A stretch of 64,000 nt of DNA from the NCBI GenBank assembly GCA_965215265.1, contig OZ244048.1, positions 3,392,001-3,456,000 on the forward strand. The letters run 5' to 3'. The notes below the pieces were generated by a model. The model saw only the letters and a program-made list of their open reading frames with translations, ran no database searches and was not told the origin of the DNA. The stretch is from Candidatus Poribacteria bacterium. GTDB lineage: Bacteria; Poribacteria; WGA-4E; WGA-3G. Both the position numbers and the translations under genes were made by a program. Below are positions 1 through 64,000 of this stretch, in pieces. Positions within the stretch are counted from its first letter, which is position 1; each line of letters opens with the position of its first letter.

Positions 1-1
1 C

Positions 2-373
2 GGAGAACGCGGCACTTTGACAGTTTGCGCTGGCTTGACGCGCACACTCCGCACACTCAATTTGCCACTGTGTGGATATTCGGGGCTAATGCTACCTGTA
101 CTTGAAGACATCGGTTTAGGGACAGGTCGCTTCAACATAGATAGTCTCTTACTCTATTCGGCTGTCTGTGGCACAGGCTTGGACACCATTCCAATTCCCG
201 GCAATGCTTCTAGCTCGCAAATTACTGCCATTCTGATGGACGTAGCCACCCTATCTTCGCAACTCTCAAAACCCCTCTCAGCCCGTCTTTTTCCTGTGCC
301 AGGGCTCAAGGCAGGCGACATGACTCGGTTTCAATCTCCTTATCTTACAAATACCACGGTTATGCCTATATAA
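2..373 (+). CDS. DUF711/UPF0210-family protein, C-terminal part (runs off the window start)
   Basis: GYSGLMLPVLED and YSAVCGTGLDTIPIPG motifs; frame open to the window edge. Confidence 0.8.
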   Translation, partial: GERGTLTVCAGLTRTLRTLNLPLCGYSGLMLPVLEDIGLGTGRFNIDSLLLYSAVCGTGLDTIPIPGNASSSQITAILMDVATLSSQLSKPLSARLFPVPGLKAGDMTRFQSPYLTNTTVMPI

Positions 374-398
374 TGTTGTCTTGCTCCGCATTTTATAG

Positions 399-647
399 AT
401 AGAAATACTGAATCTTCTCCGGCCAAACGAAAAAAGCAATCGGCGTGCACTTGAAACTTACCTAAAGTCAAAATTAATGTATGAGACCGAGGATCCAGAG
501 GTATTTGCAAAACTCTACAAAGAAAAGCTGCTCGAACAATTTGGAGATATCCCAGAGGTTCATATTGTCGTTGAGGTGGAGCGAGCCAGGAGGGCAAAAG
601 AACCTATGGCAATGACAGCTCTCAAGGCGGCCTCGGTGCTTCTCTGA
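399..647 (+). pseudogene. Startless gene fragment running into the repeated module
   Basis: 82 open codons (IEILNLLRPNEKSNRRALETYLK...) after a TAG; the last codons come from the 620-818 repeat. Confidence 0.35.
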
Positions 648-818
648 AAACAAAAAAACCAGGGGCAGCCACTTGTGAGGGTGGCTGCCCCTGGTTTAGG
701 TTAGGTTAGTTTAGTTTAACTTAGATTTCACTGAGGTTATTCTTCCGATTTGAACGTCGCCCACCGTTCTGTGAGTTTTCCGTCTGCACTCAGATGCTCT
801 CTCAAGCGGGTTGTCTGC
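620..818 (-). repeat. ~195-bp module (gene 3' end + terminator + flank), copy 1
   Basis: Aligns by eye with 62670-62862; both start TCTCAAGGCGGCCTCGGTGCTTCTCTGAAA and end CAAGCGGGTTGTCTGC. Confidence 0.95.
652..697 (-). terminator. Intrinsic terminator
   Basis: 17-bp perfect stem AAACCAGGGGCAGCCAC/GTGGCTGCCCCTGGTTT with a U-tract on the minus strand. Confidence 0.9.
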
Positions 819-916
819 AGCGTCTGCTGCACACCCGTATTAGAGACATCTTCAATGCGGTAGTAATATACCACATTCGGTTTGGCAGACGTATCCGTCC
901 AACTATAGTCGTTATT
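737..916 (-). pseudogene. Detached C-terminal remnant of a secreted-protein gene
   Basis: Reads DYSWTDTSAKPNVVYYYRIEDVSNTGVQQTLQTTRLREHLSADGKLTERWATFKSEE*; no start; same frame as ORF 965-2848 but separated by stops. Confidence 0.8.
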
Positions 917-964
917 CTAACATGACTCCTGATTTTAACAGGACTTTACCTCCATGTTAAGTTG

Positions 965-2839
965 TTACTTTGACAGTGCTGAAATATCCGACACTTGTGT
1001 ATCACTAAGATCCAGCACTTTCAAGTTGGTTAGGTCTGACAGAGGTGTGATATCCGACACTGGCGTACCCGAGAGAGACAGCTCTACCAAGCTGGTGAGG
1101 GTTAACAGCGCTGAAATATCCAACACTTCTGTATCACTGAGATCCAACTCTTCCAAGTTGGTTGCGAATTCAAGTCCGGTCAGATCGCTAACGTCTAGGC
1201 CACTTAAATCTAGGCTTGTTAAGCGGAGCATATCTGCCTGGGGGACAACCGTCCCCGCGGCGATGCCTAGTTCCTCCTTGATTTTCGCAAGGAGCATCTC
1301 ATCCGGAATGGTCACATCGGTGATTGTATTTACAGGCACTGTCAGCGCATCCGCGGATGCCTTGCTCGTGTTACCGGCAAGATCTGTAATAGCGCCTTCA
1401 GCAATCGATATCGCTACATCCCCATCAAAATTAGCAGGCGGGGTAATCGTCGCACGATAGACAGCATAGGGCGTACTGTGTTTTAGCTCACCGGCAAAAG
1501 GATCATTAACACCGGCGGCAGCCGTGGCTACAGCATCCACAGCATAAAAATCCGCACCGGAGATAGTCCAATCATCACGCTCCACGTCGTCACCATCGAT
1601 AAGAATCTTATCCGCACCAAAGGTATTGCTCTGCGGTTGTTCCGCATAGCGGCTGCCAGTCACATAATTAGCGAACTTGATTTCTATCTCAAACGCACCG
1701 GTTTGCTCCGCTACGGCATCGCCAATTGTTGGATGAGTTGTGTCGAGCGGATCGTGTCTGGCACCGATGCCGTCAACGATTTGGGCGACGACCGTGTCGG
1801 CGCTAAATGTATCTACTGAATAAAGATAAACATTTACCCCGTTGAGATTAAGGCGCTTATACGGCAGCGATTCACCAAGGTAGGTAAATGGACGTTGACC
1901 GGGATCAGCGACATCGACAGGCCACACGAAAGCACCCTCATAGTCTCCATTCGCGGCGGTACCGGTATCGGCCGTACCGGCCGTTACTTGGCCCCTTACC
2001 TTGCTAGAGTTCAGAGGCACATAGCTAGACCAACCATTATCTGTCGGAATAACGGACCGCGGACCATAATCACTCACCGTAGGCTGACTCCCTATCCTTA
2101 AGTATCCACCGCTCTGATCCTGACGATAAAGGGGGTCATCCCAGGCAGGCATTCTTATACCTTCTGGAGTGAAGTCACCATCTTGTACCGTGTATGTAAA
2201 GGTGACATAAAGGTTATCAGATGCTGTCTGAGAAACAGCGTCGTTTTCATCGACGCTCCAATGATATACAGTTCTCAGATTCTGCCGCCCGCTCCCAGGT
2301 AAGTCTGTGGGAGCGACTAGGGGATCATCATGCACCGTAGTGTCTATGTCCATGTATGCGAAACCGCGTAGAGTTATCCTTAATTTCGTATCCTGATGGA
2401 TTATCACCGGTTTGGTAAACTTCACGCGAATTCTTATCTGCTCCCCTGGCCCGTAGTGTTGAGCATCTCTAGCGTTAGCCCACTCTACCTTAGAATAACC
2501 GGTCGAAGCGTCTACAACTTCTGCCAATGCCATCTGTGCCTGAGCTCTTTTGGCGCGATCATCCCAACCTGCTGCTCCTGTTGTTGGTGGTACCGTCTCC
2601 CTTATCTCGAACCAACCTGGATTAGCTTCAAAAGCCTCTTGGCGAACGTGAGCATACATAGAAGGGCCCGCGCGGTTCGTGGGGGTACCAACTATCTCAA
2701 ATCCATCTGCTGCTATTGTCGGGTTCTTATCCGTGTCTGATGCTGCTGCCTGTACGTGGGACGGCATGCAGAGCACAGCAATGAATAATAGAACTAAAAT
2801 ACTTAATATATATAGGGGGGGGTGCATTCTTCTCTTCAT
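965..2839 (-). CDS. Secreted surface protein with Ig-like region and internalin-type LRRs, truncated inside the LRR array
   Basis: Signal peptide (..SHVQA), AITDLAGN Ig-like motif, IPDxxL cap, 22-aa LRRs; AAGGAG 9 nt before ATG 2839. Confidence 0.8.
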   Translation of the reverse strand: MKRRMHPPLYILSILVLLFIAVLCMPSHVQAAASDTDKNPTIAADGFEIVGTPTNRAGPSMYAHVRQEAFEANPGWFEIRETVPPTTGAAGWDDRAKRAQAQMALAEVVDASTGYSKVEWANARDAQHYGPGEQIRIRVKFTKPVIIHQDTKLRITLRGFAYMDIDTTVHDDPLVAPTDLPGSGRQNLRTVYHWSVDENDAVSQTASDNLYVTFTYTVQDGDFTPEGIRMPAWDDPLYRQDQSGGYLRIGSQPTVSDYGPRSVIPTDNGWSSYVPLNSSKVRGQVTAGTADTGTAANGDYEGAFVWPVDVADPGQRPFTYLGESLPYKRLNLNGVNVYLYSVDTFSADTVVAQIVDGIGARHDPLDTTHPTIGDAVAEQTGAFEIEIKFANYVTGSRYAEQPQSNTFGADKILIDGDDVERDDWTISGADFYAVDAVATAAAGVNDPFAGELKHSTPYAVYRATITPPANFDGDVAISIAEGAITDLAGNTSKASADALTVPVNTITDVTIPDEMLLAKIKEELGIAAGTVVPQADMLRLTSLDLSGLDVSDLTGLEFATNLEELDLSDTEVLDISALLTLTSLVELSLSGTPVSDITPLSDLTNLKVLDLSDTQVSDISALSK

Positions 2840-3318
2840 CTTATCCAACTCCTTGTTATTTTTTATCCTGTTACGGAATAAACTTTACTTGACTTTATAG
2901 TTCGGACTAAGTTTCCGAACAGACTACGTTTTCAACACTTTTTGCCAATTCGTCAGACGGGCACACAAGGTGTTCAAGAAAATGAAATCGTGTTTGTGAG
3001 TCACTTTCCAAAAAATGAAGTGCATTCACAAACTGCCAACGGACACGTCAACTCATTCTTTCACTTTTAAAGAACACTTTTGCTCTCTTCGCAAAAGGTT
3101 AATTTTAATTATACCACAAGAAGAAGTGTTTGTCAAAACTTTTTGAACGAACGAGACGGAGAGGAGAGCGGTAATCAATATTTTCGAAGGAACATGTTTT
3201 ATCTCCTTTGGAATCGGCCAGGCGAGAGCAGAGGGAATCCCGTTCCATCTCATAGATTGGGATGATGAGTGAGATTTTTATCTGGAGTGCGGTCAGGTGA
3301 GACGGCTCGCCTAAGCAC

Positions 3319-3710
3319 CTAGCACACGCTAGTAATTTAACAAACACTACGGTAACAGAAGATATAGCGACCGGTGAGACTATTACGGAAACCGTTGAGT
3401 AATTAAAAGATCATGGTCACTGGTATGATGTTTAACAAACCCAGTGGCCGTGTCGGGGGCAATAACGCTCACCGGGGTTATTGTCGGTATTGTCGTCAGC
3501 GGAGGCAATAATTAGCATATCACAAGTAGAGAGTATTAAGGAGAACTGAAAGATGAAAAAACTTTTACTGACGTGTATGCTCCGCAAAGGCAGTGGAGTG
3601 ACTCAGCCGGTGGCTACATTGATGTGTGGGTAAAAGTCGGCACCACCACTACTACGACAACAGAAGAGGTACCGACTGGTGAGACTGTTACGGACTCGGT
3701 ATTGCCCTGA
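3319..3710 (+). pseudogene. Two related decayed fragments of a Thr-rich secreted protein
   Basis: TTVTEDIATGETITETVE* (ends 3402) and TTTTEEVPTGETVTDSVLP* (ends 3710); AAGGAG + MKKLLLTCML at 3553 out of frame with the second. Confidence 0.45.
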
Positions 3711-3911
3711 GCAATTGCACCTAGCCCTGTCGGACATATAGATCAAAAAGCTAGGTGTTCGACTGCGTTTTTTCGAATCTGTCCTCGTTCCGTCTTTTGC
3801 TTTTCCTATCCCTTCCTCAAACATCTAACTTCCACCCGATTATGGAGTATACCGGACAATGTTAGTTCGCATGAAGGTGAAACTTAAATTTCTTCAGCTG
3901 CGCATTTTTTC

Positions 3912-4268
3912 TTGTCAGTTAAGACAAATTCTGATAAGATACCCATAATACAGTCGCTTGGGCAAGGGCACTGGACTCACCTCGTCCATCCAATTTTTAG
4001 CCAAGCCGACGGCTTGGTAACCATTCATTCAGTCCTGGTTGTCCGGATTGAAGCGATGCAAACGCCAGATACGCATGGGCACGGATCCGGTATGGACGAG
4101 GTCTGGTACATGCTTGAAGGTAACGGCATGCATGTTGTCAGTCGAAATGTTTATAGGCAGATGCCGGGTGATGCCGTTTCTGTTGCACCATCAAATCCGG
4201 GGCATAGCCTTATAAATGACACAGATAAACCGCTCAAAACTTTCTATTTTGCCCGGTACAACCGGTAA
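3912..4268 (+). pseudogene. Cupin-domain protein, probably 5'-truncated
   Basis: HGHxxGMDEVWY...GHSLIN cupin motifs; weak TTG start without RBS at the island edge. Confidence 0.6.
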
Positions 4269-4277
4269 GGGAGCACT

Positions 4278-5735
4278 ATGGCTGAAAAACCGAATGTCTT
4301 GCTAATCACAACCGACCACTGGCCCAACTCGCTGTTGGGAGTCAGTGGGCATCCTAAGATACAGACACCGACGTTGGATACACTTGCCTGCAGCGGTACG
4401 CGCTTCACGCGCGGCTACAGCGAATGCCCCGTGTGTGTGCCCGCGAGAAAGACGTTGATGACAGGAACACCCCCACGCATCCACAAAGACCGCGTGTTCA
4501 AAGACCGGCAAGGCTTAAACGGATTGCCGACACTCGCACAAACGTTTCGAGATGCTGGATATCAAGCGTATGCAGTTGGCAAGTTGCATGTGCACCCCCA
4601 ACGCAACCGCATCGGGTTTGACGATGTGATACTCGGTGAGGAGGGTAGATTGCAGCACGGTGTGATCGATGATTACGAACTGTTCCTGGGAGACCGGGGC
4701 TACGTGGGCCAGCAGTTTGCACACGGAATGTGTAACAACGATTATCTCAACCGTCCCTGGCATCTCCCCGAAGATTGCCACGTTACCAACTGGAGTACAC
4801 AACAGATGGTCCGCATGATTAAAAGACGGGACCCGACTCGGCCCGGGTTCTGGTATCTCTCTTATTGTCATCCGCATCCGCCTTTGGCACCCTTGGAGTG
4901 CTATATGGATATGTATCGTGATATTGACGTGGACATGCCGTATTGTGGTACATGGGCGACGGTGCCAGAGAAGTTACCGTTACCTATCAGAGGGCGCCAA
5001 ATGCAGGACGCACATTTCACTGAAGATCAGATTCGGTCAGCGAGACAGGCGTTTTACGCACTCTGTACGCACATAGACCATCAACTTCGCGTGGTTATTG
5101 GGACTTTGCGAGAAGAAGGCCTATTGAACAACACGATTCTGTTGTTTACGTCCGACCACGGCGATATGCTCGGCAATCATCAGTTGTGGGCAAAACGCCT
5201 CTTTTATGAAGACTCTGCCAACGTCCCAATGCTCCTTGTCGGCGTTGCTGGCGATGAAAGGGTTGGGCATCATAGGGTGGACGACAGGCTTGTCGGATGG
5301 CAAGACGTGATGCCGACTCTGTTGCACCTTGCAGGCATTGATATCCCTGATACGGTAGAAGGCATCTCCATGGTGGGTGGTGAAAAACGAGAGCGGTTAT
5401 ACGGCGAGTGCAGCGAAGGCGCACAAGCAACCCGGATGATTCATGATGGCCGTTTCAAGTTAATTTACTACGCGAGCGGAAACTACCGACAACTCTTCGA
5501 TTTGCAGGCGGATCCGCGGGAATTGATAGACCTCGCCCCCAATTTAGAGTACGCAGACGTGCTTGAACAGTTGACTAACCACCTCATCCGCGAACTCTAT
5601 GGAGGCGATGAAAACTGGGTTCAAGATGGTGCCCTTGTCGGCTTACCAGACCGGGACTATAACCCGTCTCCGAATTGTGCGTTATCAGGACAGCGTGGGC
5701 TCCATTGGCCGCCCCCGCCCTCGGCGGGCCGTTAG
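4278..5735 (+). CDS. Sulfatase (Cys-type)
   Basis: PNVLLITTD, CVPARKTLMTG (CxPxR), GKLH, SDHG. Confidence 0.93.
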   Translation: MAEKPNVLLITTDHWPNSLLGVSGHPKIQTPTLDTLACSGTRFTRGYSECPVCVPARKTLMTGTPPRIHKDRVFKDRQGLNGLPTLAQTFRDAGYQAYAVGKLHVHPQRNRIGFDDVILGEEGRLQHGVIDDYELFLGDRGYVGQQFAHGMCNNDYLNRPWHLPEDCHVTNWSTQQMVRMIKRRDPTRPGFWYLSYCHPHPPLAPLECYMDMYRDIDVDMPYCGTWATVPEKLPLPIRGRQMQDAHFTEDQIRSARQAFYALCTHIDHQLRVVIGTLREEGLLNNTILLFTSDHGDMLGNHQLWAKRLFYEDSANVPMLLVGVAGDERVGHHRVDDRLVGWQDVMPTLLHLAGIDIPDTVEGISMVGGEKRERLYGECSEGAQATRMIHDGRFKLIYYASGNYRQLFDLQADPRELIDLAPNLEYADVLEQLTNHLIRELYGGDENWVQDGALVGLPDRDYNPSPNCALSGQRGLHWPPPPSAGR

Positions 5736-5803
5736 GGAAATATGATTATAGCGAAGTATAAACTAACAAGTAACCTCAATGATAAGAGTTATGAACAACT
5801 TGT

Positions 5804-5832
5804 TTGACAAAATCATAAATGTGGTTTAAAAT
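5804..5832 (+). promoter_or_regulatory. Sigma70-type promoter
   Basis: TTGACA-N17-TAAAAT. Confidence 0.65.
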
Positions 5833-6023
5833 AAGGTGATATGGTCCTTTTTGATTTCTTTGTGTACCAGACTTTTTACTGAATATAGTGTCCTCAAACA
5901 CAGTATGCGAAGTTGAAATATGTAGGAAAAAGGCGTTTGGCACTGTCAAAAAAAATGGAGTGTAGTCCTATTTTTTGGGAGCATGATTTGGCAGTGCACT
6001 ATAAATTATAGAAAGGAAAAAAA

Positions 6024-6377
6024 ATGTTAGCTGAAATACGCCAGAGAGAAGGTGTTATTGTTATTCGGCCCGTCGGACGCATGATCGGCGCGGCGAATAT
6101 TGAACTCAAACAACAGGTTAATGAAGAACTTGAGGAGTATTTTGATGCACCGAAGATTCTCTTTAACCTTGAGGCTGTCAACCGGATGGATAGTAGCGGT
6201 TTAGGGACGCTTGTTTCTGTGCATGTAAGCGTTTCTCGAAAAGGCGGCCGCACAGCGATTGTTGGGGCCGGGGCGCATATCAGAAACCTCCTTGTCCTGG
6301 GCCGATTATTGACCGTTTTTGAGAGCTACGATAGTGAAGAGGAGGCGATTCTCGCGCTAACAACGGAGAAAAGTTAG
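6024..6377 (+). CDS. STAS-domain anti-sigma-factor antagonist
   Basis: MDSSGLGTLV phospho-Ser motif, 117 aa. Confidence 0.9.
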   Translation: MLAEIRQREGVIVIRPVGRMIGAANIELKQQVNEELEEYFDAPKILFNLEAVNRMDSSGLGTLVSVHVSVSRKGGRTAIVGAGAHIRNLLVLGRLLTVFESYDSEEEAILALTTEKS

Positions 6378-6384
6378 AAAATTT

Positions 6385-7566
6385 ATGGAAAATCACAACC
6401 GTCCAACCCTTACTGTCCATGCTGGCTTCCATGACCGGGACGGATGCCCTGTTATTGTTAACGTCAGCGATGCCGCCTTCAACTCATTTGTGAACCGGGA
6501 GGTATTCTTAACCAATTCGGAAAACGGCGATGTTATCCCCGCACAGTGTTATCCCAGCAAGGATGGCACGTCTACTACCTTGGCCTGGATATTGGATGGC
6601 CTTGCTGCAGGCACTTCGCGTACCTATACTCTCTCTGAGGGAAACGTTGCAGAGGAATCCGGTGTTGAATTAAAGGATGGATGCGAGACAATTGATATCA
6701 CTTGCAACAGGCGGCCCTTTACAACGTTCCGCTACGGCAAATCACAGTTCCGCCCCTATTTCTTTCCTCTGCTCGGTCCCGAGGGCCGTGAGGTGACACG
6801 CGGGGAAACGAGTAATATCTCAAAAGATCACGTTCATCACCGTTCTCTCTACGTTGCCTACGGTGAAGTCAACGACGTTGACTTGTGGGGCGAAGGGAAA
6901 AATTCGGGCCGGGTTGTCCATCAGAAATTCAGCGAGAAACACGGGGGTGCTGTTCTCGGAAGGATTTATACTGTAAACAATTGGGAGAACCCGGACGGCC
7001 GCGTATTGATGACAGATATGCAGCACTTCCGAATCTACAATCTGCCTGAGGACGCGGCGATCCTTGACCTGGATTTAACCTTTATCGCCTCTGTCGGGGA
7101 TGTGCATTTTGGAGATACCAAAGAGGGGGGTATTATATCGATCCGGGTGCATCCCTCCATGAATGCCTCTAATGGTGGGAAAATAGAAAACGCTTTCGGG
7201 GGTATAAATGAAGGTGAAACTTGGGGCAAGCGCGCGCATTGGTGTGATTATTCGGGTGTCGTTGATGGCACATCTGTGGGGCTGGCTGTATTCGATCATC
7301 TCAGCAATCCACGGTATCCAACGTATTGGCACGTTCGCAACTACGGATTAATGGGAACCAACATCTTTGGAAGCGGGACGTTTGAAGGCGATGCGTCCAA
7401 AGACGGTTCCTATATTCTAAAAAAAGGTGAGGAGATGCACTTCCGGTTCCGCGTGCTGATTCATGTGGGTGATGCAACAGCAGGGAAGGTAGCACAGAAA
7501 TATCATGATTTCATCAATCCCCCTGCCGTTGAAGTCTCAGCTGCTTCTGGCACGGAGGCCGGTTAG
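6385..7566 (+). CDS. PmoA-like/DUF6807 family protein
   Basis: RPYFFPL, DHVHHRSL, FGDTKEGG, WHVRNYG motifs. Confidence 0.75.
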   Translation: MENHNRPTLTVHAGFHDRDGCPVIVNVSDAAFNSFVNREVFLTNSENGDVIPAQCYPSKDGTSTTLAWILDGLAAGTSRTYTLSEGNVAEESGVELKDGCETIDITCNRRPFTTFRYGKSQFRPYFFPLLGPEGREVTRGETSNISKDHVHHRSLYVAYGEVNDVDLWGEGKNSGRVVHQKFSEKHGGAVLGRIYTVNNWENPDGRVLMTDMQHFRIYNLPEDAAILDLDLTFIASVGDVHFGDTKEGGIISIRVHPSMNASNGGKIENAFGGINEGETWGKRAHWCDYSGVVDGTSVGLAVFDHLSNPRYPTYWHVRNYGLMGTNIFGSGTFEGDASKDGSYILKKGEEMHFRFRVLIHVGDATAGKVAQKYHDFINPPAVEVSAASGTEAG

Positions 7567-7680
7567 GTATCTGGCGTGAATTATGATTAATCGCCAAGGT
7601 TACTTTGGCGAAATTCGGACAAAACGCTTCACACCAAAAGGTCTTGAATGCTTTAATTTAGAAAAAAAGGAGATTCAAAC

Positions 7681-8754
7681 ATGCCAATCCGAACCATTCA
7701 CGTCGGATGCACCCACTTTGCGCACGGCCGCTTGCAAGCACAAATTAACACAAACGGTTTGGAACCGGTTGCATGTGTCGATATTAATCTGGAAGCGGCA
7801 CGTGCAGGTGTAGCCAGTCTACAGGGGGATGTGCCGCCATATCTGTCAGAGCGCATCTACACGACGATAACCGAAGCAAAAGAGAAGCATGATGCAGAAG
7901 GCTGCCTTATTTATGCTTCGACAACCGTTCACGCGAAGCTGATTGTGGAAAGCCTGAATCTCGGCATGCATACCCTCTGTGTGAAGCCGATTGCAACAAC
8001 ACAGACAGAATTCCGTGAGATTATCCGGGCACACAATGCGAATCCAGGGGTCATGCTCGTGCAAGGGCAGAACAAGCGGTGGAACCCCGCTGCAGCGAAA
8101 ATGCGGGAATGGCTCCGTGAAGAAGGCGGGATCGGAGCCATGTTAGCCGGGGAATGCCGATTCTGGATTCGGCAGAATCTGTACACCGGAGCCGATTCTC
8201 GGCAACCTGATGCTTACGTCGATGGACTCTTCTTTCATGCCGGCACCAGTCATCAACTTGACCAGCTCGTAGCGGCAAAAGGGTTACCTAAGTACGTTAC
8301 AGCGTACATCCACAACCGACGCGATCCGGAGCTTGGACAAATTGAGGCGTGGGGCACTGCCGGCGGAAACGCCCTCATGGAATATGCCAACGGCGCACCT
8401 TTCTCGTACGCAGGAACCCGAGCCGGGCATGCCGGATCCTTTGGCTGGAGTGGCCATTGGACGTTCCACGGTGAAGACGGTGATATCCGCCGAGATGCTG
8501 GGCACTTGCAACTATTCCGAACAGGAACGTGCGTTGAAGACCTCACACTGCAGGATCTTCACCCTGGACTCATCGAGGACGATCGGCTCCAATTTGATGC
8601 ATTCGCTGAAGCAATTGCAACAGGCAAAGATCGTGAGTGGATGCAGGAGACAACCTTAGGTACCTGGCTGATGATGGAGGCATGCAACGAATCAGCACGA
8701 ACGCACGAACGCGTTGATATGGAAGTGTTTGCTGCGAAAATGCTAGCTGCATGA
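7681..8754 (+). CDS. Gfo/Idh/MocA-family oxidoreductase
   Basis: N-terminal Rossmann-like fold, CVKP (EKP variant), QNKRW. Confidence 0.75.
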   Translation: MPIRTIHVGCTHFAHGRLQAQINTNGLEPVACVDINLEAARAGVASLQGDVPPYLSERIYTTITEAKEKHDAEGCLIYASTTVHAKLIVESLNLGMHTLCVKPIATTQTEFREIIRAHNANPGVMLVQGQNKRWNPAAAKMREWLREEGGIGAMLAGECRFWIRQNLYTGADSRQPDAYVDGLFFHAGTSHQLDQLVAAKGLPKYVTAYIHNRRDPELGQIEAWGTAGGNALMEYANGAPFSYAGTRAGHAGSFGWSGHWTFHGEDGDIRRDAGHLQLFRTGTCVEDLTLQDLHPGLIEDDRLQFDAFAEAIATGKDREWMQETTLGTWLMMEACNESARTHERVDMEVFAAKMLAA

Positions 8755-8934
8755 AGATAGATTAAGCGTCTTCTGGATGAGAATAGAGGCTGGATGCAGT
8801 GTCTCGGTTATTTCCAGCCAAAATGGTTCTGGCGAAATGGCTACAGAACAGTTTACACTGCCGAATGTTACACGCCCAGTCCACTTTGATTCGAGCTGCC
8901 GAACACTTTAATCAACAAAAAACGGAGGATTTAT

Positions 8935-10572
8935 ATGCAATCTCCACACGGAATAACTACTGCAGCATTTCGTCCGTCTATCATGGGAAGAAATGGGCTG
9001 GTTACATCCGGACACGTGCTTGCATCCCAAGCTGGGATTCAGTCAATTATGGCAGGCGGCAACGCGGTTGATGCCGCCATTGCAACTGCAGCCGCCCTCG
9101 GCGTTGTTGAACCTGCAGGCTCCGGAGTTGGCGGCGATGGGTTTATTCTGATTTATTGGGCGGAAACAGGACAAGTTACCGCGGTGAATGCAACAGGACC
9201 TGCCCCACGTGCAGCGACGCGAGAAACCTATCTCGAAAATGGAGGCATTCCGATGAAAGGAATGCGAAGCGTCTCTGTGCCCGGGCTCGTTGATGGCTGG
9301 CTTCTCGTGCACGAACGTTACGGGAAACTTCCGTTAGAGACAGTCTTTGAACCCGCTGTTTCTCTCTGCGAAAATGGTTTTCCGATTAGTTACAGGCTCG
9401 CTAGTGGACTCCGAGGTGAGCACGAGCGTTTTGCCTCTGACCCACACACGCGGGCTGTCTTCACAAATGACGGTCAACCGATTGCCCCGGGCGAGTTTAT
9501 CCGGAACCCAAACCTCGGGACAACTCTCCGAACAATCGCCAAGGGAGGACGCAACGAATTCTATGAAGGAGAAATTGCTAAAACTATCGGCGAATTTAGT
9601 AGCGAATACGGTGGACTTTTGACTGCGGATGACCTCGGCAATTACCACGCTCATTGGGCTGAGCCGATACATGTCAATTATCGAGGCTACGAAGTTTACG
9701 AAATGCCGCCCAATTCAAGCGGGCATATTTTGCTGCAGGAACTGAACATTGTTGAACGTTTTGATATGCAAAGCCTCGGATGCAATACCACTGAAAGTGT
9801 GCATTTGATGGTTGAAGCCAAAAAACTGTGCTTTGCTGATAGGGAAAAATACATGGCGGATCCGGACTGGATAGATATTCCGTTAGAAGGTATGTTGTCC
9901 AAAATCTATGCTGCTGAGCAGACTGAACGTATTAACTGGCATAAGGCAGCCATAGATGTACCGGCTGGGGGCCCGGAATCACATGGAGATACCACCTGTT
10001 TCTGTACTGCAGATAGGACAGGTAACTTGGTTTGTGTGTTACAGAGCATTCAATCCGGATTCGGTTCCAGTTTAATCGCCGGCGATACGGGCATTCTCCT
10101 TAACAATCGGATGACTTATTGGCATTTAGAAGAGAATCACCCCAACTGCCTGATGCCGGGTAAACGCGTCCGCCACACGATGAATCCCGTCATTGTCACA
10201 AAAGCGGGAAGGCCGTTTTTAGCATGTGGTACCCCTGGTGCCGACACACAGGTGCAGACCAATTTGCAGCTTTTAACGCATCTGCTTGATTTCGGGATGA
10301 CACCACAAGAGGCAGTGTCTGCCCCGCGCTGGCGGAGTTTGCAAAACCCGATGGAATCCACTATTCCACATGTCTGCTCTAACCATCTCCAGTTGGAGGG
10401 GCGCTTTCCGGTAGATGTGCAGGCAGGTTTAGCACAAAGGGGGCATGAACTCCAGATGCTTGGGGATTGGAGTGGTCCAGGCAGCGCGCAGGTTATCATG
10501 GTGCATCCGGAGTCCGGCGCGCTCATCGGTGGGTCAGACCCGAGAACCGATGGGTATGCTGTCACCTTTTAG
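8935..10572 (+). CDS. ggt: Gamma-glutamyltransferase
   Basis: GGNAVDAAIA, GDTT autoprocessing Thr, PGKRVRHTM, GGSDPR. Confidence 0.93.
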   Translation: MQSPHGITTAAFRPSIMGRNGLVTSGHVLASQAGIQSIMAGGNAVDAAIATAAALGVVEPAGSGVGGDGFILIYWAETGQVTAVNATGPAPRAATRETYLENGGIPMKGMRSVSVPGLVDGWLLVHERYGKLPLETVFEPAVSLCENGFPISYRLASGLRGEHERFASDPHTRAVFTNDGQPIAPGEFIRNPNLGTTLRTIAKGGRNEFYEGEIAKTIGEFSSEYGGLLTADDLGNYHAHWAEPIHVNYRGYEVYEMPPNSSGHILLQELNIVERFDMQSLGCNTTESVHLMVEAKKLCFADREKYMADPDWIDIPLEGMLSKIYAAEQTERINWHKAAIDVPAGGPESHGDTTCFCTADRTGNLVCVLQSIQSGFGSSLIAGDTGILLNNRMTYWHLEENHPNCLMPGKRVRHTMNPVIVTKAGRPFLACGTPGADTQVQTNLQLLTHLLDFGMTPQEAVSAPRWRSLQNPMESTIPHVCSNHLQLEGRFPVDVQAGLAQRGHELQMLGDWSGPGSAQVIMVHPESGALIGGSDPRTDGYAVTF

Positions 10573-10584
10573 AGGAGGTCGCGA

Positions 10585-11637
10585 ATGAAAATCTTAGTGA
10601 CAGGTGGTACAGGCCGCATCGGGGCGAATCTTGTCAAAAAATTATTAGAAAAAGGACATCATATCCGGAGTTTCGTTTATCCGGCTGATGCCAACCGGAT
10701 TAACCGCTTAGATGCGTATCAAGGTGTCGAAACCGTACTCGGCGACCTTCGCGAATATGAAGATGTAAAAAGAGCTGTTGACGGTGTTGATGCCATCTAT
10801 CATATTGCCGCTGCATTCGGTGGCCCGTTTAATAATAGACAGTATTTGGCTATCAACGGCATGGGGACGCTTAACATCTTAGAATGTATTCGTGAGATTA
10901 ATCCTAGCATCCAACGGCTCATCTATGCGTGTACCGAAGCCATTTATTGGGAATTGAGTGCAAAAGGCAGGCTTTTCAATGAGCCGATTACAGAAGATAT
11001 GGTAGCAAAATACCATGCTATGCCCTACTTCCTCACAAAATGGATCGGCGAGGAGTTGTGTATGGCGTATTACCATCAATACGGTGTACCTACTACGGTA
11101 TTCCGGTTCACAACGGTGATTGAGCCAAGCGAGTTCCTCAATGAAGCCGGTTTGCCTCGGCAGTTCATCTTCAGTCCTATCTATAACCGATACAAGGCTT
11201 ACACAGGAGATAATCCGGTAGAACAAGCGACTGCAAAAACTGTGCAATCTCTATGGGACGGTCAAGAGAAATTTATCCTCAAACGCAACCCCGATGGCCG
11301 CGCGTATAAGGAGCATTTTACTGATGTGCGAGATATCGTTCAAGGGTTAGTGCTTGGGCTTGAAAAAGATGCAGCAATCGGGGAAGAGTTTACCCTCGGT
11401 GGAAAGGGGCTCTTCAGATTTGAAGAAATTATTCCATATTTGTGTGAACGGTATAATATGGATTTTGTTGATGTCAAACTCCCAAATACCAACTATTTTG
11501 AGTTTGACCTCCACAAAATCAAGACGCTGTTGGATTATGAACCGAAACATGATTTAGCGAGCATTCTGGATGCCGCTGAAGCGATGCAGCGCGGTGAAAA
11601 TGTCGATATTATTCCGACAGGTATCCGGTGGAGTTAA
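10585..11637 (+). CDS. NAD-dependent epimerase/dehydratase
   Basis: TGGTGRIG, YFLTK (YxxxK). Confidence 0.88.
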   Translation: MKILVTGGTGRIGANLVKKLLEKGHHIRSFVYPADANRINRLDAYQGVETVLGDLREYEDVKRAVDGVDAIYHIAAAFGGPFNNRQYLAINGMGTLNILECIREINPSIQRLIYACTEAIYWELSAKGRLFNEPITEDMVAKYHAMPYFLTKWIGEELCMAYYHQYGVPTTVFRFTTVIEPSEFLNEAGLPRQFIFSPIYNRYKAYTGDNPVEQATAKTVQSLWDGQEKFILKRNPDGRAYKEHFTDVRDIVQGLVLGLEKDAAIGEEFTLGGKGLFRFEEIIPYLCERYNMDFVDVKLPNTNYFEFDLHKIKTLLDYEPKHDLASILDAAEAMQRGENVDIIPTGIRWS

Positions 11638-11725
11638 CCGCGACTGCACTGTGTCTGGTACACTTTGACCTTAGAATCGACTGTAATTTGGACTGTCCTC
11701 TGTTTTTTGTTTATGTGAATTTTAT

Positions 11726-11755
11726 TTGACATCTTGTCAAAAAATAGGTTACACT
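11726..11755 (+). promoter_or_regulatory. Sigma70-type promoter; the -35 is half of the palindrome TTGACA-tct-TGTCAA
   Basis: TTGACA-N18-TACACT; AGGAGG before ATG 11815. Confidence 0.5.
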
Positions 11756-11814
11756 ATCAAGAAATGGGTTCAACCCTATCTGTATAATGTATATAATGAG
11801 GAGGTCGATCCGTC

Positions 11815-13425
11815 ATGAAAATAGCATTCGGCATACATGCTAGCCGTTGGCTTATCTTAGTCGCCTTCGCTTTTTTGACGTTAAATTGCACAAAAATTAC
11901 CTCTACGCCAATAGGACATGTCTCTTCAAGTACCAAGCATCTTGACCGGCATATTAATACCGTTCTAAAACAGCAAGGACTTCAGCCATCTAAACAGTCT
12001 AAAGATGCAGAATTTCTGCGTCGTGTCCATTTAGATATGACCGGAAAGATCCCCACCCCTGAAGAGGTACTGGATTTTCTCAAAGATGGTTCACCAAACA
12101 AACGTTCGAAGAAAATTGAGCAATTGCTTGAGAGTGAATCTTATCTCGACTATTGGAGCAGCTTGTGGGCGAATTGGTTAATTGGGCATCGTGAAGACGG
12201 AGATGAACGGAGTGTCGGATTGAAGCATTGGATTCGAGAATCATTGACTGTCAATATGCCGTACAACCATTTTGTCAAAGAACTGATTTCTGCCGATGGC
12301 CATTTGCAAGATAGTGGAGCGGGAAACTATATTCTCCGTTACGATCGCTCTCCTGTTTTTCTAACTTCACAGACCTCGCGCTTGTTTTTAGGGCTCCCCA
12401 TGCAATGTGCAGAATGTCACGATCACAAGACAGAAGCATGGCGGCAGGAAGATTTCTACGGTATCGCTGCCTTTTTCACCGGCATAGAAAGTCAAGAGAT
12501 GGGGTATATTGATGTCCAAAACATGGAAACCGATCGGATGCGGATGCAGAATTACCTCATTACTAATAAACCTGAAGGGGCTATCTGGGTGGAAAGGTTG
12601 GAGGCATCTGTACCGCCGCGCTTTTTAGATGGTACCGCATACAAAGGCTCCCTGACCAAAAAGCGAGAGGCTCTTGCACAGTGGATAACCGATAAGACAA
12701 ATCCTTATTTTAGCAAGGCACTAGTCAACCGCATCTGGAAACACTTTATAGGCCGTGCGTTTGTAGAACCGCTCGACGGCTTCGGAGAGGAAAAATCACC
12801 GACGAACCCGGAACTTTTAGGGTGGCTCGCGGAGGATTTCGTCATCAGCGGATACGATCTCCAGCATTTAATGCGTACCATCCTCAATTCAGAAACGTAT
12901 CAACGCACTTCGGAGACAAATAAAAACAACAAGGACGATGAGCGCTATTACTCGCACGCGTATGTGAAGCCGCTGAGCGCAGAACAGTTCTTCCTTTCTA
13001 TGCTGCAAGCGACTGGGTTTGAACGGCTTCAAAAGCGGCGGGACCGTGGAAAACTTGAAGAAATGAAACGGCAGCACCTTAAACGGTTCCTCTTTTTGCT
13101 TGACAACGGAGAAATGGAAGAGATTGAAGCGTTCAACGGAACTATCCCACAAGCTCTTATGATGATTAATGGAGCTATGGTTAACGATAGTGCAAACCAT
13201 GAGCAACACGGCAGCTTTATTCACTATGTACTGGAAAAATGGCGTGAACCCATAGAGCGACTGGAGTATATCTACCTCACTGTGTTATCCCGTCTTCCTA
13301 CCAGTAAAGAAAAAACATATTTCCAACGTTACTTAGAACGTAGTCTCTATCGGGACAAAGACCTGGCTTACGAAGACCTCTATTGGGTTTTGTTAAATTC
13401 TGCTGAATTTTCACTCAATCATTAG
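11815..13425 (+). CDS. DUF1549/DUF1553 protein
   Basis: EFLRRVHLDMTGKIPT, QCAECHDH, VNRIWKHF, PTNPELL, LLNSAEF. Confidence 0.9.
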   Translation: MKIAFGIHASRWLILVAFAFLTLNCTKITSTPIGHVSSSTKHLDRHINTVLKQQGLQPSKQSKDAEFLRRVHLDMTGKIPTPEEVLDFLKDGSPNKRSKKIEQLLESESYLDYWSSLWANWLIGHREDGDERSVGLKHWIRESLTVNMPYNHFVKELISADGHLQDSGAGNYILRYDRSPVFLTSQTSRLFLGLPMQCAECHDHKTEAWRQEDFYGIAAFFTGIESQEMGYIDVQNMETDRMRMQNYLITNKPEGAIWVERLEASVPPRFLDGTAYKGSLTKKREALAQWITDKTNPYFSKALVNRIWKHFIGRAFVEPLDGFGEEKSPTNPELLGWLAEDFVISGYDLQHLMRTILNSETYQRTSETNKNNKDDERYYSHAYVKPLSAEQFFLSMLQATGFERLQKRRDRGKLEEMKRQHLKRFLFLLDNGEMEEIEAFNGTIPQALMMINGAMVNDSANHEQHGSFIHYVLEKWREPIERLEYIYLTVLSRLPTSKEKTYFQRYLERSLYRDKDLAYEDLYWVLLNSAEFSLNH

Positions 13426-13499
13426 CATTTAATGGAAAGTCTGATATTATGAAAGGCAGAAGGTACATGCATGTCTTCCGCCTAAAGGAGAATTAATCA

Positions 13500-14222
13500 A
13501 TGAAAAAACGTAACGTGTTCAGTGTTATCTGTGGTATCACTATTGGCCTCGCGGCAGTAGCGATGGCACAAACCTATTTTGAGGATAATTTTGACGACGC
13601 GAAGGCATCGGAACAGAAATGGGTCGCTCTCTTCGGAGAATGGGAATTCCAAAGCGATGAATACCATCAACTCCAAAATACGCCTAACTGTATGAGTGTC
13701 GTTGCGGACGAATTTTGGGATGATGCTTGGAATGAATATACCTTTGAGGTACGGGGCAATAAAATGAGTGGAGCCGAAGGATTCTTAATCATGTTTCGGT
13801 GCCAAGGCATGATGCAAGCCCGGGGACAAGCATTGGAAGACCACCCGCCGCGTATGGAGAAACTCAAACCCTCCTTAGAGTACTGGTGGAATCTCGGTGG
13901 TTGGGGCAATACCCGTTCTCAGGTAGAGTCGTGGGGTGGAAAAGCCGGTGCAAACAGTAACCACACCATTGACGAAGAAGAATGGTACAACATCAAGATT
14001 GTCAACACAGCCGACAGTTACACCGTCATCCTCAATGATGAAGAGGTTGCGAAAGTTGACGATGACACCGAAAACGGGGTAGGGCGAATCGGCCTCGCGA
14101 CTTGGAGCACTGTTGCAAAGTATGATGACGTGGTCGTTTACGGCCCTGATGGTCCCTCGTTACCAGTCGATGCGAAAAGCAAACTGGCAACGATGTGGGG
14201 GCATCTCAAATCAGTTCAGTAA
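13500..14222 (+). CDS. Secreted DUF1080/LamG-like beta-sandwich protein with C-terminal KLATMWGHLK motif
   Basis: Signal peptide, FEDNFD, GRIGL..YDDVVVYG, tail VDAKSKLATMWGHLK. Confidence 0.7.
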   Translation: MKKRNVFSVICGITIGLAAVAMAQTYFEDNFDDAKASEQKWVALFGEWEFQSDEYHQLQNTPNCMSVVADEFWDDAWNEYTFEVRGNKMSGAEGFLIMFRCQGMMQARGQALEDHPPRMEKLKPSLEYWWNLGGWGNTRSQVESWGGKAGANSNHTIDEEEWYNIKIVNTADSYTVILNDEEVAKVDDDTENGVGRIGLATWSTVAKYDDVVVYGPDGPSLPVDAKSKLATMWGHLKSVQ

Positions 14223-14232
14223 AGTATTTCTC

Positions 14233-14293
14233 TAAAAGGTGGGAAGGTGTAGAGAATCCGCATTGCGGAGATGCTATGCCCTCTCACTTTTTT
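14233..14293. terminator. Long hairpin between convergent genes
   Basis: AAAAGGTGGGAAGGTGTAG...CTATGCCCTCTCACTTTTT imperfect stem followed by a T-tract. Confidence 0.55.
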
Positions 14294-14334
14294 CGTTTAA
14301 ACCGACTTCAGCATAGCATGAGTTTACTTGGAGC

Positions 14335-15105
14335 TCAAAACAGTTGCGGTAGTTCCGAAACAGTATCAAGCATCCAGGTCGCTGTGGCGGGGGGGTTATC
14401 TAAGTGCTCGGTTTTAAACTTTCCAGTCTTTACCAATACGCTTCTCATCCCCATCCGCTGTGCGCCAACTATGTCAGATGTGATGTCATCGCCAACTACA
14501 ATCACATCGCTGGCCGGAAGTTGCAAATCAGTTAGCACGATTTTGAAAAACAGCTCGCTTGGCTTGCCCATGATTTTGGAAGTTTTCCCTGAAGCATATT
14601 CCAGCAGGGCGACGAACGCTCCACAATCCAACCGCATCCCGTCAGGCGAAAACCAATAAGGTGATTTCTGGAGTGCGATAAGTTCGGCACCACCCATTAA
14701 CAGCTGAAAAGCGTGATTTAAGGAATCAAAGTCAAACTTAGGGCCATAGTCGCCCACAATCACGAAATCGGGAGATTTATCCACCGTGTGTATCTCTCTA
14801 AAAACCGTTTTGACTGCATCATCTACTAGGAAGTGGCAGCTCGCCTGAGGCTGTGAGCGAAGATAGAGGAGACACGCATAGGTAGCGTTGAAAATTTCAT
14901 TTTCCTGCACGTCAAAACCGAGATTTTGCAGCTGCGCATGAAGCATCTTTGGTGTCTTAGCGGTTGTATTTGTGAGAAATCGGAGTTGATATTTCTGCTC
15001 ACGCAAATAATCTACGGATTCAATGGCACCGAGGTACGGTTCACCTTTAAAATAGAGCGTTCCATCGAGGTCTATTAAAAACGCCTGAGGTCTGGTTATG
15101 GGCAT
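14335..15105 (-). CDS. HAD-IIA hydrolase (LHPP/HDHD2-like)
   Basis: DLDGTL, LTNTT, GKP, GDDITSD, VKTGK. Confidence 0.9.
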   Translation of the reverse strand: MPITRPQAFLIDLDGTLYFKGEPYLGAIESVDYLREQKYQLRFLTNTTAKTPKMLHAQLQNLGFDVQENEIFNATYACLLYLRSQPQASCHFLVDDAVKTVFREIHTVDKSPDFVIVGDYGPKFDFDSLNHAFQLLMGGAELIALQKSPYWFSPDGMRLDCGAFVALLEYASGKTSKIMGKPSELFFKIVLTDLQLPASDVIVVGDDITSDIVGAQRMGMRSVLVKTGKFKTEHLDNPPATATWMLDTVSELPQLF

Positions 15106-15114
15106 ACCTTCTCC

Positions 15115-16179
15115 TTACTGCAAAACACTCGTGTCATTGGGACTGAGTACTGGATGCGGGCTCAGGTTGTAGTCACCATCAAGCGAAATATCGTCAAGTT
15201 TGATGATATTTCCTGATACTGCAGATTGGTGCATGGCGAAAACGGTTTGAACAAGGTGCAGATTACTGTGCCCATCTGTAATTGGGCGTTGTCCTGTTAG
15301 CAAGCAGTCGAGAAAGTGTGCCATCGTGTTGCCAAAAGCATCTGGAAACCATGTACCGTCTATCACCGGCTTAAATTCGTTCGTCTCTGGCTCGGTAAGG
15401 TGAACCGTCAGGTCTTCACTGTTTCCGTAGATAGCCCCTTTGGTGCCTTGGATTCGAATCTCTTCATGCGGATGCTGGAGATTACGCCCCGAATTGACAA
15501 GAAATGCCCAATTGCATGAGAGGAGCCCTTGGATGCCACACCGGCTTGTAAAAAGCGCGACAGCGAGTGCTTCGCCTTCATCAATTCTGCTATCGTGTCC
15601 GTGTGCTTGGCAGTAAACGCTTTCATATTCGCCGAACCATTTGTGGATGAGCGCGATGTGATGTATCTGCATTGCAGGAATCAGATGCCGTTCCGGGAAA
15701 GTCGTGTAAAACCCGTTGCAGGTGATAGAGACGTGATAAATTTCGCCGAGCCGTTCGGTGTTAATGTAGGGTTCGATGGCGAGGAAGCCGGGGACAAAGC
15801 AAGAATTTTGATTCACCATAAGTTGCACGCCGTGTTGCTCACAAATTTCCACCATCTCTACTGCTTGGTGCATCGTCATGGAAAACGGTTTTTGGCAGAG
15901 GATATGTTTTCCCGCTTGAGCGGCCGCCTTGACAATAGGTGAGCGAATCCACGGCTGTACTGCTATGTCAATCACATGAACGTCGGCATCTGCAATTAGG
16001 TCGGCAATACGTGTATATCGCGTCGGGATGTTAAATGTGTCGCCGGTTTGGTTGAGGCGCGCCGCGTCTTCATCACAGATTGCGGCGACGTATAACCCTT
16101 TACGTTGATAACCGAGTAGATGCTGTTGTCCGATACCTAATCCAATTAAACCGATGCCGAGACTTTGTCGTGCTGTCAT
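15115..16179 (-). CDS. Gfo/Idh/MocA-family oxidoreductase
   Basis: GLIGLGIG, GKHILCQKP. Confidence 0.9.
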   Translation of the reverse strand: MTARQSLGIGLIGLGIGQQHLLGYQRKGLYVAAICDEDAARLNQTGDTFNIPTRYTRIADLIADADVHVIDIAVQPWIRSPIVKAAAQAGKHILCQKPFSMTMHQAVEMVEICEQHGVQLMVNQNSCFVPGFLAIEPYINTERLGEIYHVSITCNGFYTTFPERHLIPAMQIHHIALIHKWFGEYESVYCQAHGHDSRIDEGEALAVALFTSRCGIQGLLSCNWAFLVNSGRNLQHPHEEIRIQGTKGAIYGNSEDLTVHLTEPETNEFKPVIDGTWFPDAFGNTMAHFLDCLLTGQRPITDGHSNLHLVQTVFAMHQSAVSGNIIKLDDISLDGDYNLSPHPVLSPNDTSVLQ

Positions 16180-16182
16180 GGG

Positions 16183-17445
16183 TTAAATTCCTAATCCTTC
16201 GTCAATTTCGCGCTGATAGGTATTGATGGATTCATCCAACATCTGGTCAAGGGTGACAGTCTGTCCAGTTGCCCCAGATTCAAGTATGGCATAAGAGACA
16301 GCAACAGAACGTGTGCCTTGATAAGCATCAACTTCAACGCTGCGATTTCCGGCAATCGCCTCTGCGAAATCGCCGTACTCAATTGCGATGATTTTCGCAT
16401 CGGTTTGTGGAAAGGGAAATTCATAACGCCAGAGCCGGTCTCCGCCGAAGAGATCTGCTGTTACGGCATCGAGGTGGAAATCTGGAACGAGAGATAGGAG
16501 TCTTTCATCGTTAATGGTATCCTGTCCATCAATATTGAGTGTGATAAGCCTGCCACTTCGGTCTCCGGGCAAAGTCATTGACCCCTTGGAACCGTGAATT
16601 TGCCGCATCCAGCTGCCTTGCCCCCAGGCACCATGGTCTTCGATATATTGAGCGACAATTCCGTTTTTGAAGGTTAACGTTGCGTAAGCGGCATCTTCAG
16701 CGGTGGCTTCAAATTCGGCAGGCATTTTCTGCTGCCATTTTGTGTAGACACCGGCTGGATTGGAGCCGGATTCGCCAGTTCCGGCGGCAGGGTTGTGCCG
16801 AGTAGGTTCATGAAGTCTAGTTTGCGCGTAAACCGTGTCTACTTCGCCGAGTAAATACTCAATCATGTCGGAGTAGTGAACACCCACATCTAGCAGCACC
16901 CCACTCTGGTCTTTTTGATGTCGCCAGACAGAGATGAGCATTCGGTTTGAACCGCCAATTGCGTGGTGAATTAGAAAGCGCGGTTTGCCGATGACTTCTG
17001 CCTGGAGAAGGGCCTTAGCAAGCCGATTAACCGGATCTCGCCTATAGTTCTCGGCAACACTCAGCACAGCCTGTGAGGCATCGGCAGCCCGGCGGATGAG
17101 GTTGCAGGCACGAACGGTAAGCCCCATCGGTTTTTCAACCATGGTGTGCCAGCCGCGTTCAAGGGTTTCAACAGCGACGGTATGATGATACGGCGGGGTT
17201 GTCGTGACATCAACAGCTTCAACGCCAATTTGAGCGAGTTCGTCAAGGGAAGCAGCGACGGTAGGGCGTGCTCCGAAACGTTCTTCGGCTTGAGCAGCTA
17301 AGGATTCGGCATTTGCCCGTACCGGGTCGCATGCTCCTACCAGCGTGAAACGTTCCCATCCGGCGCGATGAAGTTCTGCCAGCCCATACATGTGGCGGTG
17401 CCCCATACCGCCACAACCAACTATTGCCAATCGAATCGCATCCAT
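16183..17445 (-). CDS. Gfo/Idh/MocA-family oxidoreductase
   Basis: IVGCGGMG, VEKP, DVGVH. Confidence 0.92.
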   Translation of the reverse strand: MDAIRLAIVGCGGMGHRHMYGLAELHRAGWERFTLVGACDPVRANAESLAAQAEERFGARPTVAASLDELAQIGVEAVDVTTTPPYHHTVAVETLERGWHTMVEKPMGLTVRACNLIRRAADASQAVLSVAENYRRDPVNRLAKALLQAEVIGKPRFLIHHAIGGSNRMLISVWRHQKDQSGVLLDVGVHYSDMIEYLLGEVDTVYAQTRLHEPTRHNPAAGTGESGSNPAGVYTKWQQKMPAEFEATAEDAAYATLTFKNGIVAQYIEDHGAWGQGSWMRQIHGSKGSMTLPGDRSGRLITLNIDGQDTINDERLLSLVPDFHLDAVTADLFGGDRLWRYEFPFPQTDAKIIAIEYGDFAEAIAGNRSVEVDAYQGTRSVAVSYAILESGATGQTVTLDQMLDESINTYQREIDEGLGI

Positions 17446-17531
17446 ATTTTAACTCCTATTGAGGGGAGCCGCGGCTCTCCTTCTCTCCCTAAAGTGTACA
17501 AGGTGCCGTTGAAGACCGCAGTGGACTTCAA

Positions 17532-18989
17532 CTACAAAGCGGATTCCAATTTTCTCAAGTCTGATTCCATGAGCGATTTATCATTGACGTAACGCAGGTA
17601 ACGGTTTATTACTTTATCCTTATATCTTTTGCCACTGCTTGGAAGCGGGCCTCCTTCTCTCACTCTACCCGGCCCAACGTTGTAAGCGCCCAGGGCTAAT
17701 TGATAATTACCGTTATATTTTTCGATAAGTTGACTAAAATAGGTTAACCCGGCATGTATATTTTTGTGCGGATTGAAGCGTTCATCGACACGCGGATCCA
17801 AAGTTGGCTTGCGCTTATTTTCATACCTTGGGACTTTAAGGCCTAGTCCTCGTGCAGTATCAGGCATCATCTGCATTAGACCACCGGCTCCAGTCTTTGA
17901 AACCGCGAACGGATTAAAAGAGGATTCAGCATAAATCAACGCGAGCAGGAGTTCCAATTCAATACCGTACTGTTTTGCAATCTGTTCAGACTGATGTGTT
18001 GCAAATTGGTTGCTAACCTTCTTTTGCTCAGGTGCACGTTCTGATGCTGTCAGCGATTGCTGTGGATTTCCGAAGGTGAGCCCAACTGAAATGAGTTGTC
18101 TGTATTCTAAATCTTGCTGGTTTAGATATGTATAGTGAATCTGTGTTCCAAATTGGGAATATGAGAATCCTAAACTCCAGGAATGCGGTTCCACGGAAGG
18201 AAGATTCTCAAAGTTAGAACCTATTCGGGCAGAAAGGTTTTTCAATGAGAATTCCAGTCCTGTGCCAAAACTGCGTGATATAGTATCTGCTCTGCTATGC
18301 CATTGGAGAGAGGGGTGAAGTGCCACCGTCGCACCAAAGGAAAATTGCGGATCAAACGTTTGCAATACCTGCATGTTTTCGTCATAGATGACGACGCCGG
18401 AAATATCGCGAATCCGTATACCCAAGGCGACGTTACGATTGAGTTTCACAACACTGCCAATATCATAATTGGGAGCCCACTGACTACTGACATAGGGTGC
18501 ACGGTTATACCCAAAATTTGCGCCAACTTGTACGTTCCCAAATGCGCGTGCATAAGAGAACAACGCCTGATTGCTTCCGTACTGAAAAGTGCCTATCGGG
18601 TTATTCGGATGTTTCACCAAAAACCGATCTGCGAAATGAAAATCGAGCACGTTGAAACCGAAGGTGCCAATCCGGTTGATAGGGTATGCGAGAGAAACCG
18701 CTCCTTGTGACAAATCGTAGACAAGGTTTGCGGTTTCTAAGGACGCTAATCCGGCGGGATTCCAGAATGCACCTGTTGCATCATCGGCACTGCTAATAAA
18801 CGCGCCACCTAGACCGAGCCCACGTGTGCCAACCTCCGGCCTCAAAGTGAGTAACTCTGATGAATTGCTCTGTTCTGATGATTCGTACGTGAGTACAAAT
18901 AACAAGATGGCGATGAGAAACCATCTTCGTTTACGGAAGGGCGAGGTAGCGAGCGGGATCCTCGCTTTTGCCTTTGTAACGGATTTCAA
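17532..18989 (-). CDS. PorV/PorQ (UPF0164)-like barrel fused to an SLT lytic transglycosylase; start uncertain
   Basis: RGLGLGGAF..DDATGAFWNPAGL; AESSFNPFAVS..GLMQMMP..AYNVGPG; the frame is open to 19208 but that overlaps the M23 gene, TTG 18989 precedes the hydrophobic segment. Confidence 0.75.
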   Translation of the reverse strand: MKSVTKAKARIPLATSPFRKRRWFLIAILLFVLTYESSEQSNSSELLTLRPEVGTRGLGLGGAFISSADDATGAFWNPAGLASLETANLVYDLSQGAVSLAYPINRIGTFGFNVLDFHFADRFLVKHPNNPIGTFQYGSNQALFSYARAFGNVQVGANFGYNRAPYVSSQWAPNYDIGSVVKLNRNVALGIRIRDISGVVIYDENMQVLQTFDPQFSFGATVALHPSLQWHSRADTISRSFGTGLEFSLKNLSARIGSNFENLPSVEPHSWSLGFSYSQFGTQIHYTYLNQQDLEYRQLISVGLTFGNPQQSLTASERAPEQKKVSNQFATHQSEQIAKQYGIELELLLALIYAESSFNPFAVSKTGAGGLMQMMPDTARGLGLKVPRYENKRKPTLDPRVDERFNPHKNIHAGLTYFSQLIEKYNGNYQLALGAYNVGPGRVREGGPLPSSGKRYKDKVINRYLRYVNDKSLMESDLRKLESAL

Positions 18990-19707
18990 AATGTAAGTGT
19001 GGACCTGTTGAAACACCGGTGTTCCCCGTGAGCCCAATAACCTTGCCCTGTTCCACACTTTGTCCGACCGAGACTCTGATTCTTGACAAGTGTCCATACC
19101 ATGTTGTAAAATCGCCGGCGTGTTGTATTCCAACGACTTTCCCATAACCACCTTTTCGTCCGGCATAGATAATTTCTCCGGCTTGGACCGCATAAACACG
19201 AGTTCCAACAGATGCCCTGAAGTCTATACCTTCGTGTAAACGGTACCTGCCCGTGATTGGATGCAATCGATGACCGTAAACTGATGTCACATCTATAGGT
19301 ATTCGTAACGGGCATTCGAAGATCGTCTCTCTGCCGGTTGGAATAAAAATTTTCATGCCGATCCGGATCTGTCGCGGGGAGGAAATGTTATTGACTAATT
19401 GAAGCAACTTCCACCCAAGTCCGTGACGATACGCAATTTCAGACAACGTATCGCCCTGCTGGACTTCATATGATATACCCTTATCCGATTTCACCGGAAT
19501 CAGCAGCATTTGTCCAATCTGTAGTTTGTTGGCGTTCAGAATACCGTTGGCTTGGAGAATGGCGTTAAGAGATACATCATACTGTTGGGAAATCTGCGAC
19601 AACGTTTCTCCTTTCTGAACCTCATGTTGTTTACTAAGACCTAACGTACCTCTGGATATTGAAACCGTTAAGAAAAAAATGACAAAGATATAAAACTGTT
19701 TTCTCAT
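18931..19707 (-). CDS. LysM x2 + M23 peptidase
   Basis: Two VxxGxTL LysM repeats, HEGID, HLHFE. Confidence 0.93.
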   Translation of the reverse strand: MRKQFYIFVIFFLTVSISRGTLGLSKQHEVQKGETLSQISQQYDVSLNAILQANGILNANKLQIGQMLLIPVKSDKGISYEVQQGDTLSEIAYRHGLGWKLLQLVNNISSPRQIRIGMKIFIPTGRETIFECPLRIPIDVTSVYGHRLHPITGRYRLHEGIDFRASVGTRVYAVQAGEIIYAGRKGGYGKVVGIQHAGDFTTWYGHLSRIRVSVGQSVEQGKVIGLTGNTGVSTGPHLHFEIRYKGKSEDPARYLALP

Positions 19708-19775
19708 TTGATGATACCCTAACTCTGTTTCTAAAAATACTGCGCTCGGGGGCTCGCTCGTACAAATTAAATATG

Positions 19776-20297
19776 CTAATCGGCTTCAACGCTTAGCAAT
19801 ATTGTCTTTGTTTCTGACAAAATTTGGGTATCGGTATCAATTCCAGCAGCACCAACGGAAACTATCTCGCTAATCACTGTCACAACTAATTGGATGACTT
19901 CAACCTGGATATTTTCTCCGTCCAACGTAGACGGAGCACTCCAGGTAACTGGATTTTCATCTGTGGCGGAAAGCGTACCATAGTTGGTAACGTTTAGCCA
20001 GTGCAACGTGACACTGGTACCTTTAACCCCTTTTATCGAAGCTGTTAGTTCCACGTCTTCCCCGGGGGTTACCGTTTTTTTCGTAACGGTAACCTTGACG
20101 TTAAGCTTAGCAACTTCCTCTTCTGCGTTTTTGTTCTCCGAGTCAGTTGTTAACTCGATAATATCATCGGTAGTTGCGTCCGTTGTACCGGATTCGGATA
20201 CAGGGTTGTTTAGGTTGCTACCGCCGCAACTCACGAAAGTTAAGACGCAACTGACAAGGAGAATGTTTAATAATATTAAGAATTGAGAAGCTCTCAT
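19776..20297 (-). CDS. Putative lipoprotein, unknown function
   Basis: Hydrophobic leader ending FVSC-GG; AGAGGA RBS. Confidence 0.7.
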   Translation of the reverse strand: MRASQFLILLNILLVSCVLTFVSCGGSNLNNPVSESGTTDATTDDIIELTTDSENKNAEEEVAKLNVKVTVTKKTVTPGEDVELTASIKGVKGTSVTLHWLNVTNYGTLSATDENPVTWSAPSTLDGENIQVEVIQLVVTVISEIVSVGAAGIDTDTQILSETKTILLSVEAD

Positions 20298-20540
20298 AAC
20301 TCTTCCTCTTTTTGTTGTTTCAGAACAACAGATCTGTTCTGATAAATAAGAATGACTATATCATTAGATAGGTTTCTCGTCTGTCGGCATCTAAAGCATG
20401 AAAGGGAGTGCCTTACTGAAACGCTATCATTACAAACGAATAGGAAGAGAAATAGTTACAATCTGGGGGAGAGCATGCAACGAATGGGTGAGAACCAAGA
20501 GAAGATATCCCGGTCCTCACGTATTATCTCTATGGATAGT

Positions 20541-21332
20541 CTATTTTTTGGTGCTTTCTATTTCCTGACGGAGAAACGCTATTATATCTGCAATGTCCTG
20601 ATCTGACAAGATATCGGAAGCGTAGAACGGCATGAGCGAACCGCCTCCCCGAATTTTAGTTGCCCAGCGCACCATGGTTTTGTCAATATCACGCGGTGCC
20701 CGAGAACGGACGAGTTGGGGTCCAATGCCCCCTTTTCGGACAGTCGGATGGCAGGTAACGCATGCACGCCCGAAAAGCTCCCAGCCTTTTTTGGTATCCC
20801 CGGCCATACCAGCAATTTTTTCGCCTGCAGCTTTTTTCGCATCACTATCCAGCATCTCCATCGTGAATTGGGGGCCCTTATTGTCCCCAGAGATCGCTTC
20901 AAAATAAGCCATGAGTGCCTCGGCGTATTCTGCTGGAATGGCTGTGGGATTCACTTTATCATGGGCGACACCTTGTAAAAAATGCTCGTAGCAGAACCCA
21001 CCTCCACCGGCGGCGCGTGCGAAATCGGCGTTTTTAATCATACCACCTTTTGCTTCACCGCGGTGCGGTACACCGACAATGCTATGTCCCGCGCGAATGA
21101 CACCGTCCGGGTTTGCCTTATCATCAAAATCCGCATGACAATTAGCACACGTCAGCCCCGTTGCCTTTTTCTGACCGGCAGGAGCATTTGCAGGAATTGT
21201 GCCTTTAAAGGTTGGATCGTGGAACAACTCGCGACCGAGTTGGGCTTTTTCAGATAATTGCCCATGAGCAAGTAAAACATATCCAATTACCAATATCACG
21301 CCCAATGAAAACCAAACAAATTTGCGCATCAA
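20541..21332 (-). CDS. Periplasmic diheme cytochrome c (TsdA/SoxA-like layout)
   Basis: Signal peptide, CANCH and CVTCH, lone Cys in GGFCYEHF, distal Met in SLMP. Confidence 0.8.
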   Translation of the reverse strand: MMRKFVWFSLGVILVIGYVLLAHGQLSEKAQLGRELFHDPTFKGTIPANAPAGQKKATGLTCANCHADFDDKANPDGVIRAGHSIVGVPHRGEAKGGMIKNADFARAAGGGGFCYEHFLQGVAHDKVNPTAIPAEYAEALMAYFEAISGDNKGPQFTMEMLDSDAKKAAGEKIAGMAGDTKKGWELFGRACVTCHPTVRKGGIGPQLVRSRAPRDIDKTMVRWATKIRGGGSLMPFYASDILSDQDIADIIAFLRQEIESTKK

Positions 21333-21537
21333 GAATCTCCTTATCCTTTATTTGATTAATTTAAGGATAGGCGGTAGTCGCCTATCAATTGCTCATTAAT
21401 CTTAGAGGAATTTTAGCAAAATTCTGATTAATTATCAACAATAAAAATTAGTTTTGGCAGCGAAAAAAGTTGGGCATCCATTTAAGTGTGCGAACAACTT
21501 TTTTGTATTTACAGGTGCGGGCGAGCTCGCTATCAGA

Positions 21538-22170
21538 TTAGCGGGCAGGAGTCTTTCCGGGACAGACTAAAGATTTACCTGGGTGCTGATCTGCGGATCC
21601 TTCTAAAGCAGCGATGTATGGTAAATTCCGATATCTGGCATCGTAATCGAGTCCGTAACCGACAACGAAAACGTTGGGAATTTCGAAGCCGCAATAATCA
21701 ATGTTGACGTGGATTTTGCGTGGCGAAGGTTTATTCAGAAGTACGCAAACTTTAACAGTTTTCGGGTTTAGGGAACTGAGATGTTCCATGAGAAGCGCCA
21801 AGGTACTTCCACTCTCAACAATATCCTCTACAATGAGGACATGCTTGTTTGTAAGCGCATCACTCCCGCCGTGAATAAGTTCCACTTCTGATGGCTTTGT
21901 GCTGCGTTTGTAGCTAGAGAGTTGCACAAACTCAAAACGGAGCGGTCCTGGAGCAGAGAGCGGTGCCTCTATTTCAGATTGAAGAGGTACTTGCAATGGT
22001 GCTCTATAGATTGCTCGCGCTAAATCCGCATAAAACATGACCGCGCCACTCAATACACAGAGCAGGACAAGTTCCTGTTCTTTATAATCGTTAGCTATCT
22101 GTATGCCCAACTCATGAACGCGACGCTGAATGTCAATTTCAGAAATTAGAATGAATTGTGGAGTCAGCAT
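21538..22170 (-). CDS. hpt: Hypoxanthine phosphoribosyltransferase
   Basis: VLIVEDIVESGSTL, FVVGYGLDY..YRNLPYI. Confidence 0.95.
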   Translation of the reverse strand: MLTPQFILISEIDIQRRVHELGIQIANDYKEQELVLLCVLSGAVMFYADLARAIYRAPLQVPLQSEIEAPLSAPGPLRFEFVQLSSYKRSTKPSEVELIHGGSDALTNKHVLIVEDIVESGSTLALLMEHLSSLNPKTVKVCVLLNKPSPRKIHVNIDYCGFEIPNVFVVGYGLDYDARYRNLPYIAALEGSADQHPGKSLVCPGKTPAR

Positions 22171-23666
22171 GAGTCTTTTAATGTATATTGTAGATGGAGA
22201 TATCTTTGAGTACTGTCGTGAACCTTGGTCCGCTCATTGGTGGTATATCCGATGACCCACAAAATTTCATCACCGCTGACGAGGAGCGGCAGGTGTTCGC
22301 GTTCATAAAGAGGTAACTTAGCATCAATAAAAAAATCTTTAAGCTTTTTAGTTCCATTCATGCCATATGGTTGAAATCTATCACCTGGCTGCCGATTGCG
22401 AATGATCAGAGGCAACTGAATTGTGTCCCAATCAAATACCGCGGTAAACGTACCATCGGGAATTGGAAAGGTATCGGGCGGAGAGGGCTCGACTACATCT
22501 GCGGTAATGTTCGCATTTAAAGCGGGAATAAACGTTTTGCCACTGATAGCAATAGGATGGGTAAAATCTTTGCGCCTGTTGTCCGGATTTACTTCAAAAA
22601 TCAGCTGCTGGTAAGTGCGTCGGAATTGTGAACCGTTGGGGAGAGCTAACACAGCATTGGGGGTATCTCCACTCACTACATCAAGAATTGCTTGGTAGTG
22701 TTGAAAATAGAAATCGTTCAGCTGCCCCTGGAGTACAGTAACAGCGTGCCGCAGAATACGCCGTTGCAACGCGATGTGGTATTGACAGAACTTTTCCCTG
22801 TCTAATACGATTGTGTTTTCATGCTGTGGGATGAGATGTTCTGGCTTGCTATGAATAGACGGAAGTTGACAAGCCTCAAACCCGTCATGTGCAACTGTAT
22901 CAAGGTATTCCGATTCTGACCTTAACACTTCAGCAGTGCGATTTAACCCTGTTTTGATATTCGGATTATAGTTGCGTTCAAGCAGTGGTATCAATTCATG
23001 CCGGATGCGGTTTCGGAGGTAACGTTTATCTGTATTGGTGGCATCGTGTAGGGGTTTGATGCCGATGGAGTTGAGAAACGTTTCAATATCTTGTCGGGTA
23101 AATCCTGCGAGCGGACGGATAATTAACGGAGGAGTTACAGTCCGTTCAGTTTTCACTGCTCCTTGCTTGTGGGTAGAATCAGGTCCGTCTCTAATAGGAG
23201 CAATGCCTTTCAAACCACTAGGACCTGCCCCACGGAGTAGGTTCATCAAAACTGTTTCGGCGGTATCGTCCTGATGGTGTCCAAGTGCAACTTTAGTGGC
23301 ATCGATTTGCCGAGATAGAACTTCATAAAATTCGTAGCGTGCTGCACGTCCCGCTGCTTCCAGGGAAGATTTCTGAGGCTTTAGCGTCTGTCGTACATCA
23401 ACAGTACGGAGCGTAAATGGCAGCGCCAGACGTTTTGCGTGCTGCTGTACAAATTTGGCATCGGTATTAGAATCCGGACGGATGCAATGATTTAAGTGCG
23501 CAATGTGGAGGGAGCAATTTAACTGGGTCTGAAGGGCATGCAACCCGTAAAGCAGCGCGAGCGAGTCAGCCCCGCCGGAGACAGCAACAACTACCCTATC
23601 GTCTTGTTCGATCAAGGCATGTGTCGAGATAAAGCGATGCAGCTGGTGTACAAAACGGGAGGTCAT
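22164..23666 (-). CDS. tilS: tRNA(Ile)-lysidine synthase
   Basis: VSGGADS PP-loop, HHQDDTAET, RNRIRH, C-terminal PGDRF..KKLKDFF. Confidence 0.95.
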   Translation of the reverse strand: MTSRFVHQLHRFISTHALIEQDDRVVVAVSGGADSLALLYGLHALQTQLNCSLHIAHLNHCIRPDSNTDAKFVQQHAKRLALPFTLRTVDVRQTLKPQKSSLEAAGRAARYEFYEVLSRQIDATKVALGHHQDDTAETVLMNLLRGAGPSGLKGIAPIRDGPDSTHKQGAVKTERTVTPPLIIRPLAGFTRQDIETFLNSIGIKPLHDATNTDKRYLRNRIRHELIPLLERNYNPNIKTGLNRTAEVLRSESEYLDTVAHDGFEACQLPSIHSKPEHLIPQHENTIVLDREKFCQYHIALQRRILRHAVTVLQGQLNDFYFQHYQAILDVVSGDTPNAVLALPNGSQFRRTYQQLIFEVNPDNRRKDFTHPIAISGKTFIPALNANITADVVEPSPPDTFPIPDGTFTAVFDWDTIQLPLIIRNRQPGDRFQPYGMNGTKKLKDFFIDAKLPLYEREHLPLLVSGDEILWVIGYTTNERTKVHDSTQRYLHLQYTLKDSC

Positions 23667-23746
23667 GAGCCATGTCTAAAAAGATATTGTCCGTTAGAAC
23701 TTTCCTGCGAACGACAAGCGTTCTTTAGGGCGGAACCTGGCCTAAA

Positions 23747-23818
23747 TGCCGGTGCGGAGAGTCGAACTCCGGACAGCACGATTATGAGTCGTGTGCTCTA
23801 CCACTGAGCTACACCGGC
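23747..23818 (-). tRNA. tRNA with CAT anticodon (elongator Met or Ile2)
   Basis: GCCGGTG acceptor stem, CACGA-CTCATAA-TCGTG anticodon arm, GTTCGA T-loop. Confidence 0.92.
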
Positions 23819-23848
23819 GAAGAGTTAAATGTAAGGGAACTCTAAAGA

Positions 23849-23922
23849 TTGCAGGGGTGGGATTTGAACCCACGTCCTCCGGGTTATGAGCCCGACGAGC
23901 TACCTGACTGCTCTACCCTGCG
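23849..23922 (-). tRNA. Initiator tRNA-fMet(CAT)
   Basis: C1:A72 mismatch and three G:C pairs closing the anticodon stem. Confidence 0.95.
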
Positions 23923-23973
23923 GTAAGATGGATTGGAGAATGACTTCTACAGTTCTCTTACGACTTACAGAAG

Positions 23974-24060
23974 TGGTCGAGGAGGGACTTGAACCCTCAC
24001 ACCTTTTTAAGAGGCGATGGATTTTAAGTCCATTGTGTCTACCGATTCCACCACTCGACC
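23974..24060 (-). tRNA. tRNA-Leu(TAA)
   Basis: GGTCGAG acceptor stem, ATGGA-CTTAAAA-TCCAT, long variable arm. Confidence 0.95.
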
Positions 24061-24073
24061 GGCACTGTATTAT

Positions 24074-24192
24074 ATAGTATACCCTATTTCAAAAGATTTG
24101 TCAAATTTTTTTGCTTTTTGATGTTTTTAGCGGTGAAGGTTAATTTCCCACGCCCGTGTTAATAGTATACCCTATTTCAAAAGATTTGTCAA
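24074..24192 (-). promoter_or_regulatory. Two identical tandem sigma70 promoters for the tRNA operon
   Basis: 31-bp exact repeat at 24074-24104 and 24162-24192 reading TTGACA-N17-TATACT on the minus strand. Confidence 0.85.
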
Positions 24193-24223
24193 TGTCTTTC
24201 GTTTTTGGCGTTTTTTACAGAAA

Positions 24224-24320
24224 AGTAGAAAGCCGGTACCGGTTCCTGTTAAATTCTTTGAGATAACTCCCTATTTGAGTTCTGTTTTTAGTAGAAAGCC
24301 GGTACCGGTTCCTGTTAAAT
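24224..24320. repeat. 31-bp exact direct repeat x2 with palindromic core CCGGTACCGG
   Basis: AGTAGAAAGCCGGTACCGGTTCCTGTTAAAT at 24224-24254 and 24290-24320, 35-bp gap. Confidence 0.9.
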
Positions 24321-24568
24321 CCTAGATTCTTATCTTACGTCTCTTATATCTAAATTTCTTTGTAGCTGCAAGGAAATCTGTTTTTTCTTGACTTTTTCTC
24401 CAATTGATTCTATAATGATAGAAGATAAAGAGTAGATCTGAGGGCAAACGCCCCGCTTGCATCCAGAAGTGAAATGCTGTTTGCATGCAAATTTAGAGAT
24501 ACTCACGTGGAAGTTAACGGAGACAGAAATGCAGATTCTTGATAGTGAAAGGGATATCAAATAAAGGG

Positions 24569-25858
24569 ATGAAATTCGGGCTATTTTATGAACATCAGAT
24601 TCCCCGTCCGTGGCATGAAGGGGCAGAGCATAAGCTCTTTCAGGACGCGTTAGCCCAAGTAGAGTTGGCGGATAAACTCGGGTTTGACTATATTTGGGAG
24701 GTTGAACACCATTTTCTTGAAGAGTATTCACATTCTTCTGCACCGGAGGTGTTTCTCGCAGCTTGCAGTCAACGCACCGAACAAATTCGATTGGGACACG
24801 GAATTGTGCTGATGCCACCGGCTTATAACCACCCGGCGCGTGTTGCTGAGCGAATCGCAACATTGGACTTGGTGTCAAACGGACGCGTGGAATGGGGTAC
24901 TGGAGAATCTGCCTCACACATGGAGCTGGGTGGATTCAACGTTGATCCGAAGGTGAAGCGGCAGATGTGGGCAGAATGCACGTGCGAGACGGCTAAAATG
25001 ATGGTTCAATCGCCTTACGCGGGGCATGATGGGCAGTACTTCTCAATGCCCACACGCAATGTATTACCGAAACCGTTGCAAAGGCCGCATCCGCCTCCAT
25101 GGATGGCTTGCTCCAGCCGCGACAGTCTCCGATACGCAGCCAGATACGGCCTCGGCGCGCTTACCTTCGCGTTTATTGATGCCAACGAAGCAAAATTCTG
25201 GGTAGAAGAATATTATGAACTCTTTGAAAAGGAGTGCAAACCTCTCACGCAAACCGTCAACCCTAATATCGCCATGGTTTCGGGATTTTCATGTCACGAT
25301 AGTGAAGAGATAGCCATCGCTCGTGGCTTAGAGGGTTTGCGTTTCTTCCGCTTTGCCCTTGCACATTATTATCACAACGGTTCGCAGATTCCCGGAAAAA
25401 CCGATATTTGGAAACTATATAAAGAAACCCCGGAGGAACCTACTGAGGGACGAGCAGGGATAGGCACCCCTGACCAGGTGCGAGAACACTTGGAGGTAAT
25501 GGAGAAAGCCGGCGTAGACCAGGTCGTTTTCATTCAGCAGGCCGGGGGCAATCGACATGAACATATCTGTGAATCGATGGAACTTTTCGCTGAACGGGTT
25601 TTACCTGACTTTAAAGATCGAGATTCCGCTAGCACCGCACAAAAAAACTCTCGGTTTGCCAAAGCGATTGTGCACGCTGAAGCACGGAAACCCTCTTTGA
25701 AACGTCTTAATAAGGTCCCACCTGTGGATGCTTATCCGCTCCTGAGAAAAAAATTAGAGGTAGACGAGGCAGCAGAATCCGATCAGACTGACATCAGTGA
25801 TGATGGCAAAAAGTTTCTCCTTTCAATAGAGGGTGGAAAACGGCGAGAGACATCATGA
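24569..25858 (+). CDS. LLM-class (luciferase-like) flavin-dependent oxidoreductase
   Basis: MKFGLFYE, EHHF, HPARVAERIATLDLVSNGR, PKPLQRPHPP. Confidence 0.92.
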   Translation: MKFGLFYEHQIPRPWHEGAEHKLFQDALAQVELADKLGFDYIWEVEHHFLEEYSHSSAPEVFLAACSQRTEQIRLGHGIVLMPPAYNHPARVAERIATLDLVSNGRVEWGTGESASHMELGGFNVDPKVKRQMWAECTCETAKMMVQSPYAGHDGQYFSMPTRNVLPKPLQRPHPPPWMACSSRDSLRYAARYGLGALTFAFIDANEAKFWVEEYYELFEKECKPLTQTVNPNIAMVSGFSCHDSEEIAIARGLEGLRFFRFALAHYYHNGSQIPGKTDIWKLYKETPEEPTEGRAGIGTPDQVREHLEVMEKAGVDQVVFIQQAGGNRHEHICESMELFAERVLPDFKDRDSASTAQKNSRFAKAIVHAEARKPSLKRLNKVPPVDAYPLLRKKLEVDEAAESDQTDISDDGKKFLLSIEGGKRRETS

Positions 25859-27288
25859 AAAACGTCCTGATAATTGACGACGATGAGAAAATTTGTTGGG
25901 CATTTGAGCAATTCCTTGAAGCAGAGGGGTATGTGCCGAGTATTGCGAACAATGCTGAAGAAGGTTTACTCCGCATTGCATCCGAGAAGCCTGATGTAGT
26001 CTTACTTGATGTGAAGCTGCCGGGTATGAGCGGTTTAGAGGCGCTGAGTCACATTAAGTCTCTCCATCCGTGGGCTATCGTGATTATCATCACAGCATAC
26101 GACGATGTAGAGACAACAATCGCCGCGATGCGTTCCCAAGCGTTTGATTTTGTCCCGAAACCGATCGATTTGGATGTTGTGAAAACCGTTCTGGAGCGTG
26201 CCTTCCGCATCCAATCTGCCCGCAGTACACTGCCCGAGCAGGAAGCAGGCTCCGGATTGCCACGAAAACAGGGACATCGACTTGTTGGGAAGAGCGAACC
26301 GATGCGTGAAATCTACAAACTCATCGGAATTCTGGCGAGCAATACGATGACAGTGCTCATTGAAGGCGAAACCGGAACAGGTAAAGATCTTGTCGCGCGT
26401 GCAATCCACGCCGGTAGTGAGCGGAAAGAGAAGCCGTTCATACCGGTCGATTGTGGTGCACTGCCGGATGAACTTCTGGAAAGCGAACTGTTCGGCTATG
26501 AAGCCGGTGCGTTCACTGGTGCGAAAGCTGAAGGTAAACCGGGGCGGTTTGAGTTGGCGGATGGCGGTACGCTTTTCCTAGATGAAGTTGGGAACATGAC
26601 ACCCGCGTTGCAAGTTAAACTCCTCCGTGCGCTCCAAACCCAAGAAATTGAGAGACTTGGCGGGACTCGAACTATTAAGGTTGATGTCCGAGTCATCGCT
26701 GCTACCAATCAAGACCTCGCACAGATGGTTAGTCTTGGAAAGTTCCGAGGCGATCTCTACTATAGGTTCAAACGGATCGCGCTCCATCTCCCGCCTTTGA
26801 GAGAACGACGCGAGGATATTCCGCTGCTCGTTACACATTTTCTCCAACTGACACAAGATGAATTGCGGAAGCCGATACGTGGTATTTCTGAAGCAGGGAT
26901 GAAACTCATACAACAATACGAATGGCCCGGCAATGTGCGTGAATTGGAGAATTGCCTCAGGAGCGCGGCGACGCTTACCCGCGCAGATGTTATTCTGCCT
27001 GACGACTTACCTATAGAGGTGCAGAACGGAAACCGGCACACCGCAACCGTCGGATTTTCTGAGATGGATATAGAGATATCATTCAGAGCTGTTTTACAAC
27101 GTATGATCCGGGAAGCGGTTGCTGAAGAAAAAGATGGACTTTATGAGGAGGTGGTGGCGATGTTAGACAAAGTACTAATCGGGATAATTTTAGATGAATT
27201 TTCAGGAAATCATAGCAAAACTGCCGACTTGTTAGGGATAAGCCGCACTACCCTCATAAAGAAGATAAAGCAACATATAGAGAAATAG
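25855..27288 (+). CDS. Sigma54-dependent response regulator (NtrC/AtoC type)
   Basis: REC domain, [21 protein letters not shown], Fis-type HTH. Confidence 0.95.
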
Positions 27289-27352
27289 AGTTCACGGTAT
27301 TTAATCATTTGATTCAATCTCGTTAAAACTTGGCTTACGGAAGAGGAACAGA

Positions 27353-28135
27353 ATGGAATCGTGGATTCGGATTGCACATCGTGGGGCCTCGGGGATTGCC
27401 CCAGAAAATACGCTTGCAGCGTTCAATAAGGCAATTGAAATCGGTGTTGATGCCGTAGAATTCGATCTGCACGGAACAGCCGATGGCGAAGTGGTAGTCA
27501 TACATGATGCCACGTTGAATAGAACCACCAGCCTCAGTGGACTTGTTAGAAAAAAACGGTTAGAAACGATTAAGTTTGCAGATGCAAGTGGTTGGTTCCA
27601 TCCGGACTTTAGAGGTGAACGTGCCTTACGGAGCGATTCAGCAGGCAGAGAAATCAGGTGCCACCCTCCTGAGACGAAAGGAGAACGCGTCCCGACGCTT
27701 GAGGAGGCATTAGCTTGCATTACCTCGAAGGCGATGGCGGTTGCTGAAATCAAAGACCCGGCAATCTGTGAAACGGTTGTCTCAAAAATCCGAGAGATGA
27801 ATGCCCTAGAGAAAGTCGTTATCATCTCTTTTTACACTGCTGCCTTACGTACAGCGCGCTCGCTTGAACCGTGCATTCCAACGGGTTGGCTCATCGGCAG
27901 TCACAATAACGGCGAGTCGCCTATAGCGTTGTGTCAGCAATTGTGCGAAATGGGCTGCAGTCTCCTGAACGTGAATCACCGTCTGCTAAATGCTGAATTC
28001 GCTTATGAGGTGCGGCGGCGCGGTATCTGCTTGTGGTGTTGGACTGTGGATGATATTGCCCGCATGCACCAGATGCGTGCCCTTGGCGTGCAGGGCATCA
28101 CGTCAAACCACCCTGAACGTTTCGCGAAGATTTAA
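27353..28135 (+). CDS. Glycerophosphodiester phosphodiesterase
   Basis: IAHRGAS..PENT, EFD, HD, PTLEE, WTVD. Confidence 0.92.
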   Translation: MESWIRIAHRGASGIAPENTLAAFNKAIEIGVDAVEFDLHGTADGEVVVIHDATLNRTTSLSGLVRKKRLETIKFADASGWFHPDFRGERALRSDSAGREIRCHPPETKGERVPTLEEALACITSKAMAVAEIKDPAICETVVSKIREMNALEKVVIISFYTAALRTARSLEPCIPTGWLIGSHNNGESPIALCQQLCEMGCSLLNVNHRLLNAEFAYEVRRRGICLWCWTVDDIARMHQMRALGVQGITSNHPERFAKI

Positions 28136-29493
28136 AATTTCCTCCAAAAGGCACTCGCAATATACCCGCAAATCGGATAAGAGAGCAATGCCGTAGACCA
28201 GGCGATGCCTTCTAATCCCCACCACTGCATGAAGAGCCAATTAAGAACCGGATTGAGTACAAGTCTGATGAGTGTTGCAACCACAATGGTCGCGTGGTTT
28301 TGACGCGCCAGATGCGCACGGATTAGCAACCGGCTCAGCAAACGTGGAAGCATCCCTATCAAGTAGATGCCTAGTAGACTGGCGATATGCTGTAACCCTG
28401 CCTCGGACAATTCACCGTGCCCGTACAAAAGGTTGACGATAGGCCCACGAAATACGTAGAATGCGAGTAAAAACGGCACCATCAGGATGAGTGTGCCGAC
28501 AATGCTACGACAGATGCTCTGTTTGAGTTGTGATGCCTTATTGGAAGTAGAATGATGGCATTCCATCTCTGACTGTTTCGTGGTGGCGAACTGAGCCCAA
28601 TGCGATAAAAATACGGGTAACGTCACACCTGTCAAGGTCTCCGGAATCGAACATAGACGGAGCGCGTAGTCCAACTTAGAGACTGAGCTCACCCTTAGCA
28701 GACTCGCCATCCCCCTATCGACAACAGGGTTGATTCCATCAGAAATCGCGGCTGCCATCATCAGGAAACATTGGCGTGCGAACTGTTTGGTTTGTGGGGT
28801 GTGGTGCCAGTGGCTGCTGAGCCGTCTTGGTTTAAGCAGTTCACCTAATGCCAGATTAAGCATAGCACAACATCGCTGAAATAAGATGATCACTTGGAAC
28901 AATTCACCGATAATCAGCGCAATCGGGATACAAAACAAGCTGAGAGATGATTTACATAGGTAAATCGTAGCGAGTACAAGGAGTGCACGCAGCGCTTGTA
29001 CAATCAACGGTAAATGAAATGCCTGATAGGTATCTAAAATCGCTTTAAGCATCCAGCGAATTGCAGAAACGAGGGTGAAACATGCAAAGCACGCCACGAT
29101 GGCGATTTCTGTGGAAAATGACAATTCGGTATCCGGGAAAAACCGTTCAGAGATTATCCATGAAACACCTATCAGAACACAGCAGCACACCGGCATTGCT
29201 ATGATATAGAGGGAGAAGATGGCTTGGATACACTGTTGTGCGTCGTTTTCGCTTTTGGCCCTTGCTTCTGCCAATACTGGAACGAGGACTGAGTAAGCAG
29301 AAGCGGCACTGAGCAACTCGATCAGAAAGGCAGCGATGCCCCAATAATAGTAGATAAAATCGGTGCTCGCAATCGCACCGAACCAATTGGCGAGAAAGGC
29401 ATAGATAAGAAACGTTCCGGCGCGCCCAAGCAGACTGAGCGGTGTAACGCTTAGCAGGTTTTTGAAGAGAGGGGTACGGCTCAGTACTGCCAT
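28132..29493 (-). CDS. MurJ/MviN-like flippase (MOP superfamily)
   Basis: Many TM segments, VDRGMASLL..SKLDYA, LLYGHGEL, GLEGIAW. Confidence 0.8.
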   Translation of the reverse strand: MAVLSRTPLFKNLLSVTPLSLLGRAGTFLIYAFLANWFGAIASTDFIYYYWGIAAFLIELLSAASAYSVLVPVLAEARAKSENDAQQCIQAIFSLYIIAMPVCCCVLIGVSWIISERFFPDTELSFSTEIAIVACFACFTLVSAIRWMLKAILDTYQAFHLPLIVQALRALLVLATIYLCKSSLSLFCIPIALIIGELFQVIILFQRCCAMLNLALGELLKPRRLSSHWHHTPQTKQFARQCFLMMAAAISDGINPVVDRGMASLLRVSSVSKLDYALRLCSIPETLTGVTLPVFLSHWAQFATTKQSEMECHHSTSNKASQLKQSICRSIVGTLILMVPFLLAFYVFRGPIVNLLYGHGELSEAGLQHIASLLGIYLIGMLPRLLSRLLIRAHLARQNHATIVVATLIRLVLNPVLNWLFMQWWGLEGIAWSTALLSYPICGYIASAFWRKF

Positions 29494-29563
29494 GCTCGAT
29501 GTTGTTTTGACTGCATATTAAGAAATGTATCACGAGAAATGAATCTGATATCATCCCCTCTGA

Positions 29564-29592
29564 AGTATAGCAAATTTCAGGAGGTTTGTCAA
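29564..29592 (-). promoter_or_regulatory. Sigma70-type promoter
   Basis: TTGACA-N17-TATACT on the minus strand. Confidence 0.7.
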
Positions 29593-29695
29593 CTAACTAA
29601 TTTCCTCTTGTTGATTTCGGCATGATGTGATATGATATTTCCTAAGGCACCATACTAAAATAGCCATGAGCGGCCTCGACAAGGAGTGAATAGAG

Positions 29696-30523
29696 ATGAA
29701 ACACGAACTAACTTCGGAACAAATTGATTTTTATCGGGAAAACGGATTTCTGGTTATTGAAAATTTTTTGGATGCAGAGGAGCTTGCCGAATGGCAAAGG
29801 TGTACCGATGCAGCCGTTGAGGAGCGGTTAGGAGGCTCCGTTGAGTTTATGACAAACCAGATGGATCCGAATCAGTTTTATGCACGCGTCTTTACGCAGT
29901 GTCTGCGCTTAGCAGATACACACGCCGGCATGCGGAAGCTCATCCATGATGCGTGCCTCGGTAGGATGGCGACAGAATTGGCAGGCGTTGACGGTATACG
30001 GATTTGGCACGATCAGGCGTTGATTAAACCACCGCATGGAAACCCAACGGCGTGGCATCTTGATGTGCCATACTGGTCGTTTGACTCGCGGGATACGCTA
30101 TCATTTTGGATGGCGTTGGATGATGCAACGTTAGCGAACGGCTGTATGTGGTATCTGCCCGGTACTCACAAAACCGCACGTTTTGATAACGTTGGGATTG
30201 GTGTGAATATCGGTGAGCTGTTTAACGTGTATCCAGAATGGAAACAGATTGAGCCGGAAGCTGCCCCTTGCACTGCCGGTTCGCTTGTCTGGCATAACGG
30301 CTTAACGGCACACGGTGCGGGCGCGAACATGACCATTTTACATCGCCGTGCAATGACGTGTGGCTTTATGCCTGACGGAAGCACCTTCAATGGAAAGAGA
30401 AACATACTGCCTGAGGACTATTTTGAGTCCCTCAAAATCGGAGACATACTAGATAATAATACACAGAACCCGCTCGTCTGGCACAACGATTGGATGGGTA
30501 AAGGAGAAATGCATGGGAACTAA
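29696..30523 (+). CDS. Phytanoyl-CoA dioxygenase (PhyH) family protein
   Basis: FYRENGFL, WHLD, WMALDDAT..NGC..PGTH, HGAGAN. Confidence 0.92.
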   Translation: MKHELTSEQIDFYRENGFLVIENFLDAEELAEWQRCTDAAVEERLGGSVEFMTNQMDPNQFYARVFTQCLRLADTHAGMRKLIHDACLGRMATELAGVDGIRIWHDQALIKPPHGNPTAWHLDVPYWSFDSRDTLSFWMALDDATLANGCMWYLPGTHKTARFDNVGIGVNIGELFNVYPEWKQIEPEAAPCTAGSLVWHNGLTAHGAGANMTILHRRAMTCGFMPDGSTFNGKRNILPEDYFESLKIGDILDNNTQNPLVWHNDWMGKGEMHGN

Positions 30524-31910
30524 GAAGCCGAATATCGTGTTAATGGGAGTTGACTCGCTCTTGGCGACGCACATGAGTTGCTACGGGTATCATCGCTTAA
30601 CGACACCACACATTGATAGGTTTGCAGAAGGTGGAACGCTCTTTGAGAGAACCTATAGTGCACACATTCCGACGACAAGCGCGTACGCCTCTATGCTAAC
30701 CGGTTTAGATACGTTCAGTACACAGGTTGTAGCACTCCGACATCAGGGACCGCTTCGGGAGGAAGTGAAAACGTTAGCGGAGATTCTCGGAGAGTCCGGC
30801 TACAATACGACATGTGTCGGGTTCAGTGGTCCGAGCGCGCGTGGTTTTGATAGTTACCTCAACTTTGAAGGATGGGGTGGTGATGAAACCGGCCGTGCCC
30901 CTAAGGCCCAGAACCTCAATAACGTGACGATCCCCGAATTAAATCGACTTGTGGACGAAAGCGATGACAAACCGTTTTTCTTATTTCTCCGGCACATGGA
31001 TCCGCACTCCCCCTATCTACCCCCGGCACCCTACGAGCGGATGTTCTACCACGGCGATGAGTGCGACCTCGGCAACCCCTCGATGGAACAGGTCATGGCA
31101 TTTAAGCCGTTTTGTGATTATTTTGCATCTTGGATGCCCCCGGGTATTACTGATAAGGATTACGTTATCGCGCAGTATGACGGTGCCATCGCTTATATGG
31201 ATGCTTGCATTCAGACGCTCTTTAACGTACTTGAGGCACGCGATGTCATGGATGAGACCATTATCGTTATCAACGGCGACCACGGCGAAACGCTCTATGA
31301 CCATGAATGCTGGTTCGATCATCACGGGCTCTATGATGTGACACTACACGTCCCACTCATTATCCGCTATCCAGGACGCATACCTGCTGGGACACGTGTT
31401 TCGGGCTATAACCAGCACAAAGATTTAGTCCCTACACTTCTTGAATTAGCAGACGTGGAGAGCGGCATTAGATTTGATGGCAGCAGTCTTATGAAGATGA
31501 TAACAGGGGAGGTTCCTTCATTTGACAGTGAATTTTACATCACGGAATGTACCTGGATGCGGAAACATGGATGGCGTACCCCGGAGTGGAAACTCATCGT
31601 TGCTCTCGAACCGGACTTCCATTTCAAGCCGCCCGTTGAATTATATAACTTAATCCAAGACCCGGATGAAAATAACAATCTGGTTGCCAGTCATCCTGAC
31701 ATCGTCAACGTGTTAGAAACTCGGATGAAAAATTGGATCTCTCAGCGGGAGCAGGAGACGGGCCTGACGAACCCAATTATGACACAAGGCGATTGGCACG
31801 GGCACAAAGGTGTGGGTCCTTTTAAGACATCGGAACAGGCGTATAATACGATGCACATCGGGAATCCGGGTGAGGCAGCGAGGCTGCAAGCCAAGTCTCG
31901 TAGTGAATAG
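30513..31910 (+). CDS. Sulfatase-like alkaline phosphatase superfamily hydrolase with non-canonical nucleophile motif
   Basis: PNIVL..DSL, DPHSPY, GDHGE; PTTSAYASMLTG in place of CxPxR. Confidence 0.85.
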   Translation: MGTKKPNIVLMGVDSLLATHMSCYGYHRLTTPHIDRFAEGGTLFERTYSAHIPTTSAYASMLTGLDTFSTQVVALRHQGPLREEVKTLAEILGESGYNTTCVGFSGPSARGFDSYLNFEGWGGDETGRAPKAQNLNNVTIPELNRLVDESDDKPFFLFLRHMDPHSPYLPPAPYERMFYHGDECDLGNPSMEQVMAFKPFCDYFASWMPPGITDKDYVIAQYDGAIAYMDACIQTLFNVLEARDVMDETIIVINGDHGETLYDHECWFDHHGLYDVTLHVPLIIRYPGRIPAGTRVSGYNQHKDLVPTLLELADVESGIRFDGSSLMKMITGEVPSFDSEFYITECTWMRKHGWRTPEWKLIVALEPDFHFKPPVELYNLIQDPDENNNLVASHPDIVNVLETRMKNWISQREQETGLTNPIMTQGDWHGHKGVGPFKTSEQAYNTMHIGNPGEAARLQAKSRSE

Positions 31911-31962
31911 CCGTTGTCAACTTTTGGCGAAGCTGCCGCGCGGGAAGTCCGTGCTCCCGCGC

Positions 31963-33417
31963 TTACCCCTTCACTACGCCAATGGGCCGGAGGCGCGCAA
32001 CGCGCCTTGAGAGCCCCGCTTTATCAACCACCCGTACGACCTCATCCACGTCTTTGTAAGCTTCTGAAACCTCTTCTTGCAGTGTCCGTCTGCCTTCTGC
32101 ACGTACGAAGATGCCTTGTGCTTCCAGGTCTGCCCGGATAGAGCGGCCTTTCGTGAGGGCGATTGCCCGTCTGCGCGAGAGGACTCTCCCTGCACCGTGG
32201 CATGTCGTCCCCCACGTCTCTGCCATCGCGCCTGGATTGCCGACCAACACATAAGAGGCTGTCCCCATATCACCAGGAATCAGTACCGGTTGTCCGACTT
32301 TCTGATATTTTTGCGGAATCTCCGGATGCCCTGCGGGGAAGGCACGGGTCGCACCTTTTCTATGGACAAAAAGCTCGCGTTCTTTGCCGTCAACCATGTG
32401 TTTTTCAAACTTACCGATGTTATGTGCAACATCGTAGACGAGCTCTAAGCCGAGCTCATCTTCGGTTGTTTCAAAAAACTGCATGAAAGTCTGGCGGACC
32501 CAGTGCATAATGCATTGTCTATTGTTCCACGCGTAGTTTGCACCACATGCCATCGCCGTAATGTAATCCTGTCCCTCCTTTGAATTAATGGGTGCCGAGG
32601 CAAGTTGCCGGTCAGGGAGGTTAATCCCGTATCTTTCTGCGACTTTAACCCAACTCTTGACGTGCTCGTCGCAAATCTGGTAGCCGAACCCGCGCGAACC
32701 AGTGTGGATCATGACGCAGACGTTCCCCTCAGTGAGCCCCATCACTTCGGCAGCTTCGCGGTAAAAGATTCGATCAACAACTTGAATTTCGAGGAAATGG
32801 TTGCCGGAACCGAGGGTTCCGAGTTGATTTTTTCCTCTCTGGAGGGCCCGTTGACTTGCAGCATCGGAATTCGCGCCTTGCAGGAAGCCTGTGGCTTCTG
32901 TAAATTGAAGGTCGTGTGGATGGCCGTACTCTCGCTCAATTGCCCAGCGCGCGCCTTTTTCCAACATCTCCCGTTCTTCTCCGATAGAGAGTCGAATCTG
33001 GCCGGTGGAACCGACACCACATGGGACATTTTCAAATAACTTACTGACAAGTGCCTTCGTTTTGCCTGCTAGTTGTTTTGCATCCAGGTTTGTTCGGACT
33101 AACCTCACACCGCAATTAATATCGTATCCGATGCCGCCCGGGGATACGACACCGTCGGCTTTCGGATCTGTGGCTGCGACACCACCGATGACGAAACCGT
33201 AGCCCCAATGCAGATCGGGCATCGCCAGTGAATGTTTGACAATACCGGGGAGATGCGCGACGTTTGCAACCTGCTGCAGTGCCTCGTCGCTTTTTGCCTG
33301 TTCAAGGAGTTTCTCATTGGCGTATATAATGCCGTCTACGCGCATACCTTTCATATAACTTTTCGGGATGCGCCAACGGTATTCATCCAGTTTTTGAAGG
33401 GTTATGTTGTATTCCAT
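31963..33417 (-). CDS. rtcB: RNA-splicing/repair ligase RtcB
   Basis: MPDLHWGYG, DINCG, GSGNHF, HRKGATR, PGDMG, HGAGR. Confidence 0.96.
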   Translation of the reverse strand: MEYNITLQKLDEYRWRIPKSYMKGMRVDGIIYANEKLLEQAKSDEALQQVANVAHLPGIVKHSLAMPDLHWGYGFVIGGVAATDPKADGVVSPGGIGYDINCGVRLVRTNLDAKQLAGKTKALVSKLFENVPCGVGSTGQIRLSIGEEREMLEKGARWAIEREYGHPHDLQFTEATGFLQGANSDAASQRALQRGKNQLGTLGSGNHFLEIQVVDRIFYREAAEVMGLTEGNVCVMIHTGSRGFGYQICDEHVKSWVKVAERYGINLPDRQLASAPINSKEGQDYITAMACGANYAWNNRQCIMHWVRQTFMQFFETTEDELGLELVYDVAHNIGKFEKHMVDGKERELFVHRKGATRAFPAGHPEIPQKYQKVGQPVLIPGDMGTASYVLVGNPGAMAETWGTTCHGAGRVLSRRRAIALTKGRSIRADLEAQGIFVRAEGRRTLQEEVSEAYKDVDEVVRVVDKAGLSRRVARLRPIGVVKG

Positions 33418-33459
33418 AATAACTCTCTATTTTACATGGTTCAGATGGTTGATTGATTT

Positions 33460-33735
33460 CTAATGCGGTGTTTCGTCTGATTGGGTTAATAATTTGATGA
33501 GTTCTGCTTTGGTTTCGGCGTCTAAGGCGCGTAAATCTTCTGAGCTAAGCCCAGCCAGTCGTTCTTCCAGTTTCATGCCCTGAAGCCTTTCTTCCAATGT
33601 CATGCTCTGCAGCTGTTCTTCCGGTGTGATGCCCTGGAGCCGTTCTTCTAGTGTCATTTTTTTGAGCAAATCGGGCCCCATGACATCAATAATCCGCCGG
33701 AGCTGTTTATCGTATAAATTCTCTCTTTTTGCCAT
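33460..33735 (-). CDS. Stand-alone duplicate of the Rpn-like C-terminal repeat domain (candidate orphan antitoxin, 91 aa)
   Basis: GGAGGT (33743-33748), 7 nt, ATG 33735; near-identical to the tail of the upstream gene with one extra 9-aa repeat. Confidence 0.65.
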   Translation of the reverse strand: MAKRENLYDKQLRRIIDVMGPDLLKKMTLEERLQGITPEEQLQSMTLEERLQGMKLEERLAGLSSEDLRALDAETKAELIKLLTQSDETPH

Positions 33736-34332
33736 TTTGAAGACCTCCATTGTGATTTCTGGCGCTACCCGCGCCGCATAGGAGAGGTAAGCCAGATTAT
33801 CCTCGCCGATGAGTTGCTCGACAAACTGGTAAAACTTCCGTTTGGACGAGGCAAAGAGCAGCAGGGGGTAATTTTTCGCCACCAGTTCCAATTCATTACC
33901 CGCAAAATTCAGGGAGTTTTTAATGTGGTGTTTCGTCTCATTGGGTTAACAACTTCAGGAGTTCTGCTTTGGTTTCGGTGTCTAAGGCGCGTAAATCTTC
34001 TGAGCTAAGCCCAGCCAGTCGTTCTTCCGGTGTGATGCCTTGGAGCCGTTCTTCCGGTGTGATGCCCTGGAGCCGTTCTTCTAGTGTCATTTTTTTGAGC
34101 AAATCGGGCCCCATGACATCAATAATCCGCCGGAGCTGTTTATCGTATAAATTCTCTCTTTTTGCCATTTTGAAGACCTCCATTGTGATTTCTGGCGCTA
34201 CCCGCGCCGCATAGGAGAGGTAAGCCAGATTATCCTCGCCGATGAGCTGCTCGACAAACGGGTAAAACTTCCGTTTGGACGAGGCAAAGAGCAGCAGGGG
34301 GTAATTTTTCGCTACCAGTTCCAATTCGTTAC
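33461..34332 (-). repeat. Tandem duplication of the 3' part of the Rpn-like gene
   Basis: 33461-33899 versus 33921-34332; the 27-bp length difference equals one repeat unit. Confidence 0.95.
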
Positions 34333-34792
34333 ACACAAATAGGTTCACAGGCAATAAGTCCGTGCTTTGATAATGCCCGATACCTACGGAGTCCCACTTC
34401 ACATCAGATGGGCAGCGGCTCAACACGTTTCTGGGTTGACGCGCGGAGACGATTGTCACCGTCATGTCAGCTGCCGAGATTTTCTGCTCGGCCAGGTAGA
34501 GGTGGCTGCGCCCACGAATGAGGTGGTATCCGTCTCGTGTGAGAGCATCGGCTTTGCCTTTGAATTCAATCTGATTGTAGCGGCTGAAATAGTTGAAAGC
34601 GGTTTGTGTCTGAACTCTCTCACGCTGTTGAGCGGTTTCCAAGACGAGCAGCGCATCGATGGTGCGTGGGAGCCGGCTCACCTCCACTTGTGTTTGGATA
34701 GGGATGGCGAGTTGCCCGAAGTTCACTGTCAAAACTTCTTTGAAGACAGGGTCAAGAAAATTGCGTTCGCTTGTTGGGTTATCAGTCGCCAT
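33938..34792 (-). CDS. Rpn-like PD-(D/E)xK nuclease with 9-aa C-terminal repeats
   Basis: DPVFKEVL, RTID, IEFK; xTxEERLxG repeats; AAAGGTG before ATG 34792. Confidence 0.75.
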   Translation of the reverse strand: MATDNPTSERNFLDPVFKEVLTVNFGQLAIPIQTQVEVSRLPRTIDALLVLETAQQRERVQTQTAFNYFSRYNQIEFKGKADALTRDGYHLIRGRSHLYLAEQKISAADMTVTIVSARQPRNVLSRCPSDVKWDSVGIGHYQSTDLLPVNLFVCNELELVAKNYPLLLFASSKRKFYPFVEQLIGEDNLAYLSYAARVAPEITMEVFKMAKRENLYDKQLRRIIDVMGPDLLKKMTLEERLQGITPEERLQGITPEERLAGLSSEDLRALDTETKAELLKLLTQ

Positions 34793-34848
34793 TACACCTT
34801 TACACCTTTCCATCTCTACAATCTGATAGTGCGTAACTGCTTTGTGTT

Positions 34849-34877
34849 ATTATATCGTATTTTGGCGCAAATTGCAA
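34849..34877 (-). promoter_or_regulatory. Sigma70-type promoter of the Rpn-like gene
   Basis: TTGCAA-N17-TATAAT on the minus strand. Confidence 0.6.
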
Positions 34878-34977
34878 GCAAAATCCGGGGTGAGGTGTGG
34901 TAGCATTCAGCACGAAACCTATGCGCAAGCCGCCTCGCACTTTCTATTTACCTTGGCATAACAGCAGCCTCTCCTTT

Positions 34978-37900
34978 TTATGAAGGCTGTCCACTCTCAT
35001 CATCAGATTCAGGCATTACCTGATGAGGTAAGCGCTCAATGATTCTGGTTGATTGGACGCTGATGTAAACGATGCGCTCTATGGCTGTTATCAGGTCTCG
35101 TGGATGCTCGAACCAGCCGTTGGCATCGTTGATGATGCCACTCTCCTTGTCCTGCTTGATGCGATACCTGTCTATAAACCACTCCAAGGGGGTTCTGCCG
35201 TTGACCAGGTAACGATGCGCTTCTTCCGGGATACCGGTCAATTGGACGTGTTCGTTGAGCATCAGCGTTGTTTTCTGCGGCTTATCGGCAAATCGCATGG
35301 CCCGGGTGCCGAGCCGAAAATGCTGCGGTTGCGGCACGCCCTGCTGTGCGAAAATAAGTTCCAACGGAATGCGTTCACCCGTCTCGTAACTGAGGTGGAG
35401 TTCGGCGAGTCTGGAGCCCGCTTCCGCGAAGGCGTGGAAATCGGGTGCAAACGGGATGCGTGGTAACATCTTGGACAAATCGTTGGCGAATTGTTCCCGG
35501 TAACTGGGTGCGTGCAGTACACCGTAAACGTAGTCGAAGATGTCGTCTTTGCTGATGGTGTCGTCCCTGTAATGTTCACGGAAGGCAAGTAGTGCGGTGT
35601 CTGAGATATTGTCAATCCGTTTGGGTGAATCGTCAACAGAGAGAAATGAGTCAGACGCGTCTGGTTTATCCGAAGGTTTCGGATATTGCCACCGCGGGAA
35701 GCATTGGCACGCTTCATTAAAGCCGAGATCCGGCAGGGTATCAGTAATAAGCGCGGAAAACGATTTTTTTGAACCGATGCCGGGGACACATATCACTCGG
35801 TTTTCGCTGGAACTGTCTGGGAAAATCTGGTGCATCTGGTACCGCCTCTGTATGAACGTGTAATCTGTGTAACAATTTGTGGCAATGAAAGGTCGGTACA
35901 CAACCTTTTGGATATAACTCTCATTAAATGCGGTTTTTCTCCTCCGCCTTAGGTCGTTCTCAAGATCTGTATTCCACTTAATATTTGTGGCGTAGCGGTT
36001 GACGACCTCCGCTATTGTTAATTCCGGGTTTTCTTCAAGTTTAGAGAGTGCGGCGAGGTAGTCTTGCGTCATCTGTCTTGCATTTTCAGCACATGCCTCG
36101 CGTGAGAAATTATAGATATATGCGTCTCTACTTGTGGCCAAACCTTGCGAATATAACTTAAATATCGCATCGTCTGCTTTTCCTGCTTTTGCCTGCTTTG
36201 TCCCCATCGGATAAAATTTACTAAACGCTTCACTGCGCTGCTCAATCCAATCGTGGTGGGCGTTAGGCGTAATTATCTGCCAATCGTTGAACCCTTTTAT
36301 AGATACTGCCTCGCGGAGTGCATCCAGTTTTTCCTCGCGGGTGAGATAATCGCCGATGTCACGGTAGTGGATGCGGCATCCGTCATGGGAGGCGTTTGGG
36401 TTTTTGACAAGGATTGTAATAGCAACAGGGGCCCGTGAGCCTTGACCGAACACGTTATCTCCTTCAGCACGTCTCCGTTCCCCGGATGTTCTCGCATTCC
36501 CTCGTAGGTTTAGGACGTGGATGGAGCTGAACTCCTCCACTAAACAGGCGCGGATGCCTGCATCGGCGTTTCCGTCAATCCATGAGCCGTTGGTGACGAA
36601 GGCGATAACGCCTTCATCCAGCCTATCAGATGCCCAGCGGATTGCTAACTTGTATGTGTCGTATAGACTGTTTTTTAGTGTTGCGGTAGAACGTTCTGCG
36701 TAAGTCTCTCTGACACGGTTTTCAAGTTCGGGATAATCAATGTTGGGGTTGTCGTCGGCTGCGCTCCGCTGTCCTACGGACCAGGGTGGATTGCCGACGA
36801 TGACCTGGATTGGGAGTTGCTGTTGCCGTTCGGCACGTTCGTTGTTGTCGGGCAGCCACTCCTTCGGGAAAAGGGTGGGAGCTTCTTCCTTGTTCAGGTT
36901 GAACGTATCCGTCAGCACGATGCCCTTAAAGGGTTCGTAGGGGCTGTCTTCTCCGTGCCGGCCACGGAACGCTTCTTCTATATTCACGGCGGCGATGTAG
37001 TAGGCGAGCAGCACGATTTCATTGGCGTGGAGTTCCTCCCGGAACTTGCGCCCCACATCGTCCGGGTGGATAAGCCCAGATTGTAACAGTCGGACGGGAA
37101 AGATGCCGGTGCCCGTAAACGCATCCAGCAGATGCACTCCTTCATCGCTGAGGCATCGGCCAAATTCATCTCGCAACACCTCCTCGGCACTGTGCAGAAT
37201 GAAGTCTACAACTTCAATCGGTGTGTAGACGATACCGAGGCGTTGTGCGTCTTTCTCCAAGGCAGTGGCGAAGAATTTCTCGTAAAGTTCCAACAGAACG
37301 CGTTGTTTGCCTTCGCTGTTGTCTATACCGCGTGCACGGAGTTGGACGCTCTCGTAGAAACGGGCTAAATCGCGTGTTTCGTCCTCCAATCCGAATTCTG
37401 AGAAATCGGCTTGAAGGGCGTTCAGGGCCCTCGAGACAGGGTTGCTGGCGGCGAAGTCGTAATGTTCAAAGAGTGCTTCAAAAACAGGGCGTGTCAAGAT
37501 GTGCTGTGCCATCATCTCTATGGCGTTGCTCCGGGTGATTGAGGCGTTTATTGAACTTTGCAATTCTGTATGGAACGCGTCGAACCATTCACGCAGTGCC
37601 TCATTTTCGAGGGTATTGAGTAAGCCTTCAATTCTTGCGGTGACTCGCAAAAAAATATCGGCGACATCCTTTGCCCAGCTCTCCCAGTATTTTCTGTCTC
37701 CGCAGTTCTCAACGATTTTGGCGCAGATGGCATCGGCGGGAATCTCCAGGGGCAAAAAGAGTTGTTGCGCGTTTAAGGCAGCCGGGGTGTCCGTGCCATC
37801 TCCATCAAGGTTATATCCGGTGAAGATTATCCGAGGGGTGGGGGTGTTGTTGAGGTCTATTCTGTTGATTTCGGCGTTGAGCCTGTCGTCGTGTGAGCGG

Positions 37901-39813
37901 AGGGCGCGGAGAATCTTCCACACTGCGGCGAACCGGTTATTGTCGTTGAGAATATTGGCCGGATCTGCGCCTGCGGGTATTGCCACCGGCAGGATGATGT
38001 AGCCGTACTGCTTGCCGGGCGCTTTACGCATCACACGGCCGACTGCTTGCACGATGTCCACGTGCGAGTTCCTCGGGGCCATGAAGAGCACTGCGTCGAG
38101 GGCGGGGACATCGATGCCTTCGGTGAGACACCGTGCATTTGAGAGAATACGGCAAACCCCGTCAGAATCACCCTTTAACCACTCAATCCGTTTTTTGCGG
38201 GCGAGCGCATTATCTTTTCCATCCACGTGCTCGGTTTCGCACTTAAAGTTGTGCGGGCGGTGCGCGTCCGGCATTCGTTCTATAGCACTCTCTATAACCC
38301 CGTCCCAATGTTTCACAAGGTTCTTTGACGCGGCGATGGTGTTGGTGAAGGCGATGGCACGGGTTAGCGGTTTGATTGCCGCATCGTCAGGGGTTTTTCT
38401 TTCCGGGTTTTGGAGGGCACGCCAGCAGCCTACAATCTTCGTCGCGTCGTTAATGTTAAGGGCGCTGCCACCGGATGTGCGGTATGTCTGCAGCGCTGCA
38501 TCCGCATTAGGTTCGTATATGGAAAGCACGACAACCTTGTAGTCAGAGAGCAGATCTTGTTCGACGGCTCTAGAGAAGGGCAGGTAATGGAATGCTTCGC
38601 CGTAGGTGTCCGCATCGTCCATAGAGAACACTTCAATATCATGGCGTGCGGCTTTTGCCTTCGCGCTTTCGGTATAGAGGCGTGAGGTAGCCGTCATGTA
38701 GAGGCGCTTCTTGGCATGGATTCGGGCGTTGTCGTGTACCAGTATAAAGTGAGAAGTGTCTTCATCTGAGGCTGCGATGCCTGTGGTTCGGTGTGCTTCG
38801 TCGCAAAGGACGATATCAAACGGCGGGGCGGCTGCCGCTTGTGCTTGTTCGACGATGGGGAGTGAATGGTAGGTGCAGAACACGACTTTCATAGTGTCCG
38901 TGTCTCTTTTCTGAAGCGCTTCAGAAATCACATCGGGCGCTGTCGTCACTGGTATTTCCAGCTCCAGGATGGATGCCTCCTCGGTGGTTTTCCCGGCTCG
39001 GGTATCGGAACAGATGCCGATGTAGCGGTGCGGGATGGCCTGTTGTTCTGCCCATTCTCGCATCGCTTGTGAAAAGAGCCCGATGGAGGGCACGAGGTAT
39101 AGCACCCTGCCACCGACACCGGCGATAGCCTCGGCAATGCGGAGCGCCGTGAACGTTTTGCCGGTGCCGCACGCCATCAGGAGTTTGCCACGGTCGGAAT
39201 GTTTGAAGCCGTTGATAACGTCATCAACCGCTTCTTTTTGATGCGGGCGGAGGCTGAACTTTTCTGGTTGAGAGTCGAGTTGTTCGGGCGCTTGCTCGGC
39301 GAGGTCCGGCCAGTTGACGGGGCGGCTGGCGAGCTCGGCGGCACTGAGGCGTTGGCAGGGCGGTTGCAAGCCGTCGAGAGTCCTATAGACGTTGGCACTC
39401 CAGCTGTCGCTGGTGTCAACGAACAGGCGCGCGGTGAAGGGCGCACGACCGGATGCCGAGATAAAGGTGTCCACATCTTGTTTTCTGATACGTGTGTTTT
39501 CAGCGTAACATTTGCACTGGATTGCGCAGTAGCCGCCTTCGCGTTCTTCCGCTACCAGGTCGATGCCGATATCCACCCCATCGAACTCTGGGCGAAGCGC
39601 TGCCCATTCAGCCCAGAGATACACATCGGAAAACCGATTTTTATAGAAGGCATCTTCAAGCAGATAGCGCCGGATTAAACGCTCGAAAAGTCTGCCGACT
39701 CCGTATTGGGTATTCGCATTTTCGCGAATGTAGTGGAGGGCCGTGTAGAAGCCGTTATCTTTTTGTTCGGTTCCGCTTTGTAAGTCTAAGTAGATTTGTG
39801 TGGTTTCTGACAT
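34978..39813 (-). CDS. Type ISP restriction-modification enzyme (LlaGI/LlaBIII-like: Mrr nuclease, SF2 helicase, adenine MTase, TRD)
   Basis: GIDLVA..IQCK, MACGTGKT, DEAH, QAVGRVMR, VYTP, LDAFTGTG, GNPPW, LRGN; 1611 aa. Confidence 0.93.
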   Translation of the reverse strand: MSETTQIYLDLQSGTEQKDNGFYTALHYIRENANTQYGVGRLFERLIRRYLLEDAFYKNRFSDVYLWAEWAALRPEFDGVDIGIDLVAEEREGGYCAIQCKCYAENTRIRKQDVDTFISASGRAPFTARLFVDTSDSWSANVYRTLDGLQPPCQRLSAAELASRPVNWPDLAEQAPEQLDSQPEKFSLRPHQKEAVDDVINGFKHSDRGKLLMACGTGKTFTALRIAEAIAGVGGRVLYLVPSIGLFSQAMREWAEQQAIPHRYIGICSDTRAGKTTEEASILELEIPVTTAPDVISEALQKRDTDTMKVVFCTYHSLPIVEQAQAAAAPPFDIVLCDEAHRTTGIAASDEDTSHFILVHDNARIHAKKRLYMTATSRLYTESAKAKAARHDIEVFSMDDADTYGEAFHYLPFSRAVEQDLLSDYKVVVLSIYEPNADAALQTYRTSGGSALNINDATKIVGCWRALQNPERKTPDDAAIKPLTRAIAFTNTIAASKNLVKHWDGVIESAIERMPDAHRPHNFKCETEHVDGKDNALARKKRIEWLKGDSDGVCRILSNARCLTEGIDVPALDAVLFMAPRNSHVDIVQAVGRVMRKAPGKQYGYIILPVAIPAGADPANILNDNNRFAAVWKILRALRSHDDRLNAEINRIDLNNTPTPRIIFTGYNLDGDGTDTPAALNAQQLFLPLEIPADAICAKIVENCGDRKYWESWAKDVADIFLRVTARIEGLLNTLENEALREWFDAFHTELQSSINASITRSNAIEMMAQHILTRPVFEALFEHYDFAASNPVSRALNALQADFSEFGLEDETRDLARFYESVQLRARGIDNSEGKQRVLLELYEKFFATALEKDAQRLGIVYTPIEVVDFILHSAEEVLRDEFGRCLSDEGVHLLDAFTGTGIFPVRLLQSGLIHPDDVGRKFREELHANEIVLLAYYIAAVNIEEAFRGRHGEDSPYEPFKGIVLTDTFNLNKEEAPTLFPKEWLPDNNERAERQQQLPIQVIVGNPPWSVGQRSAADDNPNIDYPELENRVRETYAERSTATLKNSLYDTYKLAIRWASDRLDEGVIAFVTNGSWIDGNADAGIRACLVEEFSSIHVLNLRGNARTSGERRRAEGDNVFGQGSRAPVAITILVKNPNASHDGCRIHYRDIGDYLTREEKLDALREAVSIKGFNDWQIITPNAHHDWIEQRSEAFSKFYPMGTKQAKAGKADDAIFKLYSQGLATSRDAYIYNFSREACAENARQMTQDYLAALSKLEENPELTIAEVVNRYATNIKWNTDLENDLRRRRKTAFNESYIQKVVYRPFIATNCYTDYTFIQRRYQMHQIFPDSSSENRVICVPGIGSKKSFSALITDTLPDLGFNEACQCFPRWQYPKPSDKPDASDSFLSVDDSPKRIDNISDTALLAFREHYRDDTISKDDIFDYVYGVLHAPSYREQFANDLSKMLPRIPFAPDFHAFAEAGSRLAELHLSYETGERIPLELIFAQQGVPQPQHFRLGTRAMRFADKPQKTTLMLNEHVQLTGIPEEAHRYLVNGRTPLEWFIDRYRIKQDKESGIINDANGWFEHPRDLITAIERIVYISVQSTRIIERLPHQVMPESDDESGQPS

Positions 39814-39961
39814 ATTAGTTCTTTTCAGCTCCTTTGCGAACGGGGATGTAGGGTCTTCGGAAGGATTGTTGTTGTGGTGCTTGGCGTGTCAGGGTGCCGT
39901 TCTGGAGGTGAGGGATATCTGGAATCAGCGGCGGCGGCGCTAGTGGCAGCGCTGCGAGCAG

Positions 39962-40003
39962 AAAAAAAGCCTGCCCTGTGCTTGAGGGTGCCAGTGGGCA
40001 GGC
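39962..40003 (-). terminator. Intrinsic terminator upstream of the Type ISP gene
   Basis: GCCTGCCC/GGGCAGGC stem + T7 on the minus strand. Confidence 0.7.
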
Positions 40004-40053
40004 GTGCAGTCGAGTGAAAGTGAAGTTGAGGCGAGCTGGTGATGCGCGAGAAC

Positions 40054-40227
40054 TTAACAGATATAAGGGGGGGGGTAAATCGTTCTTTTTGCTGACGGAC
40101 CCGGCAGATGGCAGTTATCGGCGGCAGTCGTAATACGCGTGAATCTCGATTGAGTGCTTGCGTGCAACGGCAGCGCGGTATTGAGAGAGAGGACAGATTT
40201 TACTGAAGTGCTAAGAGTTATATGCAT
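40054..40227 (-). pseudogene. 57-aa ORF ending just after a C9 tract; leader-like remnant
   Basis: ...KRTIYPPPYIC*, with DNA resembling the KRRMHPPLYIL leader at 2800-2836. Confidence 0.35.
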
Positions 40228-40453
40228 GAGCGTTATGGTTACCCGCGAGGTTGGAAACCCTTATCTGTCGAGGCAGGGGGTGTTTCCTAACTTGCGAGTT
40301 GAAAGATCTATTTATTTTTAGAATCAACTATATAGCGAACATCTGGTTTTTCAGACGTTCAGATAAAACTCGGTTTGATTAAGACTAGCGGTTTGAAACC
40401 GGGTGAACCAGAAACATTGTCTCAGCAATATTTTCAGAGAGCTGTGCGTGACA

Positions 40454-41629
40454 TTAAGGGGACAGAGTTGGCAACTCTGGTATTTCCATCCATCGTCGGT
40501 TTTTCCAAGACTCCCATCCCTTTTCTGCTAACTGAACGCCTTTGGCGCCGGCAAGAAGTGTCCAGGGGAACGGTTCATCAGCGACGACATGTCTGAGGAA
40601 GAGTTTCCACTGTGCCTTGAAGGCGTTTTCGTAGGTTTCCTGTTCTGGTACCTTGAGCCATCCATCAAAGAATTGGATAGGTTGTTCGATGTCAGGATTC
40701 CAGACGGGACGTGGGGTTGCAGAGAGAGGCTGGATGCAGCAATCGCGTAATCCAGCAACAGCAGAGCCGTTCAATCCGTCTACGTGTATTGTCAAGAGAT
40801 CGTCGCGTCGTACTCGGACTGCCCAAGAGGAGTTAAAATGAGCGATGATGTCACCTTCTAATTCAAAAGTCGAGTATGCGGCATCTTCGGCTGTACATCG
40901 GTATGGTTTGCCTTCTTCGTCCCAGCGTTGCGTAAAATGTGTCGCTGCAATGCAGGAGACACCTTTGACTTCGCCGAAAAGGTTGTCCAGTACGTATCGC
41001 CAGTGGCTAAACATATCGAGTATAATTCCACCGCCGTCTTCAGCCCGATAGTTCCATGAGGGCCGTTGTGTCGGGATTAGATCACCTTGGAAAACCCAAT
41101 AGCCGAATTCACCTCGGACGGCAATAATTTTCCCGAAAAAATCAGCGTCAATGAGACGTTTCAGTTTTTGGATGCCGGGTAACCAGAGTTTATCCTGAAC
41201 GACTCCGTTTTTGAGTCCGGCGTTTGTTGCCTGTTGGTATAGGCGATACGCATCTTCAGTCGTGGTGGCGGTTGGTTTTTCACAGTAGATGTGTTTGCCG
41301 GCGGAGATTGCGGATTGAACCGCCTTGACACGCTGTGACGTGACTTGCGCGTCAAAATAGACAGAATAACCGTCATCGGCGAGGACAGCATCCAAATCAG
41401 TACTCCATTTTTCAACACCTGTAGTCTGGGATAGTTTCTCTAGTTTGGCTGGGTTTCTACCGACGAGGATAGGTTCAGGCATAATCACTTTTCCTTCCTC
41501 AAGTAGAATGCCGCCTTCTTCAGCGATTGCTAAGATGGAACGGATGAGATGTTGGTTGGTGCCCATTCTTCCGGTGACACCGTTCATGATGATGCCGATA
41601 CGTTGTACTTCTTTGATCTGATTCGTCAT
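40454..41629 (-). CDS. Gfo/Idh/MocA-family oxidoreductase
   Basis: IIMNGVTGRMG, GKHIYCEKP, GGGIILDM. Confidence 0.92.
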   Translation of the reverse strand: MTNQIKEVQRIGIIMNGVTGRMGTNQHLIRSILAIAEEGGILLEEGKVIMPEPILVGRNPAKLEKLSQTTGVEKWSTDLDAVLADDGYSVYFDAQVTSQRVKAVQSAISAGKHIYCEKPTATTTEDAYRLYQQATNAGLKNGVVQDKLWLPGIQKLKRLIDADFFGKIIAVRGEFGYWVFQGDLIPTQRPSWNYRAEDGGGIILDMFSHWRYVLDNLFGEVKGVSCIAATHFTQRWDEEGKPYRCTAEDAAYSTFELEGDIIAHFNSSWAVRVRRDDLLTIHVDGLNGSAVAGLRDCCIQPLSATPRPVWNPDIEQPIQFFDGWLKVPEQETYENAFKAQWKLFLRHVVADEPFPWTLLAGAKGVQLAEKGWESWKNRRWMEIPELPTLSP

Positions 41630-41731
41630 AGAGGTCCTTATTCTCAATATCATCCAATGTTGAAGAGTTCATCAAGTTCAAAGAGTTGCTGCAAGCCAGT
41701 CTCCTTTTGGTGTGGAGTATCCGGCATGTTC

Positions 41732-42178
41732 TCAAAGCGGTTTGTCGGTGCATTGGGATGCTGCGCCTTCTGGAAGCGGTGGTGCATCAACGCCTGCTTT
41801 CGGGAGTGTGCCTGTTAATTCTTGTTTCCAATGTGCGACATCTCCTGCTGGCCCATAACAGTAGACCATCTGCATGGGTGTATCACTAGTGTTCGTTAAC
41901 TGGTGAAAAACCCACGAGGGAATAAAGACGGTCTGACCGGTGGATACCGTTTGTTTCTCTTCGCCCAGGCACATTTCCCCTTTCCCTTGAACGATGAAGT
42001 AGATTTCTTCCTGTTCGTGGTTATGCCAAGGGACTTGTCCGCCGTTTGGGTATAAGGTTACGAACCCCATACAGAAGTTCTCTATCTGAATTGGAGAAGC
42101 CCCTCCGACGAGGTTTTTGGTTGTGCGGCGGGCGGGATAACTGCGTCCGTCGATGTTGTTTACATCTGCAATGAGCAT
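41732..42178 (-). CDS. Cupin-domain protein
   Basis: PWHNHEQEEIY..FHQLTN; AAAGGA before ATG 42178. Confidence 0.88.
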   Translation of the reverse strand: MLIADVNNIDGRSYPARRTTKNLVGGASPIQIENFCMGFVTLYPNGGQVPWHNHEQEEIYFIVQGKGEMCLGEEKQTVSTGQTVFIPSWVFHQLTNTSDTPMQMVYCYGPAGDVAHWKQELTGTLPKAGVDAPPLPEGAASQCTDKPL

Positions 42179-42507
42179 TATGTGTTGTCCTTTGTAGGTG
42201 TGAGCTCTGTATCGCGATTCCGCTCTATTCAAAAAGTTCTGTTACTAGATATGAAACCGTTCGATAACACTCTCCAATGTAAGCGGCGTGATATCTGTTT
42301 CCGAACGATAGGCTGTCACTGTTGCAGTGCGTTTATCAAGCGTGTTTTTGATAATGTATCACAAAATTCTGATGAAAATACTCAAGGACTCGATATTGAA
42401 AATTCTAATCTAATATTTTTGCTCTCCTTCGGTGCTGATTTATGTTGGTGGCGCGCTTCATGAATTATTTTTTAGTTTTCATCAAAGCGCGCTTACCGCG
42501 CTGCATT

Positions 42508-45144
42508 TTAAGATTCTGAGTCCTCAATGACAGCCTGCGCTGCTGCTAGGCGTGCGATCGGTACACGGAACGGTGAACAGGATACGTAATTAAACGCTAG
42601 GCTGTGGCAAAATTTCACGGAATTCGGTTCGCCGCCGTGTTCACCACAGATGCCCACCTTCAATTCGGGCCGTGTCGTACGCCCTTTTTCACATCCAATT
42701 TTTAAGAGAGTGCCGACGCCATCTTGATCTAGTACTTGGAACGGGTCGTGCTCAAGGATGCCGTCTGCGACGTACTGCCCGAGGAACTTTTCAGCATCGT
42801 CTCGGCTCATCCCGAACGTTGTCTGCGTAAGATCATTGGTTCCGTAAGAGAAAAACTCCGCTTGTGCAGCGATTTTGTCGGCTGTGAGTGCAGCCCGAGG
42901 CAGCTCAATCATGGTGCCGACGAGGTACTCGACGCGTGTGCCTGATTCAGTAAAGACAGTTTCAGCTGTTTCAAGGACGACTTCGCGCTGTAAATTAAAT
43001 TCGTTGATATGTCCGACAAGCGGAATCATGATTTCCGGGAGTACCTCAATCCCGCGCTGTTTGACATCAACGGCTGCCTCAAAGATTGCACGTGCCTGCA
43101 TTTCAGTTATCTCTGGATACATAATACCGAGCCGGCATCCGCGATGTCCAAGCATCGGGTTGAATTCATGCAAGTCCTCGACGCGTTCACTGAGTTTCTG
43201 AGGCGGGACATCGAGGCGTGCGGCGAGTTCCTCTATTTCGGTGTTATTCTTCGGCAAAAATTCGTGCAGCGGCGGGTCAAGGGTCCGAATAGTGACGGGG
43301 TATCCTGCCATTGCTTCAAAGATACCGATGAAGTCTGAGCGTTGGTGTGGAAGGAGTTTCGCCAGTGCTTGTTCGCGTTCTTCAGTATCGTCGGCGAGAA
43401 TCATTTCTCTTACTGCATCAATACCGGTTCCAAAGAACATATGTTCGGTTCTGCAAAGGCCGATGCCTTCAGCGCCAAATTGCCGTGCGTTTTGGGCATC
43501 TTCTGGTGTATCTGCATTGGTGCGGACGTTCAGTGAGCGAAGTTCATCTGCCCATTCCATGAGTGTGCCGAATTGTCCACTCAGTTCAGGTTGTATGAGT
43601 TGGACTTCTCCATCGAGGACATCGCCTGTGGAGCCGTTGAGGGTGATAAAATCGCCTTCGACGTATTGCTTTCCACCGACGTAAAATTCTAAAGTTTCCT
43701 CATTAATGAAGAGAGCGCTACATCCGGCGACACAGCATTTTCCCATTCCTCGTGCGACAACGGCTGCATGGCTTGTCATACCGCCGCGTGCGGTGAGAAT
43801 ACCTTCGGCAGCATCCATTCCGCCAATATCTTCAGGCGAGGTTTCAGTTCGAACCAGAATGACTTTCTCGCCATCGGAGGCGAGCTCTTCGGCACGAATT
43901 GCTGTGAAAACGACTTTACCGACTGCTGCGCCTGGTGAGGCTGGTAGGCCTTGGGCGATAATTTCTACATTTGCACTCGGATCGACTCGCGGATGTAGCA
44001 GCTGGTCCAAGTCCCCTGCAGGGACGCGGGTCAAGGCCGTGTTTTTATCAATTAACCCTTCTTCAACCATTTCAACGGCGATTCGGACAGCGGCCTGGCC
44101 GGTCCGTTTCCCGTTGCGAGTCTGGAGCATGAAGAGCTGCCCGTCCTGAATCGTGAATTCAACATCCTGCATATCGCGGTAGTGTTTCTCAAGCCGTTCT
44201 CCGATATCGACTAATTGTGAATAGGAATCCGGTAAGATATTCTGCAGTTCAGCGATAGGAAGTGGTGTGCGAATACCGGCGACGACATCTTCGCCTTGGG
44301 CGTTCATCAAAAATTCGCCATAAAATACGTTTGCGCCGGTGGATGGATTCCGGGTGAAGGCCACGCCGGTTCCTGAGCTGCCGCCCATATTTCCGAAGAC
44401 CATCGCTTGGACGTTAACAGCCGTGCGTCCGATTTCTTCCGAAATATCGTTGAGTCGTCGATACGTGATGGCACGCGGATTGCCAGAAGACTCAAATACG
44501 GCATCGCGTGCCATATTTAACTGTTGCCTCGGCTCATCAGGGAAATCGTTGCCGGTTCTCTGTTTGATGATGTGTTTGAATTCATCCACGAGGCTTAAAA
44601 GTGCGGCGGCATCAAGTTCCGTATCTAATGTAATTCCATTTGCTTTTTTCTTTTCTTCAAGTAAATGTTCAAACTCGTCATGCTCAACACGAAGGACGAC
44701 GTTTCCAAACATCTGAACGAAGCGGCGATAGGCATCGTACGCGAAACGCTCGTTTTTCGATTTCGCGATAAGCCCTTTTACCGTGTCATCATTCAAGCCG
44801 AGGTTGAGAATAGTATCCATCATTCCCGGCATTGAGACAGCAGCCCCGGATCTAACAGAGAGAAGCAACGGGTTTTCAGTACCGCCAAACGTTGAATTGA
44901 TTGCTCCTTCTATTTTGCGTATGTTATCGTCAATCTGAGCATCAAGTTCGGTTGGGTACTGCTTCTCATTTTCGTAGTAAAATTTGCAAACCTCGGTTGA
45001 GATAGTGAAACCGGGTGGTACTGGGATACCGAGGTTGGTCATTTCTGCGAGATTTGCTCCTTTACCACCAAGTAGGAGCCGCATAGTAGCATCGCCTTCA
45101 CCTTTACCGGCACCAAAGAAGTAAACGTACTTTGGTTTTGACAT
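42508..45144 (-). CDS. ppdK: Pyruvate phosphate dikinase
   Basis: GGKGANL, SVRSGA, GGMTSHAAVVARG, GICGEHGG; AGGAGG before ATG 45144. Confidence 0.97.
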   Translation of the reverse strand: MSKPKYVYFFGAGKGEGDATMRLLLGGKGANLAEMTNLGIPVPPGFTISTEVCKFYYENEKQYPTELDAQIDDNIRKIEGAINSTFGGTENPLLLSVRSGAAVSMPGMMDTILNLGLNDDTVKGLIAKSKNERFAYDAYRRFVQMFGNVVLRVEHDEFEHLLEEKKKANGITLDTELDAAALLSLVDEFKHIIKQRTGNDFPDEPRQQLNMARDAVFESSGNPRAITYRRLNDISEEIGRTAVNVQAMVFGNMGGSSGTGVAFTRNPSTGANVFYGEFLMNAQGEDVVAGIRTPLPIAELQNILPDSYSQLVDIGERLEKHYRDMQDVEFTIQDGQLFMLQTRNGKRTGQAAVRIAVEMVEEGLIDKNTALTRVPAGDLDQLLHPRVDPSANVEIIAQGLPASPGAAVGKVVFTAIRAEELASDGEKVILVRTETSPEDIGGMDAAEGILTARGGMTSHAAVVARGMGKCCVAGCSALFINEETLEFYVGGKQYVEGDFITLNGSTGDVLDGEVQLIQPELSGQFGTLMEWADELRSLNVRTNADTPEDAQNARQFGAEGIGLCRTEHMFFGTGIDAVREMILADDTEEREQALAKLLPHQRSDFIGIFEAMAGYPVTIRTLDPPLHEFLPKNNTEIEELAARLDVPPQKLSERVEDLHEFNPMLGHRGCRLGIMYPEITEMQARAIFEAAVDVKQRGIEVLPEIMIPLVGHINEFNLQREVVLETAETVFTESGTRVEYLVGTMIELPRAALTADKIAAQAEFFSYGTNDLTQTTFGMSRDDAEKFLGQYVADGILEHDPFQVLDQDGVGTLLKIGCEKGRTTRPELKVGICGEHGGEPNSVKFCHSLAFNYVSCSPFRVPIARLAAAQAVIEDSES

Positions 45145-45182
45145 CAAAAACCTCCTAATTTTGGGTAGATGTATCACATGTA

Positions 45183-45204
45183 CACGGTTGAAAACCGTGG
45201 CTAC
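45183..45204 (-). repeat. GTAG-type REP-like palindrome
   Basis: Minus strand GTAG-C-CACGGTT-TTC-AACCGTG. Confidence 0.5.
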
Positions 45205-45212
45205 TGCGTTAT

Positions 45213-45366
45213 TTCGTCTATTGGCGTACCGTCGCGCTTTATGCTTTGTGAATGACAGTGTCCAGTTCGTCAGAGCCGCTTTATGCTATGCCTAAGATAT
45301 CTCCAACGAGATTTGTAAAGGTTTTAACATTGCAGCAGCCTTTATGGTACTACAGTAGTAGACAAA
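45213..45366. repeat. ~155-bp palindromic MITE-like element, copy A (pafA|ppdK spacer)
   Basis: Ends TTCGTCTA..TAGACAAA; blocks CGCTTTATG, TCGTCAGAGCC, CCTAAG, CTCCxACGAGA, ATGGTAC shared in order with copy B. Confidence 0.75.
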
Positions 45367-45374
45367 AAAGTTAA

Positions 45375-46781
45375 TTAAATTGAATAAATTGCACGACTCG
45401 CTTCATCAAATTCAGGTTTAAACGGATCGTTAGAGAGGTAGAGGATTTGATACGGCTCATAAAGTTGAATGTAGCTCCAATTGACACCGCCAATTACCTT
45501 TCCTTGGTTAACCTTTTTGATAAATTTCCCCCGGAATTTGGCACGAGTTCTTTCTGGGGGATTGTGCTCTGCATGGCGAATCTGCGCTGCATCAACAATT
45601 CGTTCGATTTCCTCCCGTTCTTCGAGGGCATAGTAGAGGCTCGCCTCTGGACGTACACTGTGGTATTTCAGGTCGAGCAGCCTGACTTCAGGGGAATTCC
45701 AATGCAGAGAACGGTTCGCCAGGTATGTCTGTAGCCATTTCCATTTAATGACCCAGTCGAGTTCCCTATCTAATTGCATCGGGTCTTTTTCCAAGCAGGT
45801 TAGAACGTACTCCCAGCGTGCCATGAGTTGTTCGGTTGTCTGATCGGATTCAGCCTGTTCAAGGTACCGCTTCGCACATTCCAAATATTGCCACTGCAAT
45901 TGCACTGCGGTTAATCGTTTTCCATTTTCAAGTTCAATCTGTCGTGTGCAAGTTATATCATCGGAGATTTGTCGGATAGCTTGTACGGGTTTGAGGAGTT
46001 TAAACCGTTGCTGAATGAAGTTATCCTCAATCATGCGAAGTACTATCCCGGTTGTGCCGACCTTCAAGAAAGTGGAAAATTCAGACATGTTAGAGTCGCC
46101 AACAATAACGTGTAAGCGTCGATATTTTTCTCTATCGGCGTGAGGTTCGTCGCGTGTGTTGATAATTCCGCGTGCGGTCGTTGTGCCGATTGAAATTTCT
46201 TCACGAATATGGTCTGCTCGTTGCGAGATGGCGTATAATTCTCTATTAGGGAGTTGCCTGCCGTGTTCTGTGAATTGTCCTGCGATTTTGCCTGTCTTGA
46301 TTTTTCCTGCGCCTGTGAAGACTTGTCGCGTAACAAAAAACGGGATCAGCTGCGCTGCCAATTGCCGGAAGTGAACGTGCCGCTCCATCAAATAATTTTC
46401 GTGGCAGCCATAGGTATTGCCAGAGGTGTCTAAGTTGTTTTTAAAAATGGAAATTTTCCCACGGAATCCGTCATTCCGCATCCGCCTTTCCGCTGTGCTT
46501 GCGAGGCGTGTGATAATCCGTTCGCCGGCTTTATCGTGTGCGACCAGCTCGGCGACATCATCGCACTCCGGGGTTGCGTATTCAGGGTGGCATCCAATAT
46601 CTTGATAAAACCGTGCGCCATTTTCAAGGAAGACATCTGGATACATGCGCCCGGCGACGATTTCTCGGAAAAGATACATGACGGTATTTTGGACAGTGAG
46701 GGACTTCCCCCGCTGTTCATCGGGTGTCCATATAATTCCGAACTCCGTTTCAAGTCCGTAAATTCTACGTTTCATGGGCAA
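45375..46781 (-). CDS. pafA: Pup--protein ligase
   Basis: RIYGLETEFG, FLENGARFYQDIGCHPEYATPEC, YGCHENYL, RDEPHAD; last gene of the operon. Confidence 0.9.
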   Translation of the reverse strand: MPMKRRIYGLETEFGIIWTPDEQRGKSLTVQNTVMYLFREIVAGRMYPDVFLENGARFYQDIGCHPEYATPECDDVAELVAHDKAGERIITRLASTAERRMRNDGFRGKISIFKNNLDTSGNTYGCHENYLMERHVHFRQLAAQLIPFFVTRQVFTGAGKIKTGKIAGQFTEHGRQLPNRELYAISQRADHIREEISIGTTTARGIINTRDEPHADREKYRRLHVIVGDSNMSEFSTFLKVGTTGIVLRMIEDNFIQQRFKLLKPVQAIRQISDDITCTRQIELENGKRLTAVQLQWQYLECAKRYLEQAESDQTTEQLMARWEYVLTCLEKDPMQLDRELDWVIKWKWLQTYLANRSLHWNSPEVRLLDLKYHSVRPEASLYYALEEREEIERIVDAAQIRHAEHNPPERTRAKFRGKFIKKVNQGKVIGGVNWSYIQLYEPYQILYLSNDPFKPEFDEASRAIYSI

Positions 46782-46808
46782 CTTTTCTCCAAATTACGAG
46801 GTCTGTTT

Positions 46809-47534
46809 TCAGGAAGCGTTTAATAATTCCACGACCTCTGTGGTAGAGAGACGTTGGAATTTGCGTCGCCCTGGACCCCGGACGAGGGACGCTACCTCAA
46901 TTGTGTCGGCGGAGATTTCATAATCTGAGTCAGTTTGAGTTTCGATTGCTTGAAAAGTCTGGTTTATGAGTTGGAGTGCTGCCGCCATCTCTAGATTGTC
47001 AACGTAGTTTTGTTCCAGAATTTCTGTGATTTCTGCGGCGCGCCCGCCAATAGCAGCGTATTTTTCCTCTTCCCAATAAATGCCATCATAGTGAATATGG
47101 TAAATCTGATTCGCGTAGCTGCCATTGCTGTTTGAGTTATCCGTGCTGCCTACCTCACAAACGAGAAGTTCAATTTCCAAGGGTTTTGCATCCCAGGCTT
47201 GCGCGACTGCGCCCATGTGTTGTGAATAGAGGTTTGTCAGCCATTTTGCGGTAACATCTTCGCGGTAGTAGCGGAAGCCTTTAATTTCCGCTTCGCGGAT
47301 ACCCGCGACGCGGAGTGCCTCATATTCAGCGATGCGCCCGGCCGATGCGAGTGCAATCCGATCATAAATTTCAGAAATCTTAAAGATAGATTTGCGAGGG
47401 TTTTCTGCTACCATCAGCAGTCCGTCTCGGTACTCTAAAACGACAACCTCTTTCGCTTGTTCAATGCCTCGCCGGACGAAATCCTCTTTGTCTTGACGGA
47501 TCTGTTCAGGGGAAACATAATAAGGTGTGGACAT
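46809..47534 (-). CDS. prcA: 20S proteasome alpha subunit
   Basis: PYYVSPEQ, KISEIYDRI, KPLEIELLVCEVG. Confidence 0.93.
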   Translation of the reverse strand: MSTPYYVSPEQIRQDKEDFVRRGIEQAKEVVVLEYRDGLLMVAENPRKSIFKISEIYDRIALASAGRIAEYEALRVAGIREAEIKGFRYYREDVTAKWLTNLYSQHMGAVAQAWDAKPLEIELLVCEVGSTDNSNSNGSYANQIYHIHYDGIYWEEEKYAAIGGRAAEITEILEQNYVDNLEMAAALQLINQTFQAIETQTDSDYEISADTIEVASLVRGPGRRKFQRLSTTEVVELLNAS

Positions 47535-47559
47535 TCAATTCCTCTTCACGTTTTGATTA

Positions 47560-47719
47560 TTCGTCTACAGGAGCCCATTACCGCTTTATGTTTTGATAAC
47601 CTTAGCACAAATCTCGTCAGAGCCCTTCGATGTATTGATTCATTACCTAAGGAGCCTCCGACGAGAGCTACACAGTGATTACCAATACATAACGCATTGA
47701 TGGTACGGAGATATACGAA
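47560..47719. repeat. ~160-bp palindromic MITE-like element, copy B (prcB|prcA spacer)
   Basis: Left and right arms are imperfect inverted repeats over ~60 bp; right end 47697-47719 is the exact reverse complement of 50362-50384. Confidence 0.85.
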
Positions 47720-47723
47720 TTAC

Positions 47724-48569
47724 CTAATTCAATGTTTCCAGACGAGAGATTAACGCCTGATACAAGGTTTCAACGGTTTCATCAGGTATTTCGGAGACTC
47801 CTGCTTCCGTAATGATGCTGACGGTTGGAAAAATTTTCCGGATGAGATCTGGTCCTCCCGTAGCAATGTCTTCATCGGCGGCATCCCAAAGTGCTTCAGC
47901 AACTATTTGAAGTGCGGTTTCTTGGGGCATCCCGGGCCGGTAAAGTTTCTTAAGTGTTGCCCGGGCATCCTTACCGCCGGAACCGATGGCGTAAAACTCG
48001 CTTTCCTCGTAACGTCCGCCGATTGCGTCATATTTAAAAATTCGTCCGCGCTGCTGCTTCAAATCGTACCCTGTAAAGAGTGGCAAAACGATTAAGCCTT
48101 GCATAGCGAGACTCAAATTTGAACGGACGAGGTGTGATAGGAAATTTGCCTGGCCATCCAGACTGAGACTGATGCCTTCGGTTTTTTCGTAGAATTCGAC
48201 TTCAACTTGGAAAAGTTTCGCCATCTCAATGCAGGGTGCGGCGGCACCTGCGACAGCGATGGCAGCGTGCCGGTCAATTTGATAAACCTTTTGAATTCTG
48301 CGTTCGCCAACCTGATAGCCTTCAGTTGCTTGCCGGTCACCTGCGATAACGACACCTGTGTTATAGACAACAGCTAGGACCGTTGTCCCTTCGTACCAGG
48401 GGGGCGTTTCGCCAGGGTGCGGTGGCATAGCGGTATTGGCTCCGGTGGTTCTCTTGGAATGTGCCTGCGTTTCAGGCGTATGCCCAGTTAAATGCGTTAG
48501 CAATTCCGGGTGCCGCCGTTTCAAAATTTGGAAGAAACCGGACGTACCGTAATCACCAAGGTCGAGCAA
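47724..48569 (-). CDS. prcB: 20S proteasome beta subunit with propeptide
   Basis: G|TTVLA cleavage site, AGDRQAT, GSGG, DIATGG. Confidence 0.93.
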   Translation of the reverse strand: MLDLGDYGTSGFFQILKRRHPELLTHLTGHTPETQAHSKRTTGANTAMPPHPGETPPWYEGTTVLAVVYNTGVVIAGDRQATEGYQVGERRIQKVYQIDRHAAIAVAGAAAPCIEMAKLFQVEVEFYEKTEGISLSLDGQANFLSHLVRSNLSLAMQGLIVLPLFTGYDLKQQRGRIFKYDAIGGRYEESEFYAIGSGGKDARATLKKLYRPGMPQETALQIVAEALWDAADEDIATGGPDLIRKIFPTVSIITEAGVSEIPDETVETLYQALISRLETLN

Positions 48570-48571
48570 TT

Positions 48572-48769
48572 CTACTGCCCTCCCCGTTGGATATAGTTTT
48601 CAACAAATTCCTCGGAGTCTTCTTCCAAAATCTCGTCAATTTCGTCCAGAAGTGCGTTTAAATCTTCGGCGAATTCCTCGTCCAGCTCCTGATTTTCAGG
48701 GATATGTTGGATGTCCTTGGTGTCATCCACGTGTTGCTCATTGAGTTCCTGCTGTTTTTCGACTGACAT
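48572..48769 (-). CDS. pup: Prokaryotic ubiquitin-like protein Pup
   Basis: LLDEIDEILEE..EEFVENYIQRGGQ; 65 aa, acidic. Confidence 0.95.
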   Translation of the reverse strand: MSVEKQQELNEQHVDDTKDIQHIPENQELDEEFAEDLNALLDEIDEILEEDSEEFVENYIQRGGQ

Positions 48770-48836
48770 TGTATTCCCCTTAGTTTAAATAGGCGCGTAA
48801 TGTCCGCGCACAGCGTGTTAAATTCTACTCTATAGA

Positions 48837-50318
48837 CTATTTTGAGGCAGTTTCTTTGATTTTCTTAACAAGTTCTTCTGCTGTACAGGTATGCAGCAGC
48901 TCGCCGACAATCTCTTGTGTGCCGAAGTGCGGACGTTCCATCATGATTTTGTCAAACCCTTTTTCGGCTTTAAAAACCAAGGAATTCCAACTGGCACTGT
49001 GAATGTGATTCGGGAATTTTCGCAAACAGGTGCCGCGAAAGTACGCCCGAGTATCTATAGGTGGATAATGCATTGCCTGAACGGTTTCCTCTGGTGTAAG
49101 TAACCGTTTGACATGCCCATTTTTAAGTAACCTGAGATAAAGTCCTTTATCTGGACGAATGTCATGATACTGCAAGTCCAACATCTGTACCTGTGCGTCT
49201 GTCCATTTGAATCCGTGTCGGTTTTTATATGCGTCAATTAGTTTCTTTTTTATAATCCAGTCAAGATATTGGCTGAGCCGGTTCGGATTGATTTCTAAGC
49301 CATCCAGTACATAGGCCCATTTTTCGAGAACATCTTGGACAACAGGGGTGCGTTCTTCTATTGAGAGATGTGCCTGTGCCAGTTCAAGGTAGGCACGTTG
49401 TATTTCAATGGGGTTCCGTTCCTGTCCATCCATCAGTTGAATTGGGTTTTTACAGGATAAATCGCGCGAGATGCTTTTTATAGCGGCGACCGGATCCTTT
49501 AACCTGAACTGCTCTCCGACAACGCCTTTCTCTATTAACTGTAAGACGATAGCAGTCATTCCTATCTTCAAGTAAATGCTGAATTCGGACATGTTGGCAT
49601 CGCCAACGATGACGTGCAACCGGCGATAGAGTTTTTCATCGGCATGCGGTTCATCACGTGTGTTAATCAACGGCCGGTCCATCATGGTTCCGAGTCCGAC
49701 CTCTTTTTCAAAGAAATCGGCGCGTTGCGACAGTTGGTATTCTGTTTGAGTTGTCCCATTTTCAGCACCGACTTTGCCGCTCCCAGTAATGATGATGCGT
49801 GTAACGAGGAAAGGCGTGAGGCCATTCACGATGGCATCAAAGGGCAGCTGGCGCGACATAAGATAGTTTTCATGGTACCCGTAACTATGCCCTTTGTAAT
49901 CTGTATTATTTTTGTAGATGATAATTTCTTGGTTGTCTAATAAAAGCTGCTCGGCTGCAGCCCGGCTGACTTCCAAAATTAATTCGCCTGCCTTTTCGTA
50001 TTGCAGCAAAGTCCGTGCATTTGTACATTCCGGGGTGCAGTACTCCGGGTGCGCGTGATCGACGTAGTAACGTCCTCCGTTTACTAAAATGTCGTTGATA
50101 GCATTGTCATTTAAGTGGTTACTTTCTGCTTCCACCATAAACCCGCGTGCATCCATCAATGGTTGTTCTTGTTCATAATCCCAGGTGGCGGTTCTGACAC
50201 TTCCGGTTTTATAGGCGTTGACAACCAAAGTTGAAGCGGCAACTGGGTCTTGTTCTCGTGCGTTTTTAACCGAGATACCGTACTCGGTCTCTGTTCCGAT
50301 GATCGTTGGTATGTCCAT
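48837..50318 (-). CDS. dop: Pup deamidase/depupylase
   Basis: GTETEYG, WDYEQEQPLMDARG Dop loop, YVDHAHPEY, NNTDYKGHSYG; directly upstream of pup. Confidence 0.92.
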   Translation of the reverse strand: MDIPTIIGTETEYGISVKNAREQDPVAASTLVVNAYKTGSVRTATWDYEQEQPLMDARGFMVEAESNHLNDNAINDILVNGGRYYVDHAHPEYCTPECTNARTLLQYEKAGELILEVSRAAAEQLLLDNQEIIIYKNNTDYKGHSYGYHENYLMSRQLPFDAIVNGLTPFLVTRIIITGSGKVGAENGTTQTEYQLSQRADFFEKEVGLGTMMDRPLINTRDEPHADEKLYRRLHVIVGDANMSEFSIYLKIGMTAIVLQLIEKGVVGEQFRLKDPVAAIKSISRDLSCKNPIQLMDGQERNPIEIQRAYLELAQAHLSIEERTPVVQDVLEKWAYVLDGLEINPNRLSQYLDWIIKKKLIDAYKNRHGFKWTDAQVQMLDLQYHDIRPDKGLYLRLLKNGHVKRLLTPEETVQAMHYPPIDTRAYFRGTCLRKFPNHIHSASWNSLVFKAEKGFDKIMMERPHFGTQEIVGELLHTCTAEELVKKIKETASK

Positions 50319-50361
50319 AATGAGTAAGCGTGCTTTGGATGCCCGCTAAATCTATTCCGTT

Positions 50362-50495
50362 TTCGTATATCTCCGTACCATCAACGTCTATGTTTTGATA
50401 ATTCGTGTTTTTGTATATCTCCGTACCATCAACGCTTATGTCGTGGGTACTCGTGTGTAAATCTCCTCTGAGCCATTCTAGGTTATGATTCCTCA
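50362..50495. repeat. Palindromic element copy C (arc|dop spacer), left arm duplicated at 48-bp period, right arm missing
   Basis: GTATATCTCCGTACCATCAACG at 50365-50386 and 50413-50434; AAATCTCxTCxGAGCCxTTC..TGATTC matches copy B. Confidence 0.85.
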
Positions 50496-50526
50496 GAGGG
50501 AACTCTCGGAACTGTGCCTTTCTGTG

Positions 50527-52338
50527 TTATAAGAACGTCCCGCCTCGCGTGACTCGAACATCCTGCTTTCTCTCGCGTGCGGGTTCATTCATCAAGGCAC
50601 GGATATTGACTATTTTCTCGCCCTTTCGGCCTGAAATCTTTGCCCAGTCATCCGGATTCGTGGTATTGGGCAGATCTTCATTCTCGCGGTACTCTTCCCG
50701 GATAGCACTTTTCATATCGGCGATTGACAACCCTTTTTCTTCTCTATCTGAGCTGATAAAGCGTTTAATCGCTGCTTTTTTGGCGCGTGAGACAATGTTT
50801 TCAATCATTGCTCCACTGACAAAATCCTTGAAAAAGAGCGTTTCTCGCTCGCCGCGTGCGTAAGTTACCTCAATAAACCTATTTTCATCAGTGCTCGCGT
50901 ACATTTCATCGGCTGTCTCCTCAATGAAATGCTGTGTGAGTTGCTCCATATCTCCATTAAACCGTTCGATTTCGTCTTTGGCGAATGGAAGTTCAGGCGT
51001 GAGATATATAGCGAAAATATCTTTTGCTCCTTCAAGCGTGGGCCGGTCAATTTTAATTTTAATATCCAGGCGTCCCGGGCGCAACACGGCCGGATCGAGT
51101 AGGTCTTGGCGGTTGCTTGCCCCGATAACAATGACATCGTGTAGGTTTTCTACACCGTCAATTTCGGAGAGGAACTGCGGTACCAAGGTTGATTCCATAT
51201 CGGAAGAGATTCCGGTGCCTCTGGATCGAAATAGCGACTCCATTTCATCAAAGAAGATAATAACCGGGAAACCTTCTCTAGATTTTTCGCGTGCTTTTTG
51301 AAAAACTTCTCTGATTTTGCGCTCGGTTTCACCGACGTACTTATTAAGGAGTTCCGGGCCCTTGATGTTAATGAAATAGCTGCGCACGTCCTCCCTGCCG
51401 GTTTGTTGACGAACGCGTTCGGCTATCCCACTTGCAACTGCCCGGGCTATCAAGGTTTTTCCACAGCCTGGTGGGCCATAGAGCAGCACGCCCTTGGGTG
51501 GCTTAAGTTTGAATTCCTGATATTCTTCCTGATAGAGGTATGGCATCTCGATTGCATCGCGGATTGCTTCGATCTGTGTGTTCAGCCCGCCGATGTCTTC
51601 GTAGCCGATATCTGGAACTTCTTCAAGGAGCAGATCTTCGACCTCCCGTTTGGGGAGTTTTTCCATAACCATGCCACTGTGTGAGTCAATGAGAACGTTA
51701 TCGCCTAACTTTAAAGTCTCATCTTTGAGCGTTCCCGCGAGTCGGACGACGCGTTCTTCATCCGTGCGGAGACTTACGATGGCGCGTTCTCTAGTGATGC
51801 GTTCTTTAATTTTTACGACATCACCGTGCTGTTCAGCGGGGTTGACCCCAATGACGTTCATGCCGCTATTGACGATAACCTCTTGGCCGACTTGAATGTC
51901 TTGTGTTTTGAGTGCCGGATCCAACCGGACGCGCCACTTCCGGCCGCTGATGTCAACATCCACAGTCTTATCATCATTCCATGCGAGGAAAACCCCGTAA
52001 TTATTAGGAGGTGCGCTGAGTTCCTCAACTTTCTCCTTGAGGAATTCCAACTTTTCTTTCGCTTCTTGGAGTGTGGCTGTCAACTTCCTGTTGCGCCGGT
52101 GTGCCGCCATGAGTTCACGTGTCATTTCATAGAGACGTGCATCAGTATCTTCGGCACGGGCAACGCGTTTATGGCTCTTTAGTGCTTCGTTTTCAGTTTC
52201 AAGCCTCTCTATTGTCCATTTAAGTTCCCGAATCTGCTGTTGATACCACGCTTCTTCGGATGTTGCTTCCTCCGAATTGGGTTCTTCAACGAGTTCGTCA
52301 AGGAAAGAATCCTGGGAATTTTCGTTTCTGATCGCCAT
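50527..52338 (-). CDS. arc: Proteasome AAA+ ATPase ARC/Mpa
   Basis: Coiled coil + PP + OB domains, GPPGCGKT, FFDEME, DLPNTTNPDDWAKISG. Confidence 0.95.
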   Translation of the reverse strand: MAIRNENSQDSFLDELVEEPNSEEATSEEAWYQQQIRELKWTIERLETENEALKSHKRVARAEDTDARLYEMTRELMAAHRRNRKLTATLQEAKEKLEFLKEKVEELSAPPNNYGVFLAWNDDKTVDVDISGRKWRVRLDPALKTQDIQVGQEVIVNSGMNVIGVNPAEQHGDVVKIKERITRERAIVSLRTDEERVVRLAGTLKDETLKLGDNVLIDSHSGMVMEKLPKREVEDLLLEEVPDIGYEDIGGLNTQIEAIRDAIEMPYLYQEEYQEFKLKPPKGVLLYGPPGCGKTLIARAVASGIAERVRQQTGREDVRSYFINIKGPELLNKYVGETERKIREVFQKAREKSREGFPVIIFFDEMESLFRSRGTGISSDMESTLVPQFLSEIDGVENLHDVIVIGASNRQDLLDPAVLRPGRLDIKIKIDRPTLEGAKDIFAIYLTPELPFAKDEIERFNGDMEQLTQHFIEETADEMYASTDENRFIEVTYARGERETLFFKDFVSGAMIENIVSRAKKAAIKRFISSDREEKGLSIADMKSAIREEYRENEDLPNTTNPDDWAKISGRKGEKIVNIRALMNEPARERKQDVRVTRGGTFL

Positions 52339-52435
52339 ACGTGAGGTTCTCACTTTCTAAAGCGACGTATGAGATTGCCTGGGCTGAAGGCTGTCTCGCT
52401 ACGTCGAAGGAATACAAATCAGTCACATTTATCAG

Positions 52436-52464
52436 AGTATAGCATGTCAAAAAAATTGTGTCAA
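52436..52464 (-). promoter_or_regulatory. Sigma70-type promoter of the proteasome operon
   Basis: TTGACA-N17-TATACT on the minus strand. Confidence 0.75.
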
Positions 52465-52574
52465 GAAAAAGTATGCGACAGAGACAGCTGAGTTAGTTGT
52501 TTCTATCTCGCTTTGCTTTTCCTTCAATTTGAACCAATCAGGCATGCATACCGACACCTTTCGTGGTGGAATTG

Positions 52575-53630
52575 TTATGACTTATCTTGATCCGGAACGT
52601 CTTCGGTTTCAGAAGGGAGTTCGCCGGCGCTAGCAGAAGGAGATAGGTTAAAACTTGCTCGAATTTTGGATTCGATTGCCTCGGCAACCTCCGGGTTATC
52701 CTCAAGGTAAGTTTTGACGTTATTTCTGCCCTGGCCAATCCGTTCTCCGTTATAGGCGAACCAGGAACCGCTTTTTTGGATGAATTCATTCTCAACAGCG
52801 ATGTCTAGTAGATTCCCTTCTTTAGAGATACCTTTGCCGAAGGTTACATCAAATTCAGCCTCTTTAAACGGCGGTGCGACCTTGTTTTTGACAACTTTGA
52901 CTCGGACGCGATTTCCGAGGATGTCGTTACCTGCTTTGATTTGCTGAGATCTAAGAATCTCTAAGCGAATAGAGGTATGGAATTTCAGCGCGAGCCCACC
53001 GGGTGTAGTGTTTGGGTTGCCGAACATCACGCCAATTTTTTGACGGATCTGGTTTGTAAAAATCACACAAGTTTGGGATTTATTTGTGATACCAGACAGT
53101 TTACGTAGTGCTTTAGACATCAAGCGTGGCAGCAATCCGACGTGTGCATCGCCCATTTCACCTTCAATTTCGGCTTGCGGTGTGAGTGCTGCGACAGAAT
53201 CAACAACGACTACGTCAATCGCGCCGCTGCGGATCAAGGTTTCCACAATCTCTAACGCCTGCTCTCCTGCATCCGGTTGGGCAATGAGCAGATTTTCCAT
53301 GTTCACCCCGATGTTACGGGCGTATGTGGTATCCAGGGCGTGTTCAACGTCAATAAATACGGCAGTTCCGCCCAATTTTTGTGCTTCCGCCACAATGTGG
53401 AGTGCCAAGGTCGTTTTGCCGGTGCCTTCGTGTCCGTAAATTTCAACGATTCTGCCGCGCGGCACTCCTCCGACACCAAGTGCCAAATCAAGAGCCAAGG
53501 AACCTGTCGGAATAGCGTTGACAGGGACTACCTCACTGTCTGTAAAACGCATAATTGAACCTTTGCCGAATTCACGTTCAATTTGCGAAATCGCCTGGTC
53601 AATCACTTTCTGTTTGTTTTCATCTAACAT
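52575..53630 (-). CDS. recA: Recombinase RecA
   Basis: [38 protein letters not shown]. Confidence 0.98.
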
Positions 53631-53727
53631 ACTTCAGAATTTCTCCTTATCTCTGTTTTTATGACGGACTGTAGGGTAATCCAGGCTATATTTGCCTAGT
53701 AGAATGAAAACTATCGAGATGCAAGGT

Positions 53728-54330
53728 TCATCCTACTAACGAAGTATTCTGGAACTGAACAATTTTTAGGGGTGTATAGATTGCCCCTGTAGGATGCAAC
53801 CGGCTTTGCATGAACGTAATTTCATGCACTGTCATGGTAGCTTCATCAATTGTATCATATTTCTTAAAAAGATGCAGAAGCGGTTTTAGATTGACTCGGT
53901 TTCTGAGCCTCGCAAGCGTCAGATGCGGGTGAAATCTATTTTCGCTTGAGTATCCTAAGTAATTTAGTTGACGATTTATAGATGCTGCCAGCCGTGCCAC
54001 AGCTGTCGCACCTGATTTGATTCCCACCCATACAACTCGCGGATGGGACATATTGGGAAATGCACCGATGCCACCGAATTCTATCTGGAACGGAGCTTGC
54101 GTCGCTGTAGCTGCTTGCAGGGCAGTGCTCACCTCTCCAACGGCTTCAGTCTGGATATCCCCGAGGAACTTCAAAGTGAGGTGGAAATTTCCGGACTTTG
54201 TCCATGATGGCTTACCCCCGGCTATCTGCGGCTCCTCGTGTAGCTGCTGCTGTATAGCAAGCAGTAGGTTCTGAATTGCTCTCGGTATTTCAACGGCTAC
54301 AAAACAGCGAATTGGTGATTCTGACTTCAT
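53728..54330 (-). CDS. thpR: RNA 2',3'-cyclic phosphodiesterase
   Basis: Two HxT motifs (HLTLKFLG, PHLTLAR). Confidence 0.93.
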   Translation of the reverse strand: MKSESPIRCFVAVEIPRAIQNLLLAIQQQLHEEPQIAGGKPSWTKSGNFHLTLKFLGDIQTEAVGEVSTALQAATATQAPFQIEFGGIGAFPNMSHPRVVWVGIKSGATAVARLAASINRQLNYLGYSSENRFHPHLTLARLRNRVNLKPLLHLFKKYDTIDEATMTVHEITFMQSRLHPTGAIYTPLKIVQFQNTSLVG

Positions 54331-54947
54331 ACATCGGCTCCGGGATCATATCCGTTTGTTGATTGCATCAAATCGTATAAGAACTTGCGATTTCTAACAA
54401 TGAATTCTAAGCCTGAAACAACTGTGAACACCAGCGGGATGTACATCATAAAATAGATAGGCCCGCGTGCCTGAACGATGAAGGTGCTATCATCCCAGAA
54501 TGTCAGCAAAGCAAGGCTAATCAAAATAACAATCAGTTGGGATAGCATCTTGTATTTCCCGAATTTATTGGCTGATACTACCTGTCCGTACTTTGTTACA
54601 AAGATGACGCGCAGTCCTGTCACCACAAATTCACGTCCAATGATGGTTACAACCATCCATGCTGGAACTAAACCCCCTTCAACGTCTTTAAAACGGGTTA
54701 AACAGATTAACGCTGCCGCCACTAACAACTTATCGGCGAGCGGATCCATGAATTTTCCGAAGTCGGTTACGCCCTGTTTTCGTGCAATTTTGCCATCAAG
54801 ATGGTCGGTTACTGCAGCAAAACTAAAAACGATAAGTGCAGGAAGCATCTGATTTGCTCGAAAGCAGAGCATCAACGGTGGCACCAGTAACAGACGTAAA
54901 AGCGTTAAGAGATTTGCCAACCGTAAAAGCGTCCGGAAATTCACCAT
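54327..54947 (-). CDS. pgsA: CDP-diacylglycerol--glycerol-3-phosphate phosphatidyltransferase
   Basis: TDHLDGKIARK..FGKFMDPLADK. Confidence 0.92.
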   Translation of the reverse strand: MVNFRTLLRLANLLTLLRLLLVPPLMLCFRANQMLPALIVFSFAAVTDHLDGKIARKQGVTDFGKFMDPLADKLLVAAALICLTRFKDVEGGLVPAWMVVTIIGREFVVTGLRVIFVTKYGQVVSANKFGKYKMLSQLIVILISLALLTFWDDSTFIVQARGPIYFMMYIPLVFTVVSGLEFIVRNRKFLYDLMQSTNGYDPGADV

Positions 54948-54992
54948 ATTTTGCCGTGCACCGTTCTAAATTTATGTTTTAAAAGCCGTAAA

Positions 54993-55739
54993 TTATTCAT
55001 CAGAGAGATCTATTATTTCAGCATCTTTCGGCACGACAAACGTGAAGATCTCTGGGGTTAACTTCTTATCACGTTCAATCTTCTTGAGCGCGACAATTAC
55101 ACTTTGTGTGGTGCCATCGTCAAATTCGGTTTTGTAGCCAAATTGCACAGGCAGCCATTCGCCTGCTTTGACCCAGATTTCAACGGTTTCCTGAGTGATT
55201 GCAACAGTTGTTTGCGGTGTTGATGGACTGACTAAGTGCGCTTTGGGCGTTAACCGGATTTGATGGATGCCTTTCGGGTTTGCCACTTCATCGGGAACGA
55301 TTACCATGTCATAGTTTTTTGGCACATCCTCAAGTGATTCTCCAATGCCTGGCAATAATTCCTTGCGCACAGAGTTTTTCAACTTCATCTTATTGACTTG
55401 ATTGAGCAACGGTGTGTACGTCCATCCGTACTCACCGTCTAAAACGGTCAACTGGACGATTTTTGAGCTATCTTTTCGGTCAACATATTCCTTACGAAGG
55501 AGATTTGGTTTCCCAAACACTAACCGCCCGCGTGCAACGTTTTCCCTATTCGCGAACAACGTTGTCTCCTCAAATTCGGCACTGAAATTCTCAGATTTCG
55601 TATATGCTGCTTTGAAATTCTGAAAAATTTCTTCAACGGTATAGACATCAGATTCTTCGCTATCTGTGCTGGTAAGCAGTGCAGAAGTTAGTAAGACTGA
55701 AAAGAGCATTAACAGGATGCCCCAATAGATTTTTCTCAT
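54993..55739 (-). CDS. lolA: LolA-like lipoprotein carrier
   Basis: Signal peptide, FSAEFEE, KPNLLR, DGEYGWTYTP, FTFVVP. Confidence 0.75.
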   Translation of the reverse strand: MRKIYWGILLMLFSVLLTSALLTSTDSEESDVYTVEEIFQNFKAAYTKSENFSAEFEETTLFANRENVARGRLVFGKPNLLRKEYVDRKDSSKIVQLTVLDGEYGWTYTPLLNQVNKMKLKNSVRKELLPGIGESLEDVPKNYDMVIVPDEVANPKGIHQIRLTPKAHLVSPSTPQTTVAITQETVEIWVKAGEWLPVQFGYKTEFDDGTTQSVIVALKKIERDKKLTPEIFTFVVPKDAEIIDLSDE

Positions 55740-55835
55740 AGCCAGCCGGTCCCTATATAGTCAGAAACATTTACCCTGCATTCGTAAGCAGTGTGCTGTT
55801 AAAGTTGCAAGTGTCTGCTTAATTGATTCTAAAAT

Positions 55836-55865
55836 AGTATAGCATGCTTTGTTTTCCGATGTCAA
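55836..55865 (-). promoter_or_regulatory. Sigma70-type promoter
   Basis: TTGACA-N18-TATACT on the minus strand. Confidence 0.6.
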
Positions 55866-55897
55866 TCTTAATTTTGGGTTTTTGCCAATATATTCGA

Positions 55898-56416
55898 TTA
55901 ACGTTCCGTCGCTACCGCTTTTTCGATGTCTGTTTTCGTGGCAGGCAGTCGGAGCCAGTCGGTAAGTGCAATTTCGAAACCAGCGGTTTCCTCTAACGCG
56001 CACGCGACGAGACGTTCTAAAGTTTCGGTGACGCGACTATCTCGAAAGATTGCCTGGAACCAGATAGCGAACGTTTTAATGGCATCGGCGGATGCAGCAA
56101 ACGTCCAAAAAACAACCCGACAAAAACCGTGCCCTTCCTCAATCCGCTGCTGTGAAATCCAAACGTGCTTAGGAAATCCCTGAAAAAGAGGCAGCAGTTC
56201 CGCAATTAAACTACAGAGTTCTGTATTCAGATACGGCATGTCAGGCTGTATATCCTCTAGGCTGTCGCTGGGCTCTGTACAACCGGCTGCATCCTCAAGG
56301 AGCTCAAAGTGGATTGCATATTTGTGTGCATGAAGCGGCGGTTCAGTGCCTTGAAGTAGTGCTTGTTCTTTTTTATTACGGAATAACAAATTTTCTTCCT
56401 CTGCTGACGTGGACAA
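55898..56416 (-). CDS. Hypothetical protein
   Basis: 172-aa ORF filling the gap divergent from metH; no family recognised. Confidence 0.55.
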   Translation of the reverse strand: MSTSAEEENLLFRNKKEQALLQGTEPPLHAHKYAIHFELLEDAAGCTEPSDSLEDIQPDMPYLNTELCSLIAELLPLFQGFPKHVWISQQRIEEGHGFCRVVFWTFAASADAIKTFAIWFQAIFRDSRVTETLERLVACALEETAGFEIALTDWLRLPATKTDIEKAVATER

Positions 56417-56479
56417 AACTCACTTTATATGATATAGTATATACACAAATGCATCATAATATCAACAATACAGGGAACA

Positions 56480-59400
56480 ATGACACAAATTGAACGAATA
56501 ACATGTCTCAAAGATCAACTAAAGGAACGCATTTTGATTTTGGACGGTGCGATGGGCTCCATGCTGCAGAGCTATCGGCTTTCTGAGGAAGATTTTCGGG
56601 GTGAACGGTTTGCGAACCATCCGTCTGAGCTCAAAGGGTATAATGATTTGCTCTCTCTAACGCAACCGCAGGTTGTCCGTGAAATCCATGCCGCTTACTG
56701 TCAAGCAGGTGCAGACATTATTTCAACCAATACGTTCACCAGTACCGCGGTTTCAATGGTAGATTATCAACTTACTTCTTTACCCGTCGTTCCCTCGGAC
56801 GGTGTTTCTGGTGTCCTCCGTGCGAACGTTTCTTCTGACAAAAACCGAGATATGGCGTATCAAGTCAATTACGCCGCCGCGGTCCTTGCACGCGAGGTAG
56901 CGAACAAATGGACATCTCCTGAAAAACCACGCTTCGTTGCAGGTAGCATGGGGCCCACCAATCGCAGCTGCTCCATTTCACCGAATGTGAATGACCCAGG
57001 CTATCGTAATATCAGCTTCGCCCAACTCGTTGACGCTTACACAACACAGGCGGAGGGGTTAATTGATGGCGGTGCCGATCTACTATTAGTTGAAACGGCG
57101 ATGGATACGCTCAACTGTAAAGCGGCACTTTTCGCAGTTCAGATGCTTTCAGAAGTGCGTAGTATTGATATCCCGCTCATTGTTTCATCTGACAGAAGCG
57201 GTGGCGGTGGCCGAAATCTATCAGGTCAGACAGTAGAAGCGTTCTGGAATTCTGTTCGGCATGCTGACCTTCTCGCTGTTGGGTTAAACTGCGGATTCGG
57301 TGCAGAACAGATCTACCCTTATCTCGCCGACATTGCGAAAATTGCAGATATTCCTATTATCTGTTATCCGAATGCAGGACTTCCGAATGAGCTCGGGCAC
57401 TATACGCAGACACCCGTCGAAATGGGAAACTATATCCACGAATTCGCTCAAAACAATTTCCTTAACATCGTCGGCGGTTGTTGTGGCACGAAACCTGAAC
57501 ATATTGAAACCATAGCCAAGGTTGTTGCTGAATATCCACCCCGGCAACCTGTACCGCAGAAACGTGCTTGTAGATTGAGCGGTCTGGAGGCTTTCAACAT
57601 CACACCTGACTCTCTCTTTATTAACGTTGGTGAACGCACAAACGTAACAGGCTCCCGGCGATTTGCAACACTGATAAAAAAAGGAGACTACGAAGCAGCC
57701 TTGGAAGTCGCCCGGGCACAAGTCGAAAATGGCGCACAACTTATTGATATTAACATGGATGCAGGGTTGTTAGATGCCAAAACGGCGATGGTGACATTTC
57801 TTAACCTCATTGCGGCGGAGCCGGATATTAGCCGAATCCCTATCATGCTGGATTCAAGCCGATGGGAGGTTATAGAGGCAGGCCTCGCTTGTATTCAAGG
57901 GAAAGGCGTTGTCAATTCAATTAGTTTGAAAGAGGGGAAGTCAGATTTTTTAGCGAAAGCCCGGCAGGTACGCCGCTACGGTGCGGCTGTCATCGTCATG
58001 GCATTTGACGAAGAGGGACAGGCGGAAACCTATCAACGGAAGGTTGAGATCTGTCGTAGGGCGTATCAACTTCTAACGGAAGAGGCAGAGTTTCCGCCTG
58101 AAGACATCATCTTCGATCCGAATATATTCACTGTAGCAACTGGGATTGAAGCGCACAACGAATACGCACAAGCATTTATTGACGCGTGCCGGGAGATTAA
58201 AGCCACCTGTCCGTATGCGTTAGTTAGTGGCGGTGTGAGTAACATCTCTTTTGCTTTCCGAGGCAATGACACCGTGCGCGAAGCGATGCACGCCGCTTTC
58301 CTTTATCATGCCATCAGAGCAGGCATGGATATGGGAATTGTCAATGCCGGGCAGCTAGCAGTCTATGACGAACTTCCAAAGGCGCTCCTTAAGGCTGTTG
58401 AAGATGTCTTATTCAACCGGCGTTCGGATGCAACCGACAGACTTGTTAACCTTGCTGAGAAACTAAAAGGGACGAAGAAACGGCTGCATATCACGCAGGA
58501 GTGGCGACAACTCTCTATTGAAAAGCGGCTCCGGTACTCGCTCGTTGAAGGTATTCTTGAATTCATTGAGGCCGATACAGAAGAAGCACGGCAACACTAC
58601 CAATCCCCCATCCAGGTTATTGAGGGTCCTTTGATGGACGGCATGAATCAAGTAGGTGAGTTTTTCGGTGCGGGTAAGATGTTCCTCCCGCAAGTTGTCA
58701 AAAGTGCACGTGTCATGAAAAAAGCGGTTGCATACCTACAGCCGTATATTGAGAAAATGCAGCAAGCACAAGTGGATATGGTAACTCATAAGGAACAGCG
58801 TGCAAAGATTGTCATGGCGACTGTTAAAGGAGATGTCCATGATATTGGGAAAAATATCGTCGGTGTGGTACTAGAATGCAACAACTACGATGTAATTGAC
58901 CTAGGTGTGAAAGTACCGGCAGAAGAAATTCTGGAGACAGCGCGGAAAGAGAACGCTGACTTGATCGGGCTGAGCGGGCTGATTACGCCTTCATTAGATG
59001 AGATGGTGCATGTAGCATCCGAAATGGAACGTCAAGAGTTTAGCATCCCACTTCTTATTGGCGGTGCGACTACCTCAAAGGTGCATACTGCAGTTCAAAT
59101 TGAACCCGTGTACACGGGAACAACGGTTCATGTCAAGGACGCTTCACTGAGCGTTGGCGTTGTCAGTTCGCTGCTGAGCCGTGAAAAACAGTGTAAGTTT
59201 ACGAAGGAAACGCGGCGAGAATACGAATCAATTCGGGAACGTCGTTCTAAAAACAGAAAACAGTCGAATCTTTTACCGTTTTCCGTAGCGCAACAACGTA
59301 AATTCGTATCCGATTGGCAGAATTATCAACCGCCTATTCCAAAGATTACTGGCATTCAGGTCTTAGACGATTATCCGTTAGCAGAATTGGTTGACTATAT

Positions 59401-60229
59401 CGATTGGACTCCGTTCTTCACGACGTGGGGTATCCGTGCTAAGATGAAAAAAATGGGACCTGAAGCTCGCGAACTCTTTAACGATGCCCAAGAACTGCTC
59501 AGGTTCATCGTCAAGGAAAAGCGGGTTCGTGCCCGTGCCGTCGTCGGGCTCTTTCCGGCTAACAGCGTGGGCGAAGATACTGAAATTTACGTTGATGAAT
59601 CAAGGAGAGAGGTGCTTGCAACGCTGCATCACCTCCGGCAACAGACAGAACAACCGTTCGGCAGAGCGAACTTGAGTCTCGCGGATTTCATCGCGCCCAA
59701 GGCAACCGCTCTACAGGATTATATCGGTGCATTTGCGGTGACGACAGGCATCGGTGTTTCAGAACTCTGCGACGAATTTGAAAAAAAACAGGACGATTAC
59801 AATAGCATTATGACAAAAGCCCTAGCTGACCGGCTGGCGGAAGCATTCGCAGAGCGGATGCATCAGCGCGTTCGCACAACGATCTGGGGGTATGCAGAAG
59901 ATGAAACGTTGGATAACGATTCACTGATTGCGGAAGAATACCGGGGGATTCGTCCTGCCCCAGGCTATCCTGCTTGTCCTGAGCACACCCAAAAGCGCGT
60001 GTTGTTTAGTTTGTTGGACGTTGAGAAAAATATAGGCATCTCTCTCACTGAGAATCTCGCGATGGCCCCTGCAGCATCAGTCAGTGGTTGGTATTACGCA
60101 CATCCGGAAGCGCGGTATTTTAGCATCGCCCGGATCGGTGCAGACCAGCACGCAGACTATGCTGCAAGGACAGGAATGACACTTGAAACGGCGGAACGTT
60201 GGCTCAAACCGCTGCTAGATAAACGGTAA
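56480..60229 (+). CDS. metH: Cobalamin-dependent methionine synthase
   Basis: [39 protein letters not shown]. Confidence 0.97.
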
Positions 60230-60250
60230 ACTGTTTGAATAGGCAAAAAC

Positions 60251-61150
60251 ATGCAAACATCTCATAAATATTTGGATCCGGTGGCACTTTCTCGCATCGG
60301 TAGCATGGAACTGGTCGCCCGGCTCGTTGTGGAAGGGTTCATCACCGGTTTACACAAAAGTCCGTATCAAGGATTTAGCGTCGAGTTTGCAGAACATAGA
60401 CAGTATATGCCCGGCGATGAAATCCGCTATATTGATTGGAAAGTGTTCGGAAAATCTGACCGGTACTATGTCAAAAAATTTGAAGAAGAAACGAACCTCC
60501 GTGCGTATATCCTACTTGATACGAGTGCGTCAATGAATTTTAGTCAAGGAGATAGCGAACGAAAAACGTTGACGAAGTTTGAATACGGTTGTTATCTCGC
60601 AGCATCCTTAGCGTATCTTATGCTGAAACAACGTGATTCTGTCGGATTAGCAATTTTCAATACGGAGATTGCTGAGTATATCCCGCCACGAGGGACTGCG
60701 ACGCATCTCCGTGCCATCATGTCTGCCTTGGAGCATGCCCAACCGGGTAAGGAGACGAATCTGAGCAGCCTCTTCCATGAACTTGCGAAGCGGATTGTCA
60801 GGCGTGGATTAGTTATCGTGATTTCCGATCTTCTTGATGAACCGACCGCGGTCATCTCTGCTTTGAAACATCTCCGTCATCAAAAGCACGAGGTTATCGT
60901 TTTCCACCTGCTGGACCCTGCGGAACTGAACTTTCCGTACAAAGGCTCAGTTGTTTTTCGGGATATGGAGAGCGGGCAGACACTTTCAACGCAGGCAGAT
61001 ACGTTAAAGGCTGCCTATCTCATGCAACTCAATGAGTTTATCCAGAATTATCGCCGTGGATGTGGCGGGAGCCTAATTGATTATGTGCAGATGGATACAA
61101 CTACGCCGTTTGATTACGCGCTGTCGGCTTATCTATCACAGCGAAATTAG
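60251..61150 (+). CDS. DUF58 family protein
   Basis: EFAEHRQYMPGDEIRYIDWK, LDTSASM, ISD. Confidence 0.92.
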   Translation: MQTSHKYLDPVALSRIGSMELVARLVVEGFITGLHKSPYQGFSVEFAEHRQYMPGDEIRYIDWKVFGKSDRYYVKKFEEETNLRAYILLDTSASMNFSQGDSERKTLTKFEYGCYLAASLAYLMLKQRDSVGLAIFNTEIAEYIPPRGTATHLRAIMSALEHAQPGKETNLSSLFHELAKRIVRRGLVIVISDLLDEPTAVISALKHLRHQKHEVIVFHLLDPAELNFPYKGSVVFRDMESGQTLSTQADTLKAAYLMQLNEFIQNYRRGCGGSLIDYVQMDTTTPFDYALSAYLSQRN

Positions 61151-61164
61151 AAAACGAGGGACCT

Positions 61165-62331
61165 ATGAAAACCTATCGGATTGCAATTCTAGGCTGTAGA
61201 GGACGTGGCACAGCCGCTGCCCGTGCGTATCACGCACATCCACGTGTAGAGATTGTCGGACTCTGTGACCTGATTGAAGAACGGCGAGATATATTAGGTG
61301 CCGAAGTCAATGTCCCCGCACGGTTCGCGAATTTAGACGATATGATTCTACAGACGACTCCTGACATTGTCGCGATTCCTACCGGTACAGAATTTCATTA
61401 TGACTTGTGTCTGCGCGTTTTGGAACACGGCATCCACATTGAGGTAGAAAAACCGATGTGTGTGGATTTAGTTCAAGCAGATGCGGTTATTGCCAAAGCA
61501 GCCGAGAAAAATGTCAAGGTTGCCGTGCATCATCAAGGCAGGGTGGGTGCGTCGATGCAGGCGATCGCGCATGCCTTTAATGCTGGCAAAATCGGGGAAC
61601 TGCGATATATCTATGGAAGTGGGAAAGGCTACTACGGTGGATACGGCTTGATGAACATCGGTACGCACATGCTCAACAACATGTTGCATTTCGGGAAACG
61701 GTGCAGAAGTGTTGTGGCACAACTCATGACAGGTAGCCGGCCGATCGTGCCGGAAGATGTCGTTCCATCGCCAAGCGGCATGGGGACTATCGCTGGTGAA
61801 TATATCACAGCGACTTTGCAATATGAAGGTAATGTTACAGGGACCTTGCTTCAACACCGGTTTGATAAGATGGATACTGCAGCGTATTCCATGGAACTCT
61901 ACGGTACCGAAGGCAGACTATTTTGGAAGAGCGGGGGTGCATGGTGGTTACCCCATCCACACTATCTCCCTGATGGTACAAACGACCGATGGGAGGCATT
62001 AGAACTTATCTATCCTGAGCACTACGATGTCAAAAGCGGGGCAGCGGAGGCAGATTATTGGTTCGTAGAGGAATATGTCCGCGCATTGGATGAAAATAGG
62101 GAACATGAATGCAGTGGGACAGCGGGCCGCCACATTATTGAGATGATGATGGGTATCTTTGAATCTGCGGCGTATGGCAGGCGGGTCGAACTACCACAAA
62201 CAGACCGGCGGCACCCTTTGCTCCGGTGGCGCGAAGGAACCGGATTAGAATCGCCTGCGGAGATGCCGCGCGGTTATGGAGAATGGTTGGCGTTGGAATC
62301 CGAACGGATCGCCTCGCCAGTGTTAAGGTGA
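61165..62331 (+). CDS. Gfo/Idh/MocA-family oxidoreductase
   Basis: ILGCRGRG, VEKP, NIGTH. Confidence 0.9.
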   Translation: MKTYRIAILGCRGRGTAAARAYHAHPRVEIVGLCDLIEERRDILGAEVNVPARFANLDDMILQTTPDIVAIPTGTEFHYDLCLRVLEHGIHIEVEKPMCVDLVQADAVIAKAAEKNVKVAVHHQGRVGASMQAIAHAFNAGKIGELRYIYGSGKGYYGGYGLMNIGTHMLNNMLHFGKRCRSVVAQLMTGSRPIVPEDVVPSPSGMGTIAGEYITATLQYEGNVTGTLLQHRFDKMDTAAYSMELYGTEGRLFWKSGGAWWLPHPHYLPDGTNDRWEALELIYPEHYDVKSGAAEADYWFVEEYVRALDENREHECSGTAGRHIIEMMMGIFESAAYGRRVELPQTDRRHPLLRWREGTGLESPAEMPRGYGEWLALESERIASPVLR

Positions 62332-62639
62332 TGGACAAAGTCTTGCACAAGTCCCGTGTGCGTGTGAGGGAGAGGGAGTTGGTGCAGGTCTGTCAAACTT
62401 GCTTGAGTGCCTGAGTTCTCATGCGTCAAGTCTCCACTATTCAGGGACTCGCAACGGAGACATCCTTCGGTGTCGTAGACTTCAATCGCGTCCACTGAGA
62501 AGCCCACATTCCAGTTAATGTTCGCCACTGCATGCGCTCGACTCTTAAAGCAGAGCGTAAACACGGCGGAGTCTTCGACATCAATATCCAAGCAGACGGT
62601 ATCGGCATAGCCGCGCGCCGATACGATATCGCCCATCAG
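62274..62639 (-). pseudogene. C-terminal-domain fragment of a Gfo/Idh/MocA oxidoreductase
   Basis: LMGDIVS..DVEDSA..IEVY.TEG..LVQDFV; no Rossmann domain; overlaps the end of the convergent gene. Confidence 0.7.
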
Positions 62640-62669
62640 ATTTTGTCAAGGCAGTCTCCAGATTTCGTT

Positions 62670-62862
62670 TCTCAAGGCGGCCTCGGTGCTTCTCTGAAAG
62701 CAAAAAAAACCAGGGGCAGCCATGTGAGGGTGGCTGCCCCTGGTTTAGGTTAGGTTAGGTGAATTTACATCTCACTGAGTTTACTCTTGTGCCTTAAGCG
62801 TCGCCCAGCGTTCTGTGAGTTTACCGTCCGCACTCAGATGCCCTTTCAAGCGGGTTGTCTGC
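62670..62862 (-). repeat. ~195-bp module, copy 2
   Basis: Matches 620-818; encodes QTTRLKGHLSADGKLTERWATLKAQE* (62781-62861) and the terminator. Confidence 0.95.
62702..62746 (-). terminator. Intrinsic terminator
   Basis: Same stem as 652-697 with a U-tract on the minus strand. Confidence 0.9.
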
Positions 62863-63947
62863 TACGTGTCGGTGTGGTTGTCAGCTGCCTCCAGCTGCCG
62901 GACGAGTTCTGCACGCACCTCTGGAGATAAATTCTGAATCTCCGCCGGGCGAAGTCCGGCTAACCGTTCATCGGGAGTGAGTCCTTTGACGCGCTCATCG
63001 GGGCTCAGGCGTGCTAACATATCGGCCCGTTCTGCGGCGGGTAGACTCGCCAACATATCGGCCCGTTCTGCGGCGGGTAGACTCGCCAACATATCCGCAC
63101 GTTCTGCCGCAGATAGCCTTGCTAACATGTCCGCACGGGCTTCAGCGGGCAGCCGTGCGAGCAGATCCGCCCGGTCTTGAGGACTCAAGCGGGCGAGCAT
63201 GTCCGCACGCTCCTCCGATGTCAGTGCCGACAGCAGCTTCGGACCTAAAGTCGTCGCAACTTCGCGAAGACGACTCTGAAAGAAATCTTGACGTCCTTCC
63301 ATTTCACAAACCTCCTCCGTGACTTCCGGCTGCAAATACAACGCGGAGTCAAAATATAACGTATTCTCTTCCGTTATCACCCGCCGCAGGAACGCACGAA
63401 ACTGTTTCTGCGACGACGCAAACAGCAGCAACCAATAATTCGGTTCAACCAGTGCCACTTCATTGCAAACCAACAGATGCACCGGCACGCCATCCATCAA
63501 CCGATAATGCCCTGCCGCCAATGGCTCCCACGGCTCCCCAAAAGGCGGACGGGAGAGCAGCACCCGCGGCTTCCGAGACGACACTATCGTCAAGGTAACC
63601 TCCGTGTCTGGCACCTTATGCGCTGCGAGATAACCACGCGCACGCATACAAATCCGGTGATACGCCGAGGCATTCAACGGGTCGTTCTGCCCTTTGAACT
63701 CGAACAGATTATACGTGCGTAAGTAAGAGAGCAGCGGATTCGCACGCACTCTCGCCCGGGCTGCGGCACTTTCGAGGAGAGCGAGTGCATCTATACGCTG
63801 CGGCAACCGGTTGACTTCTATCTCTGTCTGGATAGAGGCACCCAGCCCAGAGAATAGCAGGGCGAGGAACTCTTTGAAGAAAGGGTCCCAGAGTTTCCGT
63901 TTGCTTTGTGTTTCTTTAGATGTCTCTGGTGCCGTAGTTTGCCTCAT
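62862..63947 (-). CDS. Rpn-like PD-(D/E)xK nuclease with 12-aa and 9-aa C-terminal repeats
   Basis: DPFFKEFL, QRID, FEFK; paralog of 33938-34792 (CNE..LV..NY.LLLFASS). Confidence 0.75.
   Translation of the reverse strand: MRQTTAPETSKETQSKRKLWDPFFKEFLALLFSGLGASIQTEIEVNRLPQRIDALALLESAAARARVRANPLLSYLRTYNLFEFKGQNDPLNASAYHRICMRARGYLAAHKVPDTEVTLTIVSSRKPRVLLSRPPFGEPWEPLAAGHYRLMDGVPVHLLVCNEVALVEPNYWLLLFASSQKQFRAFLRRVITEENTLYFDSALYLQPEVTEEVCEMEGRQDFFQSRLREVATTLGPKLLSALTSEERADMLARLSPQDRADLLARLPAEARADMLARLSAAERADMLASLPAAERADMLASLPAAERADMLARLSPDERVKGLTPDERLAGLRPAEIQNLSPEVRAELVRQLEAADNHTDT
62955..63224 (-). repeat. Coding tandem repeats: six 36-bp units then two 27-bp units
   Basis: LxxxxRADMLAx x6, then LSPDERVKG and LTPDERLAG. 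Confidence 0.9.
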
Positions 63948-64000
63948 CTATCTGCTTAGACGCTCCACTTCTCATAATAAAGTATAGCAGCCTCCCTATT

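What the first reader, a model, noticed from the sequence alone, without database searches (positions are those of the whole stretch)
33938..34792. Rpn-like nucleases hide an internal translation start: candidate gene-within-gene antitoxin
Seen: GGAGGT (34176-34181), exactly 7 nt, then in-frame ATG 34168, giving a 76-aa repeat protein. The divergent paralog has GGAGGAGGT (63310-63318), 7 nt, ATG 63302 at the same aligned position, giving 146 aa. The point marks the switch from conserved nuclease domain to variable repeat tail. Established: enterobacterial Rpn proteins are antiphage DNases blocked by separately translated C-terminal fragments. Inference: the same logic in a distant family using xTPEERLxG helical repeats as the variable module.
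Basis: partly seen in the sequence, partly recalled or inferred. Interest (0 to 1): 0.8.

Follow-up and report, generated by a model that had tools for sequence, protein, structure and literature searches.

The report
Second nuclease family with internal antitoxin start
A multi-copy, unannotated nuclease gene family in a sponge-symbiont-type bacterium carries a conserved ribosome-binding site and start codon inside the gene, so it probably makes a small tail protein that keeps its own nuclease in check, as the known Rpn defence genes do.

Summary
GGAGGT (34181-34176), 7 nt, in-frame ATG (34168) gives a 76-aa product; gene B has GGAGGAGGT, 7 nt, ATG 63302, giving 146 aa.

It is not chance. The Met is kept in 26 of 26 paralogs and 121 of 122 database homologues. 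In 38 non-redundant genes the two codons carrying the SD end in G in 37 of 38, although codon -5 encodes six different residues.

Stand-alone tail genes starting at this Met lie downstream of four full genes in this genome, including window 33460-33735. In some other genomes only the tail was found.

The N-domain has a PD-(D/E)xK nuclease fold with invariant D53, E83 and K85. It matches no Rpn model.

The same genome holds 24 canonical Rpn genes, 23 with the same GGAGGT-7 nt-ATG design.

Best reading: an Rpn-like gene-within-gene toxin-antitoxin in a separate nuclease family, with 9-12-residue tail repeats. Translation, toxicity, inhibition and antiphage action are inferred, not shown.

The parts
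33938..34792 (-). Gene A, long form (L): PD-(D/E)xK nuclease domain, helical linker and repeat tail. The likely start is ATG 34792 (MATDNPTSER...). The mechanical ORF extends to ATG 34813.
   Evidence: ORF. Homologues start at the equivalent M-x-T-D. AF2 model: pLDDT 81.7, pTM 0.72. Nuclease-fold matches. D53, E83 and K85 are invariant in 26 of 26 paralogs.
34176..34181 (-). Internal Shine-Dalgarno GGAGGT, carried by codons 211-213 (ATG GAG GTC).
   Evidence: Third bases of codons -5 and -4 are G in 37 of 38 non-redundant genes.
33938..34168 (-). Proposed small form (S) of gene A: 76 aa from internal ATG 34168 to stop TGA 33940-33938.
   Evidence: Met column is M in 121 of 122 sequences and 38 of 38.
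34020..34081 (-). 27-nt tandem repeats (2.3 copies) encoding the xTPEERLQG units of the tail.
34229..34257 (-). Weak internal promoter-like site, TTGTCG-17-GATAAT, ending 48 nt upstream of the SD. A lead only.
   Evidence: 9 of 12 matches; 3 sites found in the region against 1.5 expected. The Asn codon inside the -10-like hexamer is AAT in 31 of 32 genes, against 188 AAT to 197 AAC elsewhere in these genes.
34849..34877 (-). Promoter-like site upstream of gene A: TTGCAA-17-TATAAT.
   Evidence: 10 of 12 matches. The other paralogs carry TTGACA-17-TATACT in the same place.
33460..33895 (-). Partial tandem duplicate of gene A, from its codon about 159 to the end, without the nuclease core.
   Evidence: 300 nt at 96% identity and 174 nt at 87% identity. 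Also.
33743..33748 (-). SD GGAGGT of the stand-alone copy.
33460..33735 (-). Stand-alone small-protein gene: 91 aa (MAKRENLY...QSDETPH). It has one more 9-aa repeat than gene A's own tail and a 6-aa longer end.
   Evidence: The protein collection holds exactly this 91-aa product from this genome (P0390).
62862..63947 (-). Gene B, long form (361 aa). It is one of 17 B-type paralogs in the genome.
63310..63318 (-). Internal SD GGAGGAGGT of gene B.
62862..63302 (-). Proposed small form of gene B: 146 aa, with ERADMLAxLPAA-type repeats that match the MgtE_N profile.
   Evidence: PF03448, E = 3e-16, residues 238-319.
34978..39813 (-). Neighbouring defence gene: Type ISP restriction-modification enzyme (1611 aa), directly upstream of gene A on the same strand.
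   Evidence: Mrr_cat_2, ResIII, ISP_coupler and Type_ISP_C. PADLOC REase_MTase_IIG, 1873 bits.

Best explanation
Gene A, gene B and 24 paralogs each encode two proteins from one frame.

The long form (L) is a PD-(D/E)xK DNA nuclease with a helical repeat tail. It is made from the gene's own promoter and 5' start.

The small form (S) is the tail alone. In gene A it starts at codon 216, from a Shine-Dalgarno sequence embedded in codons 211-213 and placed 7 nt before the ATG. S would pair with the identical tail of L and hold the nuclease inactive, as a dominant-negative, protein-type antitoxin. Infection or another cue would release L.

The number of tail repeats sets which S fits which L, so the many copies in one cell would not cross-inhibit. 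Extra S genes, with the same SD and ATG but without the nuclease, arise by partial tandem duplication downstream of the L gene.

Shown here:
- the SD and ATG are under nucleotide-level conservation;
- S-only genes exist and start at that Met;
- the N-domain has a nuclease fold and an intact catalytic triad;
- tail length is hypervariable;
- canonical Rpn genes in the same genome use the same design.

Inferred by analogy with E. coli Rpn:
- S is translated;
- L is toxic;
- S binds and blocks L;
- the system acts against phage.
For: (a) Conservation of the start. The column is ATG in 26 of 26 paralogs and 22 of 22 loci from other genomes. The residue is M in 121 of 122 aligned proteins, the other being V.

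(b) SD beyond protein constraint, in 38 non-redundant genes. Codon -5 encodes E, K, L, M, Q or R, and its third base is G in 37 of 38. Codon -4 is GAG in 37 of 38 and GAT in 1. Only 8 of 285 scored columns have 90% or more of one third base, and three of them are -5, -4 and the Met. Of 188 columns with four or more residues, only 2 reach 90%.

Internal codon controls: Lys at -5 is AAG 17 to AAA 1, but Lys at -1 is AAA 10 to AAG 1 and Lys at +3 is AAA 18 to AAG 4. Glu at -4 is GAG 37 to 0. The seven other conserved Glu columns are mixed.

(c) Stand-alone S genes. Five modules lie downstream of four full genes in this genome, and all five keep GGAG, 9 nt, ATG. In subfamily 3 the homology starts only about 40 nt before the ATG.
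- Locus L059 has in-frame stops up to the Met, and the gene's native 5' leader is fused to it. L060 is alike, but there a GGAG is not kept in that leader.
- L058 is an in-frame deletion of the nuclease.
- L054 has a full gene plus two tail copies, each with GAGGAGGT, 4 nt, ATG.
- The protein collection independently holds the 91-aa product of the window's own stand-alone copy.

(d) Tail-only genes stay open. dN/dS is 0.10-0.54 in 10 pairs among 5 loci, against a median of 0.17 for tails inside full genes.

(e) Nuclease domain. The best fold matches are PD-(D/E)xK nucleases over model residues about 17-176:
- NucS 2vld_B: Z 8.9, rmsd 3.0, 104 residues aligned
- AF1548 1y88_A: Z 8.1, rmsd 3.3, 115 residues aligned
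- McrC 6hz4_M: Z 7.7
- Can2, Card1, FokI and BglII: Z 5.9-7.3
D53, E83 and K85 are present in 26 of 26 paralogs and 19 of 19 diverse N-domains.

(f) Same design in canonical Rpn here. This genome holds 24 genes above the PF04754 cut-off, with variable 4-aa repeats. ATGGAGGT, 7 nt, ATG occurs in 23 of 24, and GAGGAGGA in the last one.

(g) In E. coli rpnA the RBS and iTIS were abolished by K240R+E241D+M244L, so there too a Lys-Glu codon pair carries the RBS (PMC10400941, Results).

(h) Tails: 24 distinct lengths among 26 paralogs, 69-238 aa.

(i) Distant N-domain relatives (18-33% identity) carry Rpn-type tails: PF14261 in 4 of 54, and the TIGR01784 C-terminal part in 5 of 54.

(j) Predicted L plus S complex. 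The ipSAE scores were 0.57, 0.61 and 0.56, with a best control of 0.01, and the verdict was 'weak support'. The mark was reached by 58 of 80 solved complexes and 2 of 110 mismatched pairs. At 0.60 or under it was reached by only 7 of the 80 and by both mismatches. The runs agree in at least 97% of contacts, and the partner's pLDDT is at least 78.

(k) Context: a Type ISP R-M enzyme is the immediate upstream neighbour.
Against: There is no expression or protein evidence of any kind.

The sequences compared are relatives, so the counts overstate independence. With all four bases tested, columns -5 and -4 rank only 9th and 10th of 1096 naive column-by-base z-scores. Among the G tests alone they rank 1st and 2nd of 285.

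A conserved Met and Glu-Val could partly reflect protein structure, because the model places them at a helix boundary.

The N-domain shows no detectable sequence relation to Rpn: hhalign probability was 0.1% and 0.4%. The analogy therefore rests on architecture, not homology.

The window genes' tails match no DUF4351 model. Language-model likeness of gene B's tail to HTH_Rpn_C or DUF4351 clusters is only 0.76-0.77, below the lead threshold.

The stand-alone copy next to gene A differs from A's own tail by one repeat. By the E. coli rule that only an equal repeat number inhibits, this copy might not block A.

The complex score is 'weak', a class the tool describes as more often wrong than right unless the guess was likely beforehand.

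Apart from the Type ISP enzyme, the neighbours checked are metabolic or other non-defence genes, so this is not a clear defence island.
Confidence: 0.62

Rival explanations
1. The small tail protein is made from the internal start, but it is not an antitoxin. It could be a needed subunit or regulator of the nuclease complex, like Cas11d made from inside cas10d. It could also be an independent helical-repeat protein with its own role.
For: The introduction of PMC10400941 cites Cas10d/Cas11d as an internal-start product with a complementary function. At least 11 of the 37 genomes with a match show only tail matches, and these tails are still under purifying selection. That fits a function that does not need the nuclease. 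Gene B's tail resembles MgtE_N-type helical repeats, and its closest language-model neighbours are clusters of small proteins of 71-93 aa.
Against: The architecture copies Rpn point by point, and in Rpn the antitoxin role was shown experimentally. Hypervariable repeat number and 24 distinct tail lengths among 26 paralogs fit a specificity code better than a housekeeping subunit. Orphan antitoxins are also common in toxin-antitoxin families; this last point is recalled, not tested here.
Confidence: 0.15
2. No small protein is made. The GGAG and ATG are kept for another reason, for example as a ribosome pause site at the domain boundary, an mRNA element, or structural need for Glu-Val...Met. The downstream tail copies would be decaying leftovers of duplication or recombination.
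For: There are no expression data. One downstream copy (L003/L040) has in-frame stops inside the tail. Naive synonymous-site scores are inflated by relatedness.
Against: Stand-alone ORFs begin exactly at this Met, with stops upstream (L059 and L060). Codon -5 changes residue six ways yet keeps G3. The duplicated units in subfamily 3 begin about 40 nt before the ATG, so they carry just the RBS and the ORF. Tail-only ORFs show dN/dS of 0.10-0.54. The same motif in canonical Rpn corresponds to a proven iTIS in E. coli.
Confidence: 0.1
3. The family is a selfish mobile gene, and the small product is a copy-number brake. This would resemble the truncated inhibitor made from an internal start in the Tn5 transposase gene (recalled, not checked here).
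For: There are 26 dispersed copies, each with its own strong promoter (TTGACA-17-TATACT) and conserved flanks of about 200 nt. Distribution in the phylum is patchy: 37 of 176 genomes and 10 of 31 genera. Rpn proteins were long annotated as putative transposases.
Against: The B-type units are bounded on both sides by the same terminator hairpin plus promoter module in direct orientation. I saw no terminal inverted repeats, though this check was limited to a consensus of 17 copies. No autonomous PD-(D/E)xK transposase is known, and the Rpn authors rejected transposition for the same reasons.
Confidence: 0.06
4. The downstream tail copies are mainly silent cassettes. Homologous recombination with them swaps the tail of the expressed nuclease gene, giving diversification rather than supply of antitoxin.
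For: There is 96% identity over 300 nt between gene A's tail and the downstream copy. The copies differ in repeat number from the gene upstream: 76 against 91 aa, 122 against 95 and 95, 167 against 125, and 77 against 170. Subfamily-3 N-domains carry B-type repeats. The Rpn paper reports fusion of the N-domain with the rpnSs region.
Against: Every copy in this genome keeps its own SD and ATG, and tail-only genes persist where no full gene was found. This reading does not exclude the main explanation.
Confidence: 0.07

Closest known systems
E. coli RpnA-E and plasmid RpnP2, the RpnL/RpnS gene-within-gene toxin-antitoxin (Zhong et al. 2023, PMC10400941; abstract, Results parts 1-2 and Discussion read)
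   Same: - A PD-(D/E)xK nuclease followed by a variable helical tail.
- An in-frame internal RBS and ATG at the boundary. In rpnA the RBS lies in a Lys-Glu codon pair; here it lies mostly in Lys-Glu or Glu-Glu codons.
- Tail repeat number is hypervariable.
- Many copies per genome.
- Extra stand-alone tail genes derived from the gene just upstream.
- A tendency to sit next to defence genes.
   Different: - The N-domain is not recognised by PF04754 or TIGR01784 and gives no profile-profile signal.
- The catalytic motif is D...ExK here, whereas the canonical copies in this genome show D...EHQ.
- The repeat units are 9-12 residues (xTPEERLQG, ERADMLAxLPAA) and lie after the first helix of S. In Rpn they are 4-residue units inside that helix.
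- No experiment exists for this family.
The 24 canonical Rpn (PF04754) genes of the same genome
   Same: ATGGAGGT, 7 nt, ATG lies at the tail boundary in 23 of 24. That is the same hexamer and spacing as in gene A. Repeat numbers are variable and S products are predicted at 81-113 aa.
   Different: Different N-domain family, 4-aa GIEQ/GREE repeats, and different loci. Relatives are annotated as 'Rpn family recombination-promoting nuclease/putative transposase', whereas relatives of gene A are all 'hypothetical protein' with no Pfam domain.
Stand-alone RpnS genes: ypaA/rpnESs, rpnCSs and DUF4351 (PF14261) proteins
   Same: A second copy of the small protein is encoded directly downstream of the long gene and derives from that gene. 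Here that is window 33460-33735, plus four more modules in the genome and others in relatives.
   Different: The window's tails do not match PF14261. PF14261 appears only in 4 of the 54 scanned proteins, all among the 53 distant N-domain relatives.
PD-(D/E)xK defence and repair nucleases (NucS, McrC, Can2/Card1, type II restriction enzymes)
   Same: Fold of residues about 17-176, and the position of D53 and E83-x-K85 on the core strands.
   Different: Z scores are only 5.9-8.9. None of these has the repeat tail or an internal start.

Membership tests
Rpn family (PF04754 Transposase_31 / TIGR01784 / COG5464) | N-terminal domain matches the family's sequence models. | tested here: not met
   Genes A and B give no PF04754 or TIGR01784 hit at E <= 0.1. 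A genome-wide PF04754 search at E <= 1 finds 24 other loci above the family cut-off and none of the 26 paralogs. hhalign of the N-domain alignments gives probability 0.1% and 0.4%. COG5464 membership could not be tested.
Rpn family (PF04754 Transposase_31 / TIGR01784 / COG5464) | In-frame internal RBS plus start codon at the boundary between nuclease and tail. | tested here: met
   At sequence level: 26 of 26 paralogs and 22 of 22 foreign loci keep the ATG, and the SD is conserved at synonymous sites. Actual initiation is not testable with these tools.
Rpn family (PF04754 Transposase_31 / TIGR01784 / COG5464) | Hypervariable number of short repeats in the shared tail. | tested here: met
   There are 24 distinct tail lengths in 26 paralogs, 69-238 aa. 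The units are 9-12 aa, not 4 aa.
Rpn family (PF04754 Transposase_31 / TIGR01784 / COG5464) | Tail belongs to DUF4351 / HTH_Rpn_C. | tested here: not met
   The window genes give no PF14261 hit. Language-model likeness of gene B's tail to HTH_Rpn_C or DUF4351 clusters is 0.76-0.77. PF27070 gave no row in any Pfam scan here, and I did not check whether the copy of Pfam used holds it. Of the 54 scanned proteins, 4 (all distant N-domain relatives) carry PF14261, and 5 of 54 match the tail part of TIGR01784.
Rpn family (PF04754 Transposase_31 / TIGR01784 / COG5464) | Small form binds and inhibits the long form. | tested here: inconclusive
   The predicted complex scored 0.57 against a best control of 0.01, with verdict 'weak support'. 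Inhibition itself is not testable here.
Rpn family (PF04754 Transposase_31 / TIGR01784 / COG5464) | Long form is toxic or induces SOS; the system protects against phage. | not testable with these tools
   This needs expression and phage assays.
PD-(D/E)xK phosphodiesterase superfamily | Alpha-beta-beta-beta-alpha-beta core with Asp on strand 2 and (D/E)xK on strand 3. | tested here: met
   Model elements: H22-33, E39-45, E50-57 (D53), E79-85 (E83, K85), H93-110, E117-123. The top fold matches are PD-(D/E)xK nucleases, Z 8.9 to 5.9. The triad is invariant in 26 of 26 paralogs and 19 of 19 diverse N-domains. In 54 sequences that include distant relatives, K85 is invariant and D53 and E83 are at 90% or more.
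Insertion sequence / autonomous transposon | Defined ends with terminal inverted repeats and target-site duplications. | tested here: inconclusive
   Consensus flanks of 17 B-type copies show the same terminator hairpin plus promoter module on both sides, in direct orientation. I saw no terminal inverted repeats. No empty-site comparison was made.

The most novel reading that the evidence does not exclude
A second PD-(D/E)xK nuclease family, unrelated to Rpn by any sequence test used here, has the full gene-within-gene antitoxin design: an embedded RBS, a self-derived small inhibitor, repeat-length coding of specificity, and spin-off antitoxin genes. One 4.8-Mb genome would then run about 50 such self-locked nucleases (26 plus 24), nearly each with its own tail length, as a bar-coded defence array. 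The tail-only genes, found alone in at least 11 genomes, would be orphan antitoxins retained for a function of their own, for example to neutralise incoming or related nucleases. If so, the design is either very old or has arisen more than once. That would answer the open question of whether Rpn is the tip of an iceberg.
Probability: 0.35. Interest if true: 0.8.

Novelty: new variant of a known kind. Interest (0 to 1): 0.68.

Why it matters
The commentary on the Rpn discovery (PMC10400984, whole text read) asks whether antitoxins made from internal start sites are unique to Rpn or the tip of an iceberg.

This family gives a concrete second case to test. It is a nuclease family that current models do not name. 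All 120 listed relatives carry no Pfam domain, and the few that carry a name are called hypothetical. The N-domain profile finds 1427 representative clusters at E <= 0.001.

The family shows the same embedded RBS, variable tail and spin-off small genes. It would also explain a large block of unannotated multi-copy genes in Poribacteria-type genomes. And it shows that a simple signature, G-ending codons before a conserved internal Met, can flag such genes from sequence alone.

I found no description of this family in three full-text searches. Those searches cover only the held library. Supplementary files of the Rpn paper, such as Dataset S1 which lists separate RpnS genes, were not seen and may bear on how far the authors' ortholog set reaches.

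Tried and rejected
- Foldseek against the PDB gave no match at E <= 0.001. The best nuclease rows were 1y88 at E 0.12 and EcoO109I at E 0.45. VIA-align wide was used instead.
- phmmer of gene A against PDB sequences gave nothing meaningful. The best hit was a designed helical protein at E 0.012, matching the tail.
- hhalign of this family against canonical Rpn gave no signal, first with shallow alignments and then with deeper N-domain alignments of 100 and 123 sequences. I therefore dropped the idea that this is simply a divergent PF04754 member.
- PADLOC gave no model for A, for the stand-alone copy or for a canonical Rpn of this genome. B gave only a weak hit to a Type I specificity subunit, through its repeats (E 0.0028).
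- RNA evidence: no RNA holder was listed for window 33400-34950. Contigs of four DNA runs laid on the stretch were broken at the repeats. They showed no insertions, deletions or joints, so nothing could be learned about repeat-number variation between samples.
- The roughly 100-copy repeat upstream of gene B, outside the window, turned out to be the internal repeats of a leucine-rich-repeat protein gene and is unrelated.
- A naive z-score over all four third-position bases does not single out the SD columns, which rank 9th and 10th of 1096. I therefore rely on the residue-variable, base-constant criterion and on the within-gene codon controls.
- The internal promoter-like site is weak and is kept as a lead only.
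- Language-model neighbours of the N-domain include clusters carrying PF04754 (16% of members), PF27070 (10%) and PF14261 (66%) at score 0.91. This was treated as a lead, and the profile comparison did not confirm it.
Full report
WHAT IS THERE

On the minus strand, ORF 33938-34813 encodes 291 aa.

GGAGGT lies at 34181-34176. Seven bases follow, then an in-frame ATG at 34168, which is codon 216 of the 291-codon ORF. From there to the stop is 76 aa. Gene B (62862-63947, 361 aa) has GGAGGAGGT at 63318-63310, seven bases and ATG 63302, also codon 216, giving 146 aa.

Forty-six bases downstream of gene A's stop lies a partial tandem copy of the gene, from about codon 159 to the end. It shares 300 nt at 96% and 174 nt at 87% identity with gene A and keeps its own GGAGGT (33748-33743), 7 nt and ATG (33735).

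Read from that ATG it encodes 91 aa. That is one 9-aa repeat more than gene A's tail, plus six more residues at the end, because gene A has TGA where the copy has TCA. The large protein collection holds exactly this 91-aa protein from this genome (P0390). A gene caller therefore chose the same SD-led ATG independently.

THE FAMILY IN THIS GENOME

The window's genome is one contig of 4.83 Mb with 48% G+C. It has 26 paralogs with the N-domain, in about four subfamilies. One of them, at genome position 2224913, lacks about 30 linker residues. There are also five stand-alone tail modules downstream of four full genes, and a few N-terminal fragments.

All 26 paralogs have the Met in the same column, and all have GGAG at -13 to -10: GGAGGT in 19 and GGAGAT in 7. 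All five stand-alone modules keep GGAG, 9 nt, ATG. In subfamily 3 their homology to the full gene begins only about 40 nt before the ATG, so the duplicated unit is just the RBS plus the small ORF.

Each paralog carries its own promoter-like TTGACA-17-TATACT. The SD before the full-length start is poor in most B-type copies (AAGCAGATAGATG), in contrast to the strong internal one.

D53, E83 and K85 are present in 26 of 26 paralogs. Tails have 24 distinct lengths among 26 genes (69-238 aa), while the B-type N-parts are 91% identical (median).

IS IT MORE THAN CHANCE OR PROTEIN CONSTRAINT?

The 16S rRNA ends in GGATCACCTCCTTTCT. Among ORFs of 200 aa or more, in-frame internal GGAGGT-7 nt-ATG occurs in 19 of 26 genes of this family and 23 of 24 canonical Rpn genes. 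There are 5 such sites in the 3147 other ORFs.

Homologues are all unnamed or 'hypothetical', have no Pfam domain, and where named come from Candidatus Poribacteria. They have M in the column in 121 of 122 sequences, with one V. Twenty-two loci with DNA from other genomes all keep the ATG.

In 38 non-redundant genes:
- Codon -5 encodes E, K, L, M, Q or R, yet ends in G in 37 of 38.
- Codon -4 is GAG in 37 and GAT in 1.
- Within the same genes Lys is AAA 65% of the time and Glu is GAA 60%.
- Lys at -1 and +3 is mostly AAA (10 to 1 and 18 to 4), whereas Lys at -5 is AAG 17 to 1.
- The seven other conserved Glu columns mix GAA and GAG.
- Only 8 of 285 columns have a third base 90% or more constant, and three of them are -5, -4 and the Met.
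- Of 188 columns with four or more residues, only two reach 90%.

There is a caveat. The sequences are related, and a naive z-score over all bases ranks these columns only 9th and 10th of 1096. The argument therefore rests on the pattern 'residue varies, base does not' and on the internal codon controls. It does not rest on a p-value.

STAND-ALONE TAILS ELSEWHERE

In the phylum, 37 of 176 genomes (10 of 31 genera) have a match. At least 11 of these 37 show only tail matches, with open frames of 79-121 aa; a twelfth is cut by a contig end. Incomplete genomes cannot prove that the full gene is absent.

Inspection of individual loci shows:
- L059 has in-frame stops right up to the Met, and the native 5' leader of the full gene, with a GGAG, is fused in front of it. 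L060 is alike, but its leader reads CGGAG there, so the GGAG is not kept.
- L058 is an in-frame deletion (MSTDSP|KEILKMAGKQ...).
- L055 has a frameshifted N-terminal remnant but an intact SD, ATG and tail.
- L054 has a full gene followed by two tail copies, each with GAGGAGGT, 4 nt, ATG.
- One copy (L003/L040) has stops inside the tail and is decaying.

Tail-only ORFs give dN/dS of 0.10-0.54 in 10 pairs, similar to tails inside full genes, where the median is 0.17. Part of that divergence may predate the deletions.

WHAT THE PROTEIN IS

Neither Pfam nor NCBIfam recognises the N-domain. Gene B's tail matches MgtE_N at E 3e-16.

The AF2 model (pLDDT 81.7, pTM 0.72) shows an alpha-beta-beta-beta-alpha-beta core at residues 22-123, further strands to residue 160, and then helices. 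Foldseek found nothing significant.

The exhaustive VIA-align search lists PD-(D/E)xK nucleases at the top, over model residues about 17-176:

| Match | Z | rmsd | aligned |
|---|---|---|---|
| NucS 2vld_B | 8.9 | 3.0 | 104 |
| AF1548 1y88_A | 8.1 | 3.3 | 115 |
| McrC 6hz4_M | 7.7 | 4.0 | 119 |
| VC1899 1xmx_A | 7.7 | 3.3 | 112 |
| Can2, Card1 | 7.0-7.3 | | |
| FokI 2fok_A | 6.0 | | |
| BglII 1d2i_A | 5.9 | | |

The tool warns that Z under 8 can be a common arrangement. However, D53 sits on strand 2 and E83-x-K85 on strand 3, and all three are invariant. I take the nuclease assignment as well supported.

RELATION TO RPN

The same genome holds 24 genes above the PF04754 cut-off, and none overlaps the 26 paralogs. 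They show variable 4-aa repeats (GIEQ/GREE) and, in 23 of 24, ATGGAGGT, 7 nt, ATG at the tail boundary. That is the same hexamer and spacing as in gene A (TMEVFKMAKRE against DMEVAPMAETMAE). Their relatives are annotated as Rpn family.

In E. coli, RpnS is translated from such an internal site. The site was abolished by K240R+E241D+M244L, and RpnS blocks RpnL. Only an equal repeat number inhibits. Separate downstream copies (ypaA/rpnESs, rpnCSs) arise from the gene upstream (PMC10400941).

Profile-profile comparison of the two N-domains gave no signal. A profile of the N-domain alone finds 1427 representative clusters at E <= 0.001. Fifty-four proteins were then scanned, gene A plus 53 distant hits at 18-33% identity. 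None has PF04754. Four have DUF4351, and five match TIGR01784 only through its C-terminal part and below its cut-off. Many have a Met at or next to the junction, and tails with short tandem repeats.

So this is a distinct N-domain family. Some of its members carry Rpn-type tails, and the Poribacteria members carry xTPEERLxG or ERADMLA repeats instead.

BINDING

A predicted complex of L (291 aa) with S (residues 216-291) scored 0.57, 0.61 and 0.56. The best of three controls scored 0.01, and the verdict was 'weak support'. The mark was reached by 58 of 80 solved complexes and 2 of 110 mismatches. At 0.60 or under it was reached by only 7 of the 80 and by both mismatches. The runs agree in at least 97% of contacts, and the partner's pLDDT is at least 78. 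This is compatible with S binding L, but weak.

CONTEXT

A 1611-aa Type ISP restriction-modification enzyme lies directly upstream of gene A on the same strand, and RtcB lies downstream. The other neighbours checked are metabolic or cell-envelope genes.

B-type units are bounded on both sides by the same terminator hairpin plus promoter module in direct orientation. I saw no terminal inverted repeats.

VERDICT

The most likely mechanism is an Rpn-like L/S toxin-antitoxin in a separate PD-(D/E)xK family.

My estimate is about 0.8 that the small protein is made. I put about 0.6 on the whole mechanism. It is a new variant of a known kind.

Three full-text searches found no description of it. Supplements of the Rpn paper were not available. 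Expression data were not available either.

Noticed in passing
genome G000, 24 loci outside the window (e.g. L023-L030; L064 = G000:C1:1264791-1265870): There are 24 canonical Rpn (PF04754) genes in a 4.8-Mb genome. Each has a variable number of GIEQ/GREE 4-aa repeats, and 23 of the 24 have ATGGAGGT-7 nt-ATG before the tail. Together with the 26 genes of the new family, about 50 such genes sit in one genome.
   Followed up: partly
window 34978-39813 (-): A complete Type ISP restriction-modification enzyme (Mrr_cat_2, ResIII helicase, coupler, methylase, Type_ISP_C) lies directly upstream of gene A.
   Followed up: partly
window 33938-33940 versus 33478-33480: Gene A ends at TGA where its downstream copy reads TCA. 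A single base difference therefore makes gene A's tail six residues shorter (…LLTQ* against …LLTQSDETPH*).
   Followed up: no
38 homologues, codon 25 before the internal Met (window 34229-34234 in gene A): A conserved xAxAAT hexamer (GATAAT, GACAAT, GAGAAT, GAAAAT) lies here. Its Asn codon is AAT in 31 of 32 genes, while Asn elsewhere in these genes is AAT 188 to AAC 197. It may be the -10 element of an internal promoter, as reported for E. coli rpn genes.
   Followed up: partly
flanks of the 17 B-type paralogs in G000 (e.g. around genome 3454862-3455947; window 62650-62860): The same hairpin terminator (GGGGCAGCC...GGCTGCCCC followed by a T run), preceded by TAACC repeats, lies both upstream of the promoter and downstream of the gene. 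In more than half of the copies a second promoter-like module follows the downstream terminator.
   Followed up: no
genome G000, about 200-1200 nt upstream of gene B (beyond window end 64000): A large leucine-rich-repeat protein gene lies here. Its internal repeats give about 100 BLAST hits across the genome.
   Followed up: partly
G000:C1:1762079-1763796 and 4101304-4104858: These are arrays. One full gene is followed by two tail modules of the same 95-aa length. Two full genes in tandem are each followed by a tail module whose repeat number differs from its own gene's tail.
   Followed up: partly
L019 (a MAG named Anaerolineae): One homologue at 43% identity lies outside Poribacteria and keeps CAG GAG GTT ATT GAC ATG. 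The design is therefore not confined to one phylum.
   Followed up: no
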